From a virus, in the IMG/VR virus record IMGVR_UViG_3300035696_000017, positions 32,001 to 96,000 of that record: 64,000 bases of DNA; one strand, written 5' to 3'. The notes under the pieces were generated by a model that ran no database searches, was not told where the DNA came from, and was given only the letters and a program-made list of their open reading frames with translations. Shown here in pieces: positions 1-64,000 of this stretch (position 1 is the first letter of the stretch; each line of letters starts with the position of its first letter). The translations under genes were made by a program, and so were the position numbers.

Positions 1-72
1 CTTGATGCCCAGGTACAGGCGGGTTCGCTTGTGGTGACCCTTCGAGCTGACGATGCCTTCGCGTGCCATGTC

Positions 73-276
73 TCACCTCAGGATTGCGGGATCATCTTCT
101 TCGAAGTCCCGTGGGTTACGTGTCGGTGGCTGCCTGCACACCGGCTCCACGTAGACTGTACGGTCCTGGACTTCCTGTGTACAAGGATCGCGACGAGGGG
201 TCTGTGGAACATCCCACTCCGCGTAACACGCAGTGAGAAAGACCAGGGACCCCAACGTCAGGAACAACCGCCTCAT
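73..276 (-). CDS. small putative lipoprotein
   Basis: Hydrophobic N-terminus with lipobox-like LTAC; co-oriented with neighbours. Confidence 0.55.
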   Translation of the reverse strand: MRRLFLTLGSLVFLTACYAEWDVPQTPRRDPCTQEVQDRTVYVEPVCRQPPTRNPRDFEEDDPAILR

Positions 277-291
277 GATGAGGCTATCGTA

Positions 292-942
292 TCACTCGGT
301 GCAGCAGGTCGCTTCGCCCTCGCACACCTTCAGCTCGCACTCGCACTTGGCTTCGCACCGGTCGCGGTCGCCACACATGGTGGAAACGCTCTGGCACTCG
401 CACATGCACTGGTTGTACTGCGATTCGCAGCAGCTGGCGTCGTTGCCTCCGCCGTGACCGCTGTCCACGGGTTCGCCCGCGTCCTTGCCGCCGCCGGAAC
501 CCGAGTCCTCGGGAGTGCTCGAGTCCTTGGACCCACCTGTCCCCGAGTCAGTGACCGTCCCGCTGTCGGGGTTGCCACCGGTGCCCGAGTCGACCGACGT
601 TCCTGAGTCGGTTCCGGGGCCGTAGCCGCTGTCGGTACCGGGACCCGTACCCGAGTCCGTGGAGGGGCCGGTGCCGGCATCCTCGTTGGAACCCGAGTCC
701 TCGGACGGGGGCACGCTGGAGTCTTCTCCTGTGCCCGAGTCGTCACCTGGTGGCGTCGTTGCGTCCTCGCCCGAGCCGGAGTCTTCCGATGGGGGCGGGG
801 TGACGTGGCCGTCTGCACCGGCGTCCTGCTGGGTCACCGAGCCGCCGTCGTTGTCGACAGGAAACTCGACGATCTGTGAGGTGCCGCTGCTGCCGCAGGC
901 GACGAGCGCCACGGCAAGCGATGCGATGAGGATCTTGTTCAT
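292..942 (-). CDS. lipoprotein with acidic DSG/DAG low-complexity repeats and Cys-rich C-terminus
   Basis: Lipobox LVAC; repeated (T/E)DSG units; CxxxCxC motifs; style typical of myxobacterial surface lipoproteins. Confidence 0.7.
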   Translation of the reverse strand: MNKILIASLAVALVACGSSGTSQIVEFPVDNDGGSVTQQDAGADGHVTPPPSEDSGSGEDATTPPGDDSGTGEDSSVPPSEDSGSNEDAGTGPSTDSGTGPGTDSGYGPGTDSGTSVDSGTGGNPDSGTVTDSGTGGSKDSSTPEDSGSGGGKDAGEPVDSGHGGGNDASCCESQYNQCMCECQSVSTMCGDRDRCEAKCECELKVCEGEATCCTE

Positions 943-2006
943 TGAGCGCTCCCTGCCGGGACCAGCTTCACCGTGACGGTGAACTCGACACGGCGGTTGA
1001 TGCTGCGGTGAGCCTCGGTGTCGTTCGGAGCGATGGGCTTGGTGGTGCCGAAGCCCTTCACCGTCAGGCGGTCAGCGGGAATGCCACCCTTGACGAGAGC
1101 GTCCTTGACTGCCTGAGCGCGCCGGACGGCGAGCTCGTTGTTGTGCTTCTCTGCCCACGGGTGGTTCTCGTAGGAAGCATGGCCGTCGATCTCGACGTTC
1201 CACCCGGGGTGGGCGGCGAGCTTCGACACGATGCTGGACAGCAGGGTGTCTGCTGCGACGGGGACCGCCGAGTCGAAACCGAACTGGACGGTGCCGGTGA
1301 TTTGGGCGACCTCTTCAGCCCGGATCGGTGGCTGTGCCGGGGGCTCGGGAGGAGGCAGCAGCTGGACCTGAAGGTCAGCGTGCTGGGGCTCTGCCGGGGA
1401 AGGCGGCGTCACCGTCGGCTTGGCGCGGCTGGGACCGAGCTCGATCTCGAGGCCGACGATCAGGACACGGGCATCGCCGTTGTCGTAACCCGGAGTGTGA
1501 TCGAGCGAATCGACCGCCTGTTCGTACCGGACGAACGGGCCGAGCCAGATGTTGCGTGCCGAGCTGGTGGGGACTTCCGCACCGACACCGACCGAGAACA
1601 TCGGGCGAGCCAGCGGGCCCGTGCCGATGAGCTGTGCATCAGCATCGACCCAAGGGACGACTGCCGAGAAGCCCGAGCCGGTGTTGTTGGTGAAGTCGAA
1701 CGGGCGGTGCAGACGTGCACCCACTCCGCCGCCCCACGCGCCGCCGGCGTTGACGCCGGAGACCTTTGACGGGAGGACGAGACCCGATACCGTCACGTTG
1801 GCATCGAGGAAGGGAAGCAACGCCAGGCTCGGCTTCAGCGCCAGGGCGCCACCCGGGTCGAACCGGCTGGACTGGGGCTGGGTGAGCGGGATGCCGACGC
1901 CCGGCTCAAGCCGCAGCATCCAATCAGGTCCGTCAGCGAACGCCGGAGAGGATGCCAGAAGCAGCCCCGCGGCAACGATGGCGGAAGTCACAAGTGTTCT
2001 TCGCAT
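939..2006 (-). CDS. OmpA-family outer membrane protein
   Basis: Signal peptide (SPAFA), beta-barrel-like N-half, Pro linker, OmpA_C motifs VQFGFDS, EIDGHAS, NNELAVRRAQAV, NRRVEF. Confidence 0.9.
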   Translation of the reverse strand: MRRTLVTSAIVAAGLLLASSPAFADGPDWMLRLEPGVGIPLTQPQSSRFDPGGALALKPSLALLPFLDANVTVSGLVLPSKVSGVNAGGAWGGGVGARLHRPFDFTNNTGSGFSAVVPWVDADAQLIGTGPLARPMFSVGVGAEVPTSSARNIWLGPFVRYEQAVDSLDHTPGYDNGDARVLIVGLEIELGPSRAKPTVTPPSPAEPQHADLQVQLLPPPEPPAQPPIRAEEVAQITGTVQFGFDSAVPVAADTLLSSIVSKLAAHPGWNVEIDGHASYENHPWAEKHNNELAVRRAQAVKDALVKGGIPADRLTVKGFGTTKPIAPNDTEAHRSINRRVEFTVTVKLVPAGSAQ

Positions 2007-2079
2007 GTGTTGTCTCCTTGACCCCGAGGGGTGCGAAGCCATCATACCATGCGACAGAAGAGCTTTTCAACCCGTCGGA

Positions 2080-3141
2080 TCACGGGTGCAATCCGCAGCC
2101 ACCGCCATCGGGTCCGTTGACCCACATCTGTTGGACCAAGAAGTCGCGATCGCCCCAGTGCACGTTGGCACGTGCGCCAGCGTCAGTGACGTAGGTCGGT
2201 TCGAACCGCCACACGCACATGTCACCGATCTCTTGTTCTTGGAACTGATCGAACCAAGCAGGGTCGCTGGAGACCAGCGGGTCCGTCGTTGCCTCGCACA
2301 TCTCGTGGACCATGACAGATGCCATGCCGTCAGCGCTCCAATCGTTGTTGGGACTGGGCGGGAGACCGCCGTCAGCTGGCAACGAGGACAGGGCTCCGAG
2401 GACGGTGCAGTTGGTGTAGCATTGGGCCGGGTCACCGACGAAGGCGTACTTGATCTGGTTTCCCTCGTACGTTGTTTCGTCATGGTAGCCGCAGTAGGTG
2501 CCGCAGAAAGTGTCACCCTCGTCGTCCATCGTCTCAGTGACGTCTGAAGACGTCAGGACATAGTAGATCGCGTCGGTGTCCGCGGGCAAGCTGCCCGCTT
2601 TCAAGGCATCGGTGACGATGCCTAGCACGTCACCCGCCATCAGGTTCTTGCCTCGGGTGTAGCTGACGCTGATGCTCTTGACCAACGCAGGCTGTCCCGT
2701 GGCGTAGGTCTTGGCGGCGTCGGCGACGCCGCCGTCAGCAGGTTGCGGCGTCTGGTAGTACCCCGTCAGGATCTGGGAGTACGGGGTGCCCCCGAAGCTT
2801 GTCAGCATGTCTTCCAGGATTGTAGGCGTCAGGTTGTTCGACCAGTCACCGTACCAGATGATGTAGAGGTGCGGAATGCTGGTGATGATGGGCCCGCCCC
2901 AGTAGACGATGGGACCCGGTGCAGGAGGGTAGAAGTCGTAGCCCGTGTCGGGTGCTTCCGCATCGAAGTTGTTGCCCGCATCGATGCCGCCACCATCACT
3001 CGAATCCGTCGTTGCATCGGGACCCAGGGTGTGTCCCGCCTCCAAGAGATTCGCATCGGGTGTCTCACCGGTGATCGGAGGGGTGTTGCCACATGCGACT
3101 ACGAGGGACAGCGTGGACAGGACAGCGAGCGCTCGGGTCAT
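2080..3141 (-). CDS. lipoprotein with PHI-1/EXORDIUM-like domain
   Basis: Lipobox VVAC; motifs YIIWYGDW, FCGTYCGYH, YAFVGD, PNNDWSADGMASVMVHEMCEATTDP, EIGDMC, FLVQQMW match the phosphate-induced protein 1 family as I know it. Confidence 0.75.
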   Translation of the reverse strand: MTRALAVLSTLSLVVACGNTPPITGETPDANLLEAGHTLGPDATTDSSDGGGIDAGNNFDAEAPDTGYDFYPPAPGPIVYWGGPIITSIPHLYIIWYGDWSNNLTPTILEDMLTSFGGTPYSQILTGYYQTPQPADGGVADAAKTYATGQPALVKSISVSYTRGKNLMAGDVLGIVTDALKAGSLPADTDAIYYVLTSSDVTETMDDEGDTFCGTYCGYHDETTYEGNQIKYAFVGDPAQCYTNCTVLGALSSLPADGGLPPSPNNDWSADGMASVMVHEMCEATTDPLVSSDPAWFDQFQEQEIGDMCVWRFEPTYVTDAGARANVHWGDRDFLVQQMWVNGPDGGGCGLHP

Positions 3142-3192
3142 GATGACCTCCTCGACTCACCCTACCACGCTTAGATCAGTTGAACAAGACTT

Positions 3193-3272
3193 TGGAGCCC
3201 CCGGCGGGATTCGAACCCGCATGTGGTCCAGTTAGCTTTCTCCCGCTTAGAAGGCGGGCGGCATACGGGGGC
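3193..3272 (-). tRNA. atypical D-armless tRNA-Arg(TCT)
   Basis: Acceptor GCCCCCG/CGGGGGC-T-CCA, anticodon arm CCCGC-CTTCTAA-GCGGG, T arm GCGGG-TTCGAAT-CCCGC; no D arm; 21-nt extra region. Confidence 0.7.
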
Positions 3273-3273
3273 G

Positions 3274-3349
3274 TGGCCTCCTCGGTGGGATTCGAACCCA
3301 CGACCTCTTGCTTCGGAGGCAAGCGCTCTATCCACTGAGCTACGAGGAG
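3274..3349 (-). tRNA. tRNA-Arg(CCG)
   Basis: Full cloverleaf, loop CTCCGAA, CCA encoded. Confidence 0.95.
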
Positions 3350-3350
3350 C

Positions 3351-3427
3351 TGGCCTCTCCGGAGGGATTCGAACCCCCGACGTCCGCCTTAGGAGTGCGG
3401 CATTCTGTCCAGCTGAATTACGGAGAG
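3351..3427 (-). tRNA. tRNA-Arg(CCT)
   Basis: Cloverleaf, loop CTCCTAA, CCA encoded. Confidence 0.93.
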
Positions 3428-4101
3428 ATTGGTTTGATGTCTTTGGTGAAGGCGCTGTAGTGCTCGACGTGGACCACCTTCAGCTTCGCCTGCAGCTCTT
3501 GGAAGCCAGCCTCGAAGTCTTTGAGCTCTGTGGTGTCGTTGAAGATCTTGGTGCCCGATGTCAGATAGGCCTGGATCTCATCGAACAGCGTCTTCTCGGT
3601 GTAACCCTTGGCAAACAACACGTGCCGGATGGCGTCGATGAGCTCGGGGTCGGTGTCGTTCAGGATGCCGAGGCAACGGTTGCGGTACACCTCGTCGAGG
3701 TAGTACATCGCGTGGGTCATCTCATGGACGTCGAGGTCGCCGACATCGCTCTGGACGCCGATCAGGTAGGCCCGGTCGGTCTGTGCCATCATGACGCGGT
3801 ACATGCTCAACATCAGCAGGTCGTAGTGGTTCGGGTCGTCGATGCCCAGGGCATGGACCTGGCCAATGACCTCGGCCGGGATGTTGAAACCGCCCCAGTC
3901 GCCCGACGGGTACGTGAAGGTGTTGTCCTTGTTCTGGGCCTTGACGTACCACGACATGTACTCAGCCAACGTGAACTTGCGGTCCTGGTACCGGGGGCTC
4001 TCGTAGAACTCCTGGTAGCGTAGGAAGGTCATGCACAGCTCGTACAGGTCATCGAACCTGAGCTCATACACTCCTTCACGAAGCTTGCTGAACTTGAACA
4101 T
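3418..4101 (-). CDS. hypothetical protein with HExxH motif (possible zinc peptidase-like)
   Basis: ATG at 4101 just past tRNA-Leu; VHEMTH and DEIQAY motifs. Confidence 0.7.
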   Translation of the reverse strand: MFKFSKLREGVYELRFDDLYELCMTFLRYQEFYESPRYQDRKFTLAEYMSWYVKAQNKDNTFTYPSGDWGGFNIPAEVIGQVHALGIDDPNHYDLLMLSMYRVMMAQTDRAYLIGVQSDVGDLDVHEMTHAMYYLDEVYRNRCLGILNDTDPELIDAIRHVLFAKGYTEKTLFDEIQAYLTSGTKIFNDTTELKDFEAGFQELQAKLKVVHVEHYSAFTKDIKPISP

Positions 4102-4104
4102 TCG

Positions 4105-4187
4105 TGCTAACGAAGGGACTCGAACCCCCACGCCCTTTCGGGCACCAGAACCTGAATCTGGCGCGGCTGCCATTACGCCACGTTAGC
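4105..4187 (-). tRNA. tRNA-Leu(CAG)
   Basis: Type II cloverleaf, loop TTCAGGT, variable arm GCCC-GAAA-GGGC. Confidence 0.95.
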
Positions 4188-4204
4188 GTGTGTCTACATC
4201 CTAC

Positions 4205-4630
4205 TCAACCCTCTTCCTTCTTACACTCCTCTCGGACCTCCATCAGGATCCGGCCCAGCCAGTTGCTGCCCCGGCCCCGGCAGACGCCCCAGAACGTGTC
4301 GTTCCAGGTGTTGCCCTCGACCAGCTTGGCGTCCTCGGTGGCGATGAGCATCGCCCGGAGGATCGGGTTCTTGAACTTCTCCCGCACGAACTTGCGCATC
4401 AGGTCGACCTTGACCTCGTCCCAGTCGGGACGGAGCTGGACGGCCTTGCCCAGCTTCTTGGCCTCGCCGGGGCGAGCGACCTCCCGGATCAGCTTCCGGG
4501 TCGCGGGGTCCAACGTCTTGGCGGCCTGGTAGGCGTGCTCGACTGAAGGGTACCGCTCTCCATCGATCCAGATCGACGCTTCGTGGAAGTTGCTCAGGAA
4601 GCCGAAGTCGCCCCGGAAGCTGTCAATCAC
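4205..4630 (-). CDS. NADAR (YbiA-like) family protein
   Basis: FLSNFH, YPSVEHAYQAAK, PGEAKKLGK, LVEGNTWNDTFWG, GSNWLGRILMEVR; GTG start at 4630 overlapping the upstream stop. Confidence 0.92.
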   Translation of the reverse strand: MIDSFRGDFGFLSNFHEASIWIDGERYPSVEHAYQAAKTLDPATRKLIREVARPGEAKKLGKAVQLRPDWDEVKVDLMRKFVREKFKNPILRAMLIATEDAKLVEGNTWNDTFWGVCRGRGSNWLGRILMEVREECKKEEG

Positions 4631-5294
4631 CGTCTCGGTCTGCGACGGGGACCCAGGAAGCGTCGGGAGCTGGGGTTGTTGTAGTTCCGTCAGCTTCGAT
4701 AGAACGTCGGATGGCTGCAAGGAGTTCTTCTTCTCGTTGTCGTTGCTCAAGTTGGTCCTCCGGGATGAGCTTGGTGATCGCCTCGGAGTAGCAGCGACTG
4801 AAGCCGGGTGCGTACTCGTCGAGACTCGCCTCGAAGTAGTTGCAGCGCTTCAGCCTGATCGCTGTCTCGTGTGGGTTGCCCCATTCGAACGAGGCCAGCG
4901 CTGGCTGGCAACGCTTGATGACTTCCCAGTAGGCAGCAGCACCGTCCTCGAAGTCGAAGAAGGCCCGGTACCAGTGCTTGTCGCCCCTGTTGAAGTAGAT
5001 GAGCTGCCCCTGTGCTGAGGCCCCGACGTTGCCGAGGTTGTGGTTGAAGGACCACTTGCCCCCGCCGTTCTCGAAGGCGACCTGGCCCCACGCCATCGCA
5101 AGCCTGCGATCGCTGGGGTACTTGCCGAAGACCTTGAGGTGACCCTCCCGTAGAGCGTGGAGCAGCTCCATCCGGGAGAGCGGAGTGCGCACAGTCGGGA
5201 CGTGTTCCGACGGGTCCGCCGAAGCGAGGGGCGCTGCGGTGGCGATGACGAGGATGAGGATGAACAACGTTGCCAGTCTCTTCGCTGGTGACAT
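4623..5294 (-). CDS. secreted glucosaminidase/lysozyme-like cell wall hydrolase
   Basis: Signal peptide; GQVAFENG (catalytic E), HNLGNV, YRAFFDFEDGAAAYW, LKRCNYF resemble FlgJ/GH73-type folds. Confidence 0.6.
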   Translation of the reverse strand: MSPAKRLATLFILILVIATAAPLASADPSEHVPTVRTPLSRMELLHALREGHLKVFGKYPSDRRLAMAWGQVAFENGGGKWSFNHNLGNVGASAQGQLIYFNRGDKHWYRAFFDFEDGAAAYWEVIKRCQPALASFEWGNPHETAIRLKRCNYFEASLDEYAPGFSRCYSEAITKLIPEDQLEQRQREEELLAAIRRSIEADGTTTTPAPDASWVPVADRDGD

Positions 5295-5347
5295 TGCCAC
5301 ACTCTACCGAGTGCGACTGACGTTGTTTCGTCACTTTCCGTTGAACA

Positions 5348-5893
5348 TCAGGCATCAGGTGCCTTTGGTGGAGTCTCGCCGCCTTGTGGGGACGAACTAT
5401 TTGCACCATCTGACGAGGTGCAGAGCTTCCAGGGCACCCCTGCCTTGACCACGCGGTCGAGCATGTCAGCCGTCCCGCGCGAGTCTTGGATGTTGTTGTG
5501 GAAGGCAAGGCACAGGTCGATGGGCTCTTCGGGCTTGTTCTCCACATCCAACATCTGTTGGTTGCGGATCGGACCCGCGGCTTTCTTGTGCTTCACCCAG
5601 TCGGCCGGGTAGGGCCTGACCTCAAACCGCAACGCTTCAGCGACTGCGGCGCAGATGATGTCTGCACCCCTGCACGCTCCGTGCACGAGTATGGTGCCAG
5701 GCCTATAACCCTTCAACTCTTCGACGACCCGAGTGATGTCTGACCACTCGCGGTCACCGGTGACCAGGATCTTGTGGACGTACTTCTCCGCGGGCAGCTT
5801 CCGGCGTTCTTCCGGATCGCGTTGCGTGTAGTAGCGCCGGTCAGATTTGGTCCGCCTGATGTCGCCCGTTCGTCGCCGTGGTTCGTCTGCCAT
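5348..5893 (-). CDS. SLOG-family (DUF2493/YspA-like) protein
   Basis: ILVTGDREW, LVHGACRGAD, ADWVKHKKAAGPIRNQQML, SRGTADM. Confidence 0.85.
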   Translation of the reverse strand: MADEPRRRTGDIRRTKSDRRYYTQRDPEERRKLPAEKYVHKILVTGDREWSDITRVVEELKGYRPGTILVHGACRGADIICAAVAEALRFEVRPYPADWVKHKKAAGPIRNQQMLDVENKPEEPIDLCLAFHNNIQDSRGTADMLDRVVKAGVPWKLCTSSDGANSSSPQGGETPPKAPDA

Positions 5894-6565
5894 CAGTCCC
5901 AGTCACCATTGTACCACCTCGACAGCCGGCTTTTTACACCCGTCCGGTGATCGGTGACCTGGTCGTCTTGCGTACGATACGTCCGCACCTTGTCGCCTCG
6001 TTGGCCGGTGCCGACCTGCTGCTTGCGTTCAGCTTCCTTTGCAAGACGCTGGCGTTCACGTTCGGCATCGTACAGCCTGGCCGCCATGACCTTCATAGCC
6101 AGGGCCTTGTTCTGGCTCTGGCTCCGCTCGTTGTCGATGCGGACCTGCAACCCCGTCGCCTTGTGGGTGACGATGACGCAGGACTCGGTCTTGTTGCGGT
6201 TCTGCCCGCCGGGACCCGAGCCCCGTGCGGTGGCGATGTCAACGTCCTGGTACGTCAGCTGCTTGCCGACGACGGTGTCAGGATCGAAGACGGCGACAGT
6301 CACCGTTGACGTCTGGACCCGTCCCCGCTTCTCAGTGGGAGGGATCCGCTGCCATCGGTGACCACCGCTCTCGTGCTGGAATGTCTGCTTGGCGCCCGTG
6401 CCTGAGAAGGCGACGGTGACCATGCCCGGTCGCTCGTCGATCAGCTCAGACTCAAAGACCCCTCCGCGACGCCACGTTGGCGTACGCACGGAGCTGTTCC
6501 TTGACCAGCAGCTTTGCGTCGTCGCCGCCCTCGGCGGCTCGGATCTCGATGATGACCGTTTCCAT
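5893..6565 (-). CDS. class I peptide chain release factor lacking domain 1, expressed via +1 programmed frameshift at 6457-6452 (about 223 aa)
   Basis: Frame 0 from ATG 6565: METVIIEIRAAEGGDDAKLL..RRGL-TGA; +1 frame continues ESELIDERPG..HRWQRIPPTEKRGRVQTS..SGPGGQNRNK..RSQSQNK..VRTY..VTDHR. Confidence 0.9.
6451..6466 (-). promoter_or_regulatory. RF2-type +1 frameshift cassette (internal SD GGAGG, 3-nt spacer, CTT TGA)
   Basis: Minus strand CGGAGG GGT CTT TGA G; same layout as bacterial prfB (AGGGGG TAT CTT TGA C). Confidence 0.88.
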
Positions 6566-6568
6566 GTT

Positions 6569-7015
6569 TCAGACCCCGGAAGGAGGAGCGTAGTGCTCCT
6601 CGAGGATGGTGCGGTACACCCGCATATTCGGGTGGTATCGCTTGAAGAAGTAGGTGTCGTCTCCCGTCCAGATTTTCGAGAGGGCGGCGCCGACGGCCGG
6701 CGAGCGGCTCAGGCCAGCGTCACAGTGGACGATGAAGCGTTGGGCCTCAGGGTACGTCTTGACGAGAGCCAAGATCTGGCGCGCTTGGCTAGGCTGGAAG
6801 AGGTCGGACTCGAGCTCCTCGATCCCGGGGAAGTGCTGGTCAAGATCGTGGAACGTCAGCCTCAGGATCTTGAGAGTGTGTTCGTTGGTCTTGATCTTGG
6901 CGCCCTCGGGCAACGCGGGGTCGCCCGGCGTCGTGATCGACACGATGATGTGCGGGACCTCGTGGGGCTCGATCGCCTCGATGGCCTGCCTGCTGTAGAC
7001 GAAGATGTCCTTCAT
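6569..7015 (-). CDS. predicted protein tyrosine/dual-specificity phosphatase
   Basis: CX5R loop VHCDAGLSRS; IVSIT and LRLTFHD motifs. Confidence 0.85.
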   Translation of the reverse strand: MKDIFVYSRQAIEAIEPHEVPHIIVSITTPGDPALPEGAKIKTNEHTLKILRLTFHDLDQHFPGIEELESDLFQPSQARQILALVKTYPEAQRFIVHCDAGLSRSPAVGAALSKIWTGDDTYFFKRYHPNMRVYRTILEEHYAPPSGV

Positions 7016-7320
7016 GGCTCCACGGCAGTCAGGATACCATAGACGTGGTCGAGCTTGCACCACCCGTTGACGTGTCCGTGGTTGTTGCTGATCTGGTACC
7101 TGCCATCGCTGCCGATAGCAGTGACCTTATGAAGCATCTGCTGGCCGTTGACCTTGCAGAGCACTGCGTCCCCCACCATGGGCACACGCCCGTTGAGAGG
7201 CTCGACAGTGACCAGCTGGCCCGACTCGATGATGGGTCGCATGCTGTTGCCATGAGGCCTGAATTTGACCGTCTTGCCCTCCTTGAGGGCCTGGACGTGT
7301 GTCAGTGTTCCGTCTCCCAT
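7012..7320 (-). CDS. S24/S26 peptidase-like protein
   Basis: GNSMRPII..GD.VL..LHKV. Confidence 0.7.
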   Translation of the reverse strand: MGDGTLTHVQALKEGKTVKFRPHGNSMRPIIESGQLVTVEPLNGRVPMVGDAVLCKVNGQQMLHKVTAIGSDGRYQISNNHGHVNGWCKLDHVYGILTAVEP

Positions 7321-7363
7321 GGCTCCAACCTTACCACCCGAGAATACTCGAGTGCACTCTCTG

Positions 7364-7436
7364 TCGTGGCTGCGGGACTCGAACCCGCTACGAGGTGCTT
7401 ATGAGACACCCGCCTATCCGCTTCGGCCTAACCACG
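7364..7436 (-). tRNA. tRNA-Met/Ile2(CAT)
   Basis: Cloverleaf, loop CTCATAA. Confidence 0.88.
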
Positions 7437-7437
7437 G

Positions 7438-7512
7438 TGCTGACGGTGGGAGTCGAACCCACAGTGAACTGGTTTCTAGGACCAGCGCGTATGCCTGTTC
7501 CGCCACGTCAGC
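7438..7512 (-). tRNA. tRNA-Leu(TAG), short variable arm, C33
   Basis: Leu-type D arm; loop CCTAGAA. Confidence 0.85.
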
Positions 7513-7594
7513 AGGAGCTCGCTATCAGGGACGCTCGGCGGGCAACAGCGCTATCTCTATCCGACTATGATGCGGACCCCCTACGAAACTTGTG

Positions 7595-7894
7595 TCAGCG
7601 TGTCGCGTCCCAAGGCGCGGGCTTCTTGGCCGCGGGCATGCCGCCCGGCGCAGGTTCCCAGCTGCCAGAGTGCAAGTCCTTCTCGCTGATCTTGTGGATC
7701 TTGCCTTGCTTGTCGCCAGCGACGATGGTCTGGCCAGCCTCACCTGGAACGACCTTGAGGACCTTGACGAAGGTGGGTGCCTCCGGGTCAAACGACCCGA
7801 CGTACCGCAGCACTTGGCCGGGCTTGATGTTGAGGCTGCTGTACTCAGCAACTTCACTCAGAATGCGTCGCAAGGTCTTGAGGCGGATCTTCAT
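7595..7894 (-). CDS. hypothetical protein with MKIRLxxLRRILxE N-terminal motif
   Basis: ATG 7894 preceded by ATACTTA motif. Confidence 0.7.
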   Translation of the reverse strand: MKIRLKTLRRILSEVAEYSSLNIKPGQVLRYVGSFDPEAPTFVKVLKVVPGEAGQTIVAGDKQGKIHKISEKDLHSGSWEPAPGGMPAAKKPAPWDATR

Positions 7895-7905
7895 GCCTCT
7901 AAGTA

Positions 7906-7982
7906 TGGTCTCCCCAGCAGGACTCGAACCCGCAATCTCCACGTTCGAAGCGTGGCGTCGTATCCATTGGAACCATGGGGAG
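7906..7982 (-). tRNA. tRNA-Arg(TCG)
   Basis: Cloverleaf, loop CTTCGAA, CCA encoded. Confidence 0.9.
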
Positions 7983-7988
7983 GTCGAG

Positions 7989-8339
7989 GTGGAGGACCGG
8001 TAAGCCGGGTTCTGTCGTTGGACGATCATTCCTCTGGGATGCGTGTTACCACGCACCTCAAGCAGCAACCCGGAAGCATCGGCCGAGCAGACCTCAAACG
8101 CTTCCTGTTTGCCTTGCTACGGATGGGGTTTGCCACAAGGGACTGTCACCAGCCCTGTCGGGGTCTCTTACACCTCGGTTTCGCCCTTACCTGAGCGAGG
8201 GGCGAACCCCAAGCCATCGGCGGTCTGTTTTCTGTTGCACTGTTCCGTCGCGTTACCGCGCCTGGCCGTTAGCCAGCATCCTGCTCTGTGTAGCCCGGAC
8301 TTTCCTCTGCATGGGTGCAGCGATCGTCTGGTCTTCCAC
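7989..8339 (-). ncRNA. rnpB: RNase P RNA, bacterial A-type
   Basis: Conserved GAGGAAAGTCCGGGC, AGTGCAACAGAAA and AACAGAACCCGGCTTA segments; P1 helix GTGGAAGACC/GGTCCTCCAC. Confidence 0.95.
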
Positions 8340-8425
8340 GGTGCCAACGACAGGAGTCGAACCTGCCCGGGCTTGCGCCCATGAGCTTCTGAGGCTCACG
8401 TGTCTACCAAATCCACCACGTTGGC
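8340..8425 (-). tRNA. tRNA-Leu(CAG)
   Basis: Type II cloverleaf, loop CTCAGAA. Confidence 0.93.
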
Positions 8426-8430
8426 ATACG

Positions 8431-8793
8431 TTACGTTATGTCTACGGCGACCTTCATCGCCTTTCCTCGAACCAGCTGGATCTTGTTGATGAAGACCAGG
8501 GTGTTGATAACCCCGACGTCACCCATCGGCCAACGCTGCATCTCGTTCTGCAGCTTCTCCGACATCTTCTCGCTGAGACCGGTCTCGCCCTGGGGACCGT
8601 CGACGACGACAGCAACGTCGATGTCGCTGCCCTCGTGGAACTGGGTCCTGTCGAGGACGCTGCCCACAACGTAGACCTCCCGGCATGGGACGCCGAGGAC
8701 GTCAGTCGCAGTGTTCCGGATGAAGCCAGCGTTCTGCTTCACCGTCTCGATGGCTTCCTTGCGGTACTCCTCAAGCTCCGGGTTGCTGCTCAT
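8431..8793 (-). CDS. minimal nucleotidyltransferase (Pol-beta superfamily)
   Basis: VYVVGSV..GSDIDVAVVV (hGS..DhD motif). Confidence 0.8.
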   Translation of the reverse strand: MSSNPELEEYRKEAIETVKQNAGFIRNTATDVLGVPCREVYVVGSVLDRTQFHEGSDIDVAVVVDGPQGETGLSEKMSEKLQNEMQRWPMGDVGVINTLVFINKIQLVRGKAMKVAVDIT

Positions 8794-9025
8794 TCTTGGT
8801 CTTCCTCACAGATAGGTAGGTCCCCAGCGCCGACCCCGCAGCCGCTGCCAGGATGAGCCAGTGGTTCCCCACGTACTCGATGACAACGATGCTGTTGGCG
8901 AAGATGATGCCCACCGCCCAGAACGATGCCCTCCCGGGCTCTCGTGCTGCTGCGGCGATGGTGTACTTGCCGAAGAAGTAATCGACGGCGACCATCGCTG
9001 AGAAGACGATGAGCGCTTGCAACAT
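8771..9025 (-). CDS. small membrane protein
   Basis: Three hydrophobic segments; GSALGTYLSV terminus. Confidence 0.7.
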   Translation of the reverse strand: MLQALIVFSAMVAVDYFFGKYTIAAAAREPGRASFWAVGIIFANSIVVIEYVGNHWLILAAAAGSALGTYLSVRKTKNEQQPGA

Positions 9026-9029
9026 TGGG

Positions 9030-9113
9030 TGCCGACGACAGGAGTCGAACCTGCCCGCCCTTTCGGGCACCAGTCTCTCAAACTGGCGTGTCTACCAAAT
9101 CCACCACGTCGGC
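9030..9113 (-). tRNA. tRNA-Leu(GAG)
   Basis: Type II cloverleaf, loop TTGAGAG. Confidence 0.93.
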
Positions 9114-9128
9114 GTTGTGTTACATGGG

Positions 9129-9203
9129 TGAGCCCAGCGGGATTCGGACCCGCGTTCTCTGGTTGAAGGCCAGGCGTCCTAGACCGGACTAGACGATGGG
9201 CCC
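9129..9203 (-). tRNA. tRNA-Glu(TTC), C33 and C55
   Basis: Glu-type D arm, loop CCTTCAA, T loop TCCGAAT. Confidence 0.85.
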
Positions 9204-9204
9204 A

Positions 9205-9280
9205 TGGGGTGACCGAGGAGGATCGAACTCCCGACAGCCGGGGCCACAACCCGGCGCTCTACCACTGAGCTACGGTCACC
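9205..9280 (-). tRNA. tRNA-His(GTG)
   Basis: G-1, C73, loop TTGTGGC, CCA. Confidence 0.95.
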
Positions 9281-9477
9281 ATGCGGTTCAGTTCGGCAGG
9301 TCCTTCGAACGTGCCTTGCTGTTCCTCTTGTGGTCGCGGTCCTCGTCATCACGATTGTGAGCGTCGTGGTGGTTCTTGTAGAGGACCATCCCGACAACGA
9401 TTGCGACAACGATGGCTGCGATCTTGAGCTTGTTCTTCATGTTCATATCGTACAACGGGGTGAAGAGAAGTGCAAGG

Positions 9478-9549
9478 AGCTGGCGAAGGGACTTGAACCC
9501 CCAACGACCTGTTTACAAAACAGGGGCTCTACCATTGAGCTACACCAGC
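9478..9549 (-). tRNA. tRNA-Thr(TGT)
   Basis: Cloverleaf, loop TTTGTAA. Confidence 0.93.
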
Positions 9550-9552
9550 ATC

Positions 9553-9633
9553 ACCGTTCACCTACTGCACAGGATTCGAACCTGACTGCCCACCTTCGAG
9601 GGGTGGTGCTCTTCCGACGAGCTCGCGAATGGT
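9553..9633 (-). ncRNA. tRNA-like RNA with non-standard acceptor ending GGTGAAC
   Basis: D, anticodon (CCTCGAA) and T arms present; 8-nt bulge, then ACCATTCGC/GTGAACGGT stem. Confidence 0.55.
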
Positions 9634-9641
9634 TACTAGGT

Positions 9642-9716
9642 TGGAGCGGGCGGCGGGATTCGAACCCGCGTGTCCAGGCTGGCGACCTGGTGCCTGTGCC
9701 TCTCGGCCACACCCGC
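9642..9716 (-). tRNA. tRNA-Gly(GCC), C33
   Basis: GCGGGTG acceptor, U73, loop TCGCCAG, CCA. Confidence 0.88.
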
Positions 9717-9721
9717 GTACG

Positions 9722-9815
9722 TCTTTCACTTCCGGTCTGACGGGATTCGAACCCGCACGCTCTTGCGAGCAGCCGGTTTTCTGCCGGCCGTGTCTACCAT
9801 TCCACCACAGCTGCC
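9722..9815 (-). ncRNA. tRNA-Leu-like RNA with broken acceptor stem
   Basis: Leu D arm, variable arm and T arm intact; loop CAGAAAA; 3' end GGAAGTGAAAG. Confidence 0.55.
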
Positions 9816-9843
9816 CGTTTCATGGGCGTAGTTACTTGACGGG

Positions 9844-9916
9844 AGCTAGCCACGGGAGTCGAACCCGTCATCTCGTCCGTACCAAGGACGCGTGTTCCCA
9901 CGCCTACTCGGCTAGC
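9844..9916 (-). tRNA. tRNA-Thr(GGT), weak D arm
   Basis: Loop TTGGTAC; acceptor GCTAGCC/GGCTAGC. Confidence 0.8.
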
Positions 9917-9920
9917 GTTT

Positions 9921-10042
9921 CGTTTTCACCTGCATGGGACTCGAACCCACAAGGCCTACTGCGATACCCCGTCACCGGGAGCACTCGGCCAGGCTCGTTT
10001 TTTTAGACGTGCCGCGTATGCCATTCCGCCACCCAGGAAGCG
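9921..10042 (-). ncRNA. tRNA-Leu-like RNA with about 40-nt extra arm and non-standard ends
   Basis: D arm GGCGGAATGGCATACGC, A-rich enlarged anticodon loop, T arm GTGGG-TTCGAGT-CCCAT, 3' GCAGGTGAAAACG. Confidence 0.55.
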
Positions 10043-10067
10043 CCCGGGGTCACATGGTTACTCACGG

Positions 10068-10141
10068 AGTCGAGGGTCGGATTCGAACCGACGAATGCCT
10101 GTGTTGCAGACAGGTCCCTTGAACCACTTGGGTACCTCGAC
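10068..10141 (-). tRNA. tRNA-Cys(GCA)
   Basis: Loop CTGCAAC, U73. Confidence 0.92.
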
Positions 10142-10151
10142 ATAGGGGATG

Positions 10152-10463
10152 TCACATGCCGCCGCCCATCCCATGGCGGCCGTTGTCGTTGTTGCTCTTG
10201 TTGTTGTACGAGACGCCGCGTGACTTGCCGTAGCTCGGCACGGGCGGTGACTGATCAAGATTGTCCTGGAGGGGCTTGTCATCAGCGTCATCCCGAGAGT
10301 TGGGTCCCTTGGGAAGACGTAGGTTGCCCAGGTCTGTGGGGTGGACGTCCGCCATCTTGTCGGGCACGCCGTAGACGTGCTCGACCTTGTCCTTCGGCCA
10401 TCCGTAGACTGCCTTGCCAGCCTCACGGATGACGCGGCGTAGATCTCCGAGGCGAACCTTCAT
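10152..10463 (-). CDS. hypothetical protein with MKVRLGDLRRVIRE N-terminal motif
   Basis: ATG 10463 preceded by ATACTTA. Confidence 0.7.
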   Translation of the reverse strand: MKVRLGDLRRVIREAGKAVYGWPKDKVEHVYGVPDKMADVHPTDLGNLRLPKGPNSRDDADDKPLQDNLDQSPPVPSYGKSRGVSYNNKSNNDNGRHGMGGGM

Positions 10464-10480
10464 CCTCGTAAGTATCCAGG

Positions 10481-10551
10481 TCCCCACGGCCGGACTCGAA
10501 CCGGCACCTCCTGGGCTTCAGCCAGGCGCTCGACCATCGAGCTGCAAGGGG
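10481..10551 (-). tRNA. tRNA-Phe(GAA), atypical (C8, acceptor mismatch)
   Basis: Loop CTGAAGC. Confidence 0.75.
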
Positions 10552-10552
10552 G

Positions 10553-10624
10553 TGGTGGGTATCGGAATCGAACCGATGACGCCCGGGTTTCAACCGAGTG
10601 CTCTACCGACTGAGCTAACCCACC
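10553..10624 (-). tRNA. tRNA-Phe(GAA)
   Basis: Loop TTGAAAC. Confidence 0.9.
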
Positions 10625-10627
10625 GTG

Positions 10628-10699
10628 TGGGGTGACCGACGGGAATCGAACCCGCGCTAGTCTGGGTCACAACCAGACGACCCGCCAATGGGCGGTCAC
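10628..10699 (-). tRNA. tRNA-His(GTG), shortened D region
   Basis: Loop TTGTGAC, C73-CCA; D arm CCC-ATTGGC-GGG follows the acceptor directly. Confidence 0.7.
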
Positions 10700-10701
10700 A
10701 G

Positions 10702-10773
10702 TCAGAGAGGTGGGACTCGAACCCACGGCTTCCTGGCTCCGGACCAGGCTGTCTGCCGCTGACTTACTCTCTG
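10702..10773 (-). tRNA. tRNA-Pro(CGG), C33
   Basis: C1-G72, A73, loop TCCGGAG. Confidence 0.85.
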
Positions 10774-10847
10774 GAGCTGGCGATGGGAGTCGAACCCACG
10801 TGTTCCTCTTTACGGGAGAGGTGCACCTGCCTCTGTGCTACACCAGC
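10772..10847 (-). tRNA. tRNA-Thr(CGT), C33
   Basis: Loop CCCGTAA; its CCA overlaps the next tRNA by 2 nt. Confidence 0.88.
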
Positions 10848-10857
10848 ATACGTTTCG

Positions 10858-10931
10858 TCGGTGTGGTGGGATTTGGACCCACGATCTTCTGCTCCCGAAG
10901 CAGACGCGATACCAGGCTTCGCTACACACCG
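10858..10931 (-). tRNA. tRNA-Pro(CGG), C55
   Basis: Loop TTCGGGA; T loop TCCAAAT. Confidence 0.9.
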
Positions 10932-10935
10932 AAGT

Positions 10936-11248
10936 CATCGACCGTCCAACCGTCCCGGTGAGGATGTCACTCCTCACACCTACCTCGTGTCAGTCACGTT
11001 GTTCCGTCACATGGCTCAGATGCTAGCTAGGCACCCTCAACACCACGGCGGGATTTTACCCGCATGCACCCAAGCTCTGACCGTTAGTAGGTCGGTGCAC
11101 CATCCCGCTGCCGAGTAGGAAACTGCCTGATCGGTGCGCTAATGACGTTACGCTTCCACACGCATCGGACCTGACCAGTTTCCGGTGCCAGTGCCTTTCC
11201 CCGAGCAAGGGATGGGCTTTCAGCCACGTGACGGTCGGACGGTCGATG
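10936..11248 (-). ncRNA. 313-nt structured RNA, possibly raiA-motif-like
   Basis: 19-bp closing helix (10936-10954 with 11230-11248), several internal hairpins, GTGGCTGAAAGCC start, CATCCC/GGGATG long-range pairing. Confidence 0.65.
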
Positions 11249-11323
11249 GTCGGAGTGGCGGGGTTCGAACCCACGATCTCTCGGCCCCCAGCCGAGCGCG
11301 ATACCAGACTTCGCTACACTCCG
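11247..11323 (-). tRNA. tRNA-Pro(GGG)
   Basis: Loop CTGGGGG, CCA. Confidence 0.93.
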
Positions 11324-11482
11324 ATGAATTGCTACTGTACTACACCTTCTTGCGATTTGGACAACCGTGCGTTTCACGGTCTCCACCTCAGTTGGCGTCA
11401 GCTAACACCCGTGAGGGAGAGCCGCTCAAGACGCGCCGTCCGGTATCCCGTTAGGACATCGTCAAACCTGAGGAACGCAGAG

Positions 11483-11555
11483 TCGAAATGGTGGGACTCG
11501 AACCCACGATCTTCTCCGTGTGAAGGAGTTGTTCTTGCCGCTGAACTACATTCCG
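11483..11555 (-). tRNA. tRNA-Val(CAC)
   Basis: Loop TTCACAC. Confidence 0.88.
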
Positions 11556-11582
11556 AAGACTTGAAAGCCTCCTTGGCTTCCG

Positions 11583-11656
11583 TCGGAGTGGAGGGACTCG
11601 AACCCTCGGAAAACGTGCACCCAAAGCACGCGCCATGGCCGCTAGGCGACACTCCG
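11583..11656 (-). tRNA. tRNA-Pro(TGG)
   Basis: Loop TTTGGGT. Confidence 0.9.
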
Positions 11657-11846
11657 ATTCTGCTTGTCTTCTGCCGGTTGTCTCTGCCGGCTGGCCGTTC
11701 AACCCCTATGGGGTGTGGCAATCGAAGCGGCAGCACGCCCGAGGTGGACGTGAGGCCGCCGACGCAAAAGCGCCGTCCTTCACTCCTACCTGTTAGCATG
11801 CTCGACATCATGACTGATCTCGCTTCAATTCGGGCAGTTGCCCTAG

Positions 11847-11918
11847 TGACCCCTACGGGACTCGAACCCGTGTTTTTACCGTGAGAAGGTAGCGTCCTAG
11901 CCGCTAGACGAAGGGGCC
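11847..11918 (-). tRNA. tRNA-Glu(CTC)
   Basis: Glu D arm, loop TTCTCAC. Confidence 0.92.
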
Positions 11919-11988
11919 GTCTCAGAACCATACTGTAGGCCGTTGGCTCGGCCTGTTTCACACTTTTCGCACTTTTTTCTTGGGTGAC

Positions 11989-12345
11989 TCAGCTTGTCTC
12001 TTCGAGGTCTTCGAGCTTCCCGCCGTTCCTCAGGTAGACTGAGTCCACATCGACGCCCAGCTTCCGCAGCTCCCGCTGGTTGAGCCGGATCACCTGACGT
12101 GCCCACATCTTCTGGTACGTAGTCGAGTGAGCCTGGGGCTTTTCGGTCGACTCATCGATGGTGGTGACCTTGCCGTTCGACTCCCTGACTGTCGCCACCA
12201 TCTGCCACGTGGCGCTGGTGAAGAGGGCTGTCATCTTGTCCTCGATGACAAGGGTGCCGGAGCCGGGAGTGCGTTGGGTTGACGGGGGCGGGTCTTCGTC
12301 GATCAGGTCACCGAGATCGAGCTCGCCGAAGTGCGTGTGCATCAT
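11989..12345 (-). CDS. hypothetical protein
   Basis: ATG with AGGAG and ATACGTA upstream. Confidence 0.7.
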   Translation of the reverse strand: MMHTHFGELDLGDLIDEDPPPSTQRTPGSGTLVIEDKMTALFTSATWQMVATVRESNGKVTTIDESTEKPQAHSTTYQKMWARQVIRLNQRELRKLGVDVDSVYLRNGGKLEDLEETS

Positions 12346-12357
12346 GCTCCTTACGTA

Positions 12358-12573
12358 TCAGTTGGCCTGGTTGTAACGGTACCACACGCTGCCCTCGTCG
12401 GTGCTCCAGACTCGGGACATCGACGGGCCACCGGGCGCATTGGGCCACTCCAGGATGATGCCCCAGCGGGCTTCATCCGCGTTGTAGACGAGATCGGCGA
12501 CGATTGCTCTGGCGTAGGGCTGCAGGTTGTTGTGGACAACGACCCGTTCGCCCACCTTGATCGGGGGTTCCAT
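12358..12573 (-). CDS. hypothetical SH3/KOW-like small protein, leaderless
   Basis: GTGCAA-N18-TACGGT-N6-ATG upstream; IKVGERVVV. Confidence 0.65.
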   Translation of the reverse strand: MEPPIKVGERVVVHNNLQPYARAIVADLVYNADEARWGIILEWPNAPGGPSMSRVWSTDEGSVWYRYNQAN

Positions 12574-13088
12574 GTCCCCACCGTACCACTTCTCGGCGGC
12601 TGTTTGCACCCACCGGCCGCCCACGGGCGCTCCCGCGCGCGATCCGTTCAGTTGCCACCGTCTGAGAGGTCGTTGATGTTGCAGAGGGCATCGAGACCGA
12701 TCCAACCCCGGCCCTCTCGGGCCCAGACGTAGGCTTCGTCTTCGAAGACGCCGACGACCAGCACGATTTGGCCCTTGCGGATCCAGCCCGTCACCACGTT
12801 GTCGCTGCGACCGGTGAAGGCCTCATGCTCCAACGCTTGCCCGGTGGTCCTGGACCTGAGCGGGATGTCCCCGCTGACGATGAAGTCGGGGTCAACACAT
12901 GCTGCATCGCCGGGAGCGATCTTGGGTTTGGCACCCCAGCCCTGCCCGTCGAGGTACGCGACGATGACGTCACCGAAGCTCACGGTATCACCTCGATGAA
13001 AGCGCCGAATGCCCAGCCACCACCGTTGGGGCCGAGGAGGTAGACGCTGCCACCGTCAGCTCGTTCAAGAGCAATGACCAGCGCGACG

Positions 13089-13568
13089 TCACGTTTTCCG
13101 AGACGGCTGATGACCCTGGGCAGGATCTTGCCCGCGATCGGCCTGGCTCCTCCCGGAATGCTGTACAGGTCGACGTCTTCGTCCAGCCACTCCACTGGCT
13201 TCACCAGCTGGCCTGCTTTGAAGACGCCGCTCATGCTGTACTGTACCCCGCAACGTCCCCAACATCCACTCCTCGATCGGGAGGTGTTGCAACCAGCGTT
13301 CCAACGTCGGAATGAAGCCCAGGTCCTCGACCACGTGGTCCTCGCCGACATCTCGGACGCTGACCTTCTTGCCGTCGCTGTTGGTGATGTTATGACCGAA
13401 CTGCTGCTCCAACAGGAAGATGCCGAAGCTGGAGTGGAGGATGGCGCGGTGACGCATGTCGGGCAGCGCCGCCTTGGTCTGGTCGAACCAGTCGTGTAGC
13501 TCGAGGTAGTCCTCGGGCTTGCCACCCCACTTCTTCGCCGAGTTCTTGGCGTGCTGCCAGGGTTTCAC
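13089..13568 (-). CDS. DUF6915-like protein
   Basis: PWQHAKNSAKKWGG..LHDWFDQTK..RHRAILHSSFGIF..GEDHVVEDLGFIPT. Confidence 0.75.
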   Translation of the reverse strand: MKPWQHAKNSAKKWGGKPEDYLELHDWFDQTKAALPDMRHRAILHSSFGIFLLEQQFGHNITNSDGKKVSVRDVGEDHVVEDLGFIPTLERWLQHLPIEEWMLGTLRGTVQHERRLQSRPAGEASGVAGRRRRPVQHSGRSQADRGQDPAQGHQPSRKT

Positions 13569-13885
13569 GTTGCAGCGGGAGGCCCAGGTGGAGTGCCGTC
13601 CTCGTCCTTCTTCTCGGCGGCCTTCTTCAGGTTGTCCTCGTGACGGGCAAGCGCCAGCAGGACCAACGCGGCTTCGGTGCCCTCCATCAGGATGCGTAGC
13701 GACGTCCAAGCCAACACCGTGACGATGATGATGACCAGGGGCCGGGGGTCAACGACGCCGCGGCAACCGTTGAAGACGATGCCGAAGCAGCCCAGGCCGA
13801 CCAGCATCGCGTAGATGACGCGGTAGTGGAGACCGAGCTTCGCTTGGAAAGCGTGGAACTTGGAGGGTTTCTGTTGCTCAGCCAT
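13565..13885 (-). CDS. membrane protein
   Basis: Two hydrophobic helices; coupled to neighbours. Confidence 0.65.
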   Translation of the reverse strand: MAEQQKPSKFHAFQAKLGLHYRVIYAMLVGLGCFGIVFNGCRGVVDPRPLVIIIVTVLAWTSLRILMEGTEAALVLLALARHEDNLKKAAEKKDEDGTPPGPPAAT

Positions 13886-14208
13886 CAGTCATCTCTCTTG
13901 TAGGAAAACGTCGCCCTGAACAGGTTGGCCACCGCGGCGCCAAACAGGGTGACGAAGTACGCAACGGGCCAGGGGATCAGGTGACAGCCCAGGGCGGGAA
14001 CCAGGCCACGGTTCCAACCGAGCCAGATGAGGGGTGACACCACCAGCGCCACCGCAAGGGTGACGATCCAGCCGATGACGACGGTGTACCCGAGACGGAC
14101 ACCGACCGTTGACACGTACTTGATGACAGCGTCTGTCGCTCCCGGCTTCCTGTCAGGGCTGCCAAAGTGGCGAAAGGGTCGGGCTCCAACGGGTTTGATC
14201 ACTGCCAT
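13885..14208 (-). CDS. membrane protein
   Basis: Hydrophobic segments; coupled to neighbours. Confidence 0.65.
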   Translation of the reverse strand: MAVIKPVGARPFRHFGSPDRKPGATDAVIKYVSTVGVRLGYTVVIGWIVTLAVALVVSPLIWLGWNRGLVPALGCHLIPWPVAYFVTLFGAAVANLFRATFSYKRDD

Positions 14209-14211
14209 CGT

Positions 14212-15648
14212 TCATCTCCACGCGCCCTTGATCTGGCGCTCCTTCGTCAGGTGGATCTGGATCTCGTCACACTCCTTGGCGAACAGGAGCTCACAGCCCT
14301 GGCCGAGGACCCAACCGCGCTTGATCCGGCTCGGGATGGGCTTGGGAGCGCAACCGTCGGTCATGATCAACATACCGTCCCACCTGCCCCGGTTCTTCGG
14401 GTTGTTGACGATGGCAGTGGGTGCCGAGAAGTCGGTGCCCCCGCGCTTGGTGCGCTGCAGCTTGGGCCGCATGCCACGCTTCCACTCGTAGAGGTCCTTG
14501 GGACCAGCGTAGCAGTCGAAGTGGCAGATGGTGATGTCGACCTTCCGGGTCAGCGAGTCGAGCTCATTGAAGAACATCTCACACATCTCGTCGCTGACCG
14601 ACCCAGACTCGTCGATGGCGATGAACAGCTTCGCCGTGTAACCACGCTTGACGCCCGGGTGGATGTACGGGTAGCGCCGGTTGATGCGCTTGATCGAGGT
14701 GGTCCGTGCGCCCCTGACGATGCTGCCGACGAACTGTCGCAACACTGCGCGCCAGTCGATGACAGTGTTGATGTAGCGCCGGATCTGGGCCCTGATCTCC
14801 TCGGGGATGGTGCCCCAGCCGTCAGCTTGGGAATCGGCGCGGCGGACCGCTTTCTCAACGATGCCCTTGACCTTGCCCTCGACGTACTCACGCAGCTCTT
14901 CCGGGATGTCGTCCCACCCGTCGTGGTCATCCATGCTGCCGATGGCATACTCCTGTCCCTCGTCCTCACCGTTCTTCTTGCGGTCGTCCTGGAGGGCGTG
15001 GAAGTACCACTCGCTCGACTTCAGGGGAGGAAAGCTCTTGATGAGCTCACAGCGCCGCAGAGTTGCAGCCTTCGACTTTTCGTCCAGCTCGGCGAAACGC
15101 TCGGGATCGATCCAGGGCATCACACCCGGGATCAGCGCCATCTTCGGCAGCGGCCGTGCCACCTGGCCGGGCTCGATGTCCCTGGGCTGACCGGCGTTCT
15201 TGATGATGCCGGAGTTGATGGCCAGGTCAGTCCCGACGTTCCAGTCGTCCGGGGGCGCTCGACGTCGTTCGTTGAGGTGACCGCCCCACAGGTGATCGAA
15301 CTCGTGGTTCAGGACGCCGCGGATCTCCCAGTTGGTGAGGGGGTCACAAGTGACGTCCTTCTTGCGAGCTTCGCTGTAGTAGGTGCCGCCACCCAGGAAC
15401 TCTGGGTTGACGTACATGACGACCTCGTCCTCCCGAGGATCAAAGGTGACCGCTGCGGTGGGGATGTCGTGAGTGTAACGCTTCTTGACGTAGCGCGAGA
15501 TCTCTGCATAGAACGGGACGTCTTGCAGGTACGGGATCAGGTGCCGACCGAGGTTGAAGTCGGTCTCACAGGTGCGCCACCCGTGGCGGGTGCGCGAGAC
15601 GTTCTGCTCCGTCATCGCCGGGAGCTTGTCGTCCTTCTTGTCGGCCAT
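14212..15648 (-). CDS. VWA-like domain protein with putative metallopeptidase domain (DUF2201-type)
   Basis: VLNHEFDH, WNVGTDLAIN, MIDAS AIDESGSVS, GGTDF, IMTDG. Confidence 0.9.
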   Translation of the reverse strand: MADKKDDKLPAMTEQNVSRTRHGWRTCETDFNLGRHLIPYLQDVPFYAEISRYVKKRYTHDIPTAAVTFDPREDEVVMYVNPEFLGGGTYYSEARKKDVTCDPLTNWEIRGVLNHEFDHLWGGHLNERRRAPPDDWNVGTDLAINSGIIKNAGQPRDIEPGQVARPLPKMALIPGVMPWIDPERFAELDEKSKAATLRRCELIKSFPPLKSSEWYFHALQDDRKKNGEDEGQEYAIGSMDDHDGWDDIPEELREYVEGKVKGIVEKAVRRADSQADGWGTIPEEIRAQIRRYINTVIDWRAVLRQFVGSIVRGARTTSIKRINRRYPYIHPGVKRGYTAKLFIAIDESGSVSDEMCEMFFNELDSLTRKVDITICHFDCYAGPKDLYEWKRGMRPKLQRTKRGGTDFSAPTAIVNNPKNRGRWDGMLIMTDGCAPKPIPSRIKRGWVLGQGCELLFAKECDEIQIHLTKERQIKGAWR

Positions 15649-15778
15649 GGACAAATCCTACCTTAAGAACGGCGTGAGTTTCACCGCTCGTAGTGGGTCG
15701 ACTTCATGCAGAGCGCATACGCAACGTACCAGCCCAGAGGGCCAGCAAGCGCAAGTGGGAGGAAGACCAGGGCGGGCA

Positions 15779-16168
15779 TCAGGTGAGGTCAATCTCGAAC
15801 AGAGCACCCTTGCCGCCAGAGCCGAAGCACTTCATGAAACCCTGGTTGGCATCACACCACTCCAGGACGACCTGGTTCTGGCGGCGGGTCAACACTGTGA
15901 CCCGCATGACCTTCATGCCGTCCATCCATCCCTCATCGAGGATGCGGGGGTCATTCATGATCTCGAGGCCATGGACGCTGGCGATGCGGTCGAGCTCCTC
16001 GCTGGCGAGCTGGGCCTGCCATGCCTGGTAGTCTGCGGGAACGTCGGCCCAACAGCCAGCCAAACGCCAGTTGTCCATCGACTGCTTGACGTCGTCGGGC
16101 ATCTGGGCTCGAACGGGTCGCGCGATGACAGAGTTCCTACGAGACGTGATGCTGACGACGTCACCCAT
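15779..16168 (-). CDS. hypothetical protein
   Basis: Minus-strand ORF in operon context. Confidence 0.6.
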   Translation of the reverse strand: MGDVVSITSRRNSVIARPVRAQMPDDVKQSMDNWRLAGCWADVPADYQAWQAQLASEELDRIASVHGLEIMNDPRILDEGWMDGMKVMRVTVLTRRQNQVVLEWCDANQGFMKCFGSGGKGALFEIDLT

Positions 16169-16786
16169 TGTTCAGCCCTTCGCTGCGAGGATGCAGCCTC
16201 CGATGTTGCCCAGGATGAGGAAGACGACCATGCTCCATCCCATGAAGGCCCAGGACGGCGAGTGGATCGCCATGCACCAAGCCACGATGAAGAGGCCCCA
16301 GAAGAACATTGCCCCCATGGACCCGACCATGCTGCCGACTACGTACTTGAACCCCTTTGGGAATAAGAGCCAAAGGCCGATGCAGGCACCCGCTGTCCAG
16401 AGCAACTCCATTTGTACATCCTACCAGGACTAGGCCGCGGCTTGCACCCGGATCTTGCGACCACGATTGATGGCATTCCCGAGGCATTCGACTGAGCCAC
16501 AGTGGCAGTCGAAGTGTTGGATGTCGTGAGTGTAGCCCTCGCGGTTCGCTTGCGCGTGCTTTACCGCCTCTTCCCAGCGAATGTGTCGCATCCGAGACTG
16601 GGGCATGAAGGCCCGACCACAGCGACTGATGTGCATGTGCCGACGGTCGCGTTGTCGGAGCCACTTCGCTGGCGTCTTTCGCTTACGTTCCATGTTTTCC
16701 TCAGCGCCGGGTGGTGGATGCGATCCACTCTTCGAGCCTTCTGGACGTCTCCAGGGACCCACCCTTCGGGGCCTACCAAGCGTTCG

Positions 16787-16857
16787 TGCGACGTATGGGA
16801 TTCGGACCCATGTCTCCGGGCCAACGCCCGGTGTCCTGTCCGCTAGACGAATGTCGC
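16787..16857 (-). tRNA. tRNA-Glu-like gene with aberrant anticodon loop (no assignable anticodon)
   Basis: Glu-type D arm and acceptor; anticodon arm CCGGGC-GTTG-GCCCGG. Confidence 0.6.
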
Positions 16858-17129
16858 TGTGCCCTTCGTTTGACCCGTTAGTCAGACGGTGTCTTTCAGA
16901 CACCAGTGAATGATGAGCGATGACTAGTCGCTCACCCCATCACTTACTGCCACTCTACCACGAGCCTCTCTTGGGTTACACCGACCCCTGCTTTTTCATG
17001 ACGGTGTAATTCTTGGCTCCTGAGTGACACCCAGGTGACTTTCGATGGCTTTAAGCGGCCCACAGACCGCCCACAGGATGACCCGGGCAGACGGGACGGG
17101 GTATAACCCCTTGGCCTGTCAAGGGCGGC

Positions 17130-17687
17130 TCAGGACGGTTTGGGCGCGGCAGTCTTGCCGAGGGTCTGGATCGCGGTGTCGTACTGGCCAAGCAGCGTCT
17201 TCAACGCTGCCTTCTCGGTGTCTCCAGTCGAGTTGTCGTTCTTCATGTAAGCCGACGCGCTCTTGTCCCAGGCTCCGTACACCGCGTTAGCAACATCGTT
17301 CTGTTGTGACGACAATGTCGGTGGCGGCGCAGGAGCCGGGCTGCCCGAGAAGCCGATGCCCGACAGGTAGCCGACCTGGGTCGTCGTCAACGTGGCGACG
17401 AACTTCTGGATGATCTGCTTGGCCCCGTCGGTCTGTGACTGGACGGTGGGCTGTCCCGTAGAGGGATCGGGCGCAGATCCGTAGGTGGTCGTGCCGCCGC
17501 CCGCGTTGCCGTACGCCGTGGCGCCCATGTCAGTGATGAACAGAGGTGGTTGTTGGCCCGATGTCTTCGCTGGGACCGTGGCGCCCTTGGCTTGTGCTGC
17601 CTTGACCTGATCGAGAAAGGGTGTCAGCTTTGGGTAGAGGTCAGTGAAACCCGTGAACGGGGGAGGTGTGGCCGTGTTGCTCGACAT
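17130..17687 (-). CDS. hypothetical Thr/Pro-rich protein (possible virion protein)
   Basis: 185-aa ORF with GAGG SD. Confidence 0.7.
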   Translation of the reverse strand: MSSNTATPPPFTGFTDLYPKLTPFLDQVKAAQAKGATVPAKTSGQQPPLFITDMGATAYGNAGGGTTTYGSAPDPSTGQPTVQSQTDGAKQIIQKFVATLTTTQVGYLSGIGFSGSPAPAPPPTLSSQQNDVANAVYGAWDKSASAYMKNDNSTGDTEKAALKTLLGQYDTAIQTLGKTAAPKPS

Positions 17688-17736
17688 GCCTCGATCCTAC
17701 TTCGTCGGGACGAGGAGGTCACAGTCCATGACCGCC

Positions 17737-18318
17737 TCAGTTGGCCACGAGCCATGCAACGGGCCACAGGCATGCAAGGTGGAAGAGCTGGTCCATGGTG
17801 ATGCAAAGCAACCCACCGATGGGAGTCATGAAGAAGGCCTTGAAAGCAGCTTCATCATCGTCATAGGTGATCGGCTGATCGACGACCTTGTCCTGCCAAC
17901 CCTTGGGATCGCGCGCTCGCTCCCTTGCTCGACGAAGCCGTTCCTCCGGCGTAAGCACCAGCTTGAACTGGCTCGCCCGACGCAGGTACTTGGCCCACAG
18001 CATCACCGGGATGTAGGTGTCAATGACGAAGTGGGTGCCCCACAGGATGGCCAACGACGTCCAGAACTGCCAACCCAGAACCAGCTCGGCGGTGGGCCCG
18101 TAGTCGAAGACCCCCTCGTGGATGCGGGTCCGGAGCAGGAGTAGCAGAGGCACGTAGATCGCAGCGTAGACCAGGCAATGTCGCGCTCGCACCAGGTGGT
18201 TCTTGGCCTTCGCCAACGCCTCCTTCTCGGACTGGAAGAGCCAGTCGGCCGGGAAGTGCCAGAATGCCAGCAGCACGTAGATTCCACCCAACAGGGCGAG
18301 CAACATCAACAGGTCCAT
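17737..18318 (-). CDS. DUF3307-like membrane protein
   Basis: HFPADWLFQS, HCLVY, THFVID, DQLFH. Confidence 0.8.
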   Translation of the reverse strand: MDLLMLLALLGGIYVLLAFWHFPADWLFQSEKEALAKAKNHLVRARHCLVYAAIYVPLLLLLRTRIHEGVFDYGPTAELVLGWQFWTSLAILWGTHFVIDTYIPVMLWAKYLRRASQFKLVLTPEERLRRARERARDPKGWQDKVVDQPITYDDDEAAFKAFFMTPIGGLLCITMDQLFHLACLWPVAWLVAN

Positions 18319-18638
18319 GGCTCGACCCTACACCCGAGTGCCGTTGCTTTTCACCACGGTGCGGGCTTCCACCCGCTGTGTTCGGGGTGGATTCGAACGT
18401 GCTCGACTGGTCTGGGTGTCTCCCCCAAACCAGATGACCAGCACCTCGTACCCGTTGACGGGTGCAGTCTTCTTCGCGTGTCGACGTGAGATGTCGGGGT
18501 AGTAGGCGATGACCATGCACGGACGCCAGGTATCGACCCAGTCATCCTTGAGGTGACGGCCCTCCTTGTCGAAGCGTGCAACACGCTTTTCAGACAGGCG
18601 GAGAAGCACCCGGCCTGGGACCAGATGCTTCTCCTTGA

Positions 18639-19499
18639 TCATGTCTCCTGCAACGCCTTGACAAACCGCTGCTTGAACAGCTTCGCTGCTCGAGCCCCGA
18701 TCGCCTTGCGTGCCTCCTTGGAGTCGATGATCTCGCCAGCACCCTCGCGGGTGACGTCTTCGACCATCGCGGCGATGACCTTGCCCGTGTCGGTGATGGT
18801 CGCCCCAGGCAGCTTGTCGAGGACATGGTCGAGCCGGGTCTCGGTGACCCACTCGAGAGCGATGGCCTCAGCCTCCTGCAGCACCTGCAGCTTGGCCGGG
18901 TCATCGACCTTGCGAGCCGTTGCGGTCTCCCGTTCGACGTCCCTCTTGTGCTTGCTGATGACGCGGTCAACACCGTTGGTACGGAACTCCATCAGGGGAC
19001 GGAGGACCACACCCTCACGGGGCTGGTCGCCCTCGACGCCGTTCTTGCGAGCCTGCTCGCTGGGTGCATCGCGCTCTGCGTTCAGGGCTTCGATCTCGGC
19101 GGGAACCTTCTTCCAATGGACGAAGTCGAGGCCGAGCCGGCGGGCGACCTGGTCAGCGTTGGGGACGTCGAGCCAGTAGTCACCAATCTTGACGTCGAAC
19201 GCAACGAAGCGCAGCTGCTTGCCGTAGCGCCAGGCCTGCTGTTGCTGCTTGCCACCGTAGGCCTCACCGAAGATGACGACTTCCGTGTGACCAAGGTCGT
19301 TCATGCCCTTGGCCAGGGCCTCGGCGTCGAACAGCTTGACGAAGTTGTCGTGCGACTCACCGCCCGAGTTGAAGTGGAGCTGCCCGTCCTTCCAGGAGAT
19401 GTGTGCCGACGTGCCGTGGATCTTCTCCATGGCGTAGCACTCCCGGAACATCAGGATGGTCTGGTTCTTGTAGAGATTGTCGATGTGCAGGTAGCCCAT
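18639..19499 (-). CDS. RNA ligase (Rnl2-like nucleotidyltransferase domain)
   Basis: Motif I EKIHGTS, III FGEAYG, IIIa FVAFDV, IV EGVVLRP, V ISKHK. Confidence 0.85.
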   Translation of the reverse strand: MGYLHIDNLYKNQTILMFRECYAMEKIHGTSAHISWKDGQLHFNSGGESHDNFVKLFDAEALAKGMNDLGHTEVVIFGEAYGGKQQQQAWRYGKQLRFVAFDVKIGDYWLDVPNADQVARRLGLDFVHWKKVPAEIEALNAERDAPSEQARKNGVEGDQPREGVVLRPLMEFRTNGVDRVISKHKRDVERETATARKVDDPAKLQVLQEAEAIALEWVTETRLDHVLDKLPGATITDTGKVIAAMVEDVTREGAGEIIDSKEARKAIGARAAKLFKQRFVKALQET

Positions 19500-20486
19500 G
19501 TTCGTTCAGGGAATGAAACCCCTCTCCCTCTTGTCTCTGCGTGTGATCAACCAGTGAACGAGCTTCGCCAACTGACGATCACTCATCCCATCAATCCTCT
19601 TCAGACCCAGCCAGAGAGCCAACCGACGAAGACCGCCAGACGGGCCACCCCGCCTGAGCTGGCTCTTCGTGAGCCCTCGCATGACGAAGTCCTTACTGCG
19701 CTTTGCGCGTTGCTTTCAAGTACGTGCCCAGTGCCTTGTGGAGCGCTTCGGCGTCCGTCGGCTGGAGGTCGAAGACGACCGTCCGTGCTGGGTTGAACCT
19801 GGGTTGCAGAGAGAAGGTGAACTCGCCGTCCGTCCCCGTCTGCCCGGGATCGATGAGCGCCATCTTGACCGTCTTGACGTTGTCCGACATGGAGACCATC
19901 CTACACCCTCGGGTGTGCCTTTGCACCCTCACCACAGGTCCCAACTCGACAGCGAAGGTGCATTGAAGCCCTCATCCCACCAGCGGTCAGGATCATGGAC
20001 CATCTGGCGAGTGACGTGGTTCAAGGCTCGACGGTGTCGACGGTTGGCATTCCGCTTGTCGTCGCGGAGGCTCTTGGCACCGATGCAGGCATAGCGTTTG
20101 ACGCGGCTGCAGTTTCCCTGCACCGCGGGCAGTGTTGCGATCATTCTCTAGGCTCCTTTCGTGAACCTAAAGCATGTCAGCCTCCATCCTCATGTCGAGT
20201 ACCTATTCGTGTGGGTAGCCCTCGAACACGGGCCTTTCGCCCTCTTCTTCGAACCTGTCGGCAGCCCAGTTCCAGTGCCGCCTGTCGGTGAGGTTCAACT
20301 CGAACATCCAGTCACCCCGGGCAAGGTAGACACGGAGCCCAGCGTGATCACCCCGAGTGTTGAAGCTGAAGTGGATGTCAGCCGACCGGATCGGGTGCCT
20401 GAGCAACCCTCCACCGATCTCCAACGATTTGTTGAGGATGGGTCCGACAGTGACGTACGCAGTGCCGTCATGAGTGTGGGCGCGGA

Positions 20487-21485
20487 TCACTTGGCGTCCT
20501 CGCAGCAACGGGTGCCCGTCTCGTACCAGCCGAACCACTCGTTGTGGCCGTCGGTGATCGCCCGGCACTGGTTGCGAACCCCGAAGACGTGGCCGCTCAT
20601 CAACCCGCTCCGGAAGGGCGCCTTCTTCGAGTGCTCGGGGATCGCGGTGTTGTCGATGAGTTCGTCGATGTTACCCACCATGTCATGGACGCCGAAGGGG
20701 CTGACGCAAGCGGGCATTGACCCAGCCGGGACCAGCAGGTCCTGGAGGATGCTACTGACGCGATCGCCAGGTTTCTTGGCATCGAAGACGCTGATCTTGT
20801 GGCCGGGGCGCAGCGGGTCTTCTGGGATCGGGTTGTCGAAGTTGCAGGCCGTCCTGTCGCGGGTGTAGCCCGGGTGCTCTCCCGGTCCCGCGTACGGGTA
20901 GGGCTGCATGTCGGGGCCTTCGCAGGAAAACGTCCATTCCTCTTTGGTGCAGAGGCGCTTGCCCTGTGCGGCGCAGGCGTTCTTCGCGCTGTACCAGTCC
21001 ATCCACGACTGGGGCCGTTGCCCCTCGACGTTGGGGTACTCGTAGGTGTCGACGCAGAAGTGCATGTGGGGCCGCTTGGCGACGGGGGTCAGGCACGTCG
21101 ACGGGTACTTCCACTCACCACACCGGCCCGTTGGGAACTTCTTGCTGGGCCTGGCCGCTTCCGACCGGTTGCCCTTGTAGTCGACCCAGTACAGGCACGT
21201 CTCCTGGACGTTGGGGCAGTAGGTGCCCTCGATTTCGATCATGCCCGCTGGGCAGGCGCCGTTCGAGGGAACGGGCGCAGTGACGGCATCGACGATGCTC
21301 TGGGCAAGGTCGGCATCGTGTTGCAAGTCGAGGACTGGTGTCGCTGGCGCAGCGGGAGGCGTCTCCCGGTGGAAGGACGTCATCGTCCGCCCGGGTGGGG
21401 TCTGGGCGATGTCGTGGTGGTTGTTGGTGCAGGCGATTGCGATGGCGGCGAGGGCGATGGGTATCGCCGCAGTCACTCGTCTCAT
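20487..21485 (-). CDS. formylglycine-generating-enzyme (SUMF1)-like domain lipoprotein
   Basis: CPAGMIEI, FCVDTYEYP, GKRLCTKEEWTFSC, SPFGVHDMVGNIDE, GTRCC. Confidence 0.85.
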   Translation of the reverse strand: MRRVTAAIPIALAAIAIACTNNHHDIAQTPPGRTMTSFHRETPPAAPATPVLDLQHDADLAQSIVDAVTAPVPSNGACPAGMIEIEGTYCPNVQETCLYWVDYKGNRSEAARPSKKFPTGRCGEWKYPSTCLTPVAKRPHMHFCVDTYEYPNVEGQRPQSWMDWYSAKNACAAQGKRLCTKEEWTFSCEGPDMQPYPYAGPGEHPGYTRDRTACNFDNPIPEDPLRPGHKISVFDAKKPGDRVSSILQDLLVPAGSMPACVSPFGVHDMVGNIDELIDNTAIPEHSKKAPFRSGLMSGHVFGVRNQCRAITDGHNEWFGWYETGTRCCEDAK

Positions 21486-21539
21486 GTGAGGGACCTCTAC
21501 TGCTGATCCTCCTACAGGAGGGGCTCGTTTTTCACCGTC

Positions 21540-21782
21540 TCAGTCGCGGTCGGCTTTCGCGCCGTTCGCAACGTCCTGTGGGACCCGGCTGTCCGGGACG
21601 ATGTGGTCGGTGCCGCAGACGCTGCACTTCACGTAGTACTTCTGCTCTCCGTTGTCCCCGGCGTAGTAGCACGCGTTGAAGGTGCCGATCCGGACGTCAG
21701 AGGCCTCAGCCTCGAGCTCAGTCTGGCAGCCCTTACACGTGAACTTGTGCTTCCACGGAGGCCGTGCTTTCACGACTTTCAT
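21540..21782 (-). CDS. zinc-ribbon protein
   Basis: CKGC...CSVC. Confidence 0.65.
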   Translation of the reverse strand: MKVVKARPPWKHKFTCKGCQTELEAEASDVRIGTFNACYYAGDNGEQKYYVKCSVCGTDHIVPDSRVPQDVANGAKADRD

Positions 21783-22311
21783 GTCAGTCTCCCCAGTCTG
21801 CCCCGCAGTCGGGGCACGAACACCGCGCCTTGTTGGGGTGGGAGCAGAACTGCTGGACGGTCTTTAACAACTCCTGGGTGATCCGAGCGTCAGCCTGGAG
21901 GCCTCGGAGGTGCTTGTACAGCATCTCGTGGGTCTCCTTGACCTGCTCCTGCGTCAGCGGGAACGTGACCTGGGGGATCGCCATCACTCCTCCTTCTTGC
22001 CGCTCTTGGAGCAGTGCTCCCAGTGGAAGCCGCTGTCGCGGCCGCACTCCTTGCACCACAGTGTGGGCCGGCCCATCATGTCGTTGGCGACACGGAAGCC
22101 AGCTGCGGCGACGGCCTGCTCGATGGGGGACCTCGGCGGCGCGTCAGGGTTGCCACCCAAGGCCTTGATCAGGCTGGGCAGCCCCTCGAGGTTCTTCTTG
22201 CGCGCCTCGTAGGCCTCCTTGTTCAGCCTCTCGTTGCGAGCGAGGTGCTCCAAGTGTTCCTCGAGCGAGGCGCAGCACTTCCACTTGGCGAGGCTCTCTT
22301 CGGGGGTCATC

Positions 22312-23751
22312 TCAGTCCTCGTTCTTGTCGCGGGTGACCGCATCGAGGCGCTCCTGGCGCTCGGCAGCGCTGAGGCCCTTCCACCACTTGTACGTGGCGG
22401 TGATGCTCTTGTCGACGTCGCCCGCCGGGCGGATCCGGCAGTAGACCGGGAACCGCATCTTGCCGTCCACAGTGAGGCCGTCCTTCGTCAGCGGGTCGGG
22501 CTGTGCCTCGCACTCGGCGACCTTGCCGTTCCAGGAATCGGGATCGTCCTGCTGGATCTGGGCGCGAAGAGCGTCGTTGAAGCCGCCGCCGACCCGGGTG
22601 ATGACCTGGTTGGGGAGCAGCACGTAGAAGCCACCGAACTGTCCCTCGCGCTTGGTGTTCTTGCGGCCCAGGTACGAGCCAACGATGACGCCCTCGTAGG
22701 TGACGCAGGGCTTCAGCTTCAGGATGTTCTTGGAGCGATCCCAGACGTAGGGAGTGTCGAGCGTCTTCAGCATGACGCCCTCGTAGCCGTCGCTCATGCA
22801 CTTCGAGAAGAAGGCCTTGAGCTCCTCCTCGTTCTTGGCGTTGATGTGGGGCACCTGCCGGACCCGAGCGGGCTCGTTGTCGAAGGAGACGCAGGCCAGC
22901 ACCACCTCGTGGACCAGCTTGACGCGGTCGCGGTAGAGCGTCTTGCCTTCCTGCGCCACCCACTCGTTGAGGGGCATCGCATCGAAGACGTTGTAGTAGA
23001 GGTTCGAGTCGTCCTTCTGCGTCTTGGACATCATGACGCTGGCGCTCTCGTTCCAGTCGGCCGCCATGCCCTCGCCGTCCAGGACGACGTTGTCGTACTT
23101 GGCACCCTCGAGGACCGCCTTGATCTTCGGCATCGACTCGAGGACGGTGCCGTTGCGGGTGTAGAAGGTGACCACGCCGTCCTTCTTGACGGCGATGCAC
23201 CGCAGCCCGTCGAGCTTCGGCTCGACCCGGACCGGGTAGTTGACCTTGTCGAGGATCTTGATGCCCTCGCCGCGGGTGAAGCTGCTGTTCAACGTCTTGG
23301 CCAGGGCGACCTCGAACCCCTTGATGAGGTTGGGCCACACCTTGTTGACGCTCTCCTGGACACCGGCACGGAGGTTCTTCAGCAGGATGCGCTGGCACCA
23401 CTTCTGCTGGAGCTCGGTCATCACGGCGAAACGCCTTTGGACAGCGTCCTTGGCAGCGTTGCCCGTCGTCTCACGGCGGGAGAGCGGGCCGAGAAAGTCC
23501 AGGAACTTCTCGATGAGGAGGTCGTCTGCCATGCCGTTCTTCCACCCAATCGGGGCGGTGGCCCAGGTCGCGCTGAGCGCCTTGGGCATCTTGAACTTGC
23601 TGACGTAGTAGACCGTGTACGGGTCCTGTGCCGCGACGAAGACCCGCTTCAGGAGGTCGTTCTTGCGAGCTGCCTCCATGATGTCGATCTTGGCAAGCTT
23701 GCCGGAGGTGGACTCGAGCTCTTCGAGGATGTCGATGACCGTTCGTGCCAT
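22312..23751 (-). CDS. ATP-dependent DNA ligase
   Basis: EPKLDGLRC, YTRNG, VLDGE, YNVFD, EGVMLK, LKLKP, OB fold VGGGF..RFPVY. Confidence 0.95.
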   Translation of the reverse strand: MARTVIDILEELESTSGKLAKIDIMEAARKNDLLKRVFVAAQDPYTVYYVSKFKMPKALSATWATAPIGWKNGMADDLLIEKFLDFLGPLSRRETTGNAAKDAVQRRFAVMTELQQKWCQRILLKNLRAGVQESVNKVWPNLIKGFEVALAKTLNSSFTRGEGIKILDKVNYPVRVEPKLDGLRCIAVKKDGVVTFYTRNGTVLESMPKIKAVLEGAKYDNVVLDGEGMAADWNESASVMMSKTQKDDSNLYYNVFDAMPLNEWVAQEGKTLYRDRVKLVHEVVLACVSFDNEPARVRQVPHINAKNEEELKAFFSKCMSDGYEGVMLKTLDTPYVWDRSKNILKLKPCVTYEGVIVGSYLGRKNTKREGQFGGFYVLLPNQVITRVGGGFNDALRAQIQQDDPDSWNGKVAECEAQPDPLTKDGLTVDGKMRFPVYCRIRPAGDVDKSITATYKWWKGLSAAERQERLDAVTRDKNED

Positions 23752-23787
23752 GGTTCTAGTCTACCTCAGGTGAGGTCCCGCTTTCAC
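23752..23787 (-). promoter_or_regulatory. example class A promoter giving a leaderless transcript (GTGAAA-N18-TAGACT-N6-ATG)
   Basis: The same spacing recurs upstream of many genes (see findings). Confidence 0.75.
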
Positions 23788-24230
23788 TGTTTCACGAAGT
23801 CCACGGGCAGCACGACAGCAATGGTCGAGCCACAGCTCCCACAGTTGCGCATCTCTAGGTCTGGGATGCCGTACTCTTTGGGAACCTTCTGGACCCCGAC
23901 GTAGTCGAGGGTGTCCCACTCCGCCTCCGAGATGTCGTGGCCGCAAGCGCAGTGCTTGGGCCACTTCTCGACGAAGAGCTCGCGTGTTTCCGGGTCGTCC
24001 ATCGCCGACTGCACCACGCTCACTTCGAAGCTTCCTTCTTCCCGAAAGCCTGCATCAGGCCCAAGATCAGGTGGTCGACGTTGAGGCCGCTGATGACCGT
24101 CCGGATCGCCTCGTTGTCGTCGTTCATCTGGACGACCTCGATCTCGCCAGTCTTCTGGTTCGCGTAGACCTGCAGCGTGGAGTTGGGACCGTCGAAGGAG
24201 AAGACCTCCTCCCACGGCTCTCGCTGGTAC

Positions 24231-24473
24231 TCACTGAGCTGGATCACGTTTGACATTGGCGAGCTTCTCCTCGATTTCGTCCTCATCTGCTCCAAATGCG
24301 ATGCTGAGAGTCTTGGCCAGCTCCAGCACCTGCTTCATCGACAGCAACGCGGGCTTGCCGTCGCCTGTTACGAACCTGACACGTCCCTTCGACGAGATGC
24401 TGACCCAGAGGTTGCCCCCGATGAAGACGTCTTGAACCCAACGCTCGTCGAACAACTGAACCACGTTGGCCAT
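24231..24473 (-). CDS. hypothetical protein, leaderless
   Basis: Class A promoter directly upstream. Confidence 0.65.
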   Translation of the reverse strand: MANVVQLFDERWVQDVFIGGNLWVSISSKGRVRFVTGDGKPALLSMKQVLELAKTLSIAFGADEDEIEEKLANVKRDPAQ

Positions 24474-25474
24474 GACCCAATCCTATCCCGGGCACCAGCC
24501 CGTTTGCACCTCAGCGGACGGTGGACACACCCTCTCGTGCTTCATACAGGATGGTCCCCGCGCGGATGGCGTTGGTCGCTTCCTCGAGGGTAGCGCCCTC
24601 GCCGACAAGCTTGTCCAACGCCTCGATCTCAGAGACGTGACCGAGCAGGTTCGCTGCCCGCTGGATCATCTTATCGATCCTCGGTTCCCACTCGATGTGA
24701 GCCTGAACGTTCGGGCTGATGGGCGGGATGTTGGTGAAGTCACGCATGGTCTGTTGCTTTCTTGAGGCTGATTTTGAACGATTCCCAGTGCTCGTCACAG
24801 GCCCATGTCTCGTCGACGGCCACCTTGGTCTGCACTCCAGACAGGCAGACGGGTCGAGCGTTGTAGAAACGCTGCTGTGCAGGTTTCCCGCAGGTGTACC
24901 CATTGTGGTGGCACGGGTGGGGACCGTCTCCAGAGTGCCCACATCTACAAGTCGACATGTTGTCACTCTACTTCAGTTCGTTGGGTTCTTACACCCGTCT
25001 GATCAGGTGCCAGTACCTGGACAGCTCGGCGAGAGACACGTAGAAAACTTGGCCACCCTCGTGAAGGTAGTGTAGCTTGCCACAACCCGTGCCTTCGTTG
25101 ATGAGGGTCAACCGAGCCTGACACCAGGTGTAGTTCCTGTTCGCTGGGTACCGCGAGTAGATCGCACCCAAGATGATCGGGACTGTCCCGGGTTCGACGT
25201 AGTGGGTGGCCATGTGACCCTCAGGAAAGCGCCGTGATGTCACCGGTGTGGACTGCCCCGAAGGGCACGAAGAAAAAGCCTGTGCCCTCGGAGGGCAGGA
25301 GCAGGTAGCCCTGTGCCGTCTCATCTGTCTGCGGGTCTGCCCGGAACCTGCGCTCCCGGGTCTCAACGGTACCGGGGGTGCCAGAAGCACGGGTGAAAGA
25401 CCAGGTGCCGACGATGACTCCGAGGCCCGAACCGGACACCTCACACAGGGTCCCGAGAGCGAGCCGGTCAGCTC

Positions 25475-25930
25475 TCACGTATGCATGACCAGCCGCAGGT
25501 CGTGGATGATGCACCTGCCGATGTTCGGGATGATGAAGGTGTGCTTCGGCACCTCCATGTCGACCAGCTGTCGGTTCGACCTGACCCGCTCGACGACCCT
25601 CACGGTACCGGCATAGATCATACACGCGCCCACCGGCACCACGATCAGCTCCCTGCGGTACGCCTCGCGGAGCGTCGGGAACGGGTAATTGGGACGCTCC
25701 TTGTCGATCTTGGACATCGGCAGCCGCGCCGCCATCAGTGCCCCGATGGTCAGCTTCTCTTTGAAGGAGCTGGTGAACACGCCAGGGCTTCGGTAACGAA
25801 GCGGCTTCTCCCGACGCCCCAGCCCATAGCCCGCATCCGGGTCCTTCCACGTGATGACGGGCTTGGGTTCCTTGGACGCGTGCCTTCGCCGGTTCGGGTT
25901 GCCGGATGAGTGAGGGGGTCGCCATGCCAT
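25475..25930 (-). CDS. hypothetical protein
   Basis: Class A promoter upstream. Confidence 0.6.
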   Translation of the reverse strand: MAWRPPHSSGNPNRRRHASKEPKPVITWKDPDAGYGLGRREKPLRYRSPGVFTSSFKEKLTIGALMAARLPMSKIDKERPNYPFPTLREAYRRELIVVPVGACMIYAGTVRVVERVRSNRQLVDMEVPKHTFIIPNIGRCIIHDLRLVMHT

Positions 25931-26133
25931 TGGTTACAGTGTACCACCTTGGGCCACCCGTTTGCACTGCTTAACGAAACAAGGCCGGCACCCACGGGTT
26001 AGTCCCAGTCGACCACGATTCAAGGTCACTGGGGCATCGCTCGGTCCGGCCAGGTTACCAGAGGGAATGCGGGTCCCTCGTTCACCTTCATTCAAGCATT
26101 GGTGTCCCCCATCGCCGCTGGGGACGTCACACT

Positions 26134-26589
26134 TCAAGTGTTGGGGGCCTGTGCGGTGGGCTTCGCCCTCTTCCCGAACTTCTCGCCTGCGCTCTCGAAG
26201 TTGGCGATCAGCGGCGCGATGTACGCATTCCAGACCTGGTCGAACACGAGCTGCTTGCGAGCGTTGAGCTCCTGACGGCTCGGGGTCTTCTTACCAACAC
26301 CCAGACGGGTCTTGGCAAGCAACTCCTTGGCGTCAGCGCGCTTTCCTTTCGGGCTTCCCACCTCCTTCTTCATTGCTTTGCGCCACATCTTCCTGAACTT
26401 TCGTTTCAGTTGACGTTGCTCGTCGGGCGACAGCTGCTTGAGGGCGCGCTCCATGTCGAGCGTAGTGCTCTCCATCGGCAGGATCCCGAGCTCGAACATG
26501 ACGGCGTGGATGAACGCTCGGTCAACGTCTCTCAGGTTCTTCCTAGGCTTCACTGTCGGTGCCACCGAGCGGTCCTCCGTGTCCATCAA
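26134..26589 (-). CDS. basic hypothetical protein
   Basis: K/R-rich ORF. Confidence 0.65.
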   Translation of the reverse strand: MMDTEDRSVAPTVKPRKNLRDVDRAFIHAVMFELGILPMESTTLDMERALKQLSPDEQRQLKRKFRKMWRKAMKKEVGSPKGKRADAKELLAKTRLGVGKKTPSRQELNARKQLVFDQVWNAYIAPLIANFESAGEKFGKRAKPTAQAPNT

Positions 26590-27106
26590 CCTGCAACGCC
26601 CACTTCATGTACGTCTTGATGTACGTAGCACGGGCGCGGTCAAAAAGCTTCTTGTCGATCCTGATGCCGAGGCGTCCTGCGAGCTTCCGTCCCCTGTCCC
26701 ACGCTTCGAACTCTTCATCAACAACGTCGATGCGGTGAACCAGGGTCTTCTTCTCGTTGGGCTCGTCAGCATTGTACCCCATGCCGTAGCGTTGGTCCTT
26801 CTCACGTTCCCCGATGAGGATATGTCCACACTCGTGTGCCAGGTTGTAGACTTGGTTCTCTGGGGAGAGGTGACAGTTGATCAGGATCGACTTTTCTTCG
26901 GAATCGACTTCACCTCCGACCGCTGTCTTCCCAAACCTGACGCTGTAGCCCTGGGCCTTGGCCCACTCAACGAACGCAGCGATGCCGTTGATGAACCTGA
27001 GGTCCCGCTTGTAGCGCCGGTTGGCCTCGGTGCGACGGGCGCGAGGAGCCCTGCGGAGCCTCTCCGCCGCCCGAGACTTCCAGACCTCCAGCGCAAACTC
27101 CGCCAC
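26543..27106 (-). CDS. ImmA/IrrE-like HExxH metallopeptidase
   Basis: LAHECGH..EEFEAW. Confidence 0.75.
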   Translation of the reverse strand: MAEFALEVWKSRAAERLRRAPRARRTEANRRYKRDLRFINGIAAFVEWAKAQGYSVRFGKTAVGGEVDSEEKSILINCHLSPENQVYNLAHECGHILIGEREKDQRYGMGYNADEPNEKKTLVHRIDVVDEEFEAWDRGRKLAGRLGIRIDKKLFDRARATYIKTYMKWALQVDGHGGPLGGTDSEA

Positions 27107-27126
27107 AACCCTTAGGTATCGTTCGA

Positions 27127-28338
27127 CTACTTGGCCCCCTTGGCCCCTTTCGCCGAGCCTTTGAAGATGCCTGGGATGTTCGGGATGATCCCGATCCCTG
27201 CTTCACCCATGGGCACGCCGAAGACGTTGAGGATGTCCTTGGCGCAGTGCTTGTGGATGCTCTTCGCGAGGCCGATCTTGTCGATACCGTGACTCGTCAT
27301 CTTCGACCACAGCGTGATCCGGTGCTCTTCGCCGAGCTCGGTCATGATGGCCGCGATGTTCTTGCCCTGCTGGTCCGTCAGGTTGGTGGTGACGTTCTTG
27401 GTGACGTAGTCCGCCAGCTTCTCGATGAGGCCGTTCCGTCGTTCGTGCGACTGGCGGTCGAACTTCCCGCGGATCGCTGCGGTGTGGAACTTGTTGAGCA
27501 TCTCCTCGCCGGTGATCTGGTTGTCCACTGTCTTGCAGTAGGCGTGGAACGCCGAGGCACACTCGTTGCCGACGAAGCCGCGGCACACGTCCCAGAAGAG
27601 CGGGTCGGCCGGGTTCTCGATGAGGCCGGAGTAGACCAGTGCCTCGTTGACGAACTCCCACCCACGCGGGGTCGGGTGCTGGGTGCCGGTCTCGGCGTTG
27701 GACGGGGGCAGCAGCCACTTCTCGTTCGCCTCGACGAAGTCCGGGATGAAGTAGTGGAGGTTGCCTCCCTGCTCGGGGTCAGTGTCACGGGCCCAGGCGA
27801 CGAACTCCTTGACGCTGGGGTGCAGGTCCACGACGAAGAAGCGGGACAGCAGCGCCGGGTCCATCTCGTTGACCTGGTACTGCGCGCCGGTGTTGATCGC
27901 GGTGTAGACCCGGGAGAGCGGGTGCATCTTGTTGAGGTCGAGCTCGTGGTCCAGAGCGATCTGGAACGCCGCCTGCATGACCTCGGGCGTCGCGCGGTTC
28001 AGCTCGTCCAGGAAGAGGCAGCACGGCTCGTCGCAGGCCATGCGGTACCAGTTGGGCGGGTTGAAGCGGGTCACCCGTCCGTCGGTGCTGGGGAGGCCGA
28101 TGACGTCGCCCTCGCTGCGCTGACCGAGCCGGATGTCGATGACCGGGTACCCGTTGACCGGGTCCTTGATCGCCTTCTTCTCGAAGAGTTGCTTCCTGAT
28201 CTTGGCACTGATCTGCCTGACCACCTTGCTCTTCCCGACGCCGTGACCCGCTCTGAGCAGGACTGACCGGCTCGGCGGGAGACACAGTGCGACCTTCTTC
28301 AGGGTCGCGATGGACATCGATGTCTCGGTCGCAGCCAT
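27127..28338 (-). CDS. MoxR-like AAA+ ATPase
   Basis: Walker A GHGVGKS, Walker B LFLDELNR, MDPALLSRF, PTPRGW. Confidence 0.92.
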   Translation of the reverse strand: MAATETSMSIATLKKVALCLPPSRSVLLRAGHGVGKSKVVRQISAKIRKQLFEKKAIKDPVNGYPVIDIRLGQRSEGDVIGLPSTDGRVTRFNPPNWYRMACDEPCCLFLDELNRATPEVMQAAFQIALDHELDLNKMHPLSRVYTAINTGAQYQVNEMDPALLSRFFVVDLHPSVKEFVAWARDTDPEQGGNLHYFIPDFVEANEKWLLPPSNAETGTQHPTPRGWEFVNEALVYSGLIENPADPLFWDVCRGFVGNECASAFHAYCKTVDNQITGEEMLNKFHTAAIRGKFDRQSHERRNGLIEKLADYVTKNVTTNLTDQQGKNIAAIMTELGEEHRITLWSKMTSHGIDKIGLAKSIHKHCAKDILNVFGVPMGEAGIGIIPNIPGIFKGSAKGAKGAK

Positions 28339-28419
28339 TCCTTGACTCCTCGTCAGTGGATGATTCCACCTTACCACGGAGGACCCGTGGTTTGCACTGT
28401 GGCTAAGACAAGAGTGAAG

Positions 28420-28827
28420 TCAGACGAGGCGCTTGCGCACCGAAGTCACAAGGCGAGGAAACTCGTCAGCGAGTTCCTCATATACGCGCCACTGCTGGCC
28501 CATCAGCCGGAAGCACCGGTAGTAGGACAGCCGGCCCACGCTCTCGACGAACTCACGGACGCCGTTGAAGTGTGCGGGCATCACGCTGTCGATGAACAGC
28601 ACCCAGTCGCCGATGCGTTGGAAGCCGACGAAGTCGCCGCGTTCGTTGGCGTCCAAGTACGCCAGCAGCACAGACTGGTTCGACAGGTCTTCGCCGTCCC
28701 ACTTACGCTTGCCCAACACTCCCACAACGTAGGCGACTGCCTCCGGGCTGGCGGGGATGCCCGTCAGCCTCTCAGCGAAGTGGTCACTGATTCCAGTCTT
28801 GGCGGCGGGGACGATCAGACCCATCAT
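28420..28827 (-). CDS. conserved-looking hypothetical protein
   Basis: QRIGDWVLF..GRLSYY..YEELADEF. Confidence 0.65.
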   Translation of the reverse strand: MMGLIVPAAKTGISDHFAERLTGIPASPEAVAYVVGVLGKRKWDGEDLSNQSVLLAYLDANERGDFVGFQRIGDWVLFIDSVMPAHFNGVREFVESVGRLSYYRCFRLMGQQWRVYEELADEFPRLVTSVRKRLV

Positions 28828-28833
28828 GGGTAA

Positions 28834-29271
28834 CTAGTCCTGCTTTGGGGGTTGAACCTTGTCTCGCTTCTGAAGCTTTTTCGATGGGCGGACCGTGTCC
28901 TCCTGCTCAGGTTCAGGAGACAAGAAAGGGTGGTCGGTCAGCACCAAGACACCGGGCTGCTCGACGGGTGCATCGGGATCGATCTGGTGGCCTGTGTGCT
29001 CGTCGATGACGGGAGGGGGCTCCAGCACCACGACGCCCTCCTGTGGGCTGTTCACTGGAGTGGGCCAGGCAGCCTTGAACTCCTCCTCGGTGGGCGGGAC
29101 GACCCCGATCCGGTCACACCAGGTCACCAACGCTTGGTGGGTGCTGATGCCCCGGTCGAGCAACATCTGCTTCAGTGTCGTCTTGCGGCGACGCAGCAAG
29201 TCGCTGAGCTTGAGCCGGGGCTGGTGCTTGGGCACGTACCGGCCGGGGACGCCTCGTCCGTCACGGTTCAT
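28834..29271 (-). CDS. hypothetical protein
   Basis: ATG overlapping the upstream stop. Confidence 0.6.
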   Translation of the reverse strand: MNRDGRGVPGRYVPKHQPRLKLSDLLRRRKTTLKQMLLDRGISTHQALVTWCDRIGVVPPTEEEFKAAWPTPVNSPQEGVVVLEPPPVIDEHTGHQIDPDAPVEQPGVLVLTDHPFLSPEPEQEDTVRPSKKLQKRDKVQPPKQD

Positions 29272-29582
29272 GCTGATACTATACCCCTCCGAGCGCGCCT
29301 CTCCGCCTCGACGACGTGGAGAAGGTCGGCAATGCCGTGCTGGAACTGCGGCGACTTGGCGATCTCGTCGATCCGCTGCTCGCTGAGATCCAGCTGCCAC
29401 TCGTCGGCCAGAGCCTTGACGAACTTCCTCATCACCCGCAGCACATAGTTGCGAGCAGACGAGTGGTTCATGCTGAACCCGAGCTCGGTCATCATGTCCG
29501 CGATCTCGCGGTAGTTGTCGCCTTCATCACCAGCGACTGTGGCGTATCCCCTGTCGACCGTCATTCCCCTGCGTAGTGCCAT
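29268..29582 (-). CDS. small HTH protein, sigma region-4-like
   Basis: NYREIADMMTELGFSMNHSSARNYVLRVMRK. Confidence 0.65.
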   Translation of the reverse strand: MALRRGMTVDRGYATVAGDEGDNYREIADMMTELGFSMNHSSARNYVLRVMRKFVKALADEWQLDLSEQRIDEIAKSPQFQHGIADLLHVVEAERRARRGIVSA

Positions 29583-29587
29583 GTGCC

Positions 29588-30007
29588 TCAGTCCTTCTTG
29601 GTTGTGTCATCAGGCTTCGGCATCTTCACCGGGAGCTGGACGACCTTTGCTGGTTCTTGCTTCGGTCTTGTGGGTGTGGGCTGCCGAGGTGTCGAGTACG
29701 GCCTCGTCCTGGGCGGGACCGCCCTTAGCGGTGGTACCACGCGGGGCCCGTCAGGTTCACCGGGCGAGGGCACGTGTTCAACTTGTCGTCGGCTGATGAT
29801 TGGCGCGTAACGTTGTGTCTGGAACGCTTGGAGGCGACCGACGAGGTCGTGCTCAGCAGGCGTCGGTTCGTCCCCGACACGTGTGGGTGCCGACGACGAG
29901 GGAAGCTTTCCCCCGCCCGGGCTGCGCACCAGCCTCACCGCCCATGCTCCGGAAACGAGCAGGCCGCTGATGCCGCCGCAGTACAGGAGGAAGTCCAGTG
30001 CCTGCAT
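29588..30007 (-). CDS. single-pass membrane protein, Pro-rich
   Basis: N-terminal hydrophobic helix. Confidence 0.55.
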   Translation of the reverse strand: MQALDFLLYCGGISGLLVSGAWAVRLVRSPGGGKLPSSSAPTRVGDEPTPAEHDLVGRLQAFQTQRYAPIISRRQVEHVPSPGEPDGPRVVPPLRAVPPRTRPYSTPRQPTPTRPKQEPAKVVQLPVKMPKPDDTTKKD

Positions 30008-30300
30008 CAGCTCGGGAGCTTCTCGAACCTCGACTTGGCGCAGTCGGCGTTGAAGATCTTCATGTAGCGGTTGTGCTTGATCTTGGCGTGGATGAGTCCA
30101 CCCAGGATAGACAAGCCGATGGCACCGCTCATGACGGCGATGGTGATCCCGAAGAGGCTGAAGCTACCTGCGAACATCTTCCTTCTCCTTCTTGGCTTTG
30201 ACGCTGTCGATGACCTTCAGCGTCGTCTTCCAGCCGACGTAGGTGCCAGCCGCGAACGCAACCCCGGCGACCATCCCGCCGCCGATGAGAACCCACTTGA

Positions 30301-31163
<863 letters not shown>

Positions 31164-31173
<10 letters not shown>

Positions 31174-31589
31174 CTCGGGCGGCCGCCAGTGGCCGCGTAA
31201 ACGAACGCGCTGTTGTCGAAGTCACCGGGCGGCAGCCTTGCTTCGAGATCATCGAAGGCTTTCTGCTCGCTCCGTACGAACTCAGAGTGGTTTTCACGGC
31301 GTGCGCGGCGCATCTGCTGCTCACGACGAACGTAGGCGATCTCCTCTTCCCAGGGCCGTGTTTCCACACGGGCCTCGAACGCCTTGTTGCGGTCCTCATC
31401 GAGGGCACGGAGGCGGACGATGAGGTCCGCGTCGTCAAGGGTCCCCAAGACGTCGCAGGAAACGACCTCGGGCAGGGGCACGACCTGGCGGCGGTTGGGA
31501 CGGGAAGGAAGGGAAGGAGTCGACTCTGAACGCTTCCGGGTCTTCTGCACGTAGTCCTCGTCTGGTTGGGGCCCGTCAGGGCGCTTCAC
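31164..31589 (-). CDS. hypothetical protein
   Basis: Coupled upstream of the sigma gene. Confidence 0.65.
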
Positions 31590-32300
31590 CGATGACAGTC
31601 ACTCCTGCGTCGCCATGAGGAAACTCAGGAGTGAAGGTAGTTGTGTTGACTGTAATCACTGCGGGGAGTCTTGTACAGGCGGAACTACCTCTTGTAGAAC
31701 GTCGAGGACTCTACGCCACATCACCTGGTGCACCCGTCGGCCGAAGACGAGGTCTTCCTCGTCCATCTCGTCTAGGGTCTTGCTGTTCAACTTCGACCAC
31801 ATGTAGACCAGCTCGAACGGGGACATCACCTGGACGCGGTTGGCGACGCTGCCCGGGCTGCCGTGCTGTGACATCAGGTCGGGCCTGACGTGCTCCAGGA
31901 AGGTGCTGAAGCCCGGGTCGAGCTCGTTGAACCGCTCGACCAGCGCCGCGTACGCTTCCTTGTGGGCCGGGTCTGGGCTGTCGCCCTGGACCAAGAAGTC
32001 GCTGGCGGTGAGAGACTTGATGTCCCTCAACGTCATCGCTCGGGCTTGGGAGGCAGTGATCACGGCAACACCCGGTGCTTCTTGATGTCGCTCAAGGCCC
32101 GGGCCACGTTGAGCGCCAGGGTCATCTGGCCTTGGGACCGCCCGCTGATGACCGAAGTGCAGAGCTCGTCTGCGGCACCGAGAGCGACCTTCAGCGTCGC
32201 AAGCTGTTCCTCGTTCAGAGTGATTGTCACCTCTTTCGCCATGTCGCCTCCTCGGGTTGGAGTCCAACCCTAAACCTGCGTTCCGTTGGTTTGCACTTGG

Positions 32301-32642
32301 TCAGTTGAGCGTGTTCTGGGGACGTTCTGAGTGAGAGCGGACGAAGACGATCTTCTCGCACTCCTCGACATCCAGCGCCATCTGGTGAAGGGCGCGGTAC
32401 CGCTCGCGGAGCTTCTCGATGATGTCGGGAGGTTGGCTGATGCCAATCTCTTGCAGCTCCTGAACCAGCGACGCCGTCTCCATGACAGAAGCACCAGCGT
32501 CAGCGATGCGGTCCTTGGCGACGGTCAGGTTGGGCTTGACCCCAAACGCACGCTTGGCGGCGGCGAACCGGGCATCGACCTGCTGGAGCATGACGTTGAG
32601 GTCGGCCGCCATCTGGCGGATGTCGACGGTCTGCTTGCTCAC
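32301..32642 (-). CDS. hypothetical coiled-coil protein
   Basis: Minus-strand ORF in operon context. Confidence 0.6.
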   Translation of the reverse strand: MSKQTVDIRQMAADLNVMLQQVDARFAAAKRAFGVKPNLTVAKDRIADAGASVMETASLVQELQEIGISQPPDIIEKLRERYRALHQMALDVEECEKIVFVRSHSERPQNTLN

Positions 32643-33000
32643 CGGGGCCCCACCCGCAGGAGGTTGGGGCTGACGCGCCAGGTCATGTCATGGTTGATGA
32701 ACTTGAGAACGTCGAGGAGTGTGGTTGCCATGGTCCCAGTCTACCATTGGAACCGTCAGGCTTGCACCATCTCGAGGTGGTCCTTGTACACTGCGTGGAC
32801 CTCACCTTCGTGGAGAACTACGACGTGGTCACGCTTCGGGTGACGCCGGATGACGTCAACGACGACACCCTTGTGCAGGGTGCCGGAGGGGACCATGTGC
32901 TCCACCACGTCCCACAACTGGGCGGTGAGCTTCGCGCGCGCTTTGAACATTTGACGATTCTACCCGGCTGGGCAGACTCGTTGCACAGCGTGAAAGAGGG

Positions 33001-33071
33001 CTGGGGCGGAGGGATTCGGACCCCCATCATTGGTGTCAAAGGCCAAGGTCCTGCCGTTAGACGACACCCCA
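33001..33071 (-). tRNA. tRNA-Gln(TTG), C55
   Basis: U1-A72, loop CTTTGAC. Confidence 0.88.
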
Positions 33072-33098
33072 ATGTGTTGACATCTGCGTTCCGTGTAG

Positions 33099-33169
33099 CT
33101 GGCCCGGAAGGATTCGAACCTTCATGACGACGGTCAGAGCGTCGCATCCTGCCGTTAGATGACAGGCCA
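33099..33169 (-). tRNA. tRNA-Gln(CTG)
   Basis: Loop CTCTGAC. Confidence 0.92.
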
Positions 33170-33183
33170 ATGTGTTGTCGAGG

Positions 33184-33252
33184 TCGCTCCGACTGGACTC
33201 GAACCAGTGGCTCCCGCTCCATGGTAACGGGTGTCCGCCGAGATGCGGAGCG
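33184..33252 (-). tRNA. atypical tRNA-like gene (CAT) with vestigial D arm
   Basis: Acceptor CGCTCCG/CGGAGCG-A, arm CCCGTT-ACCATGG-AGCGGG, T arm. Confidence 0.55.
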
Positions 33253-33254
33253 AT

Positions 33255-33353
33255 CGTCACGTCGAACGGAATCGAACCGTTGCTCGTAGTAGCAGCCGCG
33301 AGCCTTTCACAGGATTCTGTGTTTTTCTACGACCTTTCCTCGAACGACGTGAC
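33255..33353 (-). ncRNA. tRNA-like RNA without D stem and with a branched arm replacing the anticodon arm
   Basis: GTCACGTCG/CGACGTGAC stem, T arm AACGG-TTCGATT-CCGTT, helix TCGTAG/CTACGA. Confidence 0.6.
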
Positions 33354-33428
33354 TGGCAGGTGGACTGGGACTCGAACCCAGGTAGCGAGTTTTGGAGGCT
33401 CGCGTCCTAGCCGCTGAACGACCCACCT
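33354..33428 (-). tRNA. tRNA-Trp(CCA)
   Basis: Loop CTCCAAA, G73-CCA. Confidence 0.92.
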
Positions 33429-33440
33429 ATGTGTGAAAAC

Positions 33441-33515
33441 TGGCACCAACGACGGGACTCGAACCCGCGTATTCTCCTAGACAGGGAGACGTCCTAGCCG
33501 CTGAACGACGTCGGT
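33441..33515 (-). tRNA. tRNA-Asp(GTC)
   Basis: Loop CTGTCTA, G73-CCA. Confidence 0.9.
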
Positions 33516-33525
33516 ATGCAGAAAC

Positions 33526-33599
33526 TGGCGAGCACGGCGGGATTCGAACCCGTATACGCTTCCTAGACAGGGAAGTCGCCTCCCATGGCGCACGTGCCC
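33526..33599 (-). tRNA. tRNA-Asp(GTC)
   Basis: Loop CTGTCTA, G73-CCA. Confidence 0.85.
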
Positions 33600-33609
33600 A
33601 ATGTTGTGA

Positions 33610-33685
33610 TGGTGGAGCTCACGGGGATCGAACCCGTCACCTCCTGCTTGCAAGGCAGGCGCTCTCCCAAATGAGCTAGAGCCCC
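33610..33685 (-). tRNA. tRNA-Ala(TGC)
   Basis: G3-U70, loop CTTGCAA, CCA. Confidence 0.96.
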
Positions 33686-33698
33686 ATACGTATGGAAC

Positions 33699-33971
33699 AT
33701 GAAACCGTGGGAAAAAGAACACGATGAAGACCCGTCCCAAGAGGGCGGGATGGCACTTTCAAGCCTGAAACGCACCGCCAAGATGGCTAGAGAGTTGGTT
33801 GATCTAATCGGACCCAATGACACCCTACCCGGGTGGGTACAGGCTAAGCTGACCACGGTGTACGAGGATCTCAATGATGTTCACGGTTACATGATGGGTT
33901 TGGATCGCGGTGAAAGCCAGAGTGAGGTTCAAGAGGCTATCAACCAGCTAATCAAACGTCATCGCCGTTGA
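33699..33971 (+). CDS. hypothetical protein (EGGMA..LPGWVQAKLT motif, recalled from large-phage proteins)
   Basis: Plus-strand ORF preceded by ATACGTA motif. Confidence 0.65.
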   Translation: MKPWEKEHDEDPSQEGGMALSSLKRTAKMARELVDLIGPNDTLPGWVQAKLTTVYEDLNDVHGYMMGLDRGESQSEVQEAINQLIKRHRR

Positions 33972-33972
33972 A

Positions 33973-34311
33973 TCACAGCTTGCCCTTGTGGTTCATGCCG
34001 AGGCCGGCTTCGTGGACCTTAGTGAACTTGACGTTGGGAGTGCGCTTCTGGAAACCAAGCTGGCAAGACTTGCCAACCATCATGCCAGAATTGACCCACC
34101 ACATCTGACGATACTCTTCACGGTCAGCCTCGGAATCGAACTTGAGAATGGTGACACCAGCAGCTTTACCGTCAGCCGACTGAAGGCCAAGGTACTTGGG
34201 AACCGACTCTGAAGAACAATCAGGACAACAGGTTATGAGCCCGCCGACGCGGCGTTTCTCAGGTGACATCGGGTCGTACTCGCAATTGCAAACAATGCAG
34301 GTTCGCTCCAT
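33973..34311 (-). CDS. Cys-rich hypothetical protein
   Basis: CIVC..CPDC; class A promoter upstream. Confidence 0.7.
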   Translation of the reverse strand: MERTCIVCNCEYDPMSPEKRRVGGLITCCPDCSSESVPKYLGLQSADGKAAGVTILKFDSEADREEYRQMWWVNSGMMVGKSCQLGFQKRTPNVKFTKVHEAGLGMNHKGKL

Positions 34312-34352
34312 GAGTAGCCCAGTGTACCACAGCCAGGTAATGCTTTGCACTG

Positions 34353-34429
34353 TGGAGCTGGAGGGAGTCGAACCCTCAGTCACTCAGGTTCCATTGTCGG
34401 CTTTCCTGTGCGACTCGCCTTTCAGCCCC
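34353..34429 (-). ncRNA. mini-tmRNA-like RNA (tRNA-like domain only, Ala identity)
   Basis: GGGGCTG/CAGCTCC-A acceptor with G3-U70, unpaired D loop AAAGGCGA, P2-like helices GTCGC/GTGAC and CAGG/CCTG, T arm GAGGG-TTCGACT-CCCTC. Confidence 0.75.
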
Positions 34430-34439
34430 GTGTTTTCAG

Positions 34440-34512
34440 TGGAGCACGCGGGACTCGAACCCGCCACCTCAACGTTGCGAACGTTGCGCTCTCCCAGATG
34501 AGCTAGTGCCCC
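34440..34512 (-). tRNA. tRNA-Ala(CGC)
   Basis: G3-U70, loop TTCGCAA. Confidence 0.94.
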
Positions 34513-34514
34513 AT

Positions 34515-34589
34515 TGGCTGCGGGGGAAGGGTTTGAGCCTTCGTCTCCGAGCGTTGGATGCTCGGCGCCTTCGATCAGACCACCCCGCA
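34515..34589 (-). tRNA. atypical tRNA (CCA anticodon, 6-bp anticodon stem)
   Basis: CCGAGC-ATCCAAC-GCTCGG; T loop CTCAAAC; G73-CCA. Confidence 0.55.
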
Positions 34590-34590
34590 G

Positions 34591-34663
34591 TGGAGCTAGC
34601 GGGATTCGAACCCGCCACCTCTTCGATGCCATCGAAGCGCTCTCCCGAATGAGCTATAGCCCC
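34591..34663 (-). tRNA. tRNA-Ala(GGC)
   Basis: G3-U70, loop ATGGCAT. Confidence 0.94.
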
Positions 34664-34664
34664 G

Positions 34665-34737
34665 TCACCCGAGTGGGACTCGAACCCACGTTCTCTACCG
34701 TGTCAGGGTAGCGATCTCGCCGCTGATCTACCGGGTG
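34665..34737 (-). tRNA. tRNA-Val(GAC)
   Basis: Loop CTGACAC. Confidence 0.9.
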
Positions 34738-34793
34738 TTGGCCGGTCTCTCCCGGCAGTCATAGCGCGCCTGATGGGCACGCTCGGTTCGTCT

Positions 34794-34895
34794 CTACCTT
34801 CCCTTCCGCTTGTTGCGGTACTGCCGTCGCCAACAGGGCCGGCACATGTATGCCATCCCCGCGAGCTGTGCAGCGATCTGACACCACTTACACAT
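34794..34895 (-). CDS. 33-aa CxxC..CxxC basic peptide
   Basis: MCKWCQIAAQLAGMAYMCRPCWRRQYRNKRKGR; strong SD AAAGGAGG upstream. Confidence 0.5.
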   Translation of the reverse strand: MCKWCQIAAQLAGMAYMCRPCWRRQYRNKRKGR

Positions 34896-34977
34896 TCCGC
34901 GCCTCCTTTCTTGCGAAAGGGGGACGCTACGAATCTCTACTGTGTACCATGCTGAAGCACCTCTGGTTGGGTGAGGT

Positions 34978-35054
34978 TGGTTGCAAGCCCTGGGAGTCGA
35001 ACCCAGTGTCTCCGGGTTATGGGCCCGGCGAGGAAGCCGTTTCTCTCTGCTGCG
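34978..35054 (-). tRNA. initiator-like tRNA(CAT), degenerate, C33
   Basis: C1:A72 mismatch, GGG/CCC anticodon stem, loop CCCATAA, CCA. Confidence 0.7.
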
Positions 35055-35055
35055 G

Positions 35056-35129
35056 TAACGGGAGGTGGATTTGAACCACCGACCTCTGGGTTATGAGCCC
35101 AGCAAGCTACCTGGCTGCTCCATCCCGCT
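35056..35129 (-). tRNA. tRNA-fMet(CAT)
   Basis: Initiator-type D arm GGAGCAGCCAGGTAGCT, GGG/CCC stem. Confidence 0.9.
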
Positions 35130-35130
35130 G

Positions 35131-35202
35131 TGGGTCCACCCGGATTCGAACCGAGATCACGGCGCTTAAAAGGCGAGTCTCTGCCTGTTGAGTTATGGAC
35201 CC
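35131..35202 (-). tRNA. tRNA-Lys(TTT)
   Basis: Loop CTTTTAA; weak anticodon stem. Confidence 0.8.
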
Positions 35203-35208
35203 GTGTGT

Positions 35209-35287
35209 TGCGTTTCACCTGCTCGGATTTGCACCGCTCCTCCAGCTTTCAAGGGCCGGCGTGCTGACTGTTACACTAGCGATCGTA
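35209..35287 (-). ncRNA. tRNA-like RNA ending CAGGTGAAACG
   Basis: D arm GTGT/GCAC, arm CCGGC-CCTTGAAA-GCTGG, T-like loop TGCAAAT. Confidence 0.5.
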
Positions 35288-35317
35288 TGGGATCGTGACC
35301 GTGGTTACTTGCAACGG

Positions 35318-35388
35318 AGCCCCCGCTTGGAGTCAAACCAAGACCTTCGGGCCGCAAGGCCCGACGCTCTGCACTGAGCTACGGGGGC
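35318..35388 (-). tRNA. tRNA-like gene with sealed anticodon loop
   Basis: Normal acceptor/D/T arms; TCGGGCC-TTGC-GGCCCGA. Confidence 0.6.
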
Positions 35389-35393
35389 GTAAG

Positions 35394-35468
35394 TGGTGGG
35401 GAGGGGAGGATTCGACACCTCCAACCGCCGGGCTAAATGCCCGGTGCTCTATCTTGAGCTACCTCCCC
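35394..35468 (-). tRNA. tRNA-like gene with aberrant anticodon and T loops
   Basis: CCGGGC-ATTTA-GCCCGG; 8-nt T loop; CCA. Confidence 0.6.
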
Positions 35469-35489
35469 GTGACTACATTCTACACCTTG

Positions 35490-35563
35490 CCTCCCCGAGT
35501 GGATTCGAACCACCGACCTCCACCTTCGCAGGGTGGCGCTCTATCCAGCTGAGCTACGGGGAG
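35490..35563 (-). tRNA. tRNA-Arg(GCG)
   Basis: Arg-type D loop with A20, loop CTGCGAA. Confidence 0.9.
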
Positions 35564-35564
35564 A

Positions 35565-35700
35565 TGTCATCGTTGGACGTTCACATTCACAGGTTCACTG
35601 CCTGCCTCGCTCCTAAGCGTCCCGGGGATGAGTGCTCCGAAGAGCGGCCCCCAGGGCCCGATTCGAACGGGCTCAGTTTTGGGTTGTTACTTGTCGCGAC
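35565..35700 (-). ncRNA. circularly permuted tRNA mimic (YrlA Y-RNA-like topology)
   Basis: Order T arm, acceptor stem closed by a UUCG hairpin, D arm; flanked by ACTG/CAGT. Confidence 0.55.
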
Positions 35701-35702
35701 GG

Positions 35703-35778
35703 TGCATCTGGTGGGATTCGAACCCACAACCTACCGGGTAAGAGCCGGTTGCTGCTGAACCAGTTGAGCTACAGATGC
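35703..35778 (-). tRNA. tRNA-Lys(CTT)
   Basis: Loop CTCTTAC. Confidence 0.88.
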
Positions 35779-36182
35779 GTTGATGAAAGTTGAGTTGCTA
35801 CGTACGTTTCACTTCGGTACGACGGAAATCGTGACTTTTCTCGTCGTGGACATTTGGGACGACCAATGTTGCGGCCGCAGTATGTCGGGGTCTGCGCGTG
35901 ACAGTTCGGACAGATAAGACCAAGATTGGTCTTGTCACCATTCGTTGGGTTGCCATCACGGTGTTCAAGTTGAAGTGGGATGGGTTTGCCACGCCATTCT
36001 GTCAACCCACAATCTTCACATCGGTGACCTCGTTCAAAAATCAGTCGAGCTTTTTGAGCACCTTCGGAACGAATGAGAGCGAAGTCTCGATGAACTCGTC
36101 GCTTGTGTCCTGCTAGCTTCTGAGGTGAGTCAAACACATCTCCGCAGATCGAACACTTGCCGTCTGCACGCTTGTAGGACAT
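35769..36182 (-). CDS. HNH endonuclease with N-terminal C2H2 finger (free-standing homing-type)
   Basis: CSIC..HKRRVH; CEDC..LQLEHRDGN..N..LICPNCHAQT; lower GC than flanks. Confidence 0.9.
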   Translation of the reverse strand: MSYKRADGKCSICGDVFDSPQKLAGHKRRVHRDFALIRSEGAQKARLIFERGHRCEDCGLTEWRGKPIPLQLEHRDGNPTNGDKTNLGLICPNCHAQTPTYCGRNIGRPKCPRREKSRFPSYRSETYVATQLSSTHL

Positions 36183-36213
36183 ACGCTCATTCTACACTAC
36201 ATGAATGTGCTAG

Positions 36214-36287
36214 TGGGTCTGATGGGACTCGAACCCATATCTCACCGCTTAAGAGGCGGGACTCTGAACCAGTTGAGTTACAGACCC
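36214..36287 (-). tRNA. tRNA-Lys(CTT)
   Basis: Loop CTCTTAA. Confidence 0.9.
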
Positions 36288-36341
36288 AGATTGCGAGGTA
36301 GTTCTGCTGAGAGTTGGTGCCTCGCATCACGTTTGCTCTCA

Positions 36342-36417
36342 TGGCTGGGGAAGAAGGACTCGAACCTTCGTGTGGTAGGGTCAGAACCTACTGCTGTTGC
36401 CGCTGAGCCATTCCCCA
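36342..36417 (-). tRNA. tRNA-Gln(CTG)
   Basis: U1-A72, loop TTCTGAC, CCA. Confidence 0.88.
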
Positions 36418-36481
36418 ATGGGCCGACGCGGGGGAGAAGTGTTGTGCATCTCCATCCTTACGGGGGTCGCCGCGTCAGCTG

Positions 36482-36564
36482 CTCATGGAGTAGGAATCGA
36501 ACCTACCTACGGGTTTCCCCTGGCCGGTTAACAGCCGGCTGCCTGGCCAATAGGCTATCCATGA
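36482..36564 (-). tRNA. tRNA-Asn(GTT) with long variable arm
   Basis: Loop CTGTTAA, G73; extra arm GGG-GAAA-CCC. Confidence 0.85.
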
Positions 36565-36631
36565 ATGGCGGTGACGGCCAGGGGCGGACTCGGCTCTCAT
36601 CGAGCTCTGTCGGACCATAGCAGGTCACCAG

Positions 36632-36704
36632 CTGGCACAGCAGGCTTCGAACCTGCATCCTCCTGGTTAACAGCCAGGCGCACTGCCAATTGTGCTACAT
36701 GCCA
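36632..36704 (-). tRNA. tRNA-Asn(GTT)
   Basis: Loop CTGTTAA. Confidence 0.9.
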
Positions 36705-36756
36705 AAACGGAACGCAGATTGTCAAGGATCGGAGAGCAGCTTGCGCTGATCTTCGG

Positions 36757-36839
36757 TGGAGCGTAAGGGAGTCGAACCCCTCGGGGCATAAGCCGCCTGG
36801 GTTACAGCCAGGCCCATCTCCGTAGTGGTCTACCGCTCC
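36757..36839 (-). tRNA. tRNA-Tyr(GTA)
   Basis: Type II, loop CTGTAAC. Confidence 0.85.
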
Positions 36840-37071
36840 ATGCGGTCTGTGTCAGTGTCTTAAACGTCGAATGCCGAGGAACTCTTTCTTTCCTCGGCAA
36901 CCTCGTGGGGCTTCTCTTACCCTACTCAGTCGCTTCGGAAGCTCGAAGCGACAGGGTCGCTTCGTTCACGTATCGCGGGCTGCCGCATTGGCATACTGCC
37001 AACGCTTCTGATCCGCCTGTTGAACTTTGACTTGGGTATTCATGATGACTGTCTTTTGGGACTTGTCTTCG

Positions 37072-37145
37072 TAGGACGAAGTGGAATCGAACCACCGACC
37101 TCACGCTTATCAGGCGTGCGCTCTCACCAACTGAGCTACCGTCCT
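37072..37145 (-). tRNA. tRNA-Ile(GAT)
   Basis: Loop CTGATAA. Confidence 0.95.
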
Positions 37146-37467
37146 ATGCGACCTCCACGGAGAAACTCCGCGGCGGTATCGAGTACTTTATCCTGGTCAG
37201 GGAACCTGTTTCACACTTTTTTCAGCAGTGATGCTCTTTTTCTCAGTCCAGGAAATCGGCCGCTCTCAGCAACTCGCAGTCACAGACCTCACTGAACCAA
37301 AGTGGATGGGACCAGAGGACCTTGATGCGTTCCTCGCAGCCGTGGTGTCCCACTCTGGGATAATCGACCCCGATGACGACTCCCATCGAGAACATGGTCT
37401 CAGCGGTCCCTGGCCTCATCACCAGGTCACCGGGCTTCAGGTCTTTGGGTGCCGCCACCCCTCGATT

Positions 37468-38157
37468 CTACATCTCCCGACGTCGCAGCTCGGCCAGCAT
37501 CCAGTAGACCCGATCAGGCAAGCCCGGGAAGGGCCACTCCTCTGGGTTGTCAAGGATGAACTCGAGCTGGGAGTCCTCAGGGCGGTCCAGTTCGCTCTGG
37601 TGCTTGCGCCAGGCAGCTCCATCGTTCTTCTTCACCGGAGCGCGGACGTCGACACGGTGGGCACCCAGCCACTCGTGCAGGTTGTTGCGGTCGTTCTGGT
37701 AACGGGCGTCGTTGATGACGACGTTCTTGCCTGCCTCCATCATCGGGACCAGGTCCCACGTGGCGCGGAAAGTGAGGCAGTCCGGGTGGACCATGTCACG
37801 CAAGTACTCGCTGCCCAGGGGTTGGAGAGTGCTGCGGACGCTGATCTCGGTCTTGCCCGTGCCGTTGCACTTGGAACACGTGGACACAGCGTAATCGGGA
37901 GCAACGGGCTCCGGGTATGGGATCCTGATGCTGCCGGTGCCGCCGCACTTCACGCACTTGAGGTTCCACCTCGGGTTGTGCTGGTTGCGGGCATGCGAGG
38001 GCCCGTACAGCTGCTCCTGAGTGAAGCCGAACATGTCATCGGCGAAGCGCTTCAACGGCCCCGCCAACGAGAACAGCTCGAACCCGTGACGTTCGACCAG
38101 CACCTTGGCAGTGCTGTCCTTACCCGCACCCGCTTCGCCAGAGAGGACGATGATCAT
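37468..38157 (-). CDS. deoxynucleoside monophosphate kinase with inserted DnaJ-type zinc finger
   Basis: LSGEAGAGKD, SLAGPLK, R..LQPLGSEYLR, VVINDARYQND; CVKCGGTG..CSKCNGTG. Confidence 0.85.
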   Translation of the reverse strand: MIIVLSGEAGAGKDSTAKVLVERHGFELFSLAGPLKRFADDMFGFTQEQLYGPSHARNQHNPRWNLKCVKCGGTGSIRIPYPEPVAPDYAVSTCSKCNGTGKTEISVRSTLQPLGSEYLRDMVHPDCLTFRATWDLVPMMEAGKNVVINDARYQNDRNNLHEWLGAHRVDVRAPVKKNDGAAWRKHQSELDRPEDSQLEFILDNPEEWPFPGLPDRVYWMLAELRRREM

Positions 38158-38188
38158 GTTCCGATTCTACTTTCTCACCCTGGGGTGG

Positions 38189-38713
38189 TCACTCTTCGGG
38201 CTCGGGCCGGAACGACGAGTGGACAGTCGGACACGGGAGCCCCACCTTGAGAGCAGCGACGATCAACGTATCGCTTGCACGCTTGAAGTGGATCGACGGG
38301 GTCGTCGGAGGAGGCGGTGGGATCGTTGCTCGGAAGTCGTAAGCCGCCGTCGCCCGTCGCCTGATCTCGGGCTTGGTCGTCCGCTCACGACGTTCCTTGT
38401 CATGGGAAGCGTTCACCGCGTTGGCCATGTTGTCCCAGGACTGACGTAGGCCTTCCTCCTCGATGGGAACCGCCATCGACTCCTGGCTCGGAGTGCGAGG
38501 ACACGACAGGGCTTTGATGAGCTCGTCGGCGAGTCGCACCGCTTCGGTGACTCGCTCCATGGGGGACAGGTCGCGCATCAGCTCAGGGTTCATCATCGCA
38601 AGCCCGGCGAACCACTCGCGGACCGTGACCCCGGCAGGCGGAGGCGGAGGGCTTTCCTGCAATTGGCTGCGAATTGCCCTGAGTTCCATGGACCTCGTGC
38701 GTGTTCCTGCCAT
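38189..38713 (-). CDS. hypothetical protein
   Basis: GVTVREWFAGLAM..AVRLADELIKAL, a motif common in small phage proteins. Confidence 0.65.
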   Translation of the reverse strand: MAGTRTRSMELRAIRSQLQESPPPPPAGVTVREWFAGLAMMNPELMRDLSPMERVTEAVRLADELIKALSCPRTPSQESMAVPIEEEGLRQSWDNMANAVNASHDKERRERTTKPEIRRRATAAYDFRATIPPPPPTTPSIHFKRASDTLIVAALKVGLPCPTVHSSFRPEPEE

Positions 38714-38793
38714 GTAACCACCCTACCACGGTCACTCAGCGACTTTCACCGTTTCCGAGCGGTCCCGCGCGGAGTACAAGAAAGCAGACAGCC

Positions 38794-40152
38794 ATGAACG
38801 TACCCGTCATCCACGTCCACTCACAGTCAGACAAGGGAACCATCGGGTACGTCACTTTCATGTGGGAAACCATGAGAGCATTGGCGACCCACCCTGATGC
38901 GTTGAAGCTGTCAATCCATTGCATCGGTCCCACAGCGACTGAGCGTCTCAAGGGACTGCCCGCGTGCAAGACCTACTATGTGCCCAACGCCGACTCGGAC
39001 AAGGGCATGTCGGGTTCGACAGCTCATGGAGCTTGCGTCGAACACGCGCTCCAGATGACCGACGACGGCGACATCCACATCATCTGTGATTCAGACACAG
39101 TTGTCCTGGCGAAGGGGTGGGACGACTACGTCAGGTGTGAGCTCATCGACAAGATGCTCGGCACCATGGGCGCTACCTACGAGGACGTGGGAGGCTTCAG
39201 CTCGGGTGGGGGCAACGTCCAGACGTACAAGGGCGCTCCCAACGTCGTCTGGATGGCGCTGTCACCGACGTGCCGGTGGCGTGACCTACGAGCGATCCCA
39301 GCCAAGGGCGATGACATCCACATCACCAACGAAGGCCAGGCCAAGATGTATGGGCTTCCCATTGGCTACCATGTCCTCCGCGATGTAGGCTGGCAGATCC
39401 CAGAGTACCTCGCCTCACGGGGCATCACCCACGTGGGTTGGAAGCAACGCAAGGGGACCAAGGACGCAACTGTCATCAAGGACCTCAGCGATTACCACGA
39501 GGAGTTCCAGGTCACCGCCGACAACGTCCCATTCGTCGTCCACCAACGTGGCAGCCTTCGACACTCGTACCGTGGTGACCGGATCGGCCAGAACTTCTAC
39601 AACACCGTCGAGAAGTACCTCACTCAGGAGAAGACCAGGTCACCTCGATGGATCTGGCAACCGAACGCTTCGAATGAGGGCACTCTACGCACCATGCAAG
39701 CGACCAAGGAACAAGCGGCATCACGAATCGCTGAGTTCGAAAAGATGGCAGGTGTGACTCCGACTCCTCCCTCTCAACCGGGCCTCAATGTTCCACCGAC
39801 CCCGGCTCCCGTGCCCGGCCAGTCTGGACCGACGGTGTCGGGTTGGCTCAAGGCAACGTTGGACGGCGCAGGCGTTCACAACCGCTACTCGCAACCCGTA
39901 CAAGCAACGGTCGACATCAGCTTCACTCCCAGCGACCTCGGCAAGCACCTGAGGTTGGAGGGCACAGTGTCGGGCATCAATGTCAACTTGCCGGTGCCGT
40001 CCAATGACAAGCAGTACTGGATGACGGTCAGGAACTTGACGGCAGGCAACGTCAGGTTGCAGATCACCGGGGGCCGTCAGATGCTGGACGTGCCAACGAA
40101 CGTGTGTTACCAGGTCCTGGTCGACGTCGACGGACCCATTCACATCCAGTGA
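38794..40152 (+). CDS. GT-A-like glycosyltransferase domain with C-terminal beta domain
   Basis: STAHG, IICDSDTVVL..GWD (DxD); paralog of 54542-55336. Confidence 0.65.
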   Translation: MNVPVIHVHSQSDKGTIGYVTFMWETMRALATHPDALKLSIHCIGPTATERLKGLPACKTYYVPNADSDKGMSGSTAHGACVEHALQMTDDGDIHIICDSDTVVLAKGWDDYVRCELIDKMLGTMGATYEDVGGFSSGGGNVQTYKGAPNVVWMALSPTCRWRDLRAIPAKGDDIHITNEGQAKMYGLPIGYHVLRDVGWQIPEYLASRGITHVGWKQRKGTKDATVIKDLSDYHEEFQVTADNVPFVVHQRGSLRHSYRGDRIGQNFYNTVEKYLTQEKTRSPRWIWQPNASNEGTLRTMQATKEQAASRIAEFEKMAGVTPTPPSQPGLNVPPTPAPVPGQSGPTVSGWLKATLDGAGVHNRYSQPVQATVDISFTPSDLGKHLRLEGTVSGINVNLPVPSNDKQYWMTVRNLTAGNVRLQITGGRQMLDVPTNVCYQVLVDVDGPIHIQ

Positions 40153-40910
40153 TCAGGGCGGAAAGTTGTACTCGCTTTCCCTGAAGTTCCAGAGGACGTA
40201 GCACTCGAACTTCATGTCCCCGTGTGCCCGCTCGAGCGGGACAACACCGACGATGATCCCGATGCCGATGAGGCCCGTCTTGTCGAGGTGCTTCTGGCCC
40301 TTGTATGACGTCACCAGCATGCCCGGGTATGGGCGGAAATATTGACGGTCACCGCACCTGAACAGGTTTGGGAACTGCGTGTCCTGGCCCAACAGCTCCC
40401 ACGTGGTGCAGTTGTCCTGCTGGGTGAGAGCGACCGCGGGCTCGATCACGGGATTGCTTCGGGGTTCAGGCGCCAGTCCTTGAACTCCTTGGTGTGCCTG
40501 TCGAGGAAACCCCAGTCCTTCGACCGTGGGCCGGTGAAGAAGATGGTCCACGCACCCTTCTTTTCATCACGTAGATCGACCCGATGGAAGTCGGTCGTCT
40601 TGGGTAGCTTGGCCTCAAGCCACAGCAGCAGCCGGTGCATCATGCCCCGACAGTACCACGTGGGAAGGCCGTGTACCGGCTGACTCCAGGCGGGCGACGA
40701 CCTTGGTGTCCTTCAGCAACTCCACTCTCGTCCCGTGGGTCACGTGGGCGCACCACTTCAGGAACAACCCCCAAGCTTCGTGCTCGTTCTTGTCGACTGC
40801 GACCTTGTCATCAATCCTGACGGAGTAGACAGCGGGCTTGGCAGACGGGTGCACTGAGCGCTTGAGGGCCATGACCGTAGTGTACCACGGTCCGGTGCAC
40901 CGTTGCACCG

Positions 40911-41282
40911 TCACTCGTCAGGGCGGCTCAACAGCTTGTCGAGCTTCTCTTCGAGTTTCTTCAAGCGCTCATCAACATCATGGGTCAGGTCGTAGTCCCC
41001 ATACAACGCTTTTCGGTCCTTCTCAGCCTGCCTGTTCTGTGCCATCAGGATCATGGGCGCGGTGTAAGCAGCCTGGAGCGACAGCATCAGGTTGAGCAGG
41101 ATGTATGGGTACGGGTCGAAGTGAGCCAGTCCCGCAGAGTTGATGTAGACCCAGATCCCCAAGCCCAGGGTCTGGACAGCGAAGAATTGCCAGCTGCCCA
41201 CCTGTTTTGCAAGCGACTCGGCGAGCCGCTGGCTGAAAGTGGTGGGGGTCTTCTCGAGCTCTTCTTCGATGCCACCGCTCAT
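40911..41282 (-). CDS. DUF1003 membrane protein
   Basis: GSWQFF..FDPYPYILLNLMLSLQAAYTAPMILMAQNRQ. Confidence 0.9.
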   Translation of the reverse strand: MSGGIEEELEKTPTTFSQRLAESLAKQVGSWQFFAVQTLGLGIWVYINSAGLAHFDPYPYILLNLMLSLQAAYTAPMILMAQNRQAEKDRKALYGDYDLTHDVDERLKKLEEKLDKLLSRPDE

Positions 41283-41308
41283 GCCGTTAAGTAACGGCGA
41301 ACGACGGG

Positions 41309-41653
41309 TCAGTCGAGGCCTGTGTCCCAATTGCGCGCAGTGGGCTCACCGTGCTCGTCCCACCTGGGGTCCCCCACTCGTTTGCCACCGTGCTCTTCGC
41401 TGTGATCGTCCTCAGACTCGTCGAGGTCGGGACTCATCTCCAGGGGCTGCTCCATCGCGGGAGGCGGCACGTCGGGTCCCTGCATCTCGTCCAGGCCGAG
41501 GTCCCAGTTGCGCGCTGACGGATCCGGGTGAGCGTCCTTGTTGAAGTTCGGCTCCTTCTTGGTCTCGTCATTGGCAACGTACTCGCGGATCAAACCGCGG
41601 ACCAGTCCCCGGAACTGGGACTCAGTCATCACCCTCTTCTTTGGCTCACTCAT
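41309..41653 (-). CDS. acidic hypothetical protein with duplicated P(S/T)ARNWD(L/T)GLD motif
   Basis: N-terminal LVRGLIRE motif; internal repeat. Confidence 0.65.
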   Translation of the reverse strand: MSEPKKRVMTESQFRGLVRGLIREYVANDETKKEPNFNKDAHPDPSARNWDLGLDEMQGPDVPPPAMEQPLEMSPDLDESEDDHSEEHGGKRVGDPRWDEHGEPTARNWDTGLD

Positions 41654-42051
41654 CGGTGTCCCCCGTGACCGCCACCGTGGTAGCCGCCACCGCCGTGCCA
41701 GCCCCCACCTGCGTGTCCTTCATAATGGAAACCGCCGTGGTAGACTGGACCTCGCCAGCCACCGCCGTGGTACCAACCGTGCCCGTTCCAACCCATCCAC
41801 CCGTGGAAGACCCAACCGCTCGGGCCCCAGCCGTAGTAGTAACGGTACGGGACCCCAGCGTAGATGACGACGCGGTAGTAGACGCAGGGCTCCTCCATGA
41901 CGAAGCCATCGGGCACCACGACTGGTCCTGCCACACAGGCCCCAACGGGGACAACGGGCGGGGGATAGTCGTACTCGGCCACGCATGCCGTCGTCGTGGT
42001 CATCAACCCCAGGATGAGTGCCAGGGGGAGCAACAGTTTGGCGAGCTTCAT
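41650..42051 (-). CDS. Gly/His/Trp-rich lipoprotein
   Basis: Signal peptide TTAC; (W/Y)HGGG repeats. Confidence 0.7.
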   Translation of the reverse strand: MKLAKLLLPLALILGLMTTTTACVAEYDYPPPVVPVGACVAGPVVVPDGFVMEEPCVYYRVVIYAGVPYRYYYGWGPSGWVFHGWMGWNGHGWYHGGGWRGPVYHGGFHYEGHAGGGWHGGGGYHGGGHGGHR

Positions 42052-42069
42052 GAGGGTAACTATCTACCC

Positions 42070-42453
42070 TCAGCGGCCAGTCGGATAGCCCTCCGCCCAG
42101 TCTGTGAGCCTTTCCGTCAGGTCGTCGATGACATCTTTGGCTTCGTCATCGTCGTCCCACGAGGGCTCGAACACATCGAACTCGTACACCTTGAGGCCAT
42201 CGACGACCTTGCCGTTCTCGTCGAAGGTGACCTTGCAACCGTACTCGTCCTCGAAATCATCGATGAGTGAGTCGAGATCGTAGCCGCTCTCGCTGCCGTC
42301 AGCGAGGTGGACGACGCTGTTGGCCGGGTCGTTGATGATGTTCCCAGCGACGGGAGTCTCGATGCTCAAGCCCGATCTAGCGTGGACTCCATTGCCGTTC
42401 ATGGAGACCGGCTCGCCGTGGTAGGCACAGACCCTGAAGATGAAGCTGCTCAT
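42070..42453 (-). CDS. acidic hypothetical protein
   Basis: Class A-like promoter upstream. Confidence 0.6.
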   Translation of the reverse strand: MSSFIFRVCAYHGEPVSMNGNGVHARSGLSIETPVAGNIINDPANSVVHLADGSESGYDLDSLIDDFEDEYGCKVTFDENGKVVDGLKVYEFDVFEPSWDDDDEAKDVIDDLTERLTDWAEGYPTGR

Positions 42454-42644
42454 GTGTCTACCGTAACACGCTCAGGTGTCAAGTTGCACCAGCGTGAAGG
42501 CTGAGAGCGATGACGTCCTCACCAAACGCTGGTTGATGACGATGCTCCACTCCCACTCTGGACAGTCGACACCGTCCTCAGCGCTGTCACGCTGGTAGGG
42601 CAGCGAGGCGACGACGAGGCCGAAGCCCCGGCCCTTCGCATGGA

Positions 42645-43112
42645 CTAGGTCACCTGGCTTGAAACCGTACTTTGGGGGTCGTCTCGCCACCGTTCTGCTC
42701 GTTTCTGTTGGAGTTGGGCGATGACCTCGTCGGCCCTTCCACCCTTGCCAGCATGCATGTCGTGCCGGACGCCCTTCTCGTTATTGCAACGGGAGCATGC
42801 CAGCGCCAGGTTACGCGGGTCTGTTGGGTCACCCCCATCGCACAGCGGCTTGATGTGCTCAATGGTAGCGTCAGTGAGACCATCACGGGAGACGACGAGC
42901 TTGGTGTTGCAGTGGATGCAACGCCCGTGCCAGAGCCCCAACGAGTTTGCTAGGGGTGGGTCATCCCACCTGAGCTGGCCCGGCTTCCAGTGGAACGTGT
43001 TGTCGGTACGGACGATTGACAGGACGACTTCAGCCCTGCTCTTCGCCCTCGCCTTGTGCGGCGTCGGCTGCTGCCTCGCCGTCTTCTCCTTCTTCGCCTT
43101 CTTCCGGCTCAC
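42645..43112 (-). CDS. HNH endonuclease
   Basis: CIHC..TIEHIKP..GG..NLALACSRCNNEKG. Confidence 0.88.
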   Translation of the reverse strand: MSRKKAKKEKTARQQPTPHKARAKSRAEVVLSIVRTDNTFHWKPGQLRWDDPPLANSLGLWHGRCIHCNTKLVVSRDGLTDATIEHIKPLCDGGDPTDPRNLALACSRCNNEKGVRHDMHAGKGGRADEVIAQLQQKRAERWRDDPQSTVSSQVT

Positions 43113-44007
43113 CCTCAGAGTCTACATCGCCTCCACCGGGTTTTGCATTGGCTCCCAGCATCTTGCTGGTGTCGCTGCCACCTGAAAGCTCAGGGATCTC
43201 GGGAGCACGCCTGGATGCAACGCCGTCCATGCCCATCACCGACGGGTGCACCGTTGTCGGGTCGTTGTCACGTGGGTGCATCTTCAGCTGAGCCTGTGGG
43301 TCCTCTTCGCGGCGAAAATCGCCGTTGGTGCCCATGGGACGGGCGGGAGAAGCGTACCAGAAGCCGTCGATGTCTTCGCCGTCGTGATGATCGCGAGACA
43401 TGTCGAAGTCGGTGTAGAAGCCCTTGGGTTCCGTCGTTGGATCGACCATGCCCGCGCCGGGCGGGTACTCCAACAGCAGGTGTTTCTCTTGCTTGAAGAA
43501 CTCGCGGATCTCGTAGCGCAGCCACAGCGGCATCACGCTCTCCCCATAGAACCCTTTCTCAGGCTTCTCTTCTGGGGGTGACCCCAACGACGTCTTCTCC
43601 TCATCGCCCTTAAGATGGGGAGACATCTTCAGGTCATCATCGCTGTCGTCGGGGTCCGGGATGCCGTTGCCCTTGCCGTCACCGATCATGCGATCGTCGG
43701 TCTCATCCAGGTCGCCCTCAGCGCCTGAGGGTTGGCCTGTCGGGTCGCCGAGACGTTCGTGATCGTACGGTTCAGCCTCAAGCCCGTTCGGGAACCAGCG
43801 GCCCGGGACCCACGCTTCCTCGTCCATCTCACCCGGCTTGGGCGGGTTGCCGTTCTCATCATCAAGCGCCGCACTGCCCGGCAGCTCACTGGGCCGGTGC
43901 CCTGGAACGCCTGCGTCTGGGTCACCCGGCGCGGACGGGGAGTCCAACGCTGACATCGCCACCGCTTCGTACAGGTACTCCCGTAGCAGCCCCAGCCTGA
44001 CTTTCAC
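43030..44007 (-). CDS. acidic low-complexity protein with VKVRLGLLREYLYE N-terminus (possible head/internal protein)
   Basis: GTG start preceded by ATAGTTA. Confidence 0.7.
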   Translation of the reverse strand: MKVRLGLLREYLYEAVAMSALDSPSAPGDPDAGVPGHRPSELPGSAALDDENGNPPKPGEMDEEAWVPGRWFPNGLEAEPYDHERLGDPTGQPSGAEGDLDETDDRMIGDGKGNGIPDPDDSDDDLKMSPHLKGDEEKTSLGSPPEEKPEKGFYGESVMPLWLRYEIREFFKQEKHLLLEYPPGAGMVDPTTEPKGFYTDFDMSRDHHDGEDIDGFWYASPARPMGTNGDFRREEDPQAQLKMHPRDNDPTTVHPSVMGMDGVASRRAPEIPELSGGSDTSKMLGANAKPGGGDVDSEGEPEEGEEGEDGEAAADAAQGEGEEQG

Positions 44008-44278
44008 GAGAGTAACTATTCGACGTGGTAGATGGTCGCTTCGTTGAGTGTGGTGACGTCGTATTCCGTGTAGCCGTCCTTGCAGTTGCCGCCCCAGAGC
44101 ACCGCGATCTGTGAGACACCATCGTTGGCCACCACCATCCCGAGCCCGACGAAGGGCCTCAGGTGCGCGGGGGACCCCATCCTCTTCCACTCTTCGTTCT
44201 GATCGATCAGGATGAACTCACCGGGTGGCCACGTCTTGATGTCATGGAGGCTCCTCGTGCGGTGGGGGACTTTCTTCA

Positions 44279-44719
44279 TCACATCCCCGGCAAGTGCTCA
44301 GGTAGGTGGATGAACTCGAAGCCCGGCAGCGTCGGTTGCTTGCGCAACCTCGGGGGCAACGTCTCGATCGCCATGAACTGCTGCGGGATGATCCGGTGCG
44401 GGACCCTGGCGTTGATCCACTCCTTGAACGCTTGGGGTCCCATCACCCGACGTTTCCGGGAGATGACGTACACTGCGTCCAAGAGGCTCATGTTCTCGCG
44501 GAACCTGTTTCAGTTGTAGTGCGTGGGCGCCTTGTTCTGGTGAGCGTGCTTCGGGGCCAACGACCGGGGCATCAAGTGTTCGACAGTGATGCTCTCCAGG
44601 TTCTCGAACGGGTGGCCGCACAGGATGCACAGGAAGTCCCACTCTCGGAGGAGCCTGAGCCGCTTCTCGACGTCCCGTTGCTTCATCACCTCGGGAGGGC
44701 TGCGGTGCTTCTTTGCCAT
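44279..44719 (-). pseudogene. HNH endonuclease interrupted by an in-frame TGA at a Cys position
   Basis: CILC..TVEH..NKAPTHYN-TGA-NRFRENMSLL in one frame. Confidence 0.65.
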
Positions 44720-44811
44720 GTGGTTCTACCTTACCAGGATAGCCCCAGAAAATGCACAACGAGGGCCATCCATTGGACAGCCCTCGCCGGGGAGGTGAAC
44801 TCGAGAAGGGT

Positions 44812-45384
44812 TCAGTGGGACGGGGCGGGAGCCAGCTGGATCGGGCCCGCCTTCTTGGTGTCGAAGGCCTTCTGGGTCTCGTCGTTGATGACGATGTCGA
44901 AGACGCTCAGGTCCTTCTTCGGAAAGCCGAGGAAGTGGGCGAACTGGCCGTTCGGCATCGAACCCAGGTAGGTCTCGTAGACCCGCTTCTTGTCGAGCAG
45001 CGTCTTCTGGTCGGCCTCGAAGCTGTTGCGGCCCGCCTCGATGACCTGCTGGACCCGGATGTACATCTGGGGATCGAGGTTCGGGTTCGCTTCCGTCAGG
45101 ACCTGGAAGACGGCTTTCGACCCGTCGGCGCCGTAGCGACCCCGCATCGCACCGTCGTACACCTCCTTGAGCTTGGAGGCATACATGTCGGGGATCTGGA
45201 TCATCTCCTTGATCTTGTTGAAGTAGTTCGCGTAGTTGTTCTGGTTCTGCTTGTACTGCGCTTCGAGCCCAGCTTCCTGGGCGACGCAGGTGTTGTTGAC
45301 GCCGGCGACACAGCTGAAGCAGCCGACGCCGAAGACGAGGCACAGTGCCACGAGGGCGATGAGAGCCTTGAGAGCGGTTGACAT
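44812..45384 (-). CDS. LemA-like membrane-anchored protein
   Basis: N-terminal TM, coiled body, [22 protein letters not shown]. Confidence 0.65.
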
Positions 45385-45423
45385 GGGAAGGTTCTACCTT
45401 GTTTGGGTTGGTTGTTCAGTGTC

Positions 45424-46578
45424 TCAGTACGGTCCGCTACCCGACGTACCGTACCCGTATCGGTTGCGACGACGCTTGGGAGCATACCCAAAGTCGTCCT
45501 CGTCTCCCTCCTCGAAGGGATCCTCAAGTTCGAAGAAGACCGTCAGCCCGATGCTGACAATGAGGGCGATGATGAGGGTGACGACCCATGCTGTGGTCGA
45601 CGGGGTCATCTCGCTCTCCAGGTACTGGAAGTCAGCCATGGGCTTGCGGACGAAGTACTGCGAGACGTTGGTCTTTAGGTCTGCGATGACGGCGTCCTTG
45701 GTCAGGACCGGGTCGTTCATGACGTCGTCGCGGAGTTTGACCTTGAAGATCTCGTTAGTCGTCCAGCACATGACCGTCGCCCACTGGGGCTTCAGGTCGC
45801 CGTCAACACCGACCACCAGCACTACATCGTTTTTCTTGCCCCCGATCCACTTCTGCTCGAGGGCGTAGTACCAGTCCTGTGGCTGGTCTTTGACGAGGAC
45901 AACGATGATGTTGGCCTGTTTGGGCGCGCCGAGCTCGGCATTGAGCTCTTCCAACGCGGCATTCCAACCACGTGGATCGTCTACGCTGATGCCGACGGTG
46001 ACCAGCCGGTTGAGGTGCCAGTAGTCGTAGATGTTCTGCGGGTTGTTGGGCAGCGTCGTCGCGTACTTCTCGGTCAAGCCCTGGTGACGGAACAGGGTGC
46101 CAGGTGAGGCCTTGACATAGTTCTCGTACGAGTGGGTGACGCTGACAGGCTCGCCGACACGGGTGGACGTCCAACGCGGGGGCTCCCGCAGGCCCTGGCG
46201 ATCGATGGTGTCGATGCTGAAGCCACCCACTGTCGACGCCACGTCCCAGTCGACGTCGAAGCTGTGTTCGTAGCAGGTGTCGCAGACCTGGCTACACGAC
46301 CTGTTCTTGCCCGACCCACTGCACTCTTGTCTGCAATTGCAACTGTATGAGTGCCGGCAGCTGACCACATCACGGGTCTTGCTGGTCACCCGTCCGTTCA
46401 GGATCTCGACGTCATGCTTCGCCGAACACGACACGATGCCAGCGCTCGAACCCGCGATGACGATGTTGGCCAACAGGATGCAACCGGCCTCTTTCCAGTT
46501 GACGCCCTTCAGGAAGATGAAGGCTCCCGCTGGCACGACAACGGAGACCGCCAGCACGATCAGGAAGAATGACATCAT
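45424..46578 (-). CDS. membrane protein with Cys-rich periplasmic region and TPM-like domain
   Basis: N- and C-terminal TMs; WIGGKKNDVVLVVG. Confidence 0.7.
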   Translation of the reverse strand: MMSFFLIVLAVSVVVPAGAFIFLKGVNWKEAGCILLANIVIAGSSAGIVSCSAKHDVEILNGRVTSKTRDVVSCRHSYSCNCRQECSGSGKNRSCSQVCDTCYEHSFDVDWDVASTVGGFSIDTIDRQGLREPPRWTSTRVGEPVSVTHSYENYVKASPGTLFRHQGLTEKYATTLPNNPQNIYDYWHLNRLVTVGISVDDPRGWNAALEELNAELGAPKQANIIVVLVKDQPQDWYYALEQKWIGGKKNDVVLVVGVDGDLKPQWATVMCWTTNEIFKVKLRDDVMNDPVLTKDAVIADLKTNVSQYFVRKPMADFQYLESEMTPSTTAWVVTLIIALIVSIGLTVFFELEDPFEEGDEDDFGYAPKRRRNRYGYGTSGSGPY

Positions 46579-47027
46579 CGGACGATCCCCATCTCCAGGT
46601 CGTTCAACACCTGGAAGCCCTCGGTGATTGCTTTCTGGAACTCCTCGAACTCGTCCATCGTCATCGACATCGCACCAGCCGTGGCGATGTGGACGCACTT
46701 GCGGCTCTGTTCGACCGGACGCCTCACTGAGTCGAAGCGATGTTCAGCCAACTCCTTCCACCGTTTCTCGTTCTCGGGAGTCTGGCGGGTGTTGTAGCCC
46801 TTGTACCTGTAACCCTTCAGCGACAGGATGATGACGGTCGAGTCACGCCGGATCTCGACCTGTGGAAAGCCCAGGGTCGCGCCGACCAGCTTGGCCTTCC
46901 ATCGCAGGTTGTCATCGCGGCTCATGTTGGACATGAACGTCCCTGGGGGCGCTCCGTCTGCTTGGTTGCCGGCCCATTCCTCCTTCGAAAGGACGGGCTC
47001 GGGCTTGTCCCACATCAGGACTGTCAT
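46575..47027 (-). CDS. hypothetical protein
   Basis: TAGACT-N6-ATG upstream. Confidence 0.65.
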   Translation of the reverse strand: MTVLMWDKPEPVLSKEEWAGNQADGAPPGTFMSNMSRDDNLRWKAKLVGATLGFPQVEIRRDSTVIILSLKGYRYKGYNTRQTPENEKRWKELAEHRFDSVRRPVEQSRKCVHIATAGAMSMTMDEFEEFQKAITEGFQVLNDLEMGIVR

Positions 47028-47059
47028 GCTCCCAGTCTACCACTGGGTGGGGTGGGTAT

Positions 47060-48058
47060 TCACACCAGCTTGTTCAGGCGCTCGACGGCCAACGAGAGCA
47101 GCGAGTTGTCGATGGCGAGGTTGATTCGTGCTCGAGTCGAGTCACCGAAAGCGCTCCCGGGCGGGATGCGAACCTGGGCAAGTTCCGGGTTGAACTTGGG
47201 TCCGGGCTTGAACCAACCGAAGATGCCGTGCTCCGGCATGTCGCTGGTGTCCAGCACCTCGGGTGACAGCGTCTGCACCAATCGCTTGTTCTTGTTGAGC
47301 AACTCCCGTGCCATGATGTGGAAGGTGTCAGCCTCACTGGGATGGAGCCGTTCGTGCTCGACGATGTTGTAGAGGATCTGTTGTGACAGCAGAGAGACTC
47401 CCACCGTAGATGCTTCAACGTAGTCGCTCGCCAGCTTTGCGATGCGTTCGTCATCGGTGACAACCCAACCCACCCGGAGCCCGCTGAGCCCGTACATCTT
47501 GCTGGCGCTGTAGACGGTGGTTCCCGCTAGGGACCTGTCATCGTCAACGTAGACCGGCGTGTGGTATGCAGCATCGTGGACCAGGAACGTCTTGAGCTTG
47601 TCACACTTCTTCTGGAGTTCGTGAGCTTCGTCGACCGACGTGATGTGACCGTCCGGGTTGTTGGGGGAGACGACCAAGTACGATGTTCCCCACGTTGGTT
47701 CGTTGCTCAGGTGTAGGCCCAGCCCGCCCAAGCGGATCGCTTCGGGCATTTGTGACCAATAGGGCGACCGCATCGCCAGGTGGGTCTGGCCCAGCTTCCG
47801 CAACGCGTAGAAGACCGCTAGCAGCCCCTGCTTTGCCCCAGAAGTGATCACTACGTGGTCGCCGTACCGTTCTTCCAACGCTTGAACGAGGGGCATGTAG
47901 CCCTCAGGCGCCTGGTAGTCACAACCATCGGCGACACCCTCGAGGTTGAACAACGAGGGACCGTAGGCAACCTGCATCGCATGGCGGACCACGTGAGCCT
48001 CGCCGACTGCGAGGTCGATCCAACCGGGAGGGAGGTGCTTCCTGACGAGCGGGTCCAC
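47060..48058 (-). CDS. PLP-dependent aminotransferase class I/II
   Basis: ITSGAKQGL, SPNNPDG, HDAAY, SASKMYGLSGLRVGW. Confidence 0.92.
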   Translation of the reverse strand: MDPLVRKHLPPGWIDLAVGEAHVVRHAMQVAYGPSLFNLEGVADGCDYQAPEGYMPLVQALEERYGDHVVITSGAKQGLLAVFYALRKLGQTHLAMRSPYWSQMPEAIRLGGLGLHLSNEPTWGTSYLVVSPNNPDGHITSVDEAHELQKKCDKLKTFLVHDAAYHTPVYVDDDRSLAGTTVYSASKMYGLSGLRVGWVVTDDERIAKLASDYVEASTVGVSLLSQQILYNIVEHERLHPSEADTFHIMARELLNKNKRLVQTLSPEVLDTSDMPEHGIFGWFKPGPKFNPELAQVRIPPGSAFGDSTRARINLAIDNSLLSLAVERLNKLV

Positions 48059-48067
48059 AGATCAGAT

Positions 48068-49378
48068 CTACTCTGCTGTGCCCTCTTCGAACAAGCGAAC
48101 GTACCGCAGTGCGACCTTGGCCCAGGTGTTGTCGTTGAGGTAGGCAAGCTGCTTGTCGACCTGCGCTTTCCTCGCGACTGGGTTCGAGAACATCTGGTCG
48201 AGCGCGTCGGCGATCTCTTCGACATTGTCACCCTTCAACGTCGGTACGTCGCTGAAGTGGTTGACGTTGGTGGTGATGACGGGTGCCATCTTGGACATCG
48301 CCAGACGGGCAGCACCTGACACTCCAAAGACTTCGTGTGATGGGTGTGACACATACGGGAACAGGATGGCCTGGTTCGTCCGCATGTATGAATCCAACGC
48401 GACATCCGACTGGTAGCCTCGGATCAACGCCACGTTGGAGTGGAGGTCGAGGTCATCAACGAGCTGGCTCAGTTCGTCGAAGTAGACCTGGTGATCGACG
48501 CGGTTGTAGGGCGATTCGCTGAAGAGCCCGGTGAAGAACACGTCGGGGTACTTCTTGCGTAGCAGGTCAGCGGCACGGATCGCCAGCTCCCAGCCCTTGT
48601 AGCGGAAGCCGAAGCCAAACTGCATGAAAGTGTGATCGCTCTTGTAGAAGTTCCACAGCCTGTTGGTGCTCTCGACCGGAGCGCAGCCGTGCGGGATGAC
48701 CCAGACCTTGCCGGGCACTCCCTTCTCTTCCTTGAGGACCTGCCTCGCTCCCTCCAGGTGGACGACGATCTCCGGCATTGCCGCCTCAACGATCGTCTTG
48801 TCCTTGTGGTGGAAGACCGAGTGCATCGTCACGATGACGCGGTAGTTGCTGAGCTGGCCCATCAGCCCGAGCCAGTAACCGGCGTTGGGCCAGATGCCGA
48901 ACTCGTGTTGGATCCACACGATGTCTGGATCATACTCGCGGATCGCCTTTCCCAGCTCGGCCAGGGGTTCTCCACGACGCCAGCAGGCGATGACGCGGTC
49001 AGGCGGGATGGCTGTCTCACCGATGACGTTGCTGGGGCCCGTCGGAGCGTCGTTCTTCTCGATGAAGAGCCGGAAGTCCCCGACGTGCTTGGCAACCTCA
49101 GGCCACAGGTTCTCGCTGTAGGTAGCGATGCCACACTGCATCTTCCAGTTGCCGACGAAGGCCACTTTCAGGCTCTTGGCGGGACCCTTCCTCACACGGG
49201 TACGTGGTCGAAGCTTGCCGCCGTTGACCCGGAAGTTCAGCATCAGCTCCTGTGGCGTCAGGTGCTGGTGTTCTTCTGGGACCTCAACGATGACTCTGTC
49301 AGCATCCTCATGAAGGATGGGCGAGCTGGAGACGAGGTGGATCGTTCCGCGCTTGGCGATGACGTACTTGCTCTTCAC
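48068..49378 (-). CDS. glycosyltransferase family 4 (GT-B)
   Basis: CGIATYS, IQHEFG, VTMH, VIPHG, FGFGFRYKG, FPY..SGA. Confidence 0.88.
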   Translation of the reverse strand: MKSKYVIAKRGTIHLVSSSPILHEDADRVIVEVPEEHQHLTPQELMLNFRVNGGKLRPRTRVRKGPAKSLKVAFVGNWKMQCGIATYSENLWPEVAKHVGDFRLFIEKNDAPTGPSNVIGETAIPPDRVIACWRRGEPLAELGKAIREYDPDIVWIQHEFGIWPNAGYWLGLMGQLSNYRVIVTMHSVFHHKDKTIVEAAMPEIVVHLEGARQVLKEEKGVPGKVWVIPHGCAPVESTNRLWNFYKSDHTFMQFGFGFRYKGWELAIRAADLLRKKYPDVFFTGLFSESPYNRVDHQVYFDELSQLVDDLDLHSNVALIRGYQSDVALDSYMRTNQAILFPYVSHPSHEVFGVSGAARLAMSKMAPVITTNVNHFSDVPTLKGDNVEEIADALDQMFSNPVARKAQVDKQLAYLNDNTWAKVALRYVRLFEEGTAE

Positions 49379-50337
49379 TCCCGTTCCTTAATCACCGCCG
49401 CAATGCGGCCGATGACGTCATCGTACACTGCCCGGGGCGGGTGATAAGGATCGATCCGCATCGCCAACGCTTGCTCGACGCAGTCCCACACCGGGTCCTT
49501 CTGAACGCTGTAGTATGAAGTATCGGGCCCGCGATGCGGGTGTGAGAGTTTGAGCTTGTTGTGGTGGCTGATGCTAACGTATGGGACGCCGGCCATCTCA
49601 GCAAGGATGATGCCGTGGTAACGTTGCGTGATGACAACCCGGTAGTGCCTCATCAACCTCGTTGCCCACAACGGGTCCTTGCTGCAGGTGTAGACGTGGT
49701 AGTTGTCCCGTCGTGACATCCGGCCCATCAGCTCAGCAGCACACCAGGCATCGTCCTTGTGCGGGTTCTTGCACATCGACAGGAACGCGAGGGGGTGCTT
49801 GCGCTCGACCGCACGGTCCAGGACTTGAGCAAACTCGTTCTTGAAGTGTTCCCATCCCGCATGCTTCCAGTGCGGGTCAACATGGGTCGGCAACACCTCA
49901 CAGTTCGGGATGACCAGGACACCCTTGGGCTCATGGGCGGGGAGACCGTAGTGCTGGTCGAGGGCCAGCGCATCGAACCAGTATGCCAGGTCAGGAGTGT
50001 CGAGCTCCCGGAAGGCAACGACGGGAGATGCGTTGATCAGACGTTGGTGGATCGGGCTGATCTCTGTCTCTCCCCCCACCCCGACGTAGAAGACAGGCAC
50101 ACGTAGAGCCGCCAACGTCTCAACCGCGGTGTGACTGACGTCGGGATCGTCGGTCAGGATGCTGCCGCCGCCGAAGACAACGCCCGCTGCACCTTCAAGG
50201 ACGCCATCGTCGATCTTGTCGACGAACTTGGGTTCCAAGCCGTGAGCGACCAGCATCTCGCTGAGCGCCAGCTTCATCAGCTCGTCGCCAGCGTTCCCGC
50301 GCCCGTACCAGCCGTAGACGAGGACGGGACCAGCCAT
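49375..50337 (-). CDS. polysaccharide pyruvyl transferase family protein
   Basis: GWYGRGNAGDE, FGGGS, PDLA, RYHGIILA..GVP. Confidence 0.85.
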   Translation of the reverse strand: MAGPVLVYGWYGRGNAGDELMKLALSEMLVAHGLEPKFVDKIDDGVLEGAAGVVFGGGSILTDDPDVSHTAVETLAALRVPVFYVGVGGETEISPIHQRLINASPVVAFRELDTPDLAYWFDALALDQHYGLPAHEPKGVLVIPNCEVLPTHVDPHWKHAGWEHFKNEFAQVLDRAVERKHPLAFLSMCKNPHKDDAWCAAELMGRMSRRDNYHVYTCSKDPLWATRLMRHYRVVITQRYHGIILAEMAGVPYVSISHHNKLKLSHPHRGPDTSYYSVQKDPVWDCVEQALAMRIDPYHPPRAVYDDVIGRIAAVIKERE

Positions 50338-50341
50338 GAGC

Positions 50342-50689
50342 TCAATCCACTTCGAAGATCTTCCAGATGATGGTGCGTGCCGTGTTGACGCGCCAGGTGA
50401 TCCTGAGAAACAGCTGGCGACGAAGCTCTACAGCTTCCCACTTCAGCTCATCGGGAGCCGCGCCAGCACAGGGCGGGGGCGGGGGCTCCGTGGGGTCGAA
50501 CTCGACCAGCACTGCGTCTTCAGAACCGATCAGCAAAGCGCGTGAACGCTTCAGCGGCTCGTCAAGGGTGACGTGGCCTTTGCCGGTGACCAGCATCGAA
50601 CCTTCATTGACCACCTTGAGAGTGGGCTTTGGGTAGTGGACGTTGATGGGAGGCGGCGGGGGATTGGGCCTGCGGGGTCCTCGGGGCAT
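50342..50689 (-). CDS. hypothetical protein, paralog of 50691-51044
   Basis: FDP..PPPCAG..PDE..WE..WRV..RTIIW. Confidence 0.7.
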   Translation of the reverse strand: MPRGPRRPNPPPPPINVHYPKPTLKVVNEGSMLVTGKGHVTLDEPLKRSRALLIGSEDAVLVEFDPTEPPPPPCAGAAPDELKWEAVELRRQLFLRITWRVNTARTIIWKIFEVD

Positions 50690-50690
50690 T

Positions 50691-51044
50691 TCACAGCCTC
50701 ACATTCGCGGGCCCATCTGACGGCTCCTCTTGGAGGATCTGCCAGATGATGGTCCGTGATGACTGGACCCGCCACAAGATCTTGAGCTTCAGGACATCAC
50801 GCTTGTTCTTCTTGAAGCCAAACATGCCCACATCGTGGACGTGTTGATAGAACAGCTCCCAGTCAACCTCATCAGGCAGGCCACCCGCGCAAGGAGGCGG
50901 AGCGGGCTGTGAGGGGTCGAACTGGACGACGATGTAGGCTTCTGGGTTCTCCAGGAGAGCCTTGTTCTGGGGAAGAGTCTCGTCAATGACGACTTCATCC
51001 TCCCCAGTGACCTGGAGGGTGCCTGATGCATAGACGCTTGTCAT
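50691..51044 (-). CDS. hypothetical protein, paralog of 50342-50689
   Basis: Same motif string. Confidence 0.7.
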   Translation of the reverse strand: MTSVYASGTLQVTGEDEVVIDETLPQNKALLENPEAYIVVQFDPSQPAPPPCAGGLPDEVDWELFYQHVHDVGMFGFKKNKRDVLKLKILWRVQSSRTIIWQILQEEPSDGPANVRL

Positions 51045-51134
51045 GTTCTTCTTCCCTGAGGTCCCGAGCGTAGAGCACGGAAACCATGCTCGTTAACTAC
51101 CCTACTCGGGGAACGAAGAACAGTTACAACGGCG

Positions 51135-51512
51135 TTACGGACGGTGGGTCTTGCGTTTCTGGGTGAAGCCCGGGACCCTGATCTTGTCCAGCCGCGCCGC
51201 CAGTGCCTCGACGTAGCTGACGATCGTTGCGACGTGGATCCGCTGGTCGGGGGTCAGCTCGTCGTTGGGAGCCCCGAGAGCCTTCGATGCTTCGTCGATG
51301 AAGATGGTCAGACCCACCTTGGCATCGCCCAACCGTTCCAGCGGTGTCACCGGCTGTTCATCAGCACCCATGAAGAACTGGGTGGTGTACGTGCCAGTGT
51401 CCATCTCCTTCGAAGCGGGCACGCTGATGCCGGGCCGGTTGCCCGGGACGGGCATGCTCAGGAGGTCGTCAACTGCCTTGAAACTGTCGTCGAGGCCTGT
51501 GTCAGTGTCCAT
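51135..51512 (-). CDS. hypothetical protein, leaderless
   Basis: GTGCAA-N18-TACACT-N6-ATG. Confidence 0.65.
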   Translation of the reverse strand: MDTDTGLDDSFKAVDDLLSMPVPGNRPGISVPASKEMDTGTYTTQFFMGADEQPVTPLERLGDAKVGLTIFIDEASKALGAPNDELTPDQRIHVATIVSYVEALAARLDKIRVPGFTQKRKTHRP

Positions 51513-51928
51513 GGTCCCAGTGTACCACGGGCGGTTGAACACTTGCACCAGGTCAATTGATGATTTCGCCCATGAGCTCTTCGAGCTCGATGGTGATGTC
51601 TTGGAACTCGACCATGCAGTTGAAGATGTCACGGCAGCACAGCAGCTCGTATGTGATGTCGTTTTGCTTCCGTGCGAACAACATATCGTCGATGTGGTCC
51701 AACACTTCGACCATCCGCTCAGGGGGCAGCGCTCTCGGGTTGAAATGCGACAGCATGTCATCGATGAGGCGCCGAGCTGCTGTCACCCTGACTTCGGGCG
51801 AGACGAATGCACGGTTGCGAGCAACGGTCGTGATGTCATCAACACCGTCTCCATCGTCGATGTAGTGGACAACCAGCAGGTAGACCGTCGCCATGGTGTG
51901 TGCATCCTACCCCACGTGTGGGGGCTGT

Positions 51929-52672
51929 TCAGCGTGTCAGCTCTTCCCATCGGGCTTCAAGGAATCGCGCGTACGGCAGGCCCGCGAGCCCGTACGACCC
52001 GAGCGCGTAGCCCTCGTTGGCCTCGACCAGCAACGTCTGGTGGGTGCCATCTTCGTTCTCGACGACGCCCAAGTCGATCGAGTATGCCGCGGGCATCTTG
52101 CCCTTGCAACACTTGATCGCCTTGTTATAGACCGACTTGTCGAGCGAGATGAAGCTGTCGCCCCGGTAGTGTTTGACCCCGATGGGCTGGTCGTGCTTGA
52201 TGAAGCACCTGTACTCGCTGACGAAGTTGACCTCGTCGCTGATGATGCAGGGAGTGTCGTCCGGGTAGGGGGCGACGGCCAGGCGTGACCGCGGGTCGAG
52301 TGGGTCAAAGACGAAGCCACCGAACAGCTTCTGCTTCACCGGCTTGACGAACTTGCGGGTGATGAGACCCCTGACCTGCTCGAGCGTGACGTAGTCGAAC
52401 TGCCGGCCCATCAGCCACATCAGGTGCTCGGGGTAGTCGAGCGGGGGTGGGATGGGTTTGCCGAGCAACGTCAACGTCTCCCAGACGTCGCCGATGTTGC
52501 CGCAGACGATCGTCGATGGCCCAAGGTCGGGCATGTTCTGGAGCGTGAGGTCGCCGAAGCCGTAGAAGGGCACCACCGGGATGCCCTGGATGTGGAAGCC
52601 CTCGGCTGCAGCGTAGGTGTTGGCGTTGTCCGGGATGTTCTCTCGGAACCTGACGTATGCCTTGTCCAACAT
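51929..52672 (-). CDS. ATP-grasp domain protein (DUF4343/R2K-like)
   Basis: DYPEHL, FVKP..KLF.G, SEYRCFI, YSIDLGV, LVEANEGYALGSYG. Confidence 0.85.
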   Translation of the reverse strand: MLDKAYVRFRENIPDNANTYAAAEGFHIQGIPVVPFYGFGDLTLQNMPDLGPSTIVCGNIGDVWETLTLLGKPIPPPLDYPEHLMWLMGRQFDYVTLEQVRGLITRKFVKPVKQKLFGGFVFDPLDPRSRLAVAPYPDDTPCIISDEVNFVSEYRCFIKHDQPIGVKHYRGDSFISLDKSVYNKAIKCCKGKMPAAYSIDLGVVENEDGTHQTLLVEANEGYALGSYGLAGLPYARFLEARWEELTR

Positions 52673-52969
52673 CAGTCGAACTCCCTCAACAACAGCTTCA
52701 GCCCATCAACTGCAGTGTCGATGCGTTCCTGGTGCTCCTGGACGTGCTGCTCCAGGCACCGGGTCAGGTGTGTCTCCATCTCCCGGTACAGGCGCTCGGG
52801 GTCGTTGCCAACGAGCACCGGCTCCTCGTGGGCGTAGTGACGCCCGAACTCCCAGCACGCCAGAGCGTACTGGGCGCCGTAGTGGTTGTCCTCGGGCAGC
52901 GGCCAGAAGTGGACCTGCGGCTCGATGCCGAGGACCCGGTGCAGGCGCACCAGGCGGTCATGGAGGACC

Positions 52970-53914
52970 TCACAGATCGGGCTCAGCTTCGGGACGGGCA
53001 TCTGAAAACTCCTCGACCAACATCAGGCCGTGTTCGACGTAGTACTCCACCGGCTTGCCGACGTCCAGGACGCCCGCACGCATCATCGCCTCGAGCTCGT
53101 CACGCACCGCGTTGCACCACTTGCCTGGCCGGGTGGCGACCTTCGACATGATGATGCCCATGGTGCCCTTCGGCAGCTTGGGCGCGTTGTCCTCCTCGTA
53201 GACCAGCTTGACGCGGGCCTCAAGCTCTGCAGCACGGGCCAGGGCACGTGCACGCTTGTCCGGACGCTTCGTGGTGAGGTCGGCGCGGGACAGTGCCATC
53301 AGGCGCTCGAAGTTGCGCAGGTCCCCAATGTCGACCAGCAGACGCCGGACCCCCGAGTCACCCCAGGACTTCTTGTACGCAGCGGGCCGTAGGTGGTTCA
53401 GCACCAGCGCGCGGACCGTCGTGAACAGGCTGTGGTCGGTCTTGAACAGGTCCAGCCGGTGCTCGATGGTGTCCAGCATCCGGGCCCCCACCACATCGTG
53501 CTGGTGGAAGGTGACGATGCCATTGATGAACTTCCGGGTCCGCGCCTTGCCGATGTCGTGCATCAGCGCGCCCCAACGCAGCTCCAGCTGCGTGGGAACA
53601 CCCGCGACGACCTGCTTGGTGTGATCCCAGACGTCCTTGTGGAGAGCCGCACGCGGGTCCTCGCCCAAGCCACGCATCTCGCGGATCTCGGGCAGCAACG
53701 CCTCGAGGCAGCCCGTCCTCATCAGGAGCTCGAGCCCGTCAGCCGGGTGGGACCCACACAGGATCGCGTCGAGCAGAGCCCTGACCTGCGCCGGGTTGCG
53801 ACGCCACAGGTCCTCGAACTCTCCCGCGGTGAAGATGCGGGGGACGACAAGGTCGTCAGGGGCCCCTTGTTCGGAACCCCTGACGCACAGTTGAAGCAGC
53901 TCGATCGGGTCCAT
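52970..53914 (-). CDS. HD-domain protein resembling the C-terminal half of CCA-adding enzyme/poly(A) polymerase
   Basis: GLELL..G.L..LLPE, HKDVWDHT, ALMHDIGK, FHQHDVVGA, NHLR, ADLTTK; no N-terminal NTase domain. Confidence 0.85.
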   Translation of the reverse strand: MDPIELLQLCVRGSEQGAPDDLVVPRIFTAGEFEDLWRRNPAQVRALLDAILCGSHPADGLELLMRTGCLEALLPEIREMRGLGEDPRAALHKDVWDHTKQVVAGVPTQLELRWGALMHDIGKARTRKFINGIVTFHQHDVVGARMLDTIEHRLDLFKTDHSLFTTVRALVLNHLRPAAYKKSWGDSGVRRLLVDIGDLRNFERLMALSRADLTTKRPDKRARALARAAELEARVKLVYEEDNAPKLPKGTMGIIMSKVATRPGKWCNAVRDELEAMMRAGVLDVGKPVEYYVEHGLMLVEEFSDARPEAEPDL

Positions 53915-53953
53915 TCGGACCCTATCGTACCACAATCACCTGTGGCTTTTCAC

Positions 53954-54403
53954 TCACGAGGCTGCAACGAAAACCCAGATTTGTGCAGTGGGATTGTTGA
54001 TGGGAAAAGCGTACATACCCTGGACTGCTTGACTCGGGTAGTCTCCATCGACATCAATCGGACAGGTGTACAAGAAGCGACCAACCAACGGTGTAACGGG
54101 AGGACTTCCACCCGAACCCGACAATTGACCCGCAACCACCAGCTGACCATTCTGCGACGGAGTCCCGCCTCCGGGCTTGGGGCTGCTAGCGACGACGATG
54201 GCTTGATCGTAGACCTCCATGTAGACGGCGGTGACTTGATCACCAGTACCTCCGTCTAGTGGGATCGATGACAAGCCAGAATCAGGTGTTACTTCATAAG
54301 TGAAGACCGATGTGTAGTAGACGTTGTCCAGAAAATTCACCACGTTCAGCGGCGCACCTGACGGTTGCCAGGACAGACTTCCACTCAATGCAACTTGATC
54401 CAT
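53954..54403 (-). CDS. hypothetical beta-rich protein
   Basis: 149-aa ORF in a lower-GC segment. Confidence 0.55.
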   Translation of the reverse strand: MDQVALSGSLSWQPSGAPLNVVNFLDNVYYTSVFTYEVTPDSGLSSIPLDGGTGDQVTAVYMEVYDQAIVVASSPKPGGGTPSQNGQLVVAGQLSGSGGSPPVTPLVGRFLYTCPIDVDGDYPSQAVQGMYAFPINNPTAQIWVFVAAS

Positions 54404-54541
54404 TCATACCTCATTGCGTACACCACCCTCGTAACGAGAGACCAATCAGAAGTGATGGTCGCTCGAACGTTAGATGGCAGCCATGGATAGTATACCATCA
54501 GGCGCACAAGGACCGGCGTGGAGTATAGTTTATGCACCAGC

Positions 54542-55336
54542 ATGATCACCGTGCACATCCCATGTGACGTCAACACGAGACCGTACGCCGAGTACGCAAT
54601 CAACGCCATGCGAAACCTTGCGCGTGACCCGACACAACTACGATTCGAACACCACTCCATCACTCACAAGCACGCTGGCGTCGCCGGGCCCAGCACCGAT
54701 CACAGCATCGCGGTGCGGGAAGCTCTCAGGTCGATCGAAAACACGCCCTGTGACACCCACATCATCTGTGACAGCGACACCGTCGTCGTCCAGCCCGGAT
54801 GGGACATTACCACCAAGCGACTCCTGGAGGAGTTTGACTGCGTCGGTGGTGCATATAAGCCCTTCAACCAGAACACGTGGATCAATGCCTGGCAAGGCAA
54901 ACCCAGTGTAACATGGCTGGCATTGAGGCCTGGTAAACCCTGGCATCGTTTTGAGCCGATGCCCCCATTCAAGGAAACTCCGTACGTCAATGACGATGCA
55001 GATTCGGAGCTCTGGGGGCTGCCCGTCGGACAGTCGGTTCACTGTGATGTCTGTTGGAACTTCCCGATCTTCCTACATAACAACCATCTGACGTCGCTAG
55101 CGTTCCAGAACACCGGGACGACGGGTGATGAGTGGGTGTTGCCTGATGGCTCGCCGTTCGTCGTTCACCAGGGCAGGTCGTTGAGCATGTCGTTCCGTGG
55201 GACGGAACACTCTCGAACATTTTACGATCGCTGTGACCAGCTACTTGGTCGGGCGATGGTACAGCTGGCGTTCTGCGATAGCGAACAGCTTGCCGTCGCG
55301 CTTGAAGACCCAGACCTGGTCGCGGGTCGGACCTGA
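54542..55336 (+). CDS. GT-A-like glycosyltransferase, paralog of 38794-40152
   Basis: STDHS, HIICDSDTVVVQPGWD, PFVVHQ. Confidence 0.65.
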   Translation: MITVHIPCDVNTRPYAEYAINAMRNLARDPTQLRFEHHSITHKHAGVAGPSTDHSIAVREALRSIENTPCDTHIICDSDTVVVQPGWDITTKRLLEEFDCVGGAYKPFNQNTWINAWQGKPSVTWLALRPGKPWHRFEPMPPFKETPYVNDDADSELWGLPVGQSVHCDVCWNFPIFLHNNHLTSLAFQNTGTTGDEWVLPDGSPFVVHQGRSLSMSFRGTEHSRTFYDRCDQLLGRAMVQLAFCDSEQLAVALEDPDLVAGRT

Positions 55337-55528
55337 CGGCTTCTTGACGAGCTCAGCGTCCGAGAAGTAGGTGACCTGGGGCAGCGTGGTGTAACGCCAG
55401 GCCCGGGCAGGTTCGCCTTCGAACTTGAAGAGGACCTCACTCCCGCCGCGGACGACCCACTCGCCCTCGCCTGACATCCAGGCCTCACGGATGAACTGTC
55501 GGACTTGCTCGACGGTCAGCTGGCTCAC
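55241..55528 (-). CDS. hypothetical protein with VRQFIRE N-terminal motif
   Basis: GTG start preceded by ATAGTTA. Confidence 0.55.
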   Translation of the reverse strand: MSQLTVEQVRQFIREAWMSGEGEWVVRGGSEVLFKFEGEPARAWRYTTLPQVTYFSDAELVKKPSGPTRDQVWVFKRDGKLFAIAERQLYHRPTK

Positions 55529-56003
55529 GCTCAATAACTATCGGGCCCGTACGCCCACTTGGGGAACTCTTGCCGGCAGCACGCGGGCAGGCGCCACATG
55601 TCGCTCAGCATCGGGTAGGTGTCGAGGAGGTGCTCAGTGCCCCCAGCGCCTGACCCGCAGGCACTTCGGACACATCCGCAGCTGTCGTCCCTGGCGCAGC
55701 CAGCGAACCCACATCAGCCACAGCGTCCGGAACCACGAGCGCTTCCTCACGCCGGTAACTGGCGCACTGGGTGTTACGGTGTCGAAACATCGTCGAAATT
55801 TCTCGATTCCTTCTCGAAGGGCGACGTCCAGGGCATCCAGATCCTGACGGTGACGATGATCAGCAAGCCACCGATCCACATCTGTGGGAACTCGACCCGG
55901 TATCCCAGTTGGTCGGCCAAGATGAACTTCATGCTGAGGGCCGCGCCCGTCAGCACCCCCAGGCGCACCAACCAGACAACCATGTTGCCAATTGCCCATC
56001 GGA

Positions 56004-56408
56004 TCACAGTGGGCCGCAGCCTTCCTGTTCTGGCAGACCAGCGCCGTCGGGGAAGAGGTGCTGCATCAGGTTGACGGTGTCGCGGAGGAGCTCGGTCTTG
56101 AAGTGGAGCAGGCCCGTCTCCTGGACGTAGTCGACTTCGACCTTGGGCCACTCGGGCGGGTGTGGGGGCGTCCAGATCACGCAGACCCGGCTCAGCAGGG
56201 CGTAGGCACGCCACCGGCGCTCGGGGTCCGGGTCGGTGTCGATGATGGTGTTGAGGACGTTGACCAGCCGCGCCGTCTGCGGCGGGAAGATGGGTACCTT
56301 CGGGTTCTTGGGCGGGCGTTCCTTCTTGCCACGCCAGTCGGTGTCGTACGTCTGGATGGCGATGCGCTTCTGCTCGCTCTTCGAGATAGCGACCTGCTTC
56401 GTCTTCAT
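56004..56408 (-). CDS. hypothetical protein
   Basis: Coupled to upstream ORF. Confidence 0.6.
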   Translation of the reverse strand: MKTKQVAISKSEQKRIAIQTYDTDWRGKKERPPKNPKVPIFPPQTARLVNVLNTIIDTDPDPERRWRAYALLSRVCVIWTPPHPPEWPKVEVDYVQETGLLHFKTELLRDTVNLMQHLFPDGAGLPEQEGCGPL

Positions 56409-56660
56409 AGGTCGTCCTTTCCTGTCGGGTCCTTGAGGACGTCGTGGACAAGCTCACGGGCCTGTTGCATGCGTTCGAGCTCGCTCTGCAGGTTTGCGAC
56501 GTGGTGGTCTGCAAGCAGCTCGCCCCAGTCCGTGTCCACGATGCGTTTGATGCAGGCAATGCCCTGATCGAGCCCGTCTTGTGCGGACTTCAGGTTGGTC
56601 GCCAGGCGTTGCTGCTTCGTGGCCATGGCACCATCGTACCACGGGGCGGTGTTGCTTGCA

Positions 56661-57218
56661 CTAGTAGCAGTATGACAACCCGTCGAGGTTGATTTGCCAC
56701 CATGCGGCAACTTGAGCGACGGTCGTCTTGTCGGGACAGACGAAGGTGTGTGGGTACCAACGTGGGTTCATCAAGGTGCCTGCGACGTGTTGTGCTCCGA
56801 AGGCGTGTCCCATCTCGTGTTGGAGGATGCCGCTGACATCTTGCTCATACCAGTTCTTCCGCATCGAGATCTCGAAGCCACCCAGGTGTGACGTCCACGC
56901 CAGGGGCCTGTGGTTGGAGGCATCATCCTCGGGAGCGTCAGCAGTCTCATGGACCCACAGAGTGCAGACATCGATCCAGGGCTTGCCGTGGTCAACGGCT
57001 TCAACGTGGCGCCACTGGTGCAGAGCGTGATCCCACTGGTTCACCGCGTCGTGGGCTCCGGGCAGCTGCGCGTCGGGTAGGTCGAGGCACACGTAGATGT
57101 GACCCTGTTCGTCTGCAGGAACTTCCAACGCGGGTTTGGACCATTGCGGGCCCACGCATGCCGGTGTCAGAGCACATGCCAGAACAGACGCGAGAACCAA
57201 CCCTGCGATCTTCTTCAT
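56661..57218 (-). CDS. matrixin-like (metzincin) metalloprotease lipoprotein
   Basis: HEMGHAFGAQH plus Met-turn TLMNP; signal peptide. Confidence 0.85.
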   Translation of the reverse strand: MKKIAGLVLASVLACALTPACVGPQWSKPALEVPADEQGHIYVCLDLPDAQLPGAHDAVNQWDHALHQWRHVEAVDHGKPWIDVCTLWVHETADAPEDDASNHRPLAWTSHLGGFEISMRKNWYEQDVSGILQHEMGHAFGAQHVAGTLMNPRWYPHTFVCPDKTTVAQVAAWWQINLDGLSYCY

Positions 57219-57253
57219 GGCCGACAGGGAGTACCTATCGGCCCGGACGCGGA

Positions 57254-57889
57254 CTACGAGTTGTGGCGACGAAACGTCAGGGAGACTCGGGTGCCCACAC
57301 GGGACGGCTCTTCGGGGATGCTGTGGTGGTAATGGGTGTCACAGTTCCCGTACATGACAAAGAGGTCCCCGCTGGCGAGCTGGACGCTGATCGGAGCGCC
57401 ACCCTTGACCCGCTTGTTGGTGGCGGGATCGGCAGGGTGCAGGAGGAAGGTGCGGGTGCAGCCGAAGGACAGGGCGGCGATGGTGGGTGTGTTGCCCAGC
57501 TGCGGGATGTAGTTGCCGTCCCGGTGCGGGTAGAGGCCCGACGTGGGTTCGTAGGAGTTGATGACGACGCAGTTGAAGGCGGTGCCCAACGCGAGATCGA
57601 CCCGCACCAGCGCCTGGCACAGGGCAGGGGTGAAGGGGAACATGGGCTTGGGCTTGCCCTTGTAGGTGTAGGTAACGCCCGGGGCGCCGAAGCGGGCCAT
57701 GGTGTGACCCTTGTCCACACGAGCGGGCCAGCCCTTGCTGTACGACAGCTGAGCCTTCCACCGGTCACACGTTTCGGTGACGATGGCAGCGCCGAGGGCA
57801 TCGGCGACAGCGGGGGTGAGGAAACCGGGCACGTGGAAAGCACACCCGGGGATGGTTTGGACGGCGTTGGGAGGGGTGGTGATGGGCAT
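57254..57889 (-). CDS. AlkB-family 2OG-Fe(II) dioxygenase
   Basis: FNCVVINSY, HRD, IAALSFG..R.F, L.SGDLFVM, HSIP, RVSLTFR. Confidence 0.92.
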   Translation of the reverse strand: MPITTPPNAVQTIPGCAFHVPGFLTPAVADALGAAIVTETCDRWKAQLSYSKGWPARVDKGHTMARFGAPGVTYTYKGKPKPMFPFTPALCQALVRVDLALGTAFNCVVINSYEPTSGLYPHRDGNYIPQLGNTPTIAALSFGCTRTFLLHPADPATNKRVKGGAPISVQLASGDLFVMYGNCDTHYHHSIPEEPSRVGTRVSLTFRRHNS

Positions 57890-57930
57890 GGTCACCATCC
57901 TACCAGGCTTCCCAGCCGACTTGCACTGTC

Positions 57931-58392
57931 TCAGTAGCGATCGCGGTCCGGGTTGTTCAGTTCCTCGAGCGCCTTCAGGAACTCGGGGCTGGGAGGGCCA
58001 TCTCCACCCCGTGAACCGTCGTCCATGTTCGGGATGCGGACCGGGTTCGAGGCAGTCATCCAGTGCTTCTTGTCAGGTCGGTACTCCCAGGGTGCTGTCT
58101 CGCGACGACGATCGATGCCGGGGTCGCCTCCCCGAGCGGGAACCAAGCGTTCGAGCTCCTTGCGCTTGACCTCGGTCTTCAGGCGATCGATCTCGGCCTG
58201 GAGCTGCTGGCGCTCGCCGTCAAACGCATCCTTCGGCACCTTCTGGCCGAACAACGTCATCACTGCATCGCGGCACTTGTTGAAGAAGTCGAAGACCTGT
58301 CTGGAGTCGATGTCATCACCGAAGCGAACGCCACGAGCGTCCTCGGGAGGGACATCGGTCTCACGGACGCTGAAGTCAATGCGGAGCTTCAC
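57931..58392 (-). CDS. hypothetical protein sharing its N-terminal domain with the L7/L12 fusion
   Basis: LRIDFSVRE..VRFGDD..VFDFFNKC..MTLF. Confidence 0.65.
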   Translation of the reverse strand: MKLRIDFSVRETDVPPEDARGVRFGDDIDSRQVFDFFNKCRDAVMTLFGQKVPKDAFDGERQQLQAEIDRLKTEVKRKELERLVPARGGDPGIDRRRETAPWEYRPDKKHWMTASNPVRIPNMDDGSRGGDGPPSPEFLKALEELNNPDRDRY

Positions 58393-59045
58393 TTTTTCCT
58401 CGCGCTGTTGAACGCCCTGGCGTGGTACTGGATGCGGTAGGCACCGCAGACGACGACGAGCTGTTGGAACCAGTAGTGGAAGATGGGAGGGCGCCCGTGC
58501 TTCCACCAGTCCCCCGCGGCGTAACCGAAGACGATGCCGGTGACGACGATGAGGACCAATGTCCACACCAGGTGGTAGCGGGCGAGCTTCGTCATTCCCA
58601 GGGCCTCTTCACCTTGAGCTTCGTCGCGGGCCTGATGACCTCGGTGATGATGATCTTGCCCCTGCTTCTCGGGTGGGGCCACACCAGGTATGACAGGCGG
58701 GCGACCAACAACGACAGGACGAGGATCAACGCGATGACGGGAAGCGTCAACCCGTCGCCCCTCCTGACCCAGACGCAGTAGGCCGCCAGCGCTGCCCCGA
58801 TCGTGTTGAGGGCATGGTGGAGCCAGTTGGGGATCTTTCTCATGGCAACCTGTCCAGCCGGCGACGGCGGCGCCAGGCGTTGAAGCGGAGCCGCAGGTCG
58901 TTGTAGAGGACGTAGAGGTTCCAGCCGACGAACAGCACGCACAGGAGGGTGCTGACGCTGAAGCGCCCGCGGGTCTCCCACAGAGAGTTCAACATCCACG
59001 TGGTGAAGCCGACGATCAGGACATAGTGCAACCAACGGGGCATCT

Positions 59046-59516
59046 TCATGCGGGCCTCCGGTACGTGGCGATGGGAGCGAGGGCGATGCCGCCCTGTCCC
59101 CGGCGGTCTCCCGGGGTGGAGATGGTGCGGACCTCGACCTTGGCCCCAGCATCGGACATCATCCGGAGCGCGTGCTGCAACGAGTAGCTGTCCTCGGTGA
59201 CCAGGACCGGAGTGCCCGACGGGGCCTCGACGATGTCCTTGGCTTCCTTCAACCCGTGGCCCGTCAGCTCACGGACCACCTTGATGAGGGCGATCTTGTT
59301 GGGCCCATGGTCGACCAGACACAGGACGGTGCTGCCCTGGCGGAACATCAGGCCCATGGCGTTGCCGCAGCGGTCGAAGAAGTCCCGAACGTGTGGGATG
59401 GGCACGTCGTCCCCGAACCTGATGTAGCGTAGGTCGTCGGTGGGAGTGCCGTCATCGGCCACCTCTTGGACGATGAAGTCGATCCTGAGGTGGGTCTTGC
59501 GAGCTTCTTCTGTCAC
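59046..59516 (-). CDS. ribosomal protein L7/L12 C-terminal domain fused to a novel N-terminal domain
   Basis: [41 protein letters not shown]. Confidence 0.85.
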
Positions 59517-60337
59517 GCCAGTATCTCCTCGCCGCGGACGTGCTCCAACAACTCTATCCCCTTGTGGCTGATGCGAACAAGGTCGGTACCGGCGTGGCCC
59601 TCGCAGCAGAACTCAACGAGGCCCAGGCGCTTCAGGGCCCGCACCGTGGCGAGCTTGACGTGCCGGTTGTAGCGCATGTAGGTCCAGCCCTTGTTCCATC
59701 CCCTCTTGGTCGCGCGGGCGATCGCTTTCTGCCGGATCGCTGTCTCGGCCAGGTGCTCGAGGACGGCGTACCCGTGCTTGGTGCACAGGTTCAGGCACTG
59801 CTCGAGGGTGAACTCGGTGGTGGGGTGGGCGACTGGGACGCCGACGATGCCCGGGATCATGCTTCCTTCTCCTCGCCGGCAGTGAAGCCGACGCCCTTCT
59901 CTTTCCACGACGGGTGACGAAGTTCGATGAGAGCTTCGAGCATGACGCCGCCCAGAGCACGCATCGAGAGCTCGCTGAACCGTTTCGGCTCGGCGGTGTA
60001 CGGGTAGACGCTGACGACGCGGTCACCGGGTTGGAGCTTGCTCTTGAGCGCCCTCTCCAGGTTGCTAGGGTTCCCGACGTGGACGATGAGGTAACGAGGT
60101 GAGTCTTCCATCACGGCTGCCTCGGAGCGGGCTCGGCACACAGGCACTGGTGATCGAGGAGGCGGCTGACCTGGCCGTTGGGGCAGGTGATCTTGCTGCA
60201 GTCCTTCTCGTTGGAGTCGGCGACAGTGTAGGCGATCACCGCAACGATGACGATGAAGATGACACCGAACCAACCACCGGGGCCGAAGATGATGGCGTCG
60301 TCCGTCACGTTGTTTGCATCATCCCAATCGAACATGG

Positions 60338-60949
60338 TCAAACCTCCGGGGGCCGGCAACGCCACGGCAACCGCGCCGGGCACTCAGACGGGACGTCGAG
60401 CTCAGCCAGCGCTGACATGCCCTCGCTGCGGGCACAGACCAGCTGGAAGCCGGCGCTCTTGAAGAAGGTGTCGGACCGCCCGTTCCAGGGGGAAGCGGTG
60501 ATGCGACCGATGCCGAGCCGGTGGGAGAGGCGGGTGGCTTCGTTGACGAGCAACGCACCCAGGCCACGCTTGCGCCAGGCGGGCGAGGTGTAGACGGCGA
60601 TGCGGAAGGTGGGAGCGTACCGGGAGGGCTCTGGTCGGAGCAAGCACCAAGCGACCGGGCCCCGGTGCTGCGAGCCCTGAGGCCAGACGGTGATGACCCA
60701 CCAGTCGGTGGCGTTGGCGACCCCGATGTTGTAGTCGTCGATGAGCTCCCGCATCAAGCTGCCAGCGTTGGCGCCCACGTCGGTGAGGTCCCCACGCTCG
60801 CCCGAGTTGGTCAGGCGGTTGCGGAGGTCGAGGATGAGCTGCTTGGGAAGCGCATGCCACGGCTCGGCCTCCAGCCGGAGGGAGACCGGCAGGGGCGGGG
60901 GCACGCTTCGAGGACGCTCAGGTGAGGCAGGAAAACTCGCCAGGGCCAT
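60338..60949 (-). CDS. GNAT-family acetyltransferase
   Basis: VYTSPAWRKRGLGALLV..FFKSAGF. Confidence 0.8.
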   Translation of the reverse strand: MALASFPASPERPRSVPPPLPVSLRLEAEPWHALPKQLILDLRNRLTNSGERGDLTDVGANAGSLMRELIDDYNIGVANATDWWVITVWPQGSQHRGPVAWCLLRPEPSRYAPTFRIAVYTSPAWRKRGLGALLVNEATRLSHRLGIGRITASPWNGRSDTFFKSAGFQLVCARSEGMSALAELDVPSECPARLPWRCRPPEV

Positions 60950-61250
60950 GATAGCAGTGTACCACGGCCTGGCTCACGCTTTCACTGCTTCTTCTTGCCC
61001 TTCTCGGGCTTGTCCTGTGGCTTGGCCATCTCACGGATCTCGACGGTGAATCGCTGGTACGAGCTGCCGTCCTTCAAGAAGGCCTTGACCCGTGCAACGT
61101 CCTCGTCGGTCTTGGTGGCGACCATCAGGCCGAAAGCGCCGCCGCCCATCCGGGCAGCGACGGGGAGACCGAGAGCCTTCTCCAACGACTGTCGGGCTTC
61201 GCTGAGCTTGCCGATGGTCGCTGTCGACGTCCCGCCAGAACGGGTGGCCA

Positions 61251-61547
61251 TCAGAGGCCCCCCTTGGGAGACGATCTCTTGAGGATGAACATGTCCTCGT
61301 TGACTGCCATCGGGTTGCCGCCCTTGTCGAGGCGTTCCGTCAGGTAGTCGCTGAGGCCCGTTGCGGCGCCGTTCCAGGCAACGAGCTTGTCGGCCAGCTG
61401 CGCGTCGAGCGGGCGGATGCGGTCAGCGATCTCGCTGGCGGTCATCGACTCGACGCCGTCGACCGAGAACGAGATGGTGCGGGGCAGGTAGCGGTGGAGG
61501 CACTCGGCGATGAAGCGGAGCTGCTCCTTCGAGAGGGGGTTGCTCAC
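61251..61547 (-). CDS. hypothetical helical protein
   Basis: IRPLDAQLADKL..DYLTERLD. Confidence 0.6.
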   Translation of the reverse strand: MSNPLSKEQLRFIAECLHRYLPRTISFSVDGVESMTASEIADRIRPLDAQLADKLVAWNGAATGLSDYLTERLDKGGNPMAVNEDMFILKRSSPKGGL

Positions 61548-62369
61548 GGTTCAGCCCCCGGTCTTCGTCGACGCCAGGAACTCGCCCTTGGTGGCGCAGT
61601 ACTCGCCGAACTCACGCATGCTGGTCATGATGGCCTCGAACTTGGTGGCCATCACGGTGTCGAACTTGCGGATCTCGGCGACCATCAGCGGGCCCTCCTT
61701 GACCAGCAGCTGGAAGTCGCCATGGGGGTCAGCCATGTCCTGGATGACTTCCGTCACCATCTCCTGGAAGTCTTCCTTGGTCAGCTCGGGACGCTCGAAC
61801 TCGCGGGTGTTGCTCATGTGGGTTACCTCTCCACCGAGCATCATATCCCACGGGTGCACGTTGGTCAACGGTTCCATCAGCGGCCCGACAGGTTCTTGTC
61901 CTTGCCCTCGGGCTTGCCACCGCCACCCTTCTTGACGCGGGTGCGGGTGCGGCCGATGCACTGCGGGTTCTTGGCGAAGTTGGCGCGCTTGTTGTGCATC
62001 CAGTCCTGGACCTGGATGACGGTGACGTCGTCCTTCTGGCTGCGGAGCCAGGCCTTCAGCGAGAGCTTCGAGGCCGACTTGTGCCACTTGGTGATGAGGG
62101 ACCGGCGGGCCGAGGCATGGGGCGTCGGGGGCACGCGCTTGCTGGGCTGCTTGGTCGAGGCGTAGTGGGACTTGGACTCGGGCACGGTCACTTCTCCTTC
62201 TTGGTCGTCTTGACGAACACGGGCTCGGGCCCGTTGAGCTTGGGGTCATCCTTGCACGTGCTGCACAGGTGACGCGGATCGAGTTGGACTGCGACTGCCA
62301 TGCAGCAGTGGTTGCTGCACAGCGGGGCACAAGCGGGTCGGCCGGTCGTCATGAGACCAGTCTACCCCG

Positions 62370-62627
62370 TCAGCCCGGTTGCTTGCACTCCAGGCGGGCG
62401 TTGAGGTAGTCGAGGATGCGCTGGCTGTTCTTGCCGCGTTCCTCGATGCCCTGCTTCAGGAGGACGGCGAGGCCCGGGTCGTGGGCAGCGAGGCGGTCCA
62501 GGGCCCGGTTGGAGTTGTCTCGCACGAGCTGCGCGGACTTGACGTTGTTCTTGGCGGTGAGGATGATGTTCCCCAGCATCGCCCGGAAGGCTTCGTTGGT
62601 CATCTTATCGACGTCGGACATGGTCAC
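62370..62627 (-). CDS. hypothetical helical protein
   Basis: LAAHDPGLA..DYLNARLE. Confidence 0.6.
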   Translation of the reverse strand: MTMSDVDKMTNEAFRAMLGNIILTAKNNVKSAQLVRDNSNRALDRLAAHDPGLAVLLKQGIEERGKNSQRILDYLNARLECKQPG

Positions 62628-63409
62628 CTCAAATTACAGCACCAGATGCTGAAGGACAACCCCCAAGCAAACGACGCAGAGAAAAAGCGGGGGCCACCAG
62701 AGGCGAAGGCGGGCCATCACGGCACCTCCATCTGGTGGAACTGCTGCATGTCGAGGCCCTCCTCGATGCGAGCCATGTAACCGGCCCACAGGACGACCAG
62801 GGCGGCAGCGCTGGCAAGGACCAGGAGGACAACGAGCCCATCATGGACGATGCGTTTCAGCATGGAGTGGGTTGTCTCTCAGCAAAATGGGAGGACGGCA
62901 TCAGCGTTTCTTCTCGAGGCGGATGCGGCACTCCTGCCGCAGGTCGGGGTTCTTGATGAACTCACACTCGGACTTCAGGTTGCCGTCGAGGGCTCGGCAC
63001 ATGTGGCGCGCGTCTGCATCGTGCAGGACGCTGCAGTCGGCGCCGTGCGCGATCCTCGCGAGGCCAAAGGCGCCGCAACAGAAGAGGAGGATGACCACCG
63101 ACGCTCGCTCCATGTTCCCCACCCTACACCTGAGCGCGGCGGGCTTTCACCCGTTTGGGCGGCCGGCCGAAGGCAGCCCTTGCCCCGAGCTCGAGGGGAT
63201 CCTGCTGCCAGGGCAGCCACATCATGTAGACGAGGCCGTCCCAGAGCCCGATGCAGGTGCCGACCCGCGGGCGGATGCCGTTGCCCTCCGGGCGCATGGC
63301 GACGAAGGCACCGGGGACCAACGACCGGGAACCATCGGGGGCGACGATGTCGCACCGGCGCGGGGACTCGAAGTAGCCGTCGATGATCCGGTGGGTCTTG
63401 AACTCGATG

Positions 63410-63880
63410 TCAGCCATCGTTGTGGAAGACGAGGTGGCGGTGGGTGGGGGCCTGAAAGAAGGGCTTGTTCATCAGCATGTAGACGACCCAGCGCCAGCGC
63501 TTGGGCCGGGTCAACAGGTTGCGGACGTGCTTGAAGAAGGGGGTCCTGACCCAGCGCCAGTCGACAGCGAGGCCGTGCTCGACCAGGTACGCCTCGAAAG
63601 CCCGGCGGTCCTCATCCAAATAGAGGGCCTGCGAGACGACCAGCGTCGCGCTGTCGCACTGCTGCGCGTGCTCGACGACAGCGCGGCTGAGGACCTGCAC
63701 GAACTCCCGGATGACCCCGCGTGGGATGGGCTTGAAGCGGCCCGACCTGTCCAGCAGCTCGTGGGTGACGACGCTGTCGCCCTCGAAGAAGCAGAAGCCG
63801 CGGTCCCCAGCGTACCTCTCGGCGCACCAGGACTTGCCGGAACCCATCTCACCGAAGAAGACAACGACGCGTTGGGCCAT
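63410..63880 (-). CDS. P-loop kinase (gluconate/shikimate kinase-like)
   Basis: FFGEMGSGKS, FFEGD, VVSQALY. Confidence 0.75.
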   Translation of the reverse strand: MAQRVVVFFGEMGSGKSWCAERYAGDRGFCFFEGDSVVTHELLDRSGRFKPIPRGVIREFVQVLSRAVVEHAQQCDSATLVVSQALYLDEDRRAFEAYLVEHGLAVDWRWVRTPFFKHVRNLLTRPKRWRWVVYMLMNKPFFQAPTHRHLVFHNDG

Positions 63881-64000
63881 GGTGGGCTGCTCCCCTCAGA
63901 CGGGTGTGAGGCAGTGCCTCACACCGGATCGTTCTCCTGCCTCGAGACCCAGAGGCGGACCTCCTGCTCGACCTTGGCTTCCTCGCGCTCGGCTTCGAGG

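Follow-up and report, generated by a model that had tools for sequence, protein, structure and literature searches.

Message-less tmRNA encoded by a phage is a known kind of molecule, published for one phage, mycobacteriophage DS6A (PMC4131195, PMC11915505). The DS6A RNA is entered as 'TLD only' on the tmRNA Website (tmID 11587; Hudson, Lau & Williams 2014, PMC4131195), and a 2025 database holds nine 'standard, no CDS' sequences in all (PMC11915505). A molecule similar to the DS6A RNA strongly inhibits tmRNA in both chargeable and non-chargeable form, perhaps through titration of SmpB (PMC4131195), and expression of the DS6A form in E. coli inhibits the tmRNA of that bacterium (PMC11915505). 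Coding-sequence-less tmRNAs also are present in organelles, namely jakobid and other mitochondria and the plastids of Mallomonadaceae, where their conservation goes along with that of SmpB and they are believed to remain of use in dealing with broken mRNAs (PMC11915505).

The locus described here lies in a 64,000-nt stretch of an IMG/VR virus record; the whole of this stretch is referred to as the window. Since the record comprises 114 kb at an estimated completeness of 31%, its source is probably a jumbo phage. The gene, of 77 nt, was located at window 34353-34429 on the minus strand, among tRNA-Ala genes. This conserved phage gene very probably encodes a mini-tmRNA without a coding sequence, of the type known from mycobacteriophage DS6A. 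In all likelihood the RNA is made up of tmRNA's tRNA-like domain plus helix 2a, an A-rich bulge between helices 2a and 2b, and a 2-bp helix 2b stub; we are equally confident that it has no pseudoknots, tag reading frame or stop codon. The original prediction had described a tmRNA tRNA-like domain with a vestigial five-codon tag. For the window the outcome chiefly corrects that prediction: a real gene of a known kind is present, the tag is not real, and the novelty that was implied was overstated, as RNAs of this kind have been published (PMC4131195, PMC11915505).

The window RNA and the DS6A RNA (JN698994, 28478-28557) are both phage-encoded, approximately 80 nt in length and without a reading frame. 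In both, the acceptor stem carries G3-U70 and A73, the D-loop has GG but no stem, and the T arm is accompanied by a single helix-2 hairpin, in which an A-rich bulge is followed by a small GC stub. The element falls within the definition of a DS6A-type coding-sequence-less phage tmRNA (PMC4131195) and, judged by the model match given below, it is homologous to the DS6A RNA. The two differ in that DS6A retains a canonical helix 2a base of the GGUCGAC...GCAC type, which the window copy lacks, and in the apical stub, which is CCG-CACG-CGG in DS6A and CC-GACAAU-GG in the window. The DS6A phage has a genome of 60 kb in which this RNA is the sole tmRNA-model match, indicating that neither a tRNA array nor a full tmRNA is present there, whereas the window family resides in the tRNA arrays of phages of 130-340 kb that also have a full tmRNA.

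The organellar coding-sequence-less tmRNAs (PMC11915505) likewise consist of little beyond the tRNA-like domain and have been kept although they are unable to direct tagging; the mitochondrial forms come from permuted two-piece genes ('permuted, no CDS') of an organelle, whereas the mini-tmRNA belongs to phages. With standard tmRNA (RF00023; for example, that of the Streptomyces phage NootNoot) the mini-tmRNA shares the tRNA-like domain, the alanine identity set, helix 2a and the 3-nt purine bulge leading to helix 2b, but it is without pseudoknots 1-4, the resume codon context, the tag frame, the stop and the degron, and it measures 77 nt compared to 267-420 nt. Like tRNA-Ala, it has the G3-U70 and A73 identity elements and a T arm, lies in the same gene neighbourhood and is probably processed by the same route; unlike tRNA-Ala, it has no D stem, anticodon arm or anticodon. 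Covariation support for such an RNA, its accidental reading frame and the interpretation of its loop as a 2a/2b bulge plus stub were not found in print, nor were its co-occurrence with full tmRNA and its missing annotation in BE-cluster records.

Fold, family and descent of the RNA

The RNA is the exact reverse complement of window 34353-34429 and reads GGGGCUG-AAAGGCGA-GUCGC-A-CAGG-AAAGCCGACAAUGGAA-CCUG-A-GUGAC-U-GAGGG-UUCGACU-CCCUC-CAGCUCC-A; no CCA is encoded, and C-A-G follows. The minimum-free-energy structure from RNAfold had an energy of -33.5 kcal/mol (z = -3.0), which was equalled by none of 200 shuffled sequences. G3-U70, an unpaired D loop and a helix in place of the anticodon arm were all present, as had been claimed, and pseudoknot segments were absent from the fold.

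All parts of the RNA are on the minus strand. The 7-bp acceptor stem, which includes G3-U70, is formed by the 5' strand GGGGCUG (nt 1-7; window 34423-34429) and the 3' strand CAGCUCC, which carries U70 and is followed by the discriminator A (34353-34360). In the 5' strand G1, G2 and G3 were invariant in 25 of 25 homologues and positions 4-7 covaried with 70-73; on the opposite side U70, C71, C72 and A73 (tRNA numbering) were invariant in the same 25. The 7-nt D-loop AAAGGCG (nt 8-14; 34416-34422), with its conserved GG, is unpaired, and a D stem was seen in no member of the family. Next comes a helix of 5+4 bp with one A/A mismatch and a 16-nt loop, comprising the helix 2a 5' strand AGUCGCACAGG (nt 15-25; 34405-34415), the apical element AAAGCCGACAAUGGAA (nt 26-41; 34389-34404) and the helix 2a 3' strand CCUGAGUGACU (nt 42-52; 34378-34388); all 11 of the modelled helix 2a pairs change on both sides somewhere in the family. 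The T arm, GAGGG-UUCGACU-CCCUC (nt 53-69; 34361-34377), is perfectly paired, was paired in 100% of cells across the family and has covariation in three of its five pairs. The window RNA has both the tRNA-like T loop and the stemless D-loop with GG; a T arm with such a loop and a reduced, stemless D-loop with GG are described for tmRNA's tRNA-like domain (PMC3968760).

Homologues were numerous. A sensitive blastn search of GenBank phages matched 84 records, of which 82 were from Streptomyces BE-cluster phages, and further relatives were obtained when IMG/VR and JGI metagenomes were scanned for a pattern based on the loop and GGTTCGA. In total 25 distinct homologues of 77-80 nt were collected from Streptomyces BE-cluster phages, jumbo-phage contigs and soil metagenome contigs. 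Among 185,579 bacterial and archaeal species genomes there were 20 pattern matches, none of which was a family member, and the family with this exact loop appears to be confined to phages. Many tRNA-rich phages have the coding-sequence-less form, and among the phage contigs of IMG/VR it is widespread. It has escaped annotation: the match was unannotated in all 40 of the matches listed from the 84 GenBank records (for example, MF347636.1 84341-84420), even though more than 80 Streptomyces BE-cluster genomes match. Annotation based on ARAGORN misses the mini-tmRNA, as does tRNAscan-SE, which is why genome announcements count 'one tmRNA'.

A covariance model, R1, was built from thirteen members of 77 nt, with DS6A left out. 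It scored members at 43-98 bits (94.6 bits for the window copy) and tRNAs at no more than 34 bits, and it found exactly one copy per contig. In the model-based alignment standard pairs occupied 90.9% of cells, compared to 66.5% after shuffling of the columns and no more than 52% after sliding of the partners. Covariation among homologues, which the original prediction had proposed as a check, was evident, with both sides changing in 18 of the 23 pairs over the 25 homologues. RNAalifold independently predicted the acceptor stem, the helix-2 core, the T arm and a 2-bp CC/GG stem in the loop. G1-C72, G2-C71, G3-U70 and A73 were invariant (25/25) although these positions were not part of the search pattern; a CCA was encoded only in L157, a metagenome contig, and in L188. 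These patterns show a structured RNA under purifying selection, with its structure and alanine identity strongly selected, and a 77-base gene that is real and conserved.

The relation to tmRNA was clearest in four members with a loop identical to that of the window (L188, 67.9 bits; L175, 62.3; L180, 61.5; L187, 52.4), all of which exceeded the 47-bit gathering threshold of the Rfam tmRNA model. These four retain the sequence GGnUUCGAC...GGAC, which is in upper case in the Rfam consensus and forms tandem G-A pairs at the base of helix 2a. In the window copy GGCGAGUCGC...GUGACU stands at this site, so that the canonical UUCGAC of the 5' strand AGUCGCACAGG is replaced, the base of helix 2a is an ordinary Watson-Crick helix (GUCGC/GUGAC) and RF00023 deletes the corresponding columns; the canonical UUCGAC/GGAC base is lost in the BE-phage copies too. 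The Infernal-type tmRNA search that had been suggested as a further check accordingly gave a divided answer, in that the four members passed and the window copy, at 25.7-34.2 bits, did not. RF00023 nevertheless ranked the window element first in the 114-kb record (34.2 bits), ahead of three tRNA-Ala genes at 22-28 bits. R1, in turn, matched the published DS6A 'TLD only' tmRNA from end to end (35.7 bits, E = 2e-8, model positions 1-77). The scores of 52-68 bits, the match of R1 to DS6A and the invariant alanine set uphold the description of the element as a tmRNA tRNA-like domain without a message, and show that the mini-tmRNA derives from tmRNA and not from tRNA-Ala.

Mitochondrial tmRNA families gave no listed match at E <= 10. 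That the element and the upstream tRNA-Ala make up a two-piece (permuted) tmRNA, in which the acceptor piece would lie upstream of the coding one, was rejected, because RF04321, RF01850 and their relatives gave just partial matches of 13-18 bits that spanned the T arm of the neighbouring tRNA-Ala.

These data also bear on whether the element might be a decaying, functionless duplicate of a tRNA-Ala or tmRNA gene; a decayed tRNA-Ala had been named as the finding that would overturn the original prediction. The position of the element between tRNA-Ala genes and its being missed by tRNA finders are what such a duplicate would show. Against this stand the compensatory changes in 18 of 23 pairs, which extend from Streptomyces siphoviruses to jumbo phages, the presence of one copy per genome at a syntenic site, and the score of 14.5 bits with the Rfam tRNA model (RF00005; threshold 29), with no call from ARAGORN, compared to first rank in the record with the tmRNA model. 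Decay was considered to have almost no probability and is effectively refuted by the covariation.

The apical loop

The supposed tag occupies the apical element, where the window copy reads GCC GAC AAU GGA ACC UGA (A-D-N-G-T-stop); the UGA that closes this apparent frame lies in the helix 2a 3' strand. An in-frame stop at this point (codon 6) was found in the window copy only, the other 24 copies being open to the 3' end, and the five-codon ORF was rejected because the stop occurs in just 1 of 25 copies. A scan of IMG/VR phage contigs for synonymous codons (GCN GAY AAY GG) gave no variant in this context.

The apical 14-nt sequence was identical in the 25 members despite their diverged stems, but the identity of AAAGCCGACAAUGG is partly an ascertainment effect, as the family was searched with that motif. 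A scan that escaped this bias was carried out on IMG/VR using the T arm and the 3' acceptor strand only. It returned tRNAs, full tmRNAs and at least 10 further tmRNA-like RNAs of 76-81 nt with other apical sequences. At least seven such sister mini-tmRNAs (76-84 nt; L309, L345, L336, L321, L246, L280 and L263) passed the Rfam tmRNA cut-off. In these sisters and in DS6A the helix is capped by an A-rich bulge of 3-5 nt and then by a short hairpin with a lineage-specific stem (for example, CCG/CGG, CCA/UGG, CCC/GGG or GCCG/CGGC). At the site of the 'tag' the sisters have a covarying stub hairpin of 3-4 bp after an AAA bulge, with ACC or other non-alanine triplets, and in the Rfam tmRNA consensus helices 2a and 2b are separated at the equivalent site by a 3-nt bulge, 'GAa'. 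On the strength of the sister hairpins and this consensus bulge, the window loop most likely represents the 2a/2b bulge (AAA), a 2-bp helix 2b stub (CC/GG) and a GACAAU cap, and not codons.

Literal translation of the loop was considered highly improbable. It would have the ribosome resume at GCC, add A-D-N-G-T and stop, leaving a short tail free of a degron. The frame does exist in the window copy, and GCC GAC AA is like the tag starts of phage tmRNAs (GCC GAC AAC AAC in L157; GCC AAC GAC AAC GGC in the jumbo phage G002), a likeness that is real but is no more than a resemblance. Twenty-four of the 25 copies, however, run to the 3' end without a stop, and every wobble position is fixed. The U-A that lies 4-5 nt before the resume codon in co-resident full tmRNAs is absent, sister families have other triplets at the site, and the 'codons' would lie in a loop that a 9-11 bp helix of the tRNA-like body closes off. 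The claim of a vestigial tag was thus not sustained, given the single stop, the lack of synonymous variants and the sister stub hairpins; the tag is a coincidence of one copy. Survival of the loop as a resume-codon region that had been retained was rejected as well, on account of the covarying sister stub with its different triplets, the fit of AAA to the 2a/2b bulge and the missing U-A 4-5 nt upstream.

The constancy of the apical sequence raises another reading, in which the hairpin would be the working part of the molecule. Here a tRNA-shaped scaffold would present AAA-CC-GACAAU-GG to a conserved host or phage factor other than SmpB, for example as a decoy for a defence nuclease or as a sponge for a tRNA-handling enzyme, and the tmRNA ancestry would be history only. 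The 14-nt identity, the absence of synonymous or other loop variants from phage contigs, and the decay of the canonical motif by the SmpB site in most members, the window copy included, are consistent with this. We regard it as quite unlikely, since the invariance is in part an artefact of the motif-based search, sister mini-tmRNAs carry quite different hairpins on the same frame, and a natural C31->U variant was present in a peat run (a single low-depth contig). In addition, no site complementary (antisense) to the loop was found in the window except the locus itself, and no conserved neighbouring gene was seen beside the copies of relatives.

The tRNA array and co-resident full-length tmRNAs

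The mini-tmRNA is embedded in a run of 48 tRNA genes of the window, as called by ARAGORN, that share its strand. ARAGORN placed tRNA-Ala(CGC) at 34439-34512 (minus), 9 nt upstream of the mini-tmRNA, tRNA-Ala(GGC) at 34590-34663 and tRNA-Ala(UGC) at 33610-33685. The mini-tmRNA and the upstream tRNA-Ala(CGC) are probably carried on one precursor transcript. In the jumbo-phage lineage comprising the window phage, L057/G002, L196 and L169, the order tRNA-Ala(GGC), tRNA-Ala(CGC), mini-tmRNA, tRNA-Ala(UGC) was fixed, with an extra tRNA-Trp between the first two in the window alone, while in BE phages the mini-tmRNA was located between tRNA-Val and tRNA-Leu. A 112-aa ORF downstream of the gene (33976-34311, minus) had no match in a Pfam search, and no counterpart of it lay beside the copies of relatives, either in L016, where tRNAs are on both sides, or in the BE phages.

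Three calls of 'tRNA-???' with 2-nt 'anticodons' (window 16786-16857, 33182-33273 and 35316-35388, all minus) represent odd tRNA-like genes among the 48. In the array of L169, a close relative of the window phage, ARAGORN called a tRNA with the anticodon UUA, a reader of the UAA stop (L169:3292-3366). The tRNA array of L187, a contig that also carries a mini-tmRNA, has a match to the Y RNA-like family YrlA on the minus strand (L187:1699-1806; 35.1 bits, below the cut-off of 69).

Other translation-related genes were identified in the window. A complete bacterial class A RNase P RNA (window 7985-8339, minus; 276.6 bits, model positions 1-367) is flanked by tRNA-Arg(tcg) at 7906-7982 and tRNA-Leu(cag) at 8340-8425, so that the phage carries the ribozyme that would mature its own tRNA array. 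A short class I release factor (5896-6489 plus 6452-6565, minus) scored 43 bits for PCRF and 98.6 bits for RF-1 and has the GGQ motif; its N-terminal 37 codons are in another frame, an arrangement compatible with a prfB-like programmed frameshift. Adjoining it is a YspA/cpYpsA-related protein of the SLOG family (PF10686, 46.7 bits; 5351-5893, minus). The 114-kb, incomplete record had no CCA-adding enzyme and no peptidyl-tRNA hydrolase. Neither the window record nor five related phage records yielded an SmpB gene, so that any SmpB partner of the RNA would be that of the host.

The mini-tmRNA usually is found beside a normal phage tmRNA. All three of the complete relatives that have the mini-tmRNA also have, elsewhere in the genome, a normal tmRNA with a tag ending in a ...LAA degron: that of NootNoot is 267 nt, annotated, and has the tag ANSKFAFALAA, that of G003 (133 kb, with terminal repeats) has the tag ANSNVASAYALAA, and that of G002 (340 kb, 99% complete) has the tag ANDNGALPLRLAA. 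Two further contigs carry both RNAs close together; in L157 a full tmRNA (L157:519-933) lies approximately 45 nt upstream of the mini-tmRNA, and in L178 one that was missed by ARAGORN (L178:2008-2429) lies a few hundred nt upstream. No full-length tmRNA was found in the window record, from which two thirds of the genome is missing (114 kb, approximately 31% complete). Mycobacteriophage Bxz1 has a full tmRNA and no mini-tmRNA.

The window stretch was found in peat metagenomes, as DNA runs, and there was no RNA run among the listed holders of the stretch. Contigs from four DNA runs yielded only a close variant with a different spacer. In one DNA run, X3, a single low-depth contig held a near-identical copy, the other holders being peat and moss metagenomes. 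This copy had C31->U in the loop (window 34399), where pairing with G38 is still possible, and C73->G in the acceptor (window 34357), and was separated by 47 nt from the upstream tRNA-Ala, compared to 8-9 nt in the window.

Possible roles in trans-translation

The role that we prefer, tentatively and at close to an even chance at best, is that of an alanine-charged competitor in the SmpB-dependent trans-translation of the host. The mini-tmRNA would be transcribed together with the tRNA array, its 5' end would be cut by RNase P, for which the phage encodes its own RNA, and its 3' end would be trimmed and extended by CCA, to which the host AlaRS would attach alanine. Bound by host SmpB and EF-Tu, it would compete with full-length tmRNA, both that of the host and that of the phage, not only for SmpB but also for ribosomes that have stalled on broken mRNA with an empty A site. 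It might then take the nascent chain, but would supply neither a tag nor a stop codon. The net effect would be that degron tagging during infection is damped or retuned, not that rescue is completed. We infer the whole of this course, from RNase P processing, 3' maturation and CCA addition to charging by AlaRS and the interaction with SmpB and EF-Tu; the distance of 9 nt from a tRNA and the phage RNase P RNA (276.6 bits) support the processing steps.

The charging signals are conserved although they would be needless for titration alone, and for this reason the RNA would be expected to reach the ribosome and to compete for SmpB and stalled ribosomes; titration as the sole function would leave the conservation of alanine identity unexplained. 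A fragment consisting of the tRNA-like domain, together with SmpB, reportedly supports early steps of trans-translation in vitro (Shimizu and Ueda, 2006). In ordinary tmRNA the canonical UUCGAC/GGAC base of helix 2a adjoins the elbow that SmpB binds; as the window copy lacks this base, SmpB binding is less certain for it than for members of the L188 type. Competition as a general inhibitor also would hit the phage's own tmRNA in NootNoot, G003 and G002, and it leaves the invariant GACAAU apical loop without a role.

The selected charging that is implied by the invariant alanine identity set could also serve productive rescue without tagging. In that case the alanyl-mini-tmRNA with SmpB would accept the nascent chain and displace the broken mRNA, and an ArfB-like factor, a release factor or peptidyl-tRNA hydrolase would then hydrolyse the peptidyl-mini-tmRNA with no need of a stop codon, freeing the ribosome and leaving a protein with one additional alanine and no degron. 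The investment of the phage in translation (48 tRNAs, RNase P RNA and a release factor that has both a PCRF and an RF-1 domain) is in keeping with this, as is the retention alongside SmpB of coding-sequence-less mitochondrial and plastid tmRNAs, thought to be helpful with broken mRNAs (PMC11915505). We judge tag-free rescue unlikely: the 114 kb yielded no peptidyl-tRNA hydrolase, the phage release factor, with its PCRF domain for codon reading, looks dependent on a stop codon, relatives already own a full tmRNA, and the sole experiment on an RNA of this type gave inhibition (PMC11915505).

Co-occurrence of the two RNAs in every complete genome examined, their tandem arrangement in L157 and the fixed AAA-CC-GACAAU-GG hairpin would also fit a further reading, which we consider improbable, in which the mini-tmRNA is a dedicated partner of the phage's full-length tmRNA and not a mere inhibitor. 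The hairpin would then make a specific contact with the ribosome or SmpB, and the alanine-charged, message-less RNA would take a distinct first step on stalled ribosomes, which might be the ejection of cleaved mRNA or the addition of a single alanine. If true, this would amount to a two-RNA scheme of rescue or tagging for conditions in which host defences cut tRNAs and mRNAs.

With respect to the competitor role that we prefer, and to the others, the mini-tmRNA offers a natural minimal substrate for the study of SmpB-dependent ribosome entry, and the culturable BE1 phages on Streptomyces provide a tractable system for the role of message-less tmRNA in infection.

Among the full-length tmRNAs that accompany the mini-tmRNA, those of L157 and L178 were approximately 415-420 nt in length, and the tag of the former was long and without LAA (ADNNDALVSEIDFDAIEAYANEGVLV).
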